This document shows, in pieces, positions 1 through 64,000 of a stretch of 64,000 nt of DNA. The translations under genes were made by a program, and so were the position numbers. Position 1 is the first letter of the stretch; each line of letters starts with the position of its first letter. The DNA is from Magallana gigas (taxonomy: Eukaryota), in the NCBI RefSeq assembly GCF_963853765.1, contig NC_088861.1:19282001-19346000 (forward strand), in the 5' to 3' direction. The notes beneath the pieces are model-generated. The model saw nothing but the letters and a program-made list of their open reading frames with translations. It made no database searches and was not told the origin of the DNA.

Positions 1-13591: not shown

Positions 13592-16500
13592 CTAACCTGG
13601 GGAGCATTTTTTATTTATTTTTCTAATAAAAGCACATAATTTCCTCAAAGAACAGTGTTTTGTACTTGCCATTATAAATTTGAAACTAATAGCATTTTTT
13701 ATTTTTATATTTATATTTGATAAGCATTGCTTGCGTTCTTGCTGCAACGAGTTACAACTAAGTATGTAGTGAAATTCATCTCCTATTTCACACTTATTAC
13801 AATGAGCACAGAATCTTTCATGTCTGGGAATATTTGCCCAACGTCCACTTTCAATGGGTAGATGGTGATTACATGTTCGAAATCTACAAAATGTAATTGC
13901 ATCTTTTTTTGATAATGTATCAAAATAATGTTCAAATTTTAACTCTTCCTTATAAATTCTATAATTTAGAGCTTTTGGGGATGATTGTAGAATAGATTGC
14001 CAATTTTGTTTGAATTGGTCTACCAACGTGAGTTTTATTTTTGCCTTTAGCCATTGTGAGTTATGTATAGTTTGATTAATCCATATATTAGATAAACCGC
14101 AATTATTTAGAATATGTTTGATATTTTCATACCAAGGGATTTTCCCCCCAATTTCGTGATTCATACAAATTCCTAGATCATATATTAACTTTGCAATTTT
14201 TGTATCTTTTCCGGTAAGTATTCTTGACCAATAAGAAATAATGCGTGTTTTAATTTGAATTTCAAGTGGGTATCGACCAAGTTCACCATATATCATGAAA
14301 TCTGGAGTTGATTGTTTTAAATGGAGTAGAAGTTTACAAAATTTGAGATGAATTCTTTCTATAATTGCAATATTTGAAAAGCCCCAGACTTCACATCCAT
14401 ATAACAGTATAGGTTGGACAATTTTGTCAAATAAATCTAGTTGACACTGTACTGATAGATTATGAAATCTCCCCTTTTTTAACACTTCATATAATGCTTT
14501 TGTAGCTTTTTCGGCTAATTTCTGTATTGCAATTTTAAAAGATCCTGCTCTGCTAAATACTATTCCCAAGTAGTTAAAATCAGTAACAACTTCAATAAAT
14601 TTATCGTTATATTTTATCTGCACGTTTTCTTTCTGCCTACCTTTGCTAAATATTATTATTTTAGATTTATCGATATTCATTTTCAGGTTCCATTTTATGC
14701 AATAAGTATGAAAGCAATCTATCTCTCTTTGCAATTCCTCGGGAGATTCAGCTAACAGTACAGTGTCGTCTGCATATAATATAGCAAATAATTTGAAAAA
14801 TATATCTAACTTATTTTCTAACATGTCAGTAATAGTTGGTAAACCTTGTACATTAGACTCATTTAAAAAGTCATGCAAATCATTAAGGTACATAGAGAAT
14901 AAGAAGGCTGACATATTTTCACCTTGCCTCACTCCGTTTTCACAATGAAAAAAAGTAGAGGTTTCATTATTGTAAACAATTCTTGACTTAATATGACTGT
15001 ACATATTGAAAATAATATTAAACATTTTGCCACAAATATTATGGGATAATAGTTTAAACCACAATGCTTTTCGCCATACGTTATCAAACGCTTTTTCGAA
15101 ATCTACAAACATACAATAAAGTTTTTTCTTCTTCATTCTCAAAAGTTCGAGTAGAATATGCAATGTAAAAATATTATCAATGGTTGAATATTCTTTTCTA
15201 AAACCGGTTTGGTTTTCATGTAATACGTTAAATTCATCTGAAAATGTATTCAGTCGTTCGTTAAGAATGGAGGTAAAAAGTTTTCCAATACAGCTTAGTA
15301 TAGTGATTGGTCTGTAGTTTTGTGGGTTGGTTTTAACTCCCTTGTTTTTGTATATTGGTATAATATTTCCCTCCAACCAAATAGAGGGAATCTTACCAGA
15401 CGAAAAAACTAAATTGAACAACTTTTCATAAACTGGCAACATTAACTGCTGTGTTGCTTTAATATATTCGTTTCTTATCCCATCTTCCCCACTGGCTTTA
15501 TTATTTTTTAGATTCTTAATTGCTTTTTTTATTTCATCTTGGGTAATGTAATTATTTAGATCGTGATTATAATCTTCATACTGTAAATTAGCAATTTCAT
15601 TATCAACCATGTGATTATTTTCATCGCTTATTTCGGGAGACCTGTTTAAGTCTCTGAAATACTGATAAAGATCATCAATACCGATTGCCGATTGATTTTG
15701 GCAATTTTTATTTTTGTTATTCTTATTTATTACTTTCCAATATTCTTTAGGATTTTTGTTTTTGATATCTTTCAAATGTTTACTAATTTTGTTTCTGTAC
15801 TTCAGCTGCTCTTTATCAATAATTTTTTTGTAGTTTTTTTCATGTTCTTTATATTTTTTATGCGCATTTACTGTACGTTTTCTATAATAATAAACTTTGC
15901 TATTACGATATTTTGTACGAGCTTTTTGGCATGCTTTTGTAAACCAAGGTTTTGAATTGGTATGTGTTTTTGAGTTTTGATTTTTTCCACCAATAACACC
16001 TGAGCCTATGGCAATTTTAGCAGCATCTATATATATATTATTAAGGATTTCGACAATATCATTAATAACAACATCCGTGGTATTTTCAACACAACTGTTA
16101 TCTAACAATAATAAAAGTTTGTTAAGATGTTCGGTATCAATAGATTGTACATATAAGTTTTCTTTAGTAGGATCCCATGGTTTGATTTTTTCTAAACAAT
16201 CAACCTTCAATTGAGACACAGCTGCATTTGTATTTCGCTGTAGATTTAAATACAATAAAATTGGTGTATGACAATCAGAAAAAAGTTTGCTTTGTTCAAG
16301 AACTCTCATATTCGACACATATTTATAAGTAGAATAATCACAGAGGAAGTAATCAACAGTGCTCGAACCTTTACATGTTAGCTTCCCTGATAAATTATCA
16401 CCAATGCGCCCATTTACAATTAGCATCTTGTTTGCTTTACACATTTCTAGTAGCATTTTACCATATGCATTTTGGTGTTTGTCTTCGTTGTTTCTTTCAG

Positions 16501-17074
16501 TTTTATTGCTTAAAAATGTCAGGTCATCTTCCATGTTATCAAAAATTTCATTAAATTGGTCATTTTTTGCATTTTCAATATCAAAAAATTCTGAACTTGT
16601 TCCAGTTCGAGCATTGAAATCACCTGTTAATATTACATGTTTATCATCAAAGCACAATTCTTGCATTTCTAATTCTATCATATTCAATGAATCTCTATTA
16701 CTGTATTTTGAATTTTCTGGAGGTAAATATACAATGCCTATTAATAAATTCTTTTCATTATTAGTAAGTTGTTTCGAAATTTCAAACCATAATACAGCTT
16801 TCGATTCCGTTTCATGTATGTTAATAAATTCGCTCAATTCTTGCTTATATGCTAGTATAATACCTCCAGAATTTACTCTACCATATTTGACTCTGTTTTT
16901 CATTTTTATTTCGTACCCATCAATTTCTATAACATCTAAATCGTCAGTTTTTGTCTCTTGTAAACATACGATATCTTGCTCTTTGACAAGTTCTTGGAAT
17001 TCTGAGTAATTCAGTTTTTTCTTTACGCCGCAACAATTTAATGACAGAATTTTAAGGTCACAATAAGTACGCAC
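13592..17074 (-). CDS. LINE ORF2p: AP endonuclease + reverse transcriptase (~1160 aa, no ATG at the start)
   Basis: APE motifs LNCCG, LQET, VYLPP, GDFNA, TVDY and SDCH. RT motifs NYRPITILS, NQTGFR, FVDFEKAFDNV, GVRQG and YADD. C-terminal CAHC...DEFHYILSC. Confidence 0.95.
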   Translation of the reverse strand: MRTYCDLKILSLNCCGVKKKLNYSEFQELVKEQDIVCLQETKTDDLDVIEIDGYEIKMKNRVKYGRVNSGGIILAYKQELSEFINIHETESKAVLWFEISKQLTNNEKNLLIGIVYLPPENSKYSNRDSLNMIELEMQELCFDDKHVILTGDFNARTGTSSEFFDIENAKNDQFNEIFDNMEDDLTFLSNKTERNNEDKHQNAYGKMLLEMCKANKMLIVNGRIGDNLSGKLTCKGSSTVDYFLCDYSTYKYVSNMRVLEQSKLFSDCHTPILLYLNLQRNTNAAVSQLKVDCLEKIKPWDPTKENLYVQSIDTEHLNKLLLLLDNSCVENTTDVVINDIVEILNNIYIDAAKIAIGSGVIGGKNQNSKTHTNSKPWFTKACQKARTKYRNSKVYYYRKRTVNAHKKYKEHEKNYKKIIDKEQLKYRNKISKHLKDIKNKNPKEYWKVINKNNKNKNCQNQSAIGIDDLYQYFRDLNRSPEISDENNHMVDNEIANLQYEDYNHDLNNYITQDEIKKAIKNLKNNKASGEDGIRNEYIKATQQLMLPVYEKLFNLVFSSGKIPSIWLEGNIIPIYKNKGVKTNPQNYRPITILSCIGKLFTSILNERLNTFSDEFNVLHENQTGFRKEYSTIDNIFTLHILLELLRMKKKKLYCMFVDFEKAFDNVWRKALWFKLLSHNICGKMFNIIFNMYSHIKSRIVYNNETSTFFHCENGVRQGENMSAFLFSMYLNDLHDFLNESNVQGLPTITDMLENKLDIFFKLFAILYADDTVLLAESPEELQREIDCFHTYCIKWNLKMNIDKSKIIIFSKGRQKENVQIKYNDKFIEVVTDFNYLGIVFSRAGSFKIAIQKLAEKATKALYEVLKKGRFHNLSVQCQLDLFDKIVQPILLYGCEVWGFSNIAIIERIHLKFCKLLLHLKQSTPDFMIYGELGRYPLEIQIKTRIISYWSRILTGKDTKIAKLIYDLGICMNHEIGGKIPWYENIKHILNNCGLSNIWINQTIHNSQWLKAKIKLTLVDQFKQNWQSILQSSPKALNYRIYKEELKFEHYFDTLSKKDAITFCRFRTCNHHLPIESGRWANIPRHERFCAHCNKCEIGDEFHYILSCNSLQQERKQCLSNINIKIKNAISFKFIMASTKHCSLRKLCAFIRKINKKCSPG

Positions 17075-17128
17075 GCACTGAGGTTCATTGATTGGTTTTG
17101 TATTTTTAGAACACTCCCCAACGAGTCC

Positions 17129-18145
17129 CTATCGCGTTTCCTGTGACGAGCTGATTCGACGCCTTTTGTTAGACACGCTCCGATGTCGGTTTGGTGTTGG
17201 TCTGTCACGCCTGGGTGGGTTACTGTACTCCTCCTCAGTTTCCGGGTTGTAGGGTTGACCATTAATGTAGAGAATATCTCTAACTAACTTCACATGATCT
17301 CCTTTCTGCTTATGTTCTTTCATGATCGGATAGAGGCTTTTCCTTGCTTGTTCTATCTCTTCTGGGAATTGTTGGTTTATTTGGAATGGCTTTCCTTTCA
17401 GTTTTTTGGCGCTTTTGAGCACTTGATCCAAATCGCACTGATATATAAATTTCGCAACGATTGGTCGAGCTCTTTTCTTGTTTTTCTTTCCAAATCTATG
17501 CACGCTGGTAAATTCAACTTGGTGATCAATATCAAGGTTTCTGGCCATGAAGTCACGGAGAACTTCCTCGGTGTTTTCATGATCATTCTCATAGATACCT
17601 GAGAAAATCAGGTTGTATTTCATAGATCTACACCTTAAATCAGTGATCTGGTCTGAGAGCTCTTCATTTTCCTCTATTAGCTTTTTAATTTCAGTCTCTC
17701 TAAGGGATGTGCATCGCTCGAATTTGGATTCAATATCACCGAGTTTATTTCTGAGATCTTGAGTTTTTTCTTCCATGTCCGCCACCTGCTCTTTTACGCC
17801 ATCAAACACATTACTCATGCCATTTAAATGCTCATGGAATTCTCCACATGTTTTATTGACCGCGCTCATCTCATTTTCAATGGTGTTTACTCTGTTTGTG
17901 ATGCTTACCATTTGTTCACATAATTTGTCGACTTTTTGTAGCGCATTATCAATTGTTTTATTTTTGGCATCAATTGTTGCACTCATTTCATTGAGACGTT
18001 CATTGATAGTTTTCCCCATATTTTTCATCAGTTCATACAACTTTTCCATGTTTATCTCACTTTCTCTTTCTTGTTCTTCTTCGCCCCCATATAAAACAGT
18101 TCTACTTTCGCCTAGTAAACTCACAGTTTGTGTTTCGGATGACAT
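17129..18145 (-). CDS. LINE ORF1p (338 aa from the first ATG): coiled coil followed by an L1-ORF1/Transposase_22-like RRM and CTD
   Basis: Heptad-rich N-half, then motifs RCRSMKYNLIFSGI, VHRFG, RPIVAKF, INQQFPEEI and LVRDILYING. The ORF-track start at 18154 is GTG; the first ATG is at 18145. Confidence 0.88.
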   Translation of the reverse strand: MSSETQTVSLLGESRTVLYGGEEEQERESEINMEKLYELMKNMGKTINERLNEMSATIDAKNKTIDNALQKVDKLCEQMVSITNRVNTIENEMSAVNKTCGEFHEHLNGMSNVFDGVKEQVADMEEKTQDLRNKLGDIESKFERCTSLRETEIKKLIEENEELSDQITDLRCRSMKYNLIFSGIYENDHENTEEVLRDFMARNLDIDHQVEFTSVHRFGKKNKKRARPIVAKFIYQCDLDQVLKSAKKLKGKPFQINQQFPEEIEQARKSLYPIMKEHKQKGDHVKLVRDILYINGQPYNPETEEEYSNPPRRDRPTPNRHRSVSNKRRRISSSQETR

Positions 18146-19340
18146 TTTTTCCACTATAGTATAATTCGTATGTGTTTATGTTTGTTTACGTTTATCACTT
18201 GCTTAGACTAAAAATAGCTACACCTGAAGACACACCTGTAGAACCGGTTTATCCGAGCCTTTCGAACACCCACAACTTTGAGATGTTAATATTTTGCTTT
18301 AATTGTATTACCTTTAAAAACAACTGCAAAACAACTGTTCTACTACCGATTCTACACTTAGGAGTACCTTTTTTCCTCTGTTCTTAGATCCGAATTTAAC
18401 ATATAAGGCGTTTTTTCTCTCTTGTTTTGTTGACCATCTCTCCACTTTCACGCATGCGCATACACATGTAACATAATACATGTATCAATTAAGCAGTGCC
18501 TTTAGTGTAGTTTTTCCACTGCGCATGTGCGGGGGTGTTAAGGATTCATATGGGCGATTTAGCGTGTTATTATGACTGTTATATTCATAATCGTGAGATT
18601 GAATAAGTGTTTTGAATCAGATGAAAAAAGTAGTATTATCCTTTAAAAACACTTATCATTAAACGATTAGTTACTATGACTAATTAATTTTTTCTATATA
18701 AAAGGCAGCATTATGGTACAAACCAAAAGGTCTGGATAATTCAGAATAATCGAACATTGCTGAGGATCGGATATCGTTAAATCTATGCTAGATTTTGTGG
18801 GATTATCTTGTCTTTTAAACATTACCGCTTTATATTTCCCATTCGAAAAAAAGAGAAGAAAAATATAATTTTTTTAATAATTTTTATTAAATTATAAAAA
18901 TTGCGTAACTTCGAATTCTGACGTCATAAAGTGCCAGTAAGTGCAAACAATTTGAATACATAGGTAAAAAAAATACATCGTCTATCAACTCTTCTAAAAT
19001 ATTACATAACAATTTAATTTACCTGAAACACTTTAAAAAATGGCGAATTATGGGGGCCAAATATGACCGATATCATACATAGTTCATTGTCGATTCATCA
19101 TGAAATAACAGGATTCATCTTTTTGTCATCAATGAAGAGAGCATGAATCTATGCTCTTGTTTCGTTTCTTTCCAAACAACAACTCTATAGAAAACCACAT
19201 GTCTACAGACAAATAGACTGCCACACGCATTAACTTTATTATTAAGATTAATACACAAAGTCTAGATTGTCATAATTTGTGCTTTCGTTTTTTGATAATT
19301 TAAGTTAAAAAGTTGAGAGAAGTTTAACCAAATAGTTTTT

Positions 19341-21979
19341 TCAATGGTGCAACTGATGAGCCTCTCTCGTTGCTTTGGGAATTCTCCTTAACGACGATTC
19401 GATGTCCTTTTTTATTGTTTCCCCCAATGTCCTGTGGCTGTATCTTTTAATAGGTTGTCCGTCGTGCGACACTAGAAATTTCTCATAATTCCAGCTGACG
19501 TCACTTCTACAAACCGGATGCCAGCCAATCTCGCCAAAGTCTCGCGCGATTTGCCCGTCGTCATCTTGAGGTACTGGTTGTTTTACTTTGAGGTATTCAT
19601 ACACGGGGTGGGTTTGACTGCCATTTATATCGATTTTGTTATATATGGAGAATTTTGGTTCAAATTTCACCCCTGGTCTCACGTTTTGTAAAAATAAAGG
19701 AATTTCGGCGTTACTTAAGGGTTCCAATTTGCCAAATTGGTTGCAGGGAAAAGCCATAACAACGAGTCCTTTGTGTCCATATGACGTCACAAATTCATTC
19801 AACTATTTGGGGAAAAAAGAATATCATATAAATTCATATCTGTAACATTCATATATGCATCATAAATTTTTAATTTATTAAAAAAGTCTTAAAACATATG
19901 AACTTCAAAGATCCTTCCGAAATAAAATTAAGTGTGCCATTTTCTTTTTAATTTTTCAATGGCTTTATATTTATATTGCGGAACTCAGCAATGTTTGGTA
20001 ACTCTTAGATATCCTAACTTTATATTGTATAATATTAAAAATTTGATTTAACGTTAGAAAATGTACATTTACAAAATGTCCATCTTTTAAATAACTATTG
20101 GAAATCTATTTTCAATCAGTTTTGATCCTTGTTATCACAGAAAACAACAGTATAAGATGTGTTTTCGACCCCTCAGGTATAAAAACGGATTTTACATAAA
20201 TGTACTCTCATCGTTTATTTTTTTTATTTGTTGATATCTTAACTTGCTGAAAAGCTTTAACTTTGTCAAAAAGTGTAGTAAAACTTCTGCTGATTTTAAA
20301 ATAACACTATAATTAACACATATATAGATGATGACAATATTTTGAGATGAAAACCTGAATACCGTTAAGCAAGATGAGCTGTATTTAAAAAAAAAATTAA
20401 AATTGGTTTTTCTGCAAGCATGTTCTTTTGTGAAAATTCTACACAATAATGATTAACTTGATTACTTAAACACAGATCAAAAAGGTTTATCACGCAGAAT
20501 CTGTAATATGAACTTTATATAGTACGAAGTAATTATTCAACATGATGGCAAAAGTGTTTAATTTCTTTCTTCGATACAGAGCCTCATTGCTTTTTCCCTA
20601 AAATATTACCGACATTACTTTATAAGCTACAAAATATATTTTATCATTCATTTTAAGAAGTATATTACATTTTTTCTCAATAACAAGAAAACAACAGCCA
20701 TTTTGTTTTAAGTATTGAGAAAATGTTATATATGTTTTATCTTCAATTGTGAAAAGTCTAATATGCTTTGTTTTGATATGTGTAGAATAATCGGATATGG
20801 ATAAAACTAGTTTATAGAGAAACCGTAAATATGGGGTATGTCAAATATTCGTTTAAAGGAAATTAGGAGATTACAGTGTATTTCCCTTTTATTGCTAGTC
20901 GTACATGTATTTGAGTTTATTATTATGAAATTGATATTCTAGTGTTTAAGTAATGTAATAAAATACATTGTTTCCATCCTTTAATTGCCAGTTGCCAGTC
21001 TTGAAAAAGTTTTATTTTCCAATACTATACATAATGATAATGAATTTGATATTTACACTCTAGTGTGTATATCGGGAATCTTTACTTTGCAAAATAGATT
21101 TTTGTATATTTTTAAAAATGTATTATTGAATTTTAGCTTAAACGGACATTCAACCCTACTGACGCTTTATCGCAAGTTTATTTTACAATAATGGAATTGT
21201 TTTACACATAGAAATCAATAACTCTCTTATCAAATTGAAGTTTGTTATGCCGAAATATAGCACCGTTATTATAATTTCCAAGTCAAAGGATGCGAAATAA
21301 TATTTTCTATATCATGATGTTATGTAGATTGTGGTTTCAAATTTTAGATCTAATTTACAATTCCAATTGACTCTTTGGTTAAAATCTCCGGCAATGGCCC
21401 CCCATGAAAATTGAAAACATGTAGATATAGAGTATATTCTAGAAGTATTCAAGGGGTACGCAGTTTTACCTGAGACACCTGTCTTAAACCGCGTTGCAAT
21501 TTGGACCGCGGGGGACGCGCGGAAAATACGGGATCCTCGTTGATGTTACTGTAGATATAGAGTATATTCTAGAATTATTTAAATAAGTTTATCAGGTATA
21601 CTAAAAAAACCTAATTAAATATGCGTACCTGAGTAAGTTCCTGCTTCGTGTTCTTGTCACAAGAAGCCATGTTGACCACAAGAATCACTTTCCCGTGATA
21701 TTTCTCAAAATGGTCCATTTTCCCACTGGGAAGGTACGCCGACAGCTCATAAAACGAGGACACTGATAACACAGGAATCGGTTTGACGGACATATTGTTC
21801 CCGGAAACATTCGTTCCTTTTTTCCTCACGGAAGGCGAACCACTCGGAGATTGTTGGGAGTTGAATTTCCCGGCTCCATTGGTATTCGCAGTTGTATGAG
21901 GTACCTTAAGGGTCGGAGCCTGAAGATTATGCGCTGTAGCGACAGCGGTTGGTTTTTCCATCGGTAATACAGAGGTCAT
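19341..21979 (-). CDS. Glutathione-peroxidase-fold protein (GPx1/2-like, ~270 aa) with a Ser/Thr/Pro-rich N-terminal extension and a non-canonical active site
   Basis: Exon1 21979-21629 (gccATG; donor cag|gtacgc) and exon2 19802-19341 (acceptor tag|ttg), phase 0. Motifs GKVILVVNMAS, AFPCNQFG, VRPG, HPVYEYLK, WHPVCRSDVSWNYEKFLV. The start codon is inferred. Confidence 0.88.
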
Positions 21980-22065
21980 GGCGGAACTGCCAGTAACGAC
22001 AGAGAAACTCGCAGGAGAGGGGAAAGACACAGGGAATACCTCGCACTTCTTTGTGTACTTGTCAT
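21976..22065 (-). other. 29-codon upstream ORF whose TGA overlaps the GPx ATG (ATGA)
   Basis: ATG at 22065 reads MTSTQRSARYSLCLSPLLRVSLSLLAVPP and stops at TGA 21978-21976; the main ATG is 21979-21977. Whether 22065 is transcribed is unknown. Confidence 0.45.
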
Positions 22066-23641
22066 TATAAGAGAGCTAATATCGCGAATGTTGAAAATGG
22101 ACCTACTGTACGTTCTTTAAATCAATATTACGTCCCCGATATCTACGTAGAGGCTCCGAAAGGGTTTATTCAAGTATCAGCAAATACCTGGCTTCTTAAA
22201 TTTTAATTAACGTATTGACAAAACATAGCATTTTTTTTAAAACAGTTGTTAAACTTTCAAGAGATATTTAAATTCTTTCATCAAATTGGTGATAAGTTTT
22301 GAAGTTTAAAAGGAGAGTTTACTTTTTTTTTACCCAACGTGGGCCTTAAAAGTGACGTGCTTGGGATATTTGTAGAGGATATGTTTGCGATTATTGGAGA
22401 GTTAAACATTAGGCCCTAGCTTGTGTGATTACATATATTTGTAGACCATGCTTCGAGAAAGAGAAGCGACTATTGATTTAAGCTGATACAAGAGGGCCGA
22501 ACTCACAACCAAGTGTTCCGAAAAAATTCGTTTTATCTTTCGCAATATTGACCGATAATTTTCAAGTACCCTTTAATTTCTTTGTTACTTTCCACAATCG
22601 ATATCCTTTTATGCTGTATATATTAACTTCTCTAGCCGGAGATTAACACCAGTTATCAATATGTTCTTTTGAAATACATGATAAAGCCCGGTGCTCAAAA
22701 TGATGAAGATTTTTTTTTAAATTGTATCGTGGATTATTAGCGACCGGAGTCGCGAAGAACAATAGCAGGAAGGTTCAATACAAAAGCTACCACTATCTTC
22801 AAAGGCAAAGCTTTCTAGCCATGTCGTTTTCAGAGTTAATCCTTCGGTTTAATTTTTTTACAAGTATTCTTTCCCCCCTTTGATAAAAAAGAGTCGTGAA
22901 AAACAACGGTAGGGAGAATCAATATTTAAGTACCACTATCTTTGAAGTAAGGGGTTTTTTTTTAATCATGTCGTTTACAGAGCTCCTCCGTCGATTTAGA
23001 TTTTAACAAATATCTCTTTCGCCCTTTAATACAATAAAAAGATTTATGAGGAAAAACAATCTTCAATTTTTTTTTTATTTTTAATTTTTCTTCGCCATAT
23101 TGTAAAAAATACGGAACAAAGGAACATTATATTTATAAGTTTAACATTTTTTTGACAATCAACATTTCTTTCCTAGATATCAAATATTATGCCGTCGCTG
23201 TATGAATTTAATTGAAACTAACGTAAAAGAAACCATAATGTAAACAAAAATACATTAATTCTTAAGAAAAAACAATTATGATTTTTATTACTTAGAATCA
23301 AAACATAATGACAAATAAATAAAATGAAATGAAGATTTAGCTTTTCTTAATAAACAAAGAGGCTTACAACTTAGGGCTATTGGTCTCTCATGTATCTCGC
23401 TTCTTTGCCTCATTGTTCCGTTAGGATGTAATGGACGATTTGATATTTCAATACAATGCATTGTTTTTATGTTTTATCTTATTACCGATATTTTGCACGA
23501 GGTTTACAATAGGTCATGATGAAAATCGTAAAGCATCGGATATACGCCACTGTGCCTTTATTAACATTGACTTCCGTAACACATCTTCTCGATCTTCCTT
23601 AAGAAGACCAAGCATTCAATTTATTTAGAGCAAACTACGTT

Positions 23642-25579
23642 ATGTATCTCAATTCACGTCAGCTTATAATGTTATGGACGATGATCTATGCGGTCTCGTC
23701 AAACTCAAATCTGACTGCTCACCTAGATGTCGATTCGAGTAGTCGAGTCATCAATCAATCGAGTGGTGCCGTCGACCTTCGATCCTTGCAACAACAACTG
23801 AATCAGGAGTCTTTGATCAGGCTGTCTCTGGTCAACCAACTGTACACACTGAGTAGCGACATGCTTACCGTAAAACAACGAATGATGGCTATTGCAGTGG
23901 AAGGTCGACAGTTTGATGACAAACTGAAAGCGATGAAGAAGAAATTCATCGCACTTAAAAACGAAAACCGGCGCATGCGTGATACCCAGGAGCAGATTTC
24001 GGTCAAAGTGAGCAATGCAACTGATGCTGGAACTAGTCATGCTTCTTCAGGATCTCAGAGTATGTTATCAATCTTTTTTCTGAAGTTGAAATCAAAACAT
24101 TTATATATTTTTTAACCAATTGAATTTTAGGAGATTTATGTATTGATCCTTCGTGTCATCGTATATTATCTATTTAAAGAGCAATAAAACGTCGAAATCA
24201 TTTCGTAAACGGGAATGTTTTCAATCCCACACAGATACTGATTGTATTTCTGAATTCATTTCGCTTTTTACCTCCTCAGAAGTGTCTTGTTTTGGTGAAC
24301 TCAAACCAGACAACAAAGTCGATAATATATGTGCACTGTTCTTATCAGAAATATATTAATTTTGCAGATATCAGCTTAAAGTGTGCAAATATGGTTGTTA
24401 CGAATGTTTCTGTTCGTTAGTACATTTGAAACCGGATGCATTAAGAGTCTTAGCTTGTGTTTATTTCATTTAGGGTGGTATGGGACACTTCCGTACGCGT
24501 GTTGCAACGTATTATTTATCGAACTAAACAATAAAATCAAGTGTAATATTATTTTTTCCTTTCCTAAAAGTGTCACATAAAAGCGTAGCGAAGTACTAGT
24601 AGGTTAGAGGGTTTACTACGAATCTGTAAGTCATGAGTTCGAATTCCGCTGAGAAATATTTCAAAAACAATATATAACGTATTTTAGGTTAAATATTGTA
24701 AAAATTTGAAAATTCTAAATCGGTGAAATTATTTTAATTATAATGTACTTTAATCCACATTAATATCGACAAATGTCCCATACCACCTTAACTCAATGAT
24801 CGTGTTTAATTCATTTAAGTCGACAAAAATTATTGCATATTTCATTCAAGTCAACTATTTTTTTATTTCATTAAAGTCATTGAAATTGTTTATTTTGGTC
24901 AATGATCGTGTTTATTTCGTTAAAGTCGACGATTATGTTACTGAAAGCTTCTGGAAAACTCTTTAAATTTAATCTTTTCACTTCAATTCACTTTACATCA
25001 GCAATGTTTAGGAGAGTATTTTTAATTGAAGATGTTTGTAAAAGAACTTTGGCAATTCCAAAATATTTGATTCAACTAAGCCATATATAATTATTATTGA
25101 TTTTGTCAACGTAAATCTCTTATTTAGATAAATTTAGATAAAAACAATAACTTCACGACAATTTTGATTTCACAGATGAAGACTCGGTGGTCGCATTTCA
25201 CGCCTTTACTAGCAAGAAGCTTAATTTCAAAACGGACACTACGGTGAATGTGGTTTACGATAAAACTTCTCTTAACACCCATGACGTGTACAATACGAAA
25301 AATGGCTTCTTCACAGCGCCGTCTGGTGGATTATACGTGTTTTCCTGGACGAGTCTGGTAGCAGAAATGTCAAAGTTCAATGCAGAGCTGCTTGTGAACG
25401 GAGAGAGAAAAGGACTGGCAAAGTGTGATCATGAGCTGGGTCAACAAGGTTTTGAAAGTTGTTCCAATACAGTACCTGTTATTCTGAAGACAGGGGATCT
25501 GGTGAATATCCGAACTGTGGATTCTCTTTCTCTTCTTGGAATTCAATGGTCCAGTTTCAAAGGATGGAAAGTCCAATAA
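23642..25579 (+). CDS. Secreted C1q-domain-containing protein A (signal peptide, coiled coil, gC1q; ~273 aa)
   Basis: Exon1 23642-24059 (a|gtatgt) and exon2 25176-25579 (cacag|at), phase 1, join in frame. gC1q motifs VAFHA, VVYDKTSLN, YNTKNGFFTAPSGGLYVFSW, LKTGDLVNI, WSSFKGW. Confidence 0.9.
24474..24787. mobile_element. Kolobok-like MITE in the C1q-A intron carrying an internal tRNA-like segment
   Basis: 14-bp TIR ggtggtatgggaca / tgtcccataccacc. Right flank TTAA (24788-24791); left flank TTAG. Confidence 0.7.
24583..24652 (+). other. Degenerate tRNA-Arg(ACG)-like / SINE-head sequence (not a functional tRNA)
   Basis: A-box-like tagcgaagtactagtagg, anticodon-arm-like actacgaatc and B-box gagttcgaattcc. 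There is no intact acceptor stem. Confidence 0.5.
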
Positions 25580-25936
25580 GAACACTTGTTTTTGAGTTTT
25601 TTTTAGAAACTCTTTGTATTTTGCATGTTTGAATTTCGAATTTAAAATTGTATGAGAGCTATTAAATTTGCATTAAAATGGAAAGACTTTTTGTTTCACT
25701 ATCTTTGAATGATTAATGTATACGTATAATTTCTCATAATCATCTATCTTAAATTTAAGAAAAATGAAGGTTCGGATTGGGGAAGATTTGTAATTTAGAG
25801 AAAATTACAACTTAATAAATCCTCTCTACCCAACATCACCCCTCATTCTCCTTATCTTTTATTCTGAGCTGTAAGTATAGATTAAAACTTCATAAGGAAG
25901 CTTAAAAAGTATTAAGCAAGCACCTTCATTTATTTT

Positions 25937-26420
25937 TCAGCTCTCCGTGTACAAAATCTTCAATCCTTCAACGATATTCCAGAATGAGCAACCGGAACAC
26001 TCGATTTTCTGCCCTTTTCTGTCTTTTTCTAGTTTGTCACAGAGTGACAATTTTTAGATTTGTTTGATTTGATAAAAACATTATTTACGATCAACTTTGC
26101 AGATGATTTTACCTAGAAATATAACAATCTGTCAATTTACGATTCTTTAAATTGTGCATCATGTGTATAAAGCATTATCTTGTCGTTCACATTACATTCA
26201 GTACTTTGAGTTTTCGGGAATGTTTGGAATTGAAAAGGCATTGCACAATTGCACAATTGTAAATTTACATTTTATGCATTTTTTACAATGAATACTAGGT
26301 TAATGAATACTTGAAATTTAATTTCCTGCCCTTATTTGTTCAGAAGAGGCTGTCACTAACCAGCCTTAAGCAATCTTATTATTTCCTCCAGAGCTTCGCT
26401 TTTAATCTGAGTTTTCGACA
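25937..26420 (-). pseudogene. Remnant of the last two exons of a METTL27-like methyltransferase
   Basis: 26044-25937 translates LCDKLEKDRKGQKIECSGCSFWNIVEGLKILYTES* (5' half of the exon is missing). ~26410-26361 gives QIKSEALEEIIRLLKA followed by a gttagt donor. Confidence 0.8.
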
Positions 26421-27157
26421 CGTATTTCACACATTTTCCAAAATCTGTATCGTTATTAAAAAAGAACTCATTAAGACTTTCACATGAAATTTACAGATTT
26501 TCCAATTCCCAGAATTGTTCAGCATTGGCCTGGTAGCTATTTGAGGGCAACTTAGATATAAATCAATAGATCCTTGCCCCTTCCCCCACCCCATAACACA
26601 ACAGCAGCAGCAGCGTCACTGTCAGAGCTGGTCAAAGTGATAAAACGACCTTGGAAAATAAGGAAATAATAATGTATATTGTACAGTTCGAGACTAATTT
26701 TGGATGAGATTTATAATGAAAAATAATGCTATGCTATGAAATTGTTATTTACACGACGACCCCGTATATATATGCGTTATCTATGTTTGGCAAAATAGCT
26801 TTTTATATATTTTGTATCATGTCATTTTTTAAAGGATGGCCCATCATATTGAAGGTATTTTTTACACATATAAACCATTAACCCTATAATAAAAGTGAAG
26901 TGTGGTTTGATTGAGAATGAATAAGTATTCCGCTGTAATGAACAAATATTTTTATTAATATCCTTCAAAGTGTGTTTCATCAAGTAATTATTTTGCACTT
27001 GGTGTACACTATATGATTTTCATTAAAGTTAATGCGTATATATTCTAAGTGGCGGATGTACTCCACTTAGCCTGTGATACTAACCCTAACTTCCTTGGTA
27101 GGTATTCTCTTTCGAAAGATATCATAGTGTTCATTGTAATGTATGGTATTCTGCAAA

Positions 27158-28541
27158 ATGTATCCCAGTTCACATCAACTCATAATCTTGTGGACAATAA
27201 TCCACGTTGTTGCGGCTATCTCAAATCTTACTTCTGACCAAGGTTTCGATTCGAGTAGTCGAGTCGTCGAGCAATCGAGTGATGCCGTCGACCTTCGGTC
27301 CTTGCAACAACAACTGAATCAGGAGTCTTTGATCAGGCTGTCTCTGGTCAACCAACTGTACACGTTGAGCAGCGACATGCTTACCGTGAAACAACGAATG
27401 ATGGCCATCGCAGTGGAAGGTCGACAGTTTGAAGACAAACTGGAAGCAATGGAGAAGAAAATAGTTGCGCTTGAAAACGAAAACCGGCGTATGCGTGATA
27501 CTCAGGAGCAAATTTCTATCCTTTTGAGCAATGCAACTGACGCTGCAACAGGGTATGGTTTGCCCAATGTTGCTTCTACACGTTCTCAGGGTAAGTTATC
27601 AAACTTTTCCTGAAGCTCAAATTACATCATTAAAACACTTGAGTTTCAAAAGAGTTGTGTATTGATCTTTTGTGTAAAAATATCTAAATTGTGAAAAAGA
27701 GCAATAAGAAATTTAAAATCAATTTATAACTAATAAAAAGAGTGCTACTTTAATTTACAATGAAACTATTTGTGTCACATTTTACAGGGGTTTTTTTTTT
27801 CAAACAAGACAGAAAACTCGATAATAGATGTGCACGTCAGAAAATTGCCGATACTCATTTAAAAATGAGCAAACAATGTTCCGAATGCTAGTATTTTTTT
27901 TTAATAAACTTGCGAAATTCAATGTTTATGCAATTATTCAACAATCTTGATATACAAATTTTGAATTTTACGAAACACGACGTTTTAGGACAGCATATTA
28001 ATGACTTATTATTATTAAGATGCATTAATGTAACTTGTAACCCTAAATATTGGTAAAGAAACTAAACCTTATATTTAATTATTTTTGTTTATGTCAAAAT
28101 CATCCTAATTTTAGATAAACCAATTTTTTTTCCACAGACAATGAGTCAGTTGTTGCATTCAGTGCCTATATGAGTCAAAAGCATGATTTAAGCAAACTCA
28201 CTGCAGAAAACGTTGTGTACGATAAGACCTGGCTGAACACAAATGGCGTTTACAACACGATCACGGGATTCTTCACAGCGCCATCTAGTGGACTTCTTGT
28301 ATTTTCCTGGACGAACCTCGTAGCCGAAATGCCAATGTTCGATTCGGAGATTCTTGTGAATGGGGAGAGAAAAGATCTGGCAAAATGCAGTACTGAACTT
28401 GATAGACAAGGATATGAAAGTTGTTCTAATACAGTTCCCTTGGTTCTTAAAAAGGGAGATTTGGTGAATATTCGAAAAGTGGATGCCATTTTACTGCAAG
28501 GAAATCAGTGGTCCAGTTTCAAAGGATGGAAAGTGCGATAA
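27158..28541 (+). CDS. Secreted C1q-domain-containing protein B (~278 aa), tandem paralog of A
   Basis: Exon1 27158-27590 (g|gtaagt) and exon2 28138-28541 (cacag|ac), phase 1. Same architecture as A. The ATG was chosen by homology to A. Confidence 0.9.
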
Positions 28542-28796
28542 AGACATGTTCTTTTTGTTTGTTTTTTTTTTCAAAAATATTGTTTCATATTTTTTAAGTT
28601 TCAATGTATATAATTTAAACTTTAATCACAAAAGTTCCTGATTTATATGAGAATTGATTTATACAAAAAAAAAATATAGAAGAATTTGTCATCAGAAATT
28701 TGTTCGTTTTTACTTTTTGGTTTTATCTGGATGATTTTAAAAATAAATGTGAAAAAGAATACTATCATCGCTGTTTCCTATTGACCTGGGTGTTCT

Positions 28797-29050
28797 TTTT
28801 TTAGTCCCCTACCGGTTTTCACCGGAGGGGACTATAGCTTTCCTCTGCGTCCGTCAGTCAGTCTGTCCGTCCGTCTGTCTGTCCCACTTCAGTTTTCCAT
28901 TAATTAATTTTTTATTTCCATTAATTAATTTTTTATATTCCAATTTTTTAATGTTCGGGTTCGATATTCTGCATAACAGTGCATTGTTTTCACAATTTCC
29001 ACAAACCGGTAGGGGACGTGTACTGCTGATGCAATACTCTCAGAATTCTT
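28797..29050 (+). mobile_element. Short HINE (non-autonomous Helentron-type element)
   Basis: 15-bp sub-terminal IR gtcccctaccggttt (28804) / aaaccggtaggggac (29003), a 5' hairpin, a (GTCC/GTCT)n tract, a 3' hairpin gtactgc-tgat-gcaatac and a cttgtt end. Confidence 0.75.
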
Positions 29051-29443
29051 GTTAATTATACAAAAGATCTTAATACATTTCAATCGACTAATTTTGAACT
29101 TACTACTCGGCTACAAAATTTACCCTTTTATCCGCTGCATTACACATTTAAATCTTGATATATATGTATTAATAACAATTAATCATCAGATATATATCTC
29201 TTCGCAATATTAAACAAATAGGTGATGTAATTGCATAGATACATTAGCAGGGTAAATTCAATCTAAATGAGTTCTATGCGTAAGCTTAGAATATTTTTCA
29301 GATTTAATATCAACATTTTCAATAAAAAGCATCAAAAAGTAAAACACTTATAGGATAGGTGTATTGTCAAAATAGGTAAACTTTATTCCTATGCTTCTTA
29401 AGGAAGTTATATATTAATATTTTTTTATCAAGCTCCTTCATTT

Positions 29444-32400
29444 TTAGCACACCCTGTACAAAAACTTCAATCCTGGAACAGTTTTCCAGAATGGACATTC
29501 GGAGCACTCGATTTTCTGCCATTTGCCGTCTTTTTCTAGTTTATCACAGAGCGGGAAGAATGAATCTTTATATTCCTCAAATTGGTAAAACCCTTCCATA
29601 CGGGATACGATGCAGATGGTTCCATCTGAAAAGATAAGCAATGCTGAAAAAGAATTCTTTCAGTTTTTTCAGAATGTTTTCTCAAAGCGATACTTCCTGT
29701 ACTTTGATTTATCGGAAAATCTTAGAAATAGCAATATATCGATGGAAGATGGAAATACATTTTCCACAATGAGTGTCAAATCTTTAAAGGTCAAAAGTTT
29801 TATTTTCTAGCGGTGTAGTTTTTGCAGAAGTTGTCACTTACCCGCATTCACCAGTCTTATCATTTCCTCCAGAGCTTCACTTTGAATGTGATTTTTCGTA
29901 TGGCCTCCGACAACAGTTACAATATCATAAGATCCTATTTAGAAAAAAAGAGTGCGTTATGAGGTCAAGGATACGTATTGTACATACAAGTATTTACTGA
30001 AGAGGGTTTTTGATGGGCATGGCCATATTAAGATTATATAAATCTTCTTTACAAGAACACCCCTGTAGAGAAAATGTTTGAATTTTAAATCAAAAATATT
30101 GGACTCTTTTCTTTAATTACTATGCAATGGTTTTAGGCAAAGAAATCATGTCTAAAATTTTTTAGTAGATCTGGTGGTTAATTTGTTGATCATCCAGCCT
30201 CCTGATTTCAATTCTTATGTCCCTTAGTTAATAGTTCTTATGTCCCTTGGTTAATAGTTATTATGTCCCTTAGTTAATAGTTATTATGTCCCTTAGTTAA
30301 TAGTTGTCCCTTAGTTAATAGTTATTATGTCCCTTAGTTAATAGTTATTATGTCCCTTAGTTAATAGTTCTTATGTCCCTTGGTTAATAGTTATTATGTC
30401 CCTTAGTTAATAGTTCTTATGTCCCTTAGTTAATAGTTATTATGTCCCTTAGTTAATAGTTATTATGTCCCTTAGTTAATAGTTGTCCCTTAGTTAATAG
30501 TTATTATGTCCCTTTGTTGATAGTTATTATGTGCCTTAGTTAATAGTTATTCATCTAAACCTCATTATAATAGCTTTTGAAAATAGTCACATAAATTTGC
30601 TCAAGGTGAAATTAATAAAAAAAAACCAAATATCATTACTGATATATTAGGACCTATTTGCTACCTGATGGAATATTTAAAGGTTCTGTTCCAATAGCCT
30701 CACAGATGTACTTCCGGTACAATCCTTTCTCTCGTGCCTTCTCCAGCATACCAGACGACGGCTCCAAGGCATCAATAATTTTAAAGCCAATCTTGGTCAA
30801 CTGTAATACGAACAAGTCTAATACATTTAGGTCAACTCTTACGAAACTCATTTTAATTTGACATGTTCATTTCGAGAATTTTCAAGTCCTCTTTTAATCA
30901 ATTTGCATCTGTAACCAACCCTTATAGTTGGGCCTTTTTTTGCAAAGTAAAAATTTAATGACCATTTCTTTAAAAACTTTAACATTCTATTACATTGACA
31001 CTTTTGTTCTGTGCTCTTCTTCAAAGGGAAAAAAGATAATTTTTCATTTCCTTGTGGGACAAAATATAACATCATTTAAGGTCCTTTTAAAGTGTCATTG
31101 ATATAGGAATTTACACTCCATCTTCACGGTGTTAAACTTAAGGTAAGAATTTTGTAAGAGCGCAAGATTTCTTACATAGTATCTTACGTGATTACTCTAA
31201 TGAGATAAACCACAGTGTAGCTCGCTTGAAGAAGAAGAAGAAGAAGATGGTGATGATGATGAACAAGACATTACTTGAACTCTCAAAACTTGTCGATGTA
31301 AAAGCATCGTTTGAGATTTAAATCTAAATATTTTTCACAGCAAACAATACTATACATTGTAACATCTGTAACATAAGATTAGACAATGACTACCTCTTCT
31401 GCAACCAATCCCGTTCCGGCGCCGATGTCCAGGATTGTTTTCTGGGGTCGTTCATCTGGTTTGATTAACTTTGCGAGGGATTCTGTCGCTGTTTTATGAG
31501 CAACGTACTCACTTTTAGTTAAAACCTGCAAGACACCAAAGGGCCATACATAATCACAGAAAATGTATTCTATGTGTATCAGTGATTTTATAGCTCAATA
31601 TACATATGAGCTCAAAAATATTAAGTCATATCATATAAATACAGTAGACTTGGGAACAACAATATTTAAGCTCAAATATTTTGTAACCATTTTGATTTCA
31701 TTCACTAGGCTTGAGAACAACGAAAGCCACAATGTTTGATAATAATGTTGATGTTAATCTCAACATATGCCTTAAATTGATTTAAAAGATCAAAAATAAG
31801 CACTGAGGCATCATTTTTTACGATAACTGGAATATAGATACAATTTGATTACACGACCAATTCCCATTGGCCAGGATTTCTTATTGTTTGCAATCTGATT
31901 CTAACAGACGAGTTATATTTGTAGCTGTTTGCAGGGTGTTACCATTCCGGGGATGGCGGTTTGCTCTACGATGATGGTCCATCGCAATATTAAGATGGAA
32001 TCGCCCAAAAATGATACTTATAAAAATAAAAATTTGCAGACTAATTAGTAAACATTTTAAGTTGAGAGTTTTACAGATTACTAGTAATGACAGCTTTAAA
32101 TGTACAGATTAATGGGTAAAAGTTAAATATTAGATTACGTGTGAGAAAATGATTAAAGTAAGTGTCATTGTGGCGAAAATGCGTCTCCTTAGTAAATATT
32201 GCATGAGGATAATAAACATATGGACAACAGAAGAACTCGCCTACAGTGTATACTCTAGAAAGCACCTTATCGTAATCCTTGCTGACGTCATCATAAGCGG
32301 CGGCAAGTTCTGACTGATTAAGTCCATCTTTGAAAACTTTTCCCAGCAGAGTTGTCACCCCTGTCTCTGCCGAGGGGACACTGTACTTGTTGGTGTCCAT
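29444..32400 (-). CDS. Class I SAM methyltransferase, METTL27/WBSCR27-like, copy 1 (225 aa)
   Basis: Exons 32400-32266, 31525-31394, 30800-30665, 29934-29842 and 29625-29444, all GT-AG with phases 0,0,1,1, total 678 nt. Motifs AAYDDVSKDYD, ILDIGAGTGL, DALEPSSGML, YDIVTVVG. A non-coding exon donor lies near 32589. Confidence 0.88.
30212..30546. repeat. 23-bp minisatellite, 15 units, in intron 3 of methyltransferase copy 1
   Basis: Unit tt(a/c)ttatgtcccttagttaatag, with two 18-bp deletion variants at 30304 and 30483. Confidence 0.95.
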
Positions 32401-32654
32401 CTGCTTTAATGAAAATGAAAAAAATATAAACTTTTCTGATCACTTTTGCAACGTATTCCTTTCGTGTAGATCTTTCGATACGTAAACTGCGTAGAAAATC
32501 TGTTTGTCAAAATATTGCAAAGTGTCATTATGATTTGCTGCCATGTTATTTTGACATGTACATATGTGCTCAAGGTAACCAGATATTTTATTTAAAAAAC
32601 GTCGCTTACCTGTAAATGTTTGTGTGTGACCTATTTAATTGTGCATCCGGATTT

Positions 32655-33284
32655 TTAAAACGTAAATCCTTTCAAGACATGTGTATAAATCTTGACACAA
32701 CTGATAGTGCTGTTATATGGAGGGTAATCGTGTTCAAAAATCCAGACATCCGAATATGCAATCGTGTTGGTGTGTGAGCCTGAGTATGAATATGTGTAAT
32801 TCTGATCGTGTACCCTATAAAACTCGGGCATAAACACATGTACGATTTGACTCAGTTCCTTCGCATGATGCATATTTTGCAGCTTTATGTTTTCATTAGT
32901 TAATTAAACCTTCAACTCTGCACACTTTCAATGCGTAGTTTCTGCATTTGTATCTTCAGGCTCGGCAATAGCACGTCTGACATGATACAAATTGACAAAT
33001 GTAAAGTCTACAAGTTTGTCGAATTTTGACATGACCTTATATGGCAACTGCCTTGCTGCAAGAAATGGCATGTCGTAATTGCCGGAATGGACGGAAAATA
33101 AACATGATATTCCGCTAAACTGTTGCAATAAGCTTTTAATGAACGACTCTTTTTCTATCGAAAATACCGGTATTATTTTTAGAAAGGTGTTCGGGGTATG
33201 ATTGAAACTGGACCAAACAGGAAGAGGTTCATCTATATAAGAATCGATGCCGATGTGACGAATGCGCAAACTTCTGTAGTATAA
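32655..33284 (-). pseudogene. Unidentified disrupted ORF (~210 codons, two in-frame stops)
   Basis: ORFs 32928-33269 and 32655-32873 share one frame, joined by *KCAELKV*LTNENIKLQN. The family was not recognised. Confidence 0.35.
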
Positions 33285-33534
33285 TTATCATGGTATTATA
33301 CGATAACGGTTAAAAAGAAATGCCTGATGTCTTATTTCTCTAAAATAATTTGAGATGTAATTTAAACTGGAATATAAGTTAATGCGTACTCTTTTCTAGA
33401 AATGAGACGGATCAAGAAATTTCCTAAGGGGGTAAATATATTTTGAGCGGCATGGGGTTCGGAGACCGCCGTGAGGTCCCAAGTACAGTCTGTAGCTCCA
33501 TTGCTTCTGAATTCTAAGAATTTTAAAAGAGAAA

Positions 33535-33853
33535 TTTTAACCGGGTTTTCCGATTATTGAAATAGTGATGAAAATGGCGGGCGGGCGAGTGGCTGCCAAA
33601 AAGGTACCCTTATTGTACCGATAACTCCTCGTACAGTTCTTTTGAAAATCAATTATACATAGATCATAGATATGCAAATTGGAAAAATATCAGCTGTTGA
33701 ACTTGGTCATTTTTTTGGAAAATACATTGCTATAGAGTATCCCATTTCTTTGGATAGGTAGTATTTATCAATTCAGGATTGACAAATGGATTATGAATAC
33801 TGTTCACACACAAAAAACCCGGTTTGCTGTCACATTGACAGCTTTTCTCTTGC
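33535..33853 (+). mobile_element. HINE (non-autonomous Helentron-type element)
   Basis: Sub-terminal IR aaccgggttt (33539) / aaacccggtt (33815), a gcgg repeat near the 5' end and a 3' hairpin gctgtca-cat-tgacagc followed by ttttctcttg. Confidence 0.65.
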
Positions 33854-34536
33854 TATTTTTCTGAATTAGTTTGAATAAACGACCTGCAAAGATTTGGGAA
33901 TTTTTCGCAGAAAAATGTATGTAACTATAATGAAATGTATTTACCTATTTAAACTTTTTTTAAATATCAAAATGATTTTGTTTTGCAAGTGAAAGATAAA
34001 TAATAAAACAATCTAAAACTGTTATAAATAAAAAGAAGTTTTATAAGCACCAAGTTTTGTTAAAAATTGAAAGGTTTTGAAGAAATAGTACGGGTATACT
34101 AGTATGTTTATGTTTTTGTAATTATGTTTTTTCTTCGGAAATAGGATTTCTGAAAGTAAGGAACGGGATGGGTCAGCTGAATTTGATCGAATTTGAACTG
34201 GTAGAGTTTTAATTATAAATATTTTAAAATATATACTGTATTGACGATAATTTTAAAAAATTAAGTAGCTGCTTTATGGTAAAGAGTAAATGTTCACAAG
34301 TAGCTGTAAAGCTGTATTATAATAGCTCTCCGGAAATTTGTTATCAACCAACTTCACAAAGTCAGTCTGTATTGAGCCGACATTCAGGACGTCATACTCA
34401 TATCCCGTAATAATTGCTTGAAATAATTAAATGCCCATTTTCACCTGCATGATAGGCTTTTTCCCTATATATTGCGAACAATGCAAGATGAGACATTTTA
34501 AAAAAATAATTTATAAACTTTTTAATTTCACGACAG

Positions 34537-34583
<47 letters not shown>

Positions 34584-34585
34584 TC
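34537..34585. repeat. (CT)n microsatellite
   Basis: CT run with two GT interruptions. Confidence 0.9.
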
Positions 34586-35372
34586 ATCTTGGGTTTATAT
34601 GATTAATATACAACAAAGAAAACAATCGACTACAATCATTAAACAATTGACATTTCGTGTTAACGTTAAGTATGTTAAATAGACAAGTACATGTAAACTA
34701 TATCAAGTATCTGCAATTTAGGTCAACAAGTCCTTAACTTATTGCCATTTATATGAAAGAGTAGCATCCGCAAAGGGTTCCGTCTTACTCTGGGTCATTG
34801 ACTCTAACTATGTGGTGTTTTACTAAGTAAACATGAATTAATTATTCATCATATGATGTTCCTTCAGACTCTCAATCGAGGATATCTTGGGACAGAGTAG
34901 CAAAAGTTCTTTTTTACCAGCAAACAATTATTAATTTTTAAAATAGGACATATCATTGTTCATCCCAATAAATCGATTGACTTAAGTTACATACAGTAGG
35001 TCACAACAATGATATCTCTCTTGATTATTACAAGTAAATTAATTAGCTATTAAAGTGACATGTGCATATAATTATGTACAATTGTGCCGTACAATACACA
35101 TTTTAAACAATCAGTTGTACATAAATATAAGACAACAACCCATTTTGACCAATGAATAGGTCACCTTTGATTTTATTAACGATTGCAGTTCATCGCAGAT
35201 TAAACAATTGGTTGACTTATCATATACGTCAAAGCAGAGCAATTTTGGTTACACATGAAAACAAAGTCGTTCTGCGAAATTCGGTCCCATTGGAACAATT
35301 TATTTTTATTTATCAAATGTAAAATAGCGGATAGGAAATATAGAGCGAACAGGCACCTGCTATATTGTTCCG

Positions 35373-38300
35373 TCAGCACACCTTGTACAAAAATGTTATT
35401 CCTTTAAGGGTATTCCAGTATGGGCATTCGGAACACTCGATTTTCTGCCATTTTCCGTCTTTTTCTAGTTTGTCACAGAGCGGGAAGAATGAATCTTTAT
35501 ATTCCTCGAATTTGTAAAACCCTTCCATACGTGCTACTATACAGATGATACCGCCTGAGGAAAAAATGTGACATTTTCTTATAAAAAATATATAAACTCT
35601 GCAGTTTTCAAATTATGATGTAAAGTTTTCATTTATTAATTCAATGACAGAAAAAATATGGCCATCTTTACTTCTATTATTCGTGTTTTTGTGGAAAAAT
35701 CACACGTATACACAGATTCTGAATAATATTAATACAAGTATGTAGCAAAATTACGTCAATATCGTCCTATATATTTTTTTGCAATGTTTTCCTGCTAAAA
35801 CTGAAGCTAACATTGTTTTATTTTTTTTTAAATAAATTATTCGGATTTTTTTAAAGTTGTTCTCTAGAATACTATGAATTAGAGTTTGTTCAATATGAAT
35901 CATTCAACATTGTGTCAGTTGTTGTTGTTTTTTTATAGTAAATGAAAGGTCGTCACTTACCAGACTTCAACAGTCGTATCATTTCTTGCAAAGCTTCGCC
36001 TTTGATGTGATTTTTTGTGTGACTACCGACAACAGTTATAACATCATACGATCCTATGTATATTTGGAAGAAAAAAAAGTCTATCACAAATACTGGACAA
36101 AGTTTTGTGTAGATCTTAACTATAAACTATTCAAACCATACCTGTGTTACTTCCTTTTTTATATCAGTATTGATATGCCAACCCTTGAAATGTATCATTA
36201 GTGTTTTGAACACTTTCGATCAGTTTTCGAGAGTTTTGAATTTTGATTTAGAGGCTTAATTTGTTACATGTACCTGAGGGAATGTTCAAGGGTTTTGAGC
36301 CAATCACTTCATAGATGTAGTTCCTGTACAACCCCTTCTCTCGAGCCTTCTCTAGCATTCCAGATGATGGGTCCAAGGCATCAAAGACTTTAAATCCCTT
36401 CTTTGTCAACTGCAACATTACAATTCTGACAGATGCAAAACATATCTGGGTGTCTGTGTGTTTTAAATGAAAGAACCAAAAGATGTCATGGTTGTATTTT
36501 CACATCGCCTTAACTTGAACTTGAAGTTAAATCATTTAATGTACTCACATGAGAATTGGTAAACCATGTTGTTGCTTATTAAATTCACTCATTAATTATG
36601 GAATTCAATGTCCCGTTTTTTGTTGTTTTTTTTTGGTTCATTGCTCAATTTCTCAAATACTTTTTTTATTCTTTGGGGCATCGTGTAAAGAGCTGCATGT
36701 TTACTTTACAGTTATATTTCACTCTTTAAAAATTCACAAATTTTTCACATTTGATAGCGAGCGCAGCTCGCAGGCGCGCAGCGCCGGCGCGAAGCGAGCT
36801 CTACCGGCAAGGCGTGTGTGAATAGAAAATTCGGACTATTTGCACATTCATTCAACGGATTTTTTTGGCGTCAGTAAATCGGACCAGTAATGCCTTGTTT
36901 TAATCGTCCCAGTAGTTCCCTGTAATTATGGTTTCCCATTTCACACTCTCGCGAGAACAAGATAAAAAACTATGTACATGCATGCATTGTAAATAACACA
37001 ACGCCAATTTCCATTACTTTTAAGACTAACGGAGTTATCGTCCTTCCGAGTGACGTCACAATGGATTTCTTACACATTGATCTGACAGAATTTTTCGGCG
37101 TCAGTAAATTTCGACCCACAATGCAAATCCTCAATGTCGGCCGATCTAACTAGACTGGATACCATCTCGCGAGAATCAAAGTAAAACTTCTGAGAAACAG
37201 ATAAATTGTGTAATTTCCAGAACATCATGCTTTTTAAGTAAACAAAACAGTATTTTTCGCGTAGTTTTTTCTAGTGTGTTTTCAAAGAGACAGACTACAC
37301 TTGACCGACGTGAACGTTGACGTCACAATAAGGGGGAACTACTCTAAGTAGTTATTGTAAATCTGCTGAAATATGAATACCAAAATTTTCTAAAAATCTT
37401 GCAGAGCTAACGAATGGGGACATTTCTTCAGAGACAGGAAACAGCTGTTACTCGCTCTCATTTGGATGAATGCTCACATTTATTTTATTCACTATATTTA
37501 CGGTAATTTCCAGGAACGTTTTTTAAATGGGGCGTGGCAAATTCATTCAAAAAATCTTCACAAGCAAAAAGAAAAATAAAATTCTCAAAATCAGGAAAAT
37601 TCTAATCGGGGTGAGGAATGGGGAGTGCGTGGTACGCCTTTAGCTCTTTAGCTGCTCAAAAGTGTCTTTATTTTCACTACTATTTACGGTATTACATGCT
37701 TCCGGGGGATCCATTTTCCTTATGTGATCAACAAATTTTTTTTATACGTAAATTTGATTTTTTTTTTAAACGTGGGGGGGGGGGGTCTCTGATAAGTCAA
37801 TTTTTATTTGTAAGTTTAAGAAAAATGTCTGCTGCAAGAAAAGATGAAATAAACTGCAATGCACATTATGTTAAAATCTTAATTATTCAACAACATTTTA
37901 TCTGAGTTAAATTCTATACTGGCGTGCGACCAGTATATAAACTAGATACGATCTCGTTACGAGTAACGAGTAGGTCTTCCTTGCGATTTCTGTTTTAAAT
38001 CATACCATGAATAATCGATACAATTTCAGAATTATCTCCCACACACACACAAATGGGTGTGGCAATGAGTTTTTCAGATAGATATTGCTACAATCAACAA
38101 CTTTGCTTCTATAATGCATTACGAAATCTTAATCGTTTTTATGTAATTTGTAATAGACTTTACGAGTCTCTTACCCCCCCCCCCAAAAAAAAAAGGGGCA
38201 AGCCCCTTTTTCTTGATATCTTTGAAAAGGTCTTAAGAATACTAACATATTTTGTTCTTATACCAATCTAAAATTGTTGATCATTTTTGAGATACAAATG

Positions 38301-39111
38301 ATTTAATATTTTAGGGGCCAGCCCTTAAGATCCTTAATGGGGACAAAATTCGTGTTTTGATAAGTGGAATCGATTTAAATCATAAATTCAAACATTTTCT
38401 CTTCTATGATGTCTAACAAAATATGTCTACTTCTCTAGATATATTGCGTCCAAGTTTAAGTACTTTGGCCCCTAAAAATCCCTAATTACGTAATAAATGG
38501 GTGTGGCAATAATTTTTTCTGATAGATATTGTAACGATCAACAACTTTGCTTCTATAATGCATCACAACATTTTTATTGTTTTTATGTTATTTGTAATAG
38601 AGTTTACGAATGTCTTGGCCCCTAAATAAAGGGGCCAGCCCCTTTTTCTTGATTTTGTTGGAAAGAACGTTTGAATCTCTACCACTTTTGTTATATATGT
38701 CTAAACAAAATATCAACTGATAAAAAGATACAGATCAAAACGTATGAAAATTTTGAATAGAAATTCGTACCCAATTTTCGTGCCCAGGCGAGCTCCAAGA
38801 AATGGCGCCACTGGCGTAAAACAACATAATAGTGCACAACTTCAAACTATAGACTACCTATCCTGAAAATTTCATAGTCATATCTCTGATAGTTTCTGAG
38901 ATCAGCTCTGCACAAAATAGGTCGTAAAAATGTACAAAACGGCCGATAAATCGGTACCGGAAGTGACGACAGGAAAAATCTCAAAAATGTATGAAGTTTA
39001 CATCAAGTCCCATCTTCTGTGAAAAAATGGTTGAAATCAGTTGAACAGTTTTCGAGAAATCTCGTGCACAAAATTTGGAAAAAAAAAATAATAAGAAACA
39101 GTACGAAAACT

Positions 39112-39144
<33 letters not shown>

Positions 39145-40165
39145 CAATCTGATTAAAATCAGATCTTTGATCCGCTCCGACAACTTCTGATGTCGCTACA
39201 CTTTGTTCAGCAACTATCAGAATTTCGGAGCGTTACAAAGATCTGATTTTAATCAGATTGGTATATAAATAAATAAAAGACTTATGAATTATGACATGCA
39301 TAATGAAAATTTACTGGAAAATTAGGTATATTTATTTTATTTTGCATTCAAATTCATTTACTTTACGTCACTACTTTTATTTTTATTGATTTATCATAAT
39401 TCATTTTTGATCACCTGCTGCGCTCGCCCCAACGGTTGCACCGTAAAACATTATTTAAGTTTCTTTTGAAAGGAGAGCTTACGTCCGGAAGAGACTTTGA
39501 TTTATTGAATCAACCTTTAATCAGCAATTTATATGTATATATATAACTTTATGTATATAAAAATCTCCAAAAACATAATTTTCTGAGGTACATGTAAACG
39601 GTACACTAGAATCATATTCGCACGACGTCAAAAACATCACACCAAACAATACATGCAAATAACCTCTTCCGCAACTAATCCCGTTCCGGCGCCAATGTCC
39701 AGGATTATTTTCTGAGGCCGTTCCTCCGGTTTGATTATCTTTGACACGGCGTCCGTGGCTGTATTTGGACCGTAATATTTACTCTCAGTTAAAACCTGTG
39801 AGAGCCAATTTGAAGACATTGTTCGTTTTACAAACCTTCAAAATGTAATTGACGATATTTTTACCAGAAAAAAATAATAAACAGTTTTAGTAAAAACCGA
39901 TTTTTCAGTAAAATTTTGGGGGTGGTTGTTTTACGGTATAAATGTGGTTTTTCAATTAAAAAAAATAAACTTTAATTATCGACACTCTGATTCACAGACG
40001 CTATTTGTTGCAAGAGTTGTTCATGACCTTGTCGTACTCCTGGCTGAGGTCATCATAAACAGCGGCAAGTTCCGTCGTGTTGAGACCTTCGTGTAAAACT
40101 TTCTCTAACAGAGTCGTCACTTCCGCCTCCGCCGAGGGAAGGGTGTACTCACTCTCGGTTGCCAT
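35373..40165 (-). CDS. METTL27/WBSCR27-like methyltransferase copy 2 (226 aa)
   Basis: Exons 40165-40028, 39795-39664, 36409-36274, 36053-35961 and 35554-35373, all GT-AG, total 681 nt. Motifs ILDIGAGTGL, DALDPSSGML, GSHTKNHI, CSECPYW. A non-coding exon donor lies near 40560. Confidence 0.88.
36700..37350. mobile_element. GC-rich interspersed repeat of unresolved class in intron 2 of copy 2
   Basis: CpG-rich head gcgagcgcagctcg...gcgaagcgagc and an internal duplication (ggcgtcagtaaat...ctcgcgagaa at ~36865 and ~37095). Termini were not defined. Confidence 0.4.
37940..39144 (-). mobile_element. HINE with ~444-bp internal tandem repeat
   Basis: 5' end ttaaggtcttccgtttccaacggaagacctta (39144 down). 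3' end ggaagacct + hairpin ctcgttac-tc-gtaacgag + ctagtt (37940). The internal repeat aaatgggtgtggcaat... occurs at 38051 and 38495. Confidence 0.8.
39145..39260. mobile_element. 116-bp foldback mini-element
   Basis: Perfect 25-bp TIR caatctgattaaaatcagatctttg, with imperfect pairing continuing inward. Confidence 0.7.
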
Positions 40166-40670
40166 CTGTTTAATAATCAATCAAAAACATTCTTTGCATT
40201 AATTTTTTAATTATCATTTTTAAATTTTTAAAAAGATAAATAAGTATATTATATTTTTTGTGTAACCATGTCATTGACTTGAAAGCTTTGGTACACGTGT
40301 ATTTAATTTTCAAAACCAGAACTGTATCAAGAAATGAATATATAATACTTTAAAAATGACCAGTCGAATACTAATAACATGTGATCAAATATTATGCCAA
40401 ATTGAATACTTCGTCACATAAAATTATCTTATCGAAAAAATGAACATGACACACATGTAGCACAATATTGATTAAATTAACTCTAATTGTAATTTCATAC
40501 TGATCTTTTTAACAAGCACTGCTTAAAAAATCGAGTAGCTGTATGAATACTTCTCTTACCTGTTGATGTGAAATTTGACCTATTTTAATTTAAACTATGG
40601 ACAAAGTTGTCTAAAACTAGACTAGGTATATCCATGCCGCGGTTGCTGTGTTGTGTAATTGTCTGAAACA

Positions 40671-40677
40671 TTTTATA
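40671..40677 (-). promoter_or_regulatory. Candidate TATA box of methyltransferase copy 2
   Basis: TATAAAA on the minus strand about 110 nt upstream of the non-coding exon donor at ~40560. Confidence 0.35.
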
Positions 40678-41834
40678 AAAAGGCGAGGCATCCGGCATTT
40701 CATAACACTTTGCACTTCTTAATTTACATTACACAGACAATGACAATTAAATCTTTAATAATTGTTTACTGCTAAAGATTTGTTTTTCATTCATCTTGAA
40801 AGGTACATACATCTTACAGCTGCATGGTGATTATGAAACCATTTTTTTTTTCAAATGCTTATTTTGTGTGCTACACACACCGATTATATACAAGTATGAT
40901 CTCAACTATTTCTAACGGAAATTGATTGCAATTCATAGCTATGTAGAAAAGTACAGGACTGAAATCTACACGCCCCATATATCGAATGGTCGTTTCGACC
41001 ATTCGACCTTCTGCAATCTAAGAAAATTCACGGACTGCAAGAGATAATCATGATGATATCAGACTCAAGTTCCCATGCAGAGGGTGTATACTTACATTAA
41101 CAGTAATTAAATTAATTTAACTGACATTAACAATCAATTTATTAACCTGTTCAAAAAATGTAACTATAAACAATAAAATGCTTTCTTTGATGAATTATTT
41201 GGGCTATGAAAGTATCGATTATTGCAGAAAAAAATTATATAACATGCTAACACGGGTTATGTATTTTTTTCTGCAAAGTTGCAATCTTCATATCCCGCAT
41301 GACTCACCAAAGAAAACATTTCTTGTTCTAAATAAATAGCATATGGAGTAAGCCTAGAATTTAAATAATTAATATTTCCATTGACACAGATTAATTAGAA
41401 TTTACATTGTATATATTTCTTGGCACGCCCATTTAAGATTCGTTCCAAACGTCGAGGCGTATATGATTTTGTAGCCTTCTCCCTCTCTCTGCATGTGCGG
41501 TCCAATTGATTTCACAATAATGTAGACAAACGCAATATGTAAATTCATTTTAATCAAAATTTTCAAAAAGTGAAACAAAAGTTTTTGGCATATGTACAGG
41601 TAGTTAAGGCGCCATAGGGCTGGGGAAAAAACCTCAAAATTCTCGATTGTTTGTTTTCGATGTGTTCATGTTATAAAAGTCCTTATTACTCTGTTGTTCA
41701 AACTTAACATTCTGAACAGATAGGATTTCTATGTGCGTATGGTTACGACTTCCATCCTAAAAAAACTTAAACAAGTCTTTTATGCTTTATAAGCTATCGT
41801 AGTCTTCAATATTGCATTGAAGAAAATGTTTAAT

Positions 41835-41987
41835 ATTCAAATGCATAGCCAATTCGAGCGCATAGCCAATTCGAACGAATATCCATTCGAACGCAAAGCC
41901 AATTCGAACGAATATCCATTCGAACGCAAAGCCAATTCGAACGAATATCCCATTCGAACGCATAGCCAATTCGAACGCATGGCCAAT
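41835..41987. repeat. Alternating 17/16-bp tandem repeat with core ATTCGAACG
   Basis: attcgaacgcaaagcca and attcgaacgaatatcc alternate in the centre (33-bp period), with degenerate copies at both ends. Confidence 0.85.
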
Positions 41988-42085
41988 CGGATAATGGGTA
42001 TTTAACATGTTTTTATCACAGTGATGTAGTGAATGTTTATTCATTGTTCTTGGTAACGTGAAACATTGTGATTTATTTAACAGAA

Positions 42086-45000
42086 CTAGCACACTTTATA
42101 CAACACTTGAGCCCCCTCCACTTTCTGCCAGTACGGACACGACGAGGATTCTATTTTCTGCCATCTACCTTCTTTTTCAAGCTGATCACACAATGGGAAA
42201 AACGTATCTTTGTATTCCTCTAGATTCGTTAAACTTTCCATTCGTGCCACGATGCATACAATTCCACCTGTTGTGATAAAGAAATAAATAATAAGGTTCT
42301 GAATGTTAAAAATCTCAATTTTTCGTTTTTTATTCTGTATACAGGAAAATATTCGCCCCGTTTTATTTTCGCCCCTTTCGCCCTCGTTGTCAGTGGGCAA
42401 ATTTAAGACTGGATGAATTCCATGTATATATAATATTCATTTTAACACAACTGCATTTTGGCAAAATCGAGAGAGTGTTAAACCTTTTGCAAGTTTAGAG
42501 GGGCGAAAATATCCCGGGGCGAAAATAACCCTGTATACAGTAGAAAAATTACTCCCTTACTTAAAGAAAAGTGTGTAACCTTATTTGCTAATCTACCAGA
42601 AATTTTTTTTAAAATTTGCATGCATATTTGCATCATCTGATTTTGCAGTGTAATGTCTAGCAGCGCTGTCTATTTGTAACCAGTGACACGTAAAACTAAC
42701 ATCTGTGACGTAAACCCAATAACCAAATTCCTTAACCAAATACTAAATGATAGAACAGCCATAACCATATAAGGCTGTACAAATAATGTCGCACTAGGCC
42801 CTTTGCATTTAAGTTTGTCAATGTATTAAACAATCATTTATTACACGAACCTGGCTTGGTTAATCGTATTATTTCATATAAAGCCTCGCTTTCGATGTGG
42901 TTTACCCCGTGACTTCCGACCACTGTGATGATGTCGTATGATGCTGTAAAGCAAGATTGAAATAAATACATTTAGAACACGATCGTACCTAAAGGATTTA
43001 CATTTTAACCGGATGAAATTATAATCTGGGCGATTATACAGTCTCCCAAACGAACGAGGCCATCCTTGGGAGAAGGGGTGACCCACATGGGTCAAACTTA
43101 ACAGACAAAAAGATTAAGAACTTGATTATTTTTATTTCTGAAGTCTCATGATGTTCCCCAGGGGTCCTTTACTATTTATCAGGTGAACCAACATGACCCA
43201 AGAAACAAGAATATATATGGTTAAGGGTTGGGGATCTTAACTGTTTTCAAGATATTCGGGCACTTCCTGTTTGAGGGGGGTCAGGATCACCCCCAGGGCC
43301 CATGACCTACATACCATTTGGTGCCCCTTGACACAAGGAACAAGAATATATATAGCATAGAGGTGGGGTCAGGACTGTTTTTAAGATATTTGGGCACTTC
43401 CTGTTTGAGGGGGGTCAAGACCACCCCCAGGGCCCATGACCTACATACCATTTGATGCCCCTTAACACATGGAACAAGAATATATAGGTTTAGGGGTCAG
43501 GATTCTAACAGTTTCTGAGATATATGGTTTCCAATTCCTTGGGGGTGGGGATGACCCCAGGGGTCAGATCTAATAAACCATATATATTGCTTGTAACAGT
43601 TCATATATGATTCTGAAAACCCTATATTATTATCTTTGTCCGTTTTCAAGTTATAACCATTTACAATAGAGTCTACGATTTTTCCCATAAGGTTCACTGT
43701 TAGACCCCATGACCATTTGACCCCTCAGAAAAGTGGTTGGCCAACCCCAAATGAGAAAAATTAAACCAGCGTGCACATCTAGATATGCAGGCTTATCGTA
43801 TCATAGAGTTTTGTACAATTCTGTTAAGCCATCCCTGAGAAAGGCTACGGACAAGTTCAGAGCGGGAAAGAAGAAAAAGAAGAACTGTACAAAAACAATA
43901 AGTCTCCAAACTTCGTTTGGGAGACTTAAAAATAGCTTATATGGTCTTCTACATGTGTAATATGTAAATGACAAAAGCGTATTCTAAGGCTCAACTTAAA
44001 TAATAGAAATGGAAGGCTGCTGCCTTATATTGTTTGGTTCATTATAAGATGGCGTGTTTCTATGTTTTAAATGTTGTGATTAATTTTTAATTAGATAGTG
44101 CTTTATTATTATAATAATAACACCCATTTCAATTTTTTTGTCTGACATAAAAGGTAATCGGGCCAAATTTATCATGTTATTTCTACTTTTAATAGAAACA
44201 TACACTTATTCTAATCATGTTCTGTATAATTATGTAACTATGCAAATCATTGCTCTGCCAAATATACCTGCTGGAAGGTTCAATTGTTCCTTGCCAATGG
44301 CTTCACAGATGTAGTTTCTGTATAAGCCTTTCTCTTTGGCTACATCTAACATTCCTTGGGACGGCTCTAACGCATCAAAGATTTTAAATCCTACTTTATG
44401 CATCTACAATACAATCGTTTTCAAGTTGATAAAGACTATAATTTTATGAACAAAACGCTTATCTATATTTGCAGTAATTTTCTCTCCAAACATTATAGCC
44501 AGTAGTTTTTATATTCAAATGAGGAAACTTGTCAAGAAAAAAAAGAGAAATCAATTTAATGCACTTCATTACAAACGAGTGACAGGTCATTTTCGCTACT
44601 TTTTTCCCGTCCATTCACATGTGTCTGAAAAAATTCCCTGCTCCAATTTCGCCCCCCCCCCCCCCAATAAAAAACCCAAAAATTTTAAGTGAAATTAACG
44701 TAGCGCTTTAAATTTTCTAACTCATAATGTAGACAAGGTGGGGGGGGGGACAAAATGGGTGTCTGGGTGGAGCAAAATTAAAAGCAAAAAAGTTAAATAT
44801 ATCTAGCCAGCACAGGCTCATTAACTAAAGAACATTGGTTGTTCCGTGCACAGCCAAGCAACCTACAGATTTCACCACTGATATATTTCGCTCCTACCGA
44901 CTTTCTTTAGAGACTTCTTGGGGAAAGGGGGAGGGGACGTGAGGCGAGTACCTCTTCCGCTAGCAGCCCCGTCCCAGCACCGATGTCAAGGGTTATCTTC

Positions 45001-45787
45001 TGGGCTCGCTCCGCCTCGGGGTAGATTTTTGCAACGGCCAGGGCCGCACTGTTTGGGGCCATGTAACCATTACTTAACACAACCTGCAAAAAAGTTAAGA
45101 ACGTACCTTGTAAGCTATCATGATGAGATAATTTAGATACATACTGTTTCAGTATTTCATGTGATTCTTTTGACAAATTTCAAATTAATGATAATAATCT
45201 AAATCGGTTTTTTTTTAATGTCTCAGACTCAATGTGCGTTCCAATCATATAAAATGTGAGAATAATTTAAAAGCAAAACTGAATTTTTAATGTTTATTCA
45301 TATTTACAATTTAGAAATATGTTCAATTCAGTAAGGGAGGCAACAGTGGACAAAATTATACTTAATTTGATTCAAAACTATTACATAAACAGCAGAAACA
45401 ATAGATATACATTACAATACAACACTTTCAATAATTACGCACTTCAAATATAACTAATTTGGAATTTTAGCAATATAAACAGACCCGGGCCGGGGGGGGG
45501 GGGGGGTGTGGACTGGACCATTATAAAAGAAATGAGATTATTATTAGGCCGACAGCTCATAACAAGATGTATGGTGAAAAATGGCTTGCACAATTCTGTC
45601 AGTAAAATTAATAAGTCGTCATTGAAAAGATGTATAGGTGAGGAGTTGATACCTTGTCGTAATCCTTGCAGACATCGTCGTAAGCTGCGTTCAGTTCTTT
45701 CTGGGACAGGCCTTCCGCCAGGACTTTGCCCACAAGTTTTGCCGCATCCTGATCCTCAACTGGAATGGTATGTCTAAACGTCGTCAT
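42086..45787 (-). CDS. METTL27/WBSCR27-like methyltransferase copy 3 (225 aa)
   Basis: Exons 45787-45653, 45083-44952, 44403-44268, 42943-42851 and 42267-42086, all GT-AG, total 678 nt. Motifs TLDIGAGTGL, DALEPSQGML, GSHGVNHI. A non-coding exon donor lies near 46718. Confidence 0.88.
42335..42540. mobile_element. TA-type MITE in the last intron of copy 3
   Basis: ctgtatacagg...tcgcccc at the left end and ggggcgaaaataaccctgtatacag|TA at the right. The left TSD reads TT. Confidence 0.7.
43000..43929 (-). mobile_element. HINE with ~134-bp internal tandem repeat (about 3 units)
   Basis: 15-bp sub-terminal IR agtctcccaaacgaa (43040) / ttcgtttgggagact (43912) and a hairpin ataatc-tgggc-gattat. 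The repeat cacttcctgtttgagggggg occurs at 43261 and 43395. Confidence 0.78.
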
Positions 45788-46130
45788 TTGTCTTTTCTAA
45801 GGATATTAAAGTATTTTTGAGGTAAAGCTTTAAGGTACTACAAAGAAATTGGTCACGGAGAGAATAATTCTGAGCATAGATTATAATCACTGTCAATTTA
45901 AGCAAAATGCGACCTTCGTTAAAACGTGGTTTAATTTATTATTGCTCTGAACATGACATGAGATCATTTTCTGAACATGACATTTCGTTTTCCTTTTTCC
46001 GATTTCAAAAAACTAGTTTTGTTGTATATTGTCACGAGAACATGAGATTAAAAAAATGTTATAATCTATTTCTAATTTCAATATTTGTAAATATATTATC
46101 ATACATGTACTTGTGGGATTTTTATATTTA

Positions 46131-46133
<3 letters not shown>

Positions 46134-46203
<70 letters not shown>
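46134..46203. repeat. (TC)n microsatellite
   Basis: About 35 uninterrupted units. Confidence 0.95.
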
Positions 46204-46206
<3 letters not shown>

Positions 46207-46952
46207 ATTTTTAAAAGAGATAACTTATAGTGTCACAATAAACAAAATCAATCTAAGTTGTAGAAAATAAAAAGCAACAATGAATTTGAAAATGTATAAA
46301 TTTCAACACAGATAATTCTCATCATAAGAAAACAACATTGTAATATATTTTGCTTAATTCGAGCAGCAGGTTACGCTTTTTAAAAAAGTGCACATTTTTC
46401 AAAACAAAGATTATTATAAATGTTGTAAATGCACTACAGTTTCGGGCACATGATAGCCCCATTGTGGTCATCCCATTCCTTGTCCGTGCCGTGTTTACAT
46501 TACGTAATGTAAATTTCCGCTGGGTGAATTCAATACAAACTAGCCCTTAATTAAGTGGCCCATAATAAACATGAGCATCTCGCGTTCTTCAATGAAATTG
46601 ACCACCTAGAATATAATGCTGAGCACAATTTATTAAAAAAAAAAGCTGTCAATTTTAATTGAGCGAAATATAGGACCATTAATGAGAGATGGTGTTTGAA
46701 TACTGACAGTCTCTTACCTGCCTGGTAAATTTCCGCTTCTGCTATGCATTCAGAGGTCTCCACGACTTTACTCGGTGTTTGACAATGACCTTGGCATTTA
46801 AATAACTGAAGAGTTACGGCTCTATATAGTTGGCTAGACCAAGTGGTCAAGGGAAATTTTTATGATAATATTCAGCGGACACTACACTGGATATATATTG
46901 GGGGGGGGGGGGTTAACCTTGACGAAATATGTCGTCTGGCCGAGAAAAAAAA

Positions 46953-47069
46953 GTGGCCAGTTGAATAAGGGCAACCAATCTTGTCTTATTTATATTTGTA
47001 TTGGACCTACATGTTTTTGATTAAGGATCAAAGTGATCTTATCCGATATACATGTACTTTTAGATATTT

Positions 47070-47141
<72 letters not shown>

Positions 47142-47247
47142 CGGCCAGTTGAATAAGGACAACCAGTCTTGCCTTATTCATATTTGTATTGGTCCTTTAC
47201 GATTAAGGTCAGATTAAAGTGATCTTGTCCGATATACAAGTACTTTT

Positions 47248-47284
<37 letters not shown>

Positions 47285-47325
47285 CAGAGAGAGACAGAGA
47301 GAGTTTGTGAGAGAGACAGAGAGAG
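46953..47325. repeat. Tandem duplication (~188-bp period) of a unique block plus (AG)n upstream of copy 3
   Basis: g(t/c)ggccagttgaataagg...tacttttag at 46953 and 47141, each followed by an (AG)n tract (47073-47138 and ~47250-47325). Confidence 0.85.
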
Positions 47326-48811
47326 TTCGGACGCTGTCAGATGTGCAATGGAGGAGCAAGGACTTACACGGATTTACATTTATATTTTTAGTACATAATC
47401 AATGATCTAGCTAATAATTCATCGACTGGAACTTTTTAACCCCTTTATTTTACTTTACATATGTTTCATAGCTGCCCCCCCCCCCCATTCCCCAAGAGTC
47501 ATTCAGACAATAAAATGGTGTGATGTTGCATGGTATGCATGATAAAGAGGAAAAAAATCACGCCATGTTAGGCATTTGAAGAATATGATCTGAACGCGAC
47601 CTTGAGTAGTACACTTCAAACTAAGCGATGTTTTACAGCGAGAGATCATGATATCTAGGTGACACGCCGTGATAAAGATTTTGAGATCTAGTTCGACTGT
47701 GTAAGGTTAACATTAATATCTTAATAAAAAAAATATATATTTTGGAGTTTACACATCAGTTAAATAGAGGCTACATGTTTTTCTACTTACATGTACGCAT
47801 GACCGATCCTAGATTTATCTGCCAACTATATTTTTTTTTATGATTTCAATTCAAATTTGAATTTGGTATTTACGTATACGGGACAACGGAAATGGTTTTG
47901 TTGTACATTTATTTTTATTCATTAGATTTTCTGTGGTGCGTATGATTTATGTTTGTTCTTGAAGTAATTATTGACATATAAGTACGAATTTCTAAGTATT
48001 CCCTTAGAATAAGAAAATAAGGAAGCAAATGTACAGACCATTGTTAACATTTTTAAAAACTTCGATCCAAAAACATGTTTTGTCAAAACTTTATATCATA
48101 GACCAAGTTATTTCAATCACTGGTATCTTATTTTTTTCAGTAATAAATGATAAATAGATAGGTACACTTTGAGAATAATTCAACAACGGATAATTTAAAT
48201 TTCTACAAACAATAAAATAATAATGTTGTGATTCAACAGATATTTGATATTAAACATGGTTTATTTTAAAGTTATGCTCTACTTTTCAGTAAATTGTAAT
48301 CAAGCATAAAATTCTATGGTCTAATATTGAATATTTGCATCAAATCCTTATCGGATAAAATTCCATTGCAGTTATCCCTCATTCTATTTTACAGAATAGC
48401 ATGCATTTGTGGTCCTTTAAAGGGTTAAAAAAAAGTATTTCAATAGATTTATATTTTTTTCTCTGGATAATATTAAATAAGAAAATGAACCATTAATTTA
48501 AATCCAAATTGTTTTTTGGATTCTCTCTCTCTCTCTCTCTTCTCTCTCTTTCATAGATTTTTTTTTATTATAACGGCAATACAGATACCTCAATCAATAT
48601 GATAGAGTTTAATATTCCATAGAATTTTAATTTGATGTTCGAAAAATGTAAATTATCACCAGTAAAAAGTCAAACAATCCGTTCATATTTTCATAACATT
48701 TATTCACACATTTTTAAAATGTATATTCATAAAATAAAATAATTTGTACATAAAAAATGTCAACATTTTTGTCAAAATTTGTCAATATTATAACACAAGT
48801 CAGAACACAAT

Positions 48812-50873
48812 TCAGCACACTCTGTACACGAGCTGAACACCTTGGATTCTGTTCCAGTACGGACACGGCGAACACTCGATTTTTGTCCATTTTCCGGCTT
48901 TTTCAAGGTCATCGCACAACGGGAAAAAAGAGTCTTTGTATTTGTCTAAGTTGGATAAACTCTCCATCCGGGCAACTATGCAGACGATGCCACCTAGAAC
49001 AAATTTAAAAAAAAGATGGTTACCAAAGGGGTAAAACACGTGTTTGTTGCATGTAGAAAATTTCCCTGCTTTGAGTCAAATTTCCTCTTTTTTATTTTTC
49101 GGTAATGGAATTTTTTGTTCATATACCATATCTTGATAGGGAGAAGGAATATGAATATTCATAATTTTTTTCTGTAAGTGCTTCATGTCAATTATTCGAC
49201 TCACCTGATTTGACCAATCGGATGATTTCTATCAGAGCTTCGCTTTCGATGTGATTCGCTATATGACTTCCAACAACTGTGACGATATCGTATGAGTCTG
49301 AAAGGAAAAAAAAAACCCACAGTCATTCAATTCATTCTGCATTTGCCTAAAATGAATTTAAAAACATCATAATCAATCTCTGATTAAGCTTATCAAACCA
49401 TGCCGTCAAATTTGCATTCCTATATTGAATGAACAATATAGAAAAAAAAGCACCCGTTTCATTGGGGTTTTTACCTGCGGGGATTTTGAGGGGTTCTTTG
49501 CCTATCGCATCACATATGTAGTTTCTGTAGATGCCCTTTTCTTGGGCAATATCCAACATTCCCTGGGATGGATCTAAGGCGTCTAATGTTTTGAATCCTT
49601 TCTTTAACATCTGCAGAGAAAACGAAAAGAAATATATTGATCTTTTTGGACATGAAAGAAAATTATGGGGCCGAAAAAATCCTAAATTCTTTACTTTTTA
49701 AAAGATTTAAAATAACACTTTTCCATTGTGTTAAAATATAAAAAAAGACGTAAATAATAAGACCGTCTATTTCCGTAACGGCAATATTTTCGGTCACGGA
49801 AGTACCCGAAGTGTACGTTGACGTCACGCTTACCTCCTCTGCTAGGAGCCCAGTCCCGGCGCCGATGTCAAGGGTCACCAGACTGGCTCGGTCTTTCTCG
49901 GGGAACAGTTTGGTCACCGCCTCGGCACAGCTATTAGGAGCCTTGTACCCGTTGTCTAAAACTACCTACACATTTCAAATATGAATAAATAAAATCTAGC
50001 AAGGAGTGAAGAACGAACGCGTTTTGGTTGATGACGATAGCTTATGTTCATCTGCAAACTACATGTATAACTGCAAAAATGTGAATATGTTTAGATTTTC
50101 TTTTTAATTCCAAAAATGCGTATTTCAAAATACTCTCAGTCATGATATCAAAGCAGAAACAATAGAGTGTCACGATTCTGTGTGGTTCTATGTACCTTGA
50201 ACGCCCCCCCCCCCCCCCAAGGAACATGAAAAAATGTTGAAAATTGCAATCTCATTGAGAAAACTTACTTCAATTACCTAATCTATATGACATATCAATC
50301 ACAATTCAATGTACCCACATTGTTGTATTGATACATGTATATATTAACGTTCAACTAGACAAGTCCTGCAGACAGAGAGCGTTATTTTCCGCTCAGTGTT
50401 ATAACGCTAAGAAGATTAACCATTAAAAGTTCACCTGTGCCTGCCCTGAAAAGATTGTCCAAATATGGTCAAACACCGTGCATGAATGTGTGCACCACCC
50501 GTATACATTTTCAGCTTTTTTCCGCCGTCTATTGATATGTTAAAATAACGTTCCGGCCTGACATTTTTCAAGCTAATTTTGAATGGAATCATTTCCGAGA
50601 TATAATTTGTTTATTGTCCAGTAAAATGATTTTTTTAATATTTTGAAAGAACTGTTTTTTAATTGATTTCAATTTTTGTTTTTATCTAAAATCGATTTCG
50701 TCTCGGAAGAAAACATTTCTTTCCTGTACCTGATCGTAGTCTTTGCTGACGTCATCGTAGGCCGCGTTCAGTTCATTCTGTGAGAGTCCGTCGGCGAGAA
50801 TCTTCCCCAGTAAATACTGCGCCTTTTTGTCCTCACTTGGTAGAGAGTATTTCTTTTCTGCTACTGAAGTCAT
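48812..50873 (-). CDS. METTL27/WBSCR27-like methyltransferase copy 4 (228 aa)
   Basis: Exons 50873-50730, 49965-49834, 49610-49475, 49297-49205 and 48993-48812, all GT-AG, total 687 nt. Motifs TLDIGAGTGL, DALDPSQGML, GSHIANHI, CSPCPYW. Confidence 0.88.
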
Positions 50874-52127
50874 CTGAAAATTCAACAAATGAAAATTACA
50901 CATTTTGTTATTATTTTCTAAGCATACAATTTTATTAAAAAATTAAAACTGTGTTTTTTTTCAAAGAAGTAGTTTTTGGTGCCAAACGACTTTTATTAAA
51001 GCTATACAGATTTTCAAAATAGGTGGCAATATTTAAATGCATAAACAAGAAGAAATGAATCATTTGTGAAAGTTGAAAATCGTACGAATTACTTTTGAAA
51101 TGATTCATTTCGAAATAAAATAACCTGCAAATTTTTATCTAATGCTATCCTTAATTTTCTGACTCAAACAAACACAGAAAGATCCTATTTCAAATCTTAC
51201 CTTGAAGATTTTAGAACTTTGAAAAAAAATTGAGATTGCAATAAAATTATCAGTCCTATCACAAATGGACACTATGCCGGACAGTAAAGATTTAAGGCCA
51301 CTGGACAAGAATTTTTCTTTTTAAATGCCCATTCAAACTTTACGGAAAATTACCAATTTTTTTTTCCCGTATAAGCGTAGTCTACATATACATGTCATAG
51401 TTTTCAAGGTCAGCCGGGCCTGACACGGTCTTCTGTCATGTGAAAAAAATCTCAAACCTGGGAACAAGGCGCCCTGTCATCAGAATGACCAGTATATGTA
51501 TATACACCGATAAACGGACACACAGGTAAATACCTGTTAACTGGGATGTGCGACATTTAACTTGCAAACAGAAATTTTCCTATCTCGGTACTGTATCTCC
51601 GCTTCCTCAGCGAGGAAAATATTTTTTCAAGAAAATGTAAAATGTTTGTGATGGAAGAGTCGTCTGTCTGTCTGTCTGTCTGTCCGTCCGTCTCTCTCTC
51701 TCCACACACACACACACACAAAGGAAATTGAATAGTGACACAAACGAAAATGCCAAAATGTGTGCATATAAGTTCAGACGAAGAAGTTATGAATAGATAA
51801 TCAAACATGCCCGCGAGCAGTGCTATTCCTATCCCCACCCCACTTCCACCAATCTCCCTCCCAGGTTCTTTTCCCATAGGTACATGTGTTCCAATTAATA
51901 ATCTGTATTAATAATCAGTATTATGCTGCAAAAAGACTCTATACATGAAAAAAAAAATGGAATTAAAAGTGAATTATAAAAAAGATCTTCTTCTGGGACA
52001 TGTTAGAAAATGGTGAACAGGTGATGACTTCTGAGGTAATGGATAAAAGGATTATTCATTACGTCTTTAGATTTGAAAATTCTACAAAAAGATATTACAA
52101 GACATTCATGAAATAAAGGATTAACTA

Positions 52128-52209
52128 CATCTTCCCAAGTCAAGGGTTTCTGATCCGCTCTGCTCTACATAAACCAGAGCGGATCAGAAACCCTTGACTT
52201 GGGAAGATG
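52128..52209. mobile_element. 82-bp palindromic mini-transposon with a 9-bp TSD
   Basis: Perfect 35-bp arms around a 12-nt loop. gattaacta is duplicated at 52119-52127 and 52210-52218. Confidence 0.88.
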
Positions 52210-52298
52210 GATTAACTAGCTATTTAAACAATCGGTGTTTATAATAATCTTTATCACTTAAAGTATTAACCGTATAGATCTAAATGTATTGTGTATGT

Positions 52299-52303
<5 letters not shown>

Positions 52304-52345
<42 letters not shown>
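52304..52345. repeat. (GA)n microsatellite
   Basis: About 21 units. Confidence 0.95.
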
Positions 52346-52350
<5 letters not shown>

Positions 52351-53429
52351 TTTCCACCTCTAACGCTGATTTAAATAGTGTGTTGAAATGTGATCATAAA
52401 AGTTATAGGAAACGAATTACATGTACTTAGAAAGAAAACATCTTTTTATAATTTACTTTAGTTCTAAAAATTATCCTAATATGGTACATGGTTTTTTTTT
52501 ACATTTTAATAATTTTAATCTGTACAATATAGGATTATTTCTTAAAGAATTGATGCTTGTAATTAATTAGGTTGAATTTTTTCTTGTTTATTGTGTGACG
52601 TCACGGACATCGGACAGTGCTGCACCTTTATTTGCATCTAAATTATTCAATGGTTAAAATTATGGAATGTTTCATTAATTCCTATGTATATGTAAATGTA
52701 TATTACCCATTGGTTGCATGTTAAATGGACCTGCATTATAATATAATTGAATTTAATTTAAAATAATTCGTTCTCTTTTAAATGTATTCGTGATAATAAC
52801 ATATTTCAAATATAGTTAATAGTTCAGATACTTCTAATAGAGAGAAAGAAAAAAGATAGATAGATAGATAGATAGATAAAGTTGTCGATTTGCGTTGGAA
52901 ACAAATCGCGTCAACATACTAGTATTCGGGTTTGAATATATCATTCCCTATGTTTGTAAGTTCACACTCATGATATCCCCCTAAAAAAAAAATTTTGATG
53001 CAACATGTAATCAATTAAACAATAAAACGCTTTTTCTTTGGTTATTAATGCGGTGTATTTACATGTATAGGTGGCAACATTGCAAAATAAAATACACAAC
53101 TCGAGACAGCGAATTATGTATTTTTTTTCAGCGATGATCGTTACCTCCATATCCCGCATGAATCCTCATAGAAAGCATTTTATAGTTTTACTTTATATTT
53201 ACATTTTTTTCTTTTAACAAATTAATAAATTGATTGTGAAAAGGGAGTAAATAAATCTAAATTATTGTAAATATTCATCAGTACGTTAGTTAAAAGAAAC
53301 AGCCAAATCGTCTTCTAAGGCAATTTAAGTCTGGCATGATTCATCAAGATTATTTTTTGCAGTCCGTGATTTTTCTTATAAAGATCTCTGTAACTCGGGC
53401 GTGTAGATTGTCAGTTTCTAAATAAGGAT

Positions 53430-53574
53430 TAAGGAATCGTTCTTTGAGTATTACAAGGTGATAATTTTGGTCGGGGCGTGATTAAATCCAATAAAGTCCG
53501 AAGGGCTTTATGATAGATTTGTTTACTCCCCGACCGAAATTATCACCTTATAATACTCAAAGAATGATTCCTTA
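53430..53574. mobile_element. Short element with long inverted repeats (MITE-like or inverted-repeat end of a larger element)
   Basis: ~47-bp IR taaggaatc(g/a)ttctttgagtatta(c/t)aaggtgataattt(t/c)ggtcgggg with 3 mismatches. The TSD is unclear. Confidence 0.7.
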
Positions 53575-53735
53575 TTAAAATATTAATATAATTTTAAGTC
53601 ATCGTATGATTAAATAATAAAATATAGATAAGAAAACCCCGCTGGTGCCTCAATTTGTCGTCATTTGAAGTTATGGGCTATATAATACAAAATCGATACG
53701 TAGTGTTATCACAAGCAAAGACACTGGAAAATGTA

Positions 53736-55129
53736 AATATGGAGCTATTTTACAATCTATTTTCGTAAGAAATAGACGGAGTCATACTTGGTGAATGTAA
53801 AAAAAATTTCGCTTTAATCAGCAATTTTAAAAGTGTGGGGGCTGACACAGAACTCTTGTCTGGTTTAAATGTATCTGTGTCACTGTTTCACTACTCTCCG
53901 GAAGAAAAGTACAGCTTTGTGCACTAAATAACACTGACCTTGTTTAGCATGTTACCAATCTGAACTCTCGACTTATCACACCGACCTTCGAACTGATAGA
54001 AGGGACATTCCTGTCCTGGTCAGATGTCCCTGTAACGGAGAGAACGGAAGATTTAAAAGTTTTTCTTAACATTTCCACGGGTGACTGTGGACAGTAACCC
54101 CCCCCCCCCACCCTCCTTTACCCGATTTACGCCCCATGCAGGAGGATTGACTCTTTCAACACTCAGAGTGATGGAAACCCCTTATCAATTTAAAGGGATT
54201 TTTTAAAAATTCAATTTTGATAATCTTTTTTAAAAAGCTGAAAAAATGCAGAGGATGGTTCTTAATTTATGTGGGTGCATTTGTGTTTAAGAAAATGATT
54301 GTCGATTTTGTGTGAAATTTTGCAGATGACAATTTTAAACAATGCTGACATCGAATAAACGTAGTATTTTCTTACATTAAAAAAATAATCATAAGCAATA
54401 GCTTTTATAGTCTAATTTAATAAAAGTTAAAACTAAGTAAAATCTCATTTACACTGAACAATTCTACTTTTTAAAATTTCTTCTAAAGAATATCAAATAT
54501 CGAATTAAAACAGCTTTTACTTTCTTGCGATTTTAGGTGGTCAGTTCATATAGATAAGTGAATATGCCATTGAAAAAAGGCATTAAAAGTTGTGCTGAAT
54601 GTTAAAATGTGTATTTATCACAGAGGTTCTGTCCAAATAGTATATATACGTGTATGAATTTGAAATATACATGTCATAATGAATGCACATATGATAAAAG
54701 CATAAGGGCACATATTTTTTTGAAAGTATACAACCATACTTTGCGACTTCAAAAACTATGTAAACTAAAAATCCTCTCTAAAAGTACTATTATCCTTTTG
54801 AATGCGATATGTAGCGTTTCCTGAGTTTCAAACACAATAAATTTACAAGATACACACAATATATCTGTTGTACATGAAGCTGAAAAGATGACGCATGTGA
54901 GGTCATATTCGATTGACTCGATATTAAAACGGTCATGTATACATGAACAGGTTGCGCTTGGAGTTGTGGGTGTTTTGGATGGCCAAGTGATATTTTTATG
55001 TAGAGGTACCCTGATATGCTTTCAAATTTTGACGAAGGTTTCTCTTAAACATTTTTAAAAGTCATGCGTCGGATGGGATTATTGCTTGAAAAATAGGGCA
55101 ACCAATGTCGACCTGTTAAGCTCCATATT
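53736..55129. mobile_element. Possible ~1.4-kb non-autonomous DNA transposon
   Basis: TA|aatatggagct ... agctccatatt|TA. The call rests only on a short TIR. Confidence 0.3.
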
Positions 55130-56005
55130 TAAAGCATGAGCTGTGTTTTTTAGAATTTTATTTAAATGCAAAGAATGCTAGTATGCTAAGTCTGCATGTA
55201 ACTTAAACTTTCACGATAAAAAAGAATTGAAAAAATCATTATAATGAATATATACCAATTCAATTTTTGTATAGGACGACAATAATTTAATTATGCTTCA
55301 ATTAAGGTTTTGTATCGGCTTTTCCCACAAAAATAAGGCTAACAGAAATTTAAAAAACCATGATATTTTTCTCCTTTTAGTAGAAAATAACATTTTCGTT
55401 AAAAAAAATTCAGCATGAAAACTGCAACTCATATTACTTTAATAAGGTGTTGCGTAGTCCAAAATGCGATAGGCTTTCTTATGATGGACACCTTTCCACA
55501 AAATTGAGATGATTCGAATTTAAAGAATGTTGATAAACTTAGCGAATGATTAATCAATTGATATCGTAAAAAGAACCCCATCAAAATTGAAATCATACGA
55601 TAACGTGAAAAAAAACCGAAAACAGTTTTAAGTTTAAACACGTGTAGCTTGATTTCATGGCGAAATTACGTATGTTATATGATATCGCAATAGTTTTAGT
55701 ATTAAAAAATATAATGCATGTAATATAATGAAGTGAATTTTATTGTAGGAAAATCTCGTTATCGCGTATCACAGAGAAAAGACAACGTTGACAATGTATA
55801 TATTTAGTCTATAAGAAAAACCAAGTGACTTAAAATTCACTGGTTCATTGCACGGAATTAGATCCACTCTTTAAACGCTCTTTCGAAAAAAAAATCCCAG
55901 CTATATACAATATGTATTTTATTACATAAGTTGTACCCTTACAAAAGCTGGCATTTGGTTTGTAAAAATGATTCAGCATATAAATATATAAAGTAGACAT
56001 TTTGA

Positions 56006-56250
56006 TTTTTAGCTCACCCGGGGCAGACAGCTATAGTTGACTATTCGTTATTTGTGTTATTGTGGTGGGGTTTTTTTTGGCCATCGTGGGTCTTGTATTA
56101 ACATTTTCAGCTTCATCTCTGCAATTACTTTGATAAAAAAATATTGTATAAAGCATCTACGAAGAGGAAGGGGGCAATAAATTATAACCTTCGTAAACCT
56201 AACCGCACGGGGGAAAAACTAGGGTACAGACTTTGAAATTCGATGCATTC
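56006..56250 (+). mobile_element. Degenerate 5' part of a CvA/Pearl-type HINE
   Basis: tttttagctcacc start followed by acattttcagcttcatctc, resembling the element at 62112. Confidence 0.35.
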
Positions 56251-56706
56251 GGTGGAAAAAATATTCACTCTTTTCTCTATTCTGTAAAAATATAAGAGAA
56301 AAGAACAATGTACATGCTTATGATCATTAAGACTACAATTGTAAAACATGGCTCCAAGATATGAGGTTCTGATGTAAGAGAGTGGGCTGTAATGGTCCTA
56401 TTGGAAGAAATTAAATTCTCTTGGAGTCTTCGAATGTAGATATGGTGAATGTACGATGACCAATTAATACAAGTTGAGAATAAATGTAGATTTCCATGTC
56501 CTCTTAGATTTTTTTTATCTCCATCGTTGTGCTTGGCAATGCAGCTCTCGGAAAAACAAAATGATATCAAATTTTCGATCGAATAATAATTTGACGAGGG
56601 AAAAATTAATAATGTTATCATCTTTTCGGTGGGTTAAAGTTCTTCAATGCATAAGAAAAACAAAAGCTTCGTTTTTGTATGAAAAACAAGACTTAGAGAA
56701 ACAAGA

Positions 56707-57130
56707 ATGGGGATTTTAGATCTTCCACAGGAAATTCCTCTGTCGATATTTTCATACGTTCCTCTATATAACATTTTCATCTCAGTTTAGGGAAAACATC
56801 TTGCACGGAGATATCTGTACTCTCACCATATCTTGTGGAAAGAAGTTCAATACAGCAAGGAGTTTGACGAAAGATTAACTAAAAGGAAACTACTTTCCGT
56901 TCCCAGACAAGTGTCTAGAGACATACATTGTCTTGATATAGCTTCTGCTTGCACAGAGAACGATTTCCCAAAGTTAATTCAATGACGTCGACATGAAGCA
57001 CATTCCTTTCTTTGCTAGAAACATAATCCATTCCTGGTGAATACATAGAGCCCCTTTTGCGAAAATGTTCAGGATATTCTATTCTCCGATTAGAAGTCGG
57101 GTTTTCTTATGTATATTGCAATGACGTGGT
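56707..57130 (+). pseudogene. F-box/LRR protein pseudogene fragment (intronless in this stretch)
   Basis: MGILDLPQEIPLSIFSYVP...HILWKEV fits the F-box consensus. It is followed by IHCLDIAS and, after a frameshift, FLSLLET*SIPGEYIEPLLRKCSGYSILRLE (LRR-like). Several stops are present. Confidence 0.55.
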
Positions 57131-57409
57131 GATTTTTTTTTTCAAATTGGGTCAAATTGTGCTTTAAAGATGTCCTTCTTGTATTCCGATCAAAAAACAT
57201 TTATTGAGAGACGCCATGAACCTTCTTCTCGCGTGAAATTGTGCCTGTAAGGTAACTTTAAGATTAAAAGAGCACAGATGCAATAGTTTTTGTGGGGCAA
57301 AATTCACGCTAATAAAAATACAGAAAACATTCAAAAAGACAAATAATTTGACAAATTAAATTGACAAATTTGACAAATAACCTCTTTTTTACACAAATAA
57401 GATAATTAA

Positions 57410-57700
57410 TTTGATTTGATTTGAACAATTTTTATTTTACAAAATAATAAATATTATTGGGATTGGACCCAAGTTACCACCCTCTCCCTATACGAACATA
57501 TCGATCATACAATATTAAGAATATGTTTATTAATATACACAACATAATCAAATCAATAAAATTTGCTAGACAGTCATGCATGTGTATAATTTTGCTTAAC
57601 AACCATGATAATAGTGATGAATTTGTGTCAGCCAGGTCACTTTGCAATCCCAAAATGTTGTATGGACAGAAACCCAAAACGGAGTACAATTTGTAATATA
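57410..57700 (-). mobile_element. Probable 3' remnant of a third LINE
   Basis: Minus strand reads gggagagggtggtaacttgggtcc...aaaataaaaattgt(TCAAA)3, a tail-like end. Confidence 0.35.
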
Positions 57701-58387
57701 CGTATGGTTGGGTTCCGAAGTGCATAGGAACGAAGTGCATTCATCCGAAACGTCGGGTTTACCTGTATTTACAGGAAAAAACACTTCCTCGATATAAGGT
57801 ATGTATCAATATGTCAGTAGTTTACAATGTAAATTGGTAATCGTAACGCAGTTGAAATCGATTTTGGTACTATTCATTTCTCTTTCGTTTTCTCACAATG
57901 CCTCGTTAAAAGAGAAAAAGTGATAATATTGATGTTTAGGTAATTATAAGAAATGAAAAATATCAGCACTTTAGCTACAGGTGTGGTAAAATGATGAAGA
58001 TATAAAACTTAAACGTAAATGAATTCCTTTAATAATCAATGTCATATATATGCATGTGTTACATGCAATCCATTCCCCTTGGGTTTTTTTAAATCCCTAA
58101 TTTTCTGAAAACAAGACTCGCTTTTTAATTTTTTACCTGGTGTGACTGAAAACACCCAACAAGCATGTATGTGTATCTATGTGTATTGACCTCTTAAAAA
58201 CTGGAAGTTATAACAAATTGTTGTTTGATAACTCTATGCATTGACAATAAGACCTTTTTTGAAAGCATGTATCCTACACAATTCAAAGTCTGCAGAGCCC
58301 AACATATTTTTTTTTATTCTGAATAGGTGGAATAGGCGGTCAGTCTTCCGTAAAAATGAATACCAATATCTCTGGTTGCATTAGTGT

Positions 58388-60037
58388 TTCATTTTTTCAT
58401 TTCATTTATTTATTCGCTCAAAACCATTTCAAACATATGGTACATGAGGACAAAAATAACATTAAAATATACATATAAATTGGTCAGAGGTAAACATATA
58501 TTAATATAAAGGTTATAGAGTTAGGAAAAGTTATACAAAGTGAAACTCATGGAGGACAGACTACCTCGTATATCTTTGTTATAAAAATGCACAATTTTCT
58601 CAGCAATTTCATGTTAAATGTTGTCATAAGATACGAAAATTTTAACACATTAGGTCTAGCTGAAAATTTTTTGTCTATAAACTTGTTCCGGACTTGTGAT
58701 ATTGCATCACATTCTAAAATATAATGAAATTCATCGGCTACACGTTTTGTATTACAGAGAGGACAAAATCTTTCATTTAATGGGATACCCTCCCATCTTC
58801 CCAGTTCAACTGGTAGATGGTGATTTGAAGTACGAAATTTACCAAGAATTTTTCTGAATTTCAGGGGTAAAATATCTAAATATATTTCATATCCAAAATT
58901 TGTTTTAAAAATTTTATATATTACTCCTTTTGATGAATTATTTATATCAGCATGCCACTTTTGAATAAATTGATCTTGTAATCTCTGTTTAACTGCCGTT
59001 GAAACCCATTTTTGGTTAACAATATTTAAAAACTGACTTTGCCAAATATTTGATAAACCACATGAATTAAAAACATGACGAATACAATCAATCCAAGGGT
59101 TAGTACTGGTTGTATTTTCAGTCTGATTCAACAAGTGCCGGTATAATATATTTGTAATGCTAGAATTCGTCCTAGAAAATAATTTACACCAGTATGATAC
59201 CATTCTAGTAAATACAATTACAGATAAAGGAAAACGACCTGTTTCTCCGTAAACCATATAGTTTGGAGTACTACTTTTTAAACATAAAATGTGCTTTAAA
59301 AACTTTAGGTGAACACGTTCAATACTATCAAGTTTTTCAAAACCCCATACTTCGCAACCATACAGCAATACAGGTACAACCATTTTATCAAAGAGTTCTA
59401 ACTGACATGCAACTGGTAGATTAAATTGTCTAATTTTTCTAATGACACCATACATTGCCTTTTGGGCTTGGTCACATAAATGTTTTTTGGCTTTTAAAAA
59501 AGAGCCAGTTCTTGAGAATATAATGCCAAGGTACTTAAATTCTTTAACAATTTCTAAAACTCTATCGTTAAAATAAAAAACTCTTTTACACATTCGTCCT
59601 TTGGAAAAAATTAATACTTTTGTTTTATCTATATTAACATTTAATTTCCACTCTTTACAATAACATTCAAACTCATTCAGTGCGTTCTGCAAATCATCGC
59701 CAGATTCCGCCAAGATAACAGTATCGTCTGCATAAAGAAGTACAAGCAGTTTTATATATATACATAATTCATTTTCTACTGATGTGGTAAAACTTTGCAG
59801 ACCAGCAATATTTTTTTCAACAAGATAATTTTCTAAATCATTTATGTATAATGAAAACAAAAATGGTGACAAATTTTCGCCTTGGCGGACTCCAATATTA
59901 CAACAAAAAAAGTCGGATACCGTGCCATTCATCTTGATGAGTGATTTAATACCTTTATACATATTTGTAATATATTTAAAACATTTACCATTAATACCAT
60001 AATTTAAGAGCTTGCACCATAAACCATAAACCATTTG
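58388..60037 (-). mobile_element. 5'-truncated CR1/L2-group LINE with an open 495-codon RT C-terminal ORF (58547-60034)
   Basis: Motifs GLWCKLL, GVRQGENLSPFLF, YADD, FKYLG, ETGRFPL, CPLC...DEFHYILEC. The 3' tail is aataaataaatgaaatgaaa. The break falls inside the RT domain. Confidence 0.92.
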
Positions 60038-60399
60038 TTGAATGTGTAGTTTTCAGAAAACAAGCTGCTAAGGTCATATTCTTCAAAACTCATTTTCAGA
60101 AATCAGCAAACTTTTTAAATGTTTAGATCTGTATGGATATTGTTTTTGACAGAGAGTAAGTCTTCAAAAGTTCATCATTTAGTGATAATGCCATCATGTA
60201 AAATTTGGGCTTTTTTAAAATCAAAGATTTATATATTATTCAAAGAGACATGGTTTCAGCTCAATTTACCTTTTAATTTTTCTTTAATTTTCTGTTTCAA
60301 TCTTATTCATAATTTATAATGTTCAATACAAATTTAATGTCAGTTGTAGAGTTCGAGCGAGACACAGAGTTCACAATTGTTATGTATGGTGACATATCT

Positions 60400-60970
60400 C
60401 TGCCCCTTGTGTGCAAGTCATTTTTCTATCAAATGTGTCGACATGCAAGATAAATATGTTGACATGCAAGATAGTTATGTCAACATACAACATAACTATG
60501 TTGACATTCAAGAAAATTGAAATATAAAATAAATTATAAAAAATCACAAATATCGCCAACATGTGACATCTAAGATACTAGATACGTTACCTATTGATGT
60601 CAACATGCAACTTATTTATGTTAACATGCACCTTCTTTATGTTGACATGCAACTTCTTTATGTCGACATGAAACTTAGCTATGTTGACATGCGAGGTGAA
60701 TATGTTGACATGCAACATATTGATGTCGACATGCAACTTAGTTATGTTGATATACACCTTATAAGTTGCATGTCAACATATTTATCTCGCATGTAAACAT
60801 AACTAAGTTGCATGTCAACATATTCATCTCGCATGTCAACATAAGTAAGTTGCATGTTGACATAAATAAATTGCATGTCGACATACATAAGTTCCATGTC
60901 GACATAAATAAGTTTGATGTCAGCAAATTGATCCTGAATGTTTACATAAATAAGTTGCATGTCGACATAA
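60400..60970. repeat. ~21-bp GTTGACATGCAA-core arrays in head-to-head orientation (foldback MITE-like)
   Basis: Forward units tatgttgacatgcaactt run to ~60750 and reverse units aagttgcatgtcaacata run from ~60762. Confidence 0.85.
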
Positions 60971-61482
60971 AAAGGTGGAATTTAGCATTGATATATTGTT
61001 GAAATTTTTTATCTATCTATGTACTTTTCTATTATTTGCAATTTTATGATCAACACAATTAAACAAGTTTCCTATATTTTCCACGAATCATTTTTTTTCA
61101 AAGCATAGAGAAATGTTTTCATTGGCAAAATAAGTACGAGACTTGCATACGTGACCATTCATTTTCTGGGTTTTGCTCAGAATTTACCCAAAATACAGTT
61201 GGTAAGGGATAAAGAGTTACCCCAAGACATGTTTCTATAAGTCGAAATATATGTCTATTTTTGCTATTTTATAAACAATTACTGTTACATTATTAAAAAA
61301 AATGTTTATATAGGTAGATAGTCAACGAATTGATTATTTCTTACCTTTAAAATCACATAGCGTGAAATAGCCATGTTTACGTAGAACGTTACTCTGGTGA
61401 AAAGTAATGAGACCAATGAGCGAAAAGACCGGTTTATATTGCTACATAAATGAACTATTGATGAGAAAATGTACATGCAAAA

Positions 61483-61800
61483 GAGCAACATATGTGCAAA
61501 ATGGTTGATTTCGGTATAAAATCGCACAATGATTTAGTTAAAAATTAATTCCAAATTTGAATTCTTCATTCCAAAACAATTAACATGCAGAGCACCATAT
61601 GTGCAACTTGGTTTATTGTATTATAAAACACGCAAAGATTTAGTTACAAAATGATTCTATATCTAATTCCACATTTCTCAAAAAATTACATGCTAAAGAG
61701 CACCATGTGTGCAACGAGGTTGATTTTGAAAAAAATCACGCTCATATTTAGTTACAAAATGATTCTATATTCTAACTCCAGATTGTTCAAAACACCTAAA
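61483..61800. repeat. Degenerate ~108-bp tandem repeat, 3 units
   Basis: gagca(a/c)cat(a/g)tgtgcaa...atttagtta at 61483, 61590 and 61698. Confidence 0.75.
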
Positions 61801-62029
61801 AAGTGTAACATGATATAAATCCATAGCGCATAATGCATGTCCATATTTTGTTTCGAAAGATTTAATATGGAGATATGTCGTGTCATGTTTATTTGGAGCC
61901 TGTTTCAATAAGGTATAATTTTCTAATACATCTATTCTAAAATGTATATATTCATGTATCAGAAACTACTGACTGGTGTTTAAAAATCTTTTTTTTAACG
62001 GAATACTTTACGGTGATTGTAAGGTTTTT

Positions 62030-63390
62030 ATTAAGATCTTCTGTTTCCAACGGAAGACCTTATAGTAATTTGTTTGCTTTTATTAAGGTCTTCCTTGTGT
62101 TTATTAAGGTCTTCCTTTTCCAAAGGCAGACGATATTGTGGTTGTAGTGTTTTAAGTTCACCTGAGCTGAAAGCTCAAATGAGCTATTCTGATCACATTT
62201 TGTCTGTCGTCCGTCTGTCTGTCTGTCCGTAATCTTTTCACATTTTCAACATCTTCTCAAGAACTACTTGGCCAATTTCAACCAAACTTAGCACAAATTA
62301 TCCTTAGGCAAAGGGGATTCAAAGTTGTGGCCACACTCGTTTTCAAGAGGAGATAATTAGAAATTAATGAAAAATTTCGAAAATTTTCAAAAATCTTCTT
62401 CTCAAGAACCAGAAAGCCAGGAAAGCTGAAACTTGTGTTGAAGCATCCTCAGGTAGTGTAGATTCAAAGTTGTGAAATTCATGACCCCCGGGGTAGGGTG
62501 GGGCCACAATGGGGGGTCGAAGTTTAACATAGGAATATAAAGAGTAAATCTTTAAAAAAAATTTCTCAGAAACTAATCAGCCTGGAAAGCTGAATCTTGT
62601 GTGGAAGCATCCTCAGGTAGTGTAGATTCAAAGTTGTGAAAATCATGATCCTCGGGGGTAGGGTGGGGCCACAATTGGGGGTCGAAGTTTTACATAGGAA
62701 TATATAGAATAAATCTTTAAAAATCTTCTTCTCAGAAACTAATCAGCCAGGAAAGCTGAAACTTGTGTGGAAGCATCTTCAGGTAGTGTAGATTCAAAGT
62801 TGTGAAAATCATGATCCCTAGGAATAGGGTGGGGCCACAATTGGGGGGTCGAAGTTTTACATAGGAATATATAGAGTAAATCTTTAAAAATCTTCTTCTC
62901 AGAAACTAATCAGCCAGGAAAGCTTAAACTTGTGTGGAAGCATTCTCAGGTAGTGTTGTTCAAAGTTGTGAAAATCATGATCCCTGGGGATAGGGTGAGG
63001 CCACATTGGGGGGTCGAAGTTTTACATAGGAATTTATATATAGAATAAATCTTTAAAAATCTTCTTGTCAGAAACTAATCAGCCAGGAAAGTTGAAACTT
63101 GTGTGGAAGCATCCTCAGCTAGTGTAGATTCAAAGTTGTGAAATCCATGACCCCCAGGGGTAGGGTGGGGCCACAGTGGGGGGGGGGTGGGGGGGGGGGG
63201 GTCGAAGTTTTACATAGAGTAAATCTTTAAAAATCTTCTTCTCAGAAAGTAAGCAGCCAGGAAAGCTGAAACTTGTGTGGAAGCATCCTCACGTAGTGTA
63301 GATTCAAAGTTGTGAAAATCATGATCCTTGGGGGTAGGGTGGGGCCACAATTGGGGGTCGAAGTTTTACATAGGAATATATAGAGTAAAT
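62030..63390 (+). mobile_element. Stacked HINE 5' ends plus a CvA/Pearl-type HINE carrying a Cg170-like satellite array
   Basis: Three ttaag(g/a)tcttc starts (62034-62090), then tttaagttcacctgagctgaaagctcaa, a (GTCT/GTCC)n tract and the satellite units. No 3' hairpin end was seen. Confidence 0.8.
62421..63390 (+). repeat. ~166-bp satellite (Cg170/HindIII-like), about 5.8 units
   Basis: Units start gaaag(c/t)t at 62421, 62585, 62751, 62918, 63087 and 63261 (periods 164-174 bp). The family name is from memory of oyster satellites. Confidence 0.85.
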
Positions 63391-63469
63391 ATCGAAAATT
63401 TAGAGAAATTTGAATTTTGCAAGGGGGAGGGTTTCTGGACCCTTCAGACTCCTCCTCTAGATTCGCGCA

Positions 63470-64000
63470 TGCTCTAAATATGTCAGTATTTTATCACCTT
63501 TCAAAAGTGCATTTATTGGCTTACCTGGCGATGAATGATGTCTCGGGTTCTTTGACTGCACATTTAGATGCCCTAGGCCGCCTTTGTAAGTCTTTGTGGC
63601 CCTTCCCGTGAACTGAATAAATCGCCCAGCGCTGTTCTCTCCGATCTTGAACTGCTCACACTGCAAGTCGTGATGTTCGTCGTATCCTCTTAGTCCAAAG
63701 ACTTTGCATGCGTAAAAGAAAACGGTGTGTTGCAACTGTTCGGCACACGTGCTTTTGCCACAAAGTCTCTTCGTCTTTAGGCAGAATAGGGTCCGCTTGT
63801 TTTAAACTACACCCGAATCCTTTGTCAATTAACGATTTCATTCTTGCATCAACCAATTTCCGGAAATCGGTAAATTCTCCGTTATTTCGTCAAGGAAATT
63901 CTTATCATAGACAACCTAATTGCAAAAGTCTTCACAGTATGAGGTAGATAGATCTTGGCGGATATTCTGTTCCATCGCGCTTCCGCGCCTCCACTACGAA
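63470..64000 (-). pseudogene. Decayed Crypton-type tyrosine recombinase / DUF3504 fragment, running off the window edge
   Basis: FVVEARKRDGTEYPPRSIY...FRKLVDARMKSLIDKGFGCSLKQADPILPKDEETLW, then a frameshift to QHTVFFYACKVFGLRGYDEHHDLQCEQF...KTYKGGL. Stops and frameshifts are present. Confidence 0.8.

Follow-up and report, generated by a model that had tools for sequence, protein, structure and literature searches.

Readthrough in the tombusvirus CIRV (p33/p92-type) requires pairing over ~3.5 kb with the 3' end of the RNA, a pairing proposed, in the parts of the study covered here, to cull truncated genomes and to favour replication in cis (Cimino et al. 2011, PMC3234231). The LINE described below resembles this system in a UAG-GGR stop ahead of the polymerase and in a predicted pairing with the 3' end ~3.5 kb away (PMC3234231; PMC3542737, Table 5, in the sections covered). 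It differs in that the proximal partner of the virus lies in a large local stem-loop, whereas the LINE arm follows the stop after ~8 nt with no conserved local fold; moreover, the pairing was tested in the virus and is predicted in the LINE, which is an animal retrotransposon. MoMLV, with the type III readthrough context 'UAG GGR NGU CAG' (PMC13517186), shares UAG-G, an 8-nt spacer and a first stem from +12 (PMC3542737, PMC13517186, as far as covered), as well as the fusion, predicted in the LINE, of a packaging protein to enzymes. MoMLV uses a compact local pseudoknot, in contrast to the predicted long-range helix of the LINE, in which no protease domain was found by Pfam search.

Among LINEs, SART1 and human L1 likewise have a bicistronic RNA and unconventional ORF2 expression, but according to the sections of PMC5972666 covered they restart after termination (overlapping stop-start, or 63-nt spacer), whereas the window's LINE has no start codon and a fixed frame. 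For non-LTR Group 3 of Paramecium tetraurelia, consensus sequences led Guerin et al. (2017, PMC5405496) to suggest readthrough; its ORF1 and ORF2 also share one frame, but the group is a ciliate clade, and the parts of the paper covered give no signal, structure or test. The RTE-X/Proto2 LINEs of bivalves (Martelossi et al. 2023, PMC10294476) are similar in group (RTE), length (~5 kb) and abundance in bivalves. One library entry of that study, S.grandis_24, labelled RTE-X, has the same in-frame TAG-G junction, and three Proto2-labelled entries open with a motif like the 5' end of the window's element; confusion between Proto2 and RTE-X is noted there. Supplement files 21 and 25 contain no exact match to the element's motifs, and the covered parts of the main text include neither 'readthrough' nor 'read-through' and do not discuss the junction. 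Readthrough in LINEs has thus already been suggested for Paramecium; no description of a readthrough signal or of long-range pairing in LINEs, and none of control by a long-range helix in a LINE lineage, was found in the literature covered, a scope that leaves aside Repbase Reports and most subscription journals.

The window, i.e. the whole 64,000-nucleotide stretch of Magallana gigas DNA analysed here, contains a complete LINE whose endonuclease-reverse transcriptase is probably (probability about 0.78) translated in fusion with ORF1 through programmed readthrough of a stop codon. This reading is favoured because of the shared frame, the missing AUG, the conserved stop context, the family-specific covarying complementarity and the deletions beside the arms. 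The element consists of the following parts:

13411..18458, minus strand: full-length LINE of the RTE group (RTE-X/Proto2-like), ~5.05 kb, ends set by family copies
18146..18458, minus strand: 5' UTR, opening with a short GC/AT palindrome-like motif
17129..18145, minus strand: ORF1, 338 aa (ATG 18145-18143), with coiled coil, probable L1-type RRM/CTD and basic tail
17129..17131, minus strand: single in-frame UAG, predicted readthrough site, context UAG-GGA
17121..17128, minus strand: G-led 8-nt spacer, +4..+11, with no family-specific pairing across the lineage
17110..17121, minus strand: 5' arm of the predicted long-range helix, +11..+22, containing the conserved purine run +13..+17
17057..17128, minus strand: AUG-free linker from stop to endonuclease, 24 codons
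17038..17088, minus strand: non-conserved ATG, out of frame, opening a 16-codon ORF
13592..17128, minus strand: ORF2 frame, 1178 codons, with APE endonuclease, reverse transcriptase and C-terminal CCHC
13597..13608, minus strand: 3' arm of the predicted helix in the last ORF2 codons, 12 bp with +11..+22
13559..13566, minus strand: second complement, 8 bp, to +5..+12, in the window's family only
13411..13591, minus strand: 3' UTR, with AATAAA and a short tail of TGAA repeats at its end

The 5' end is placed at 18458, where a second copy begins, and the 3' end at 13410-13415, where family copies and reads stop; no target-site duplication could be established at these ends. With APE and RT in ORF2, 5'-truncated copies and a repeat tail, the element is an APE-type non-LTR retrotransposon. 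ORF2 matches Pfam PF03372 and PF00078 and is further characterised by motifs. ORF1 matches coiled-coil models alone in Pfam, all below cut-off, and has a weak match (E 0.28) to PDB 2ldy ('ORF1 codes for a 40 kDa product'). All named protein relatives with an animal label are bivalves; in a tree of unnamed RTs the deep branches are weakly supported.

The preliminary description placed ORF1 and ORF2 in one frame with a single UAG between them, and this holds: on the minus strand, TAG at 17131-17129, in the UAG-GGA context reported, is followed by 1178 open codons. No in-frame AUG precedes the endonuclease motifs, as had been stated, the first Met being codon 76 after the stop (16903-16901; residue 58 in the earlier count, which began at V), past LN and QET. 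The ATG at 17088 lies, as described, out of frame (+1 frame).

Within the same genome, 40 of 150 endonuclease matches, mostly with long open frames, were combined with the window's element into 41 loci. The junction is intact in 32 of them (30 TAG, 2 TGA), with the stop shortly upstream of the endonuclease; the other nine comprise four broken copies keeping TAG, four 5'-truncated copies and one distant family with a Met before the endonuclease. Outside loci number 126, 41 of which include the endonuclease start, and the layout is present in 21 of these 41. The remainder include AUG-starting elements with ORF1 in another frame (L094, L113, L136, L137) and different LINE types. Many whole LINEs (L158-L174) were observed in GTDB MAG contigs titled Sedimenticola sp.; these MAG contigs are presumably host-animal DNA present as contamination.

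The pattern was tabulated for 44 distinct families (nearest identity at most 77%), all with a single in-frame stop just 5' of the endonuclease (41 TAG, 3 TGA). The upstream in-frame ORF matches the ORF1 profile in 36 of 44 families, 13 of these 36 having served to build the profile. An in-frame ATG before the first catalytic Asn is missing in 38 families and present in six. Linker ATGs are distributed as 4 in frame versus 55 and 17 in the two other frames, and 20 of 43 linkers have no ATG in any frame (counts of 43 families omit L124, with just 17 codons upstream). Linkers of relatives measure 6-303 codons; those of L163 and L172, of 303 and 187 codons, are open from stop to endonuclease. A SART1-type AUG in the ORF2 frame, overlapping or next to the ORF1 stop, was not encountered. 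When started from ORF1, 14 of 40 ORF1 matches show the pattern, including one TAA family, while weak ORF1 matches lack an in-frame ORF2. TAA occupies the junction in L226 and L239 (G000 C1:1.63 Mb and C8:37.76 Mb), followed by the same motif, so that all three stop codons occur with the shared downstream motif.

This motif starts with G at +4 in 40 of 44 families, compared with 315 of 2255 other TAGs, and with a purine at +5 in 42 of 44. The full arrangement stop-G-R-N7-five purines is found in 33 of 43 families, compared with 10 of 2255 other TAGs; definition and counting of the motif used the same sequences, and the relatedness of the families means that the counts overstate independence. 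UAG-GGA agrees with type III sites, in which UAG precedes either G or a purine-rich octanucleotide, and L226 continues after its stop with GGA GGT CAG, the MoMLV type III context. Two distant families (L092, L105) have ORF1 in frame across UGA-CGG, a type II readthrough context (PMC3542737, Table 5, in the part covered).

Short pairings can indeed be drawn close to the stop, as in the hairpin or pseudoknot proposed earlier, but they are not supported as a shared structure; the purine run has a better distant partner. Folding of the 60 nt that follow the stop is no stronger than that of shuffled versions (z +0.29 in the window's element, mean +0.13 over 43 families), nor is there any folding excess over 90 nt (mean z +0.12), and local pairing of the purine run does not exceed that of shuffled tails (0.49 vs 0.52). 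Neither a compact local H-type pseudoknot (60 and 90 nt folds, model without explicit pseudoknots) nor a large tombusvirus-type stem-loop 3' of the stop was found.

The best-scoring partner of +11..+22 (17121-17110) in the whole element is 13608-13597, forming 12 bp with 3 G-U at -18.0 kcal/mol; in a two-strand fold +13..+19 pair with a probability of 0.98-0.99. The arms, i.e. the post-stop bases and the end of ORF2, are ~3.5 kb apart. Pairing between junction and tail was compared in 36 of 40 families, L047, L075, L092 and L166 being omitted for an unusable 3' end. With all 36 tails ranked for each family, its own came out on top in 11 families and among the best three in 20 (permutation p<1e-5), and in 22 of 36 families the tail is the best 300-nt window of its own element (3.2 expected), with 14 in which it is not ranked first; four neighbouring control segments show no bias towards the own tail.

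Thirteen close families share one register and a partner at the homologous place, with 67% paired cells versus 39+/-6% in a structure-blind alignment, and display compensatory G-C/A-U and G-C/C-G exchanges at +10 and +12 to +15. On other branches the partner occupies varying places in the 3' UTR. A wider window, applied after the fact, recovers partners in L042, L061 and perhaps L159. The helix is not universal: L062, L084, L170 and the L164-L169 group yielded no 3' partner. The 3' UTR of L105 contains a perfect 12-bp complement to its arm, which is partly self-complementary. A second, outer helix at +4..+12 was considered and dismissed, as it is strong in the window's family only; family-specific pairing of the first 8-9 nt after the stop reaches p=0.065 across the 36 families, and unpaired bases are expected there because they would lie inside the ribosome. 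Taken as predicted, the covarying long-range helix would be the 3' RNA structure after a spacer of a type III signal, and likewise the tombusvirus arrangement in which a proximal element pairs with the 3' end ~3.5 kb away. Given readthrough, this predicted helix is probably its stimulator.

Eight distinct internal deletions of >300 nt were found among the loci, three of them ending beside both arms: L004 (+2 to 3564), L006 (+56 to 3476) and L236 (-1 to 3552). Those of L004 and L236 take out arms and loop, that of L006 the loop alone, and inspection revealed no splice ends at the borders. L004 and L006 came from a search with the junction as query, a possible source of bias. Such deletions fit template skipping across a closed loop; alternatively, selection for ORF1-only derivatives could place the break at the stop. 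L004/L007 (G000 C3:41.37 Mb) and L236 are derivatives of this kind, in which ORF1, stop included, runs into the 3' UTR. In two families, the best 40 of 597 and of 687 whole-element candidates include no further deletion flanking the helix. A hot spot of 5' truncation at the stop, suggested by hand-picked copies, was discarded, as 2 of 26 near-identical copies begin within 35 nt. In three families 5' truncation points are more numerous within ORF1 than within the initial kilobase of ORF2, possibly biased by the search for long matches.

Under programmed readthrough, most ribosomes would stop at UAG and release ORF1p, and a minority would insert an amino acid there, the G-led context being leaky. 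A helix starting 8-9 nt downstream would then sit at the mRNA entry channel, RNAs lacking an intact 3' end would not carry the signal, and any ribosome that reaches the end of ORF2 would open the helix. A more far-reaching and tentative proposal, which we rate somewhat below an even chance, is that the RT of this lineage is made only from RNA looped 5' to 3': the helix to the ORF2 end or 3' UTR would switch readthrough on, only full-length RNA would yield enzyme, the finishing ribosome would turn the signal off, the fusion would bring ORF2p in cis into the particle formed by ORF1p, and this loop would also allow the RT to skip ORF2 and generate ORF1-only copies.

An unlikely alternative is termination at UAG followed by an AUG-independent restart downstream, which would yield free ORF2 protein, with the helix holding the ribosome. 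Precedents are SART1, in which termination-reinitiation together with a structure downstream is described, and L1, for which termination-reinitiation has been proposed (PMC5972666, in the sections covered). In 14 of 44 families the third codon past the stop is near-cognate, but the other 30, including the window's element, have no such codon there, and the final G of this codon belongs to the pairing purine run. Besides, a restart needs neither the frame of ORF1 nor a leaky +4, and both are kept across linkers of 6-303 codons.

Splicing, in which TAG/G would be an acceptor and the purine run an enhancer, so that a spliced RNA gives ORF2 an AUG, is very improbable. UAG/G does fit the YAG/G consensus of splice acceptors, but TGA and TAA families keep the motif without AG, a CAG version was not seen, and the upstream pyrimidine fraction is 0.45. 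None of 26 near-identical copies in three families begins at the base after the stop. The element is present in RNA runs of several studies, with reads mostly in sense orientation and 3'-biased in one raw-read run, and depth at the junction is ~0-3.5 per run; at this low depth no joint at the stop appears in four raw-read runs or four contig sets. Contigs of two RNA runs span the stop unchanged, again with no joint there, which weakly disfavours splicing and also A-to-I editing, which would convert UAG to a Trp codon in a fraction of the RNA. The latter has a precedent in the amber/W site of hepatitis delta and could draw on the duplex near the stop, but we give it hardly any credence: the predicted helix does not include the stop, two edits would be required in a TAA family, and the bridging contigs, which drop rare variants, show no change at 17130 among the matches listed.

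The possibility raised earlier that this copy is a slippage mutant and the 17088 ATG the true start of ORF2, one extra base past 17088 bringing it into frame, can be dismissed, because a 97-99% identical copy on another contig (L002/L049) has the same junction without indel, an older copy with 81% identity (L003) carries ATA in place of the ATG, the junction is free of indels in contigs of other runs, and the same layout is seen, beyond chance, in other members of the lineage. By comparison of other copies at the junction, which the preliminary description had advised, the in-frame junction is a lineage trait. Fusion by stop readthrough, one of the two options that it had put forward, is as a prediction strongly supported by comparison of junctions across the lineage.

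It is a long-standing question how LINEs produce ORF2 protein while keeping its amount low and tying it to its own RNA. The candidate signal, defined and mutable, consists of the stop, the 8-nt spacer and the 12-bp long-range helix; nature supplies dozens of compensatory variants of it, and relatives with an AUG start can serve as controls, which opens the question to direct testing. If confirmed, it would extend virus-type long-range control of readthrough to an animal retrotransposon. Gene callers truncate the endonuclease of such elements.

In RNA of three runs (X1, X5, X21) the element is joined to other sequence at 17112, 17 nt past the stop, without splice ends; this chimeric RNA, whose other end has no match in G000, probably derives from a transcribed 5'-truncated copy absent from G000. 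In the surroundings of the LINE, a high-copy short repeat (18529-18648; 380 candidates, very high depth) adjoins its 5' end, and glutathione peroxidase exons (PF00255) occupy 19341-22075 on the minus strand, the same strand as the LINE, which starts ~880 nt past the stop of the last of these exons.
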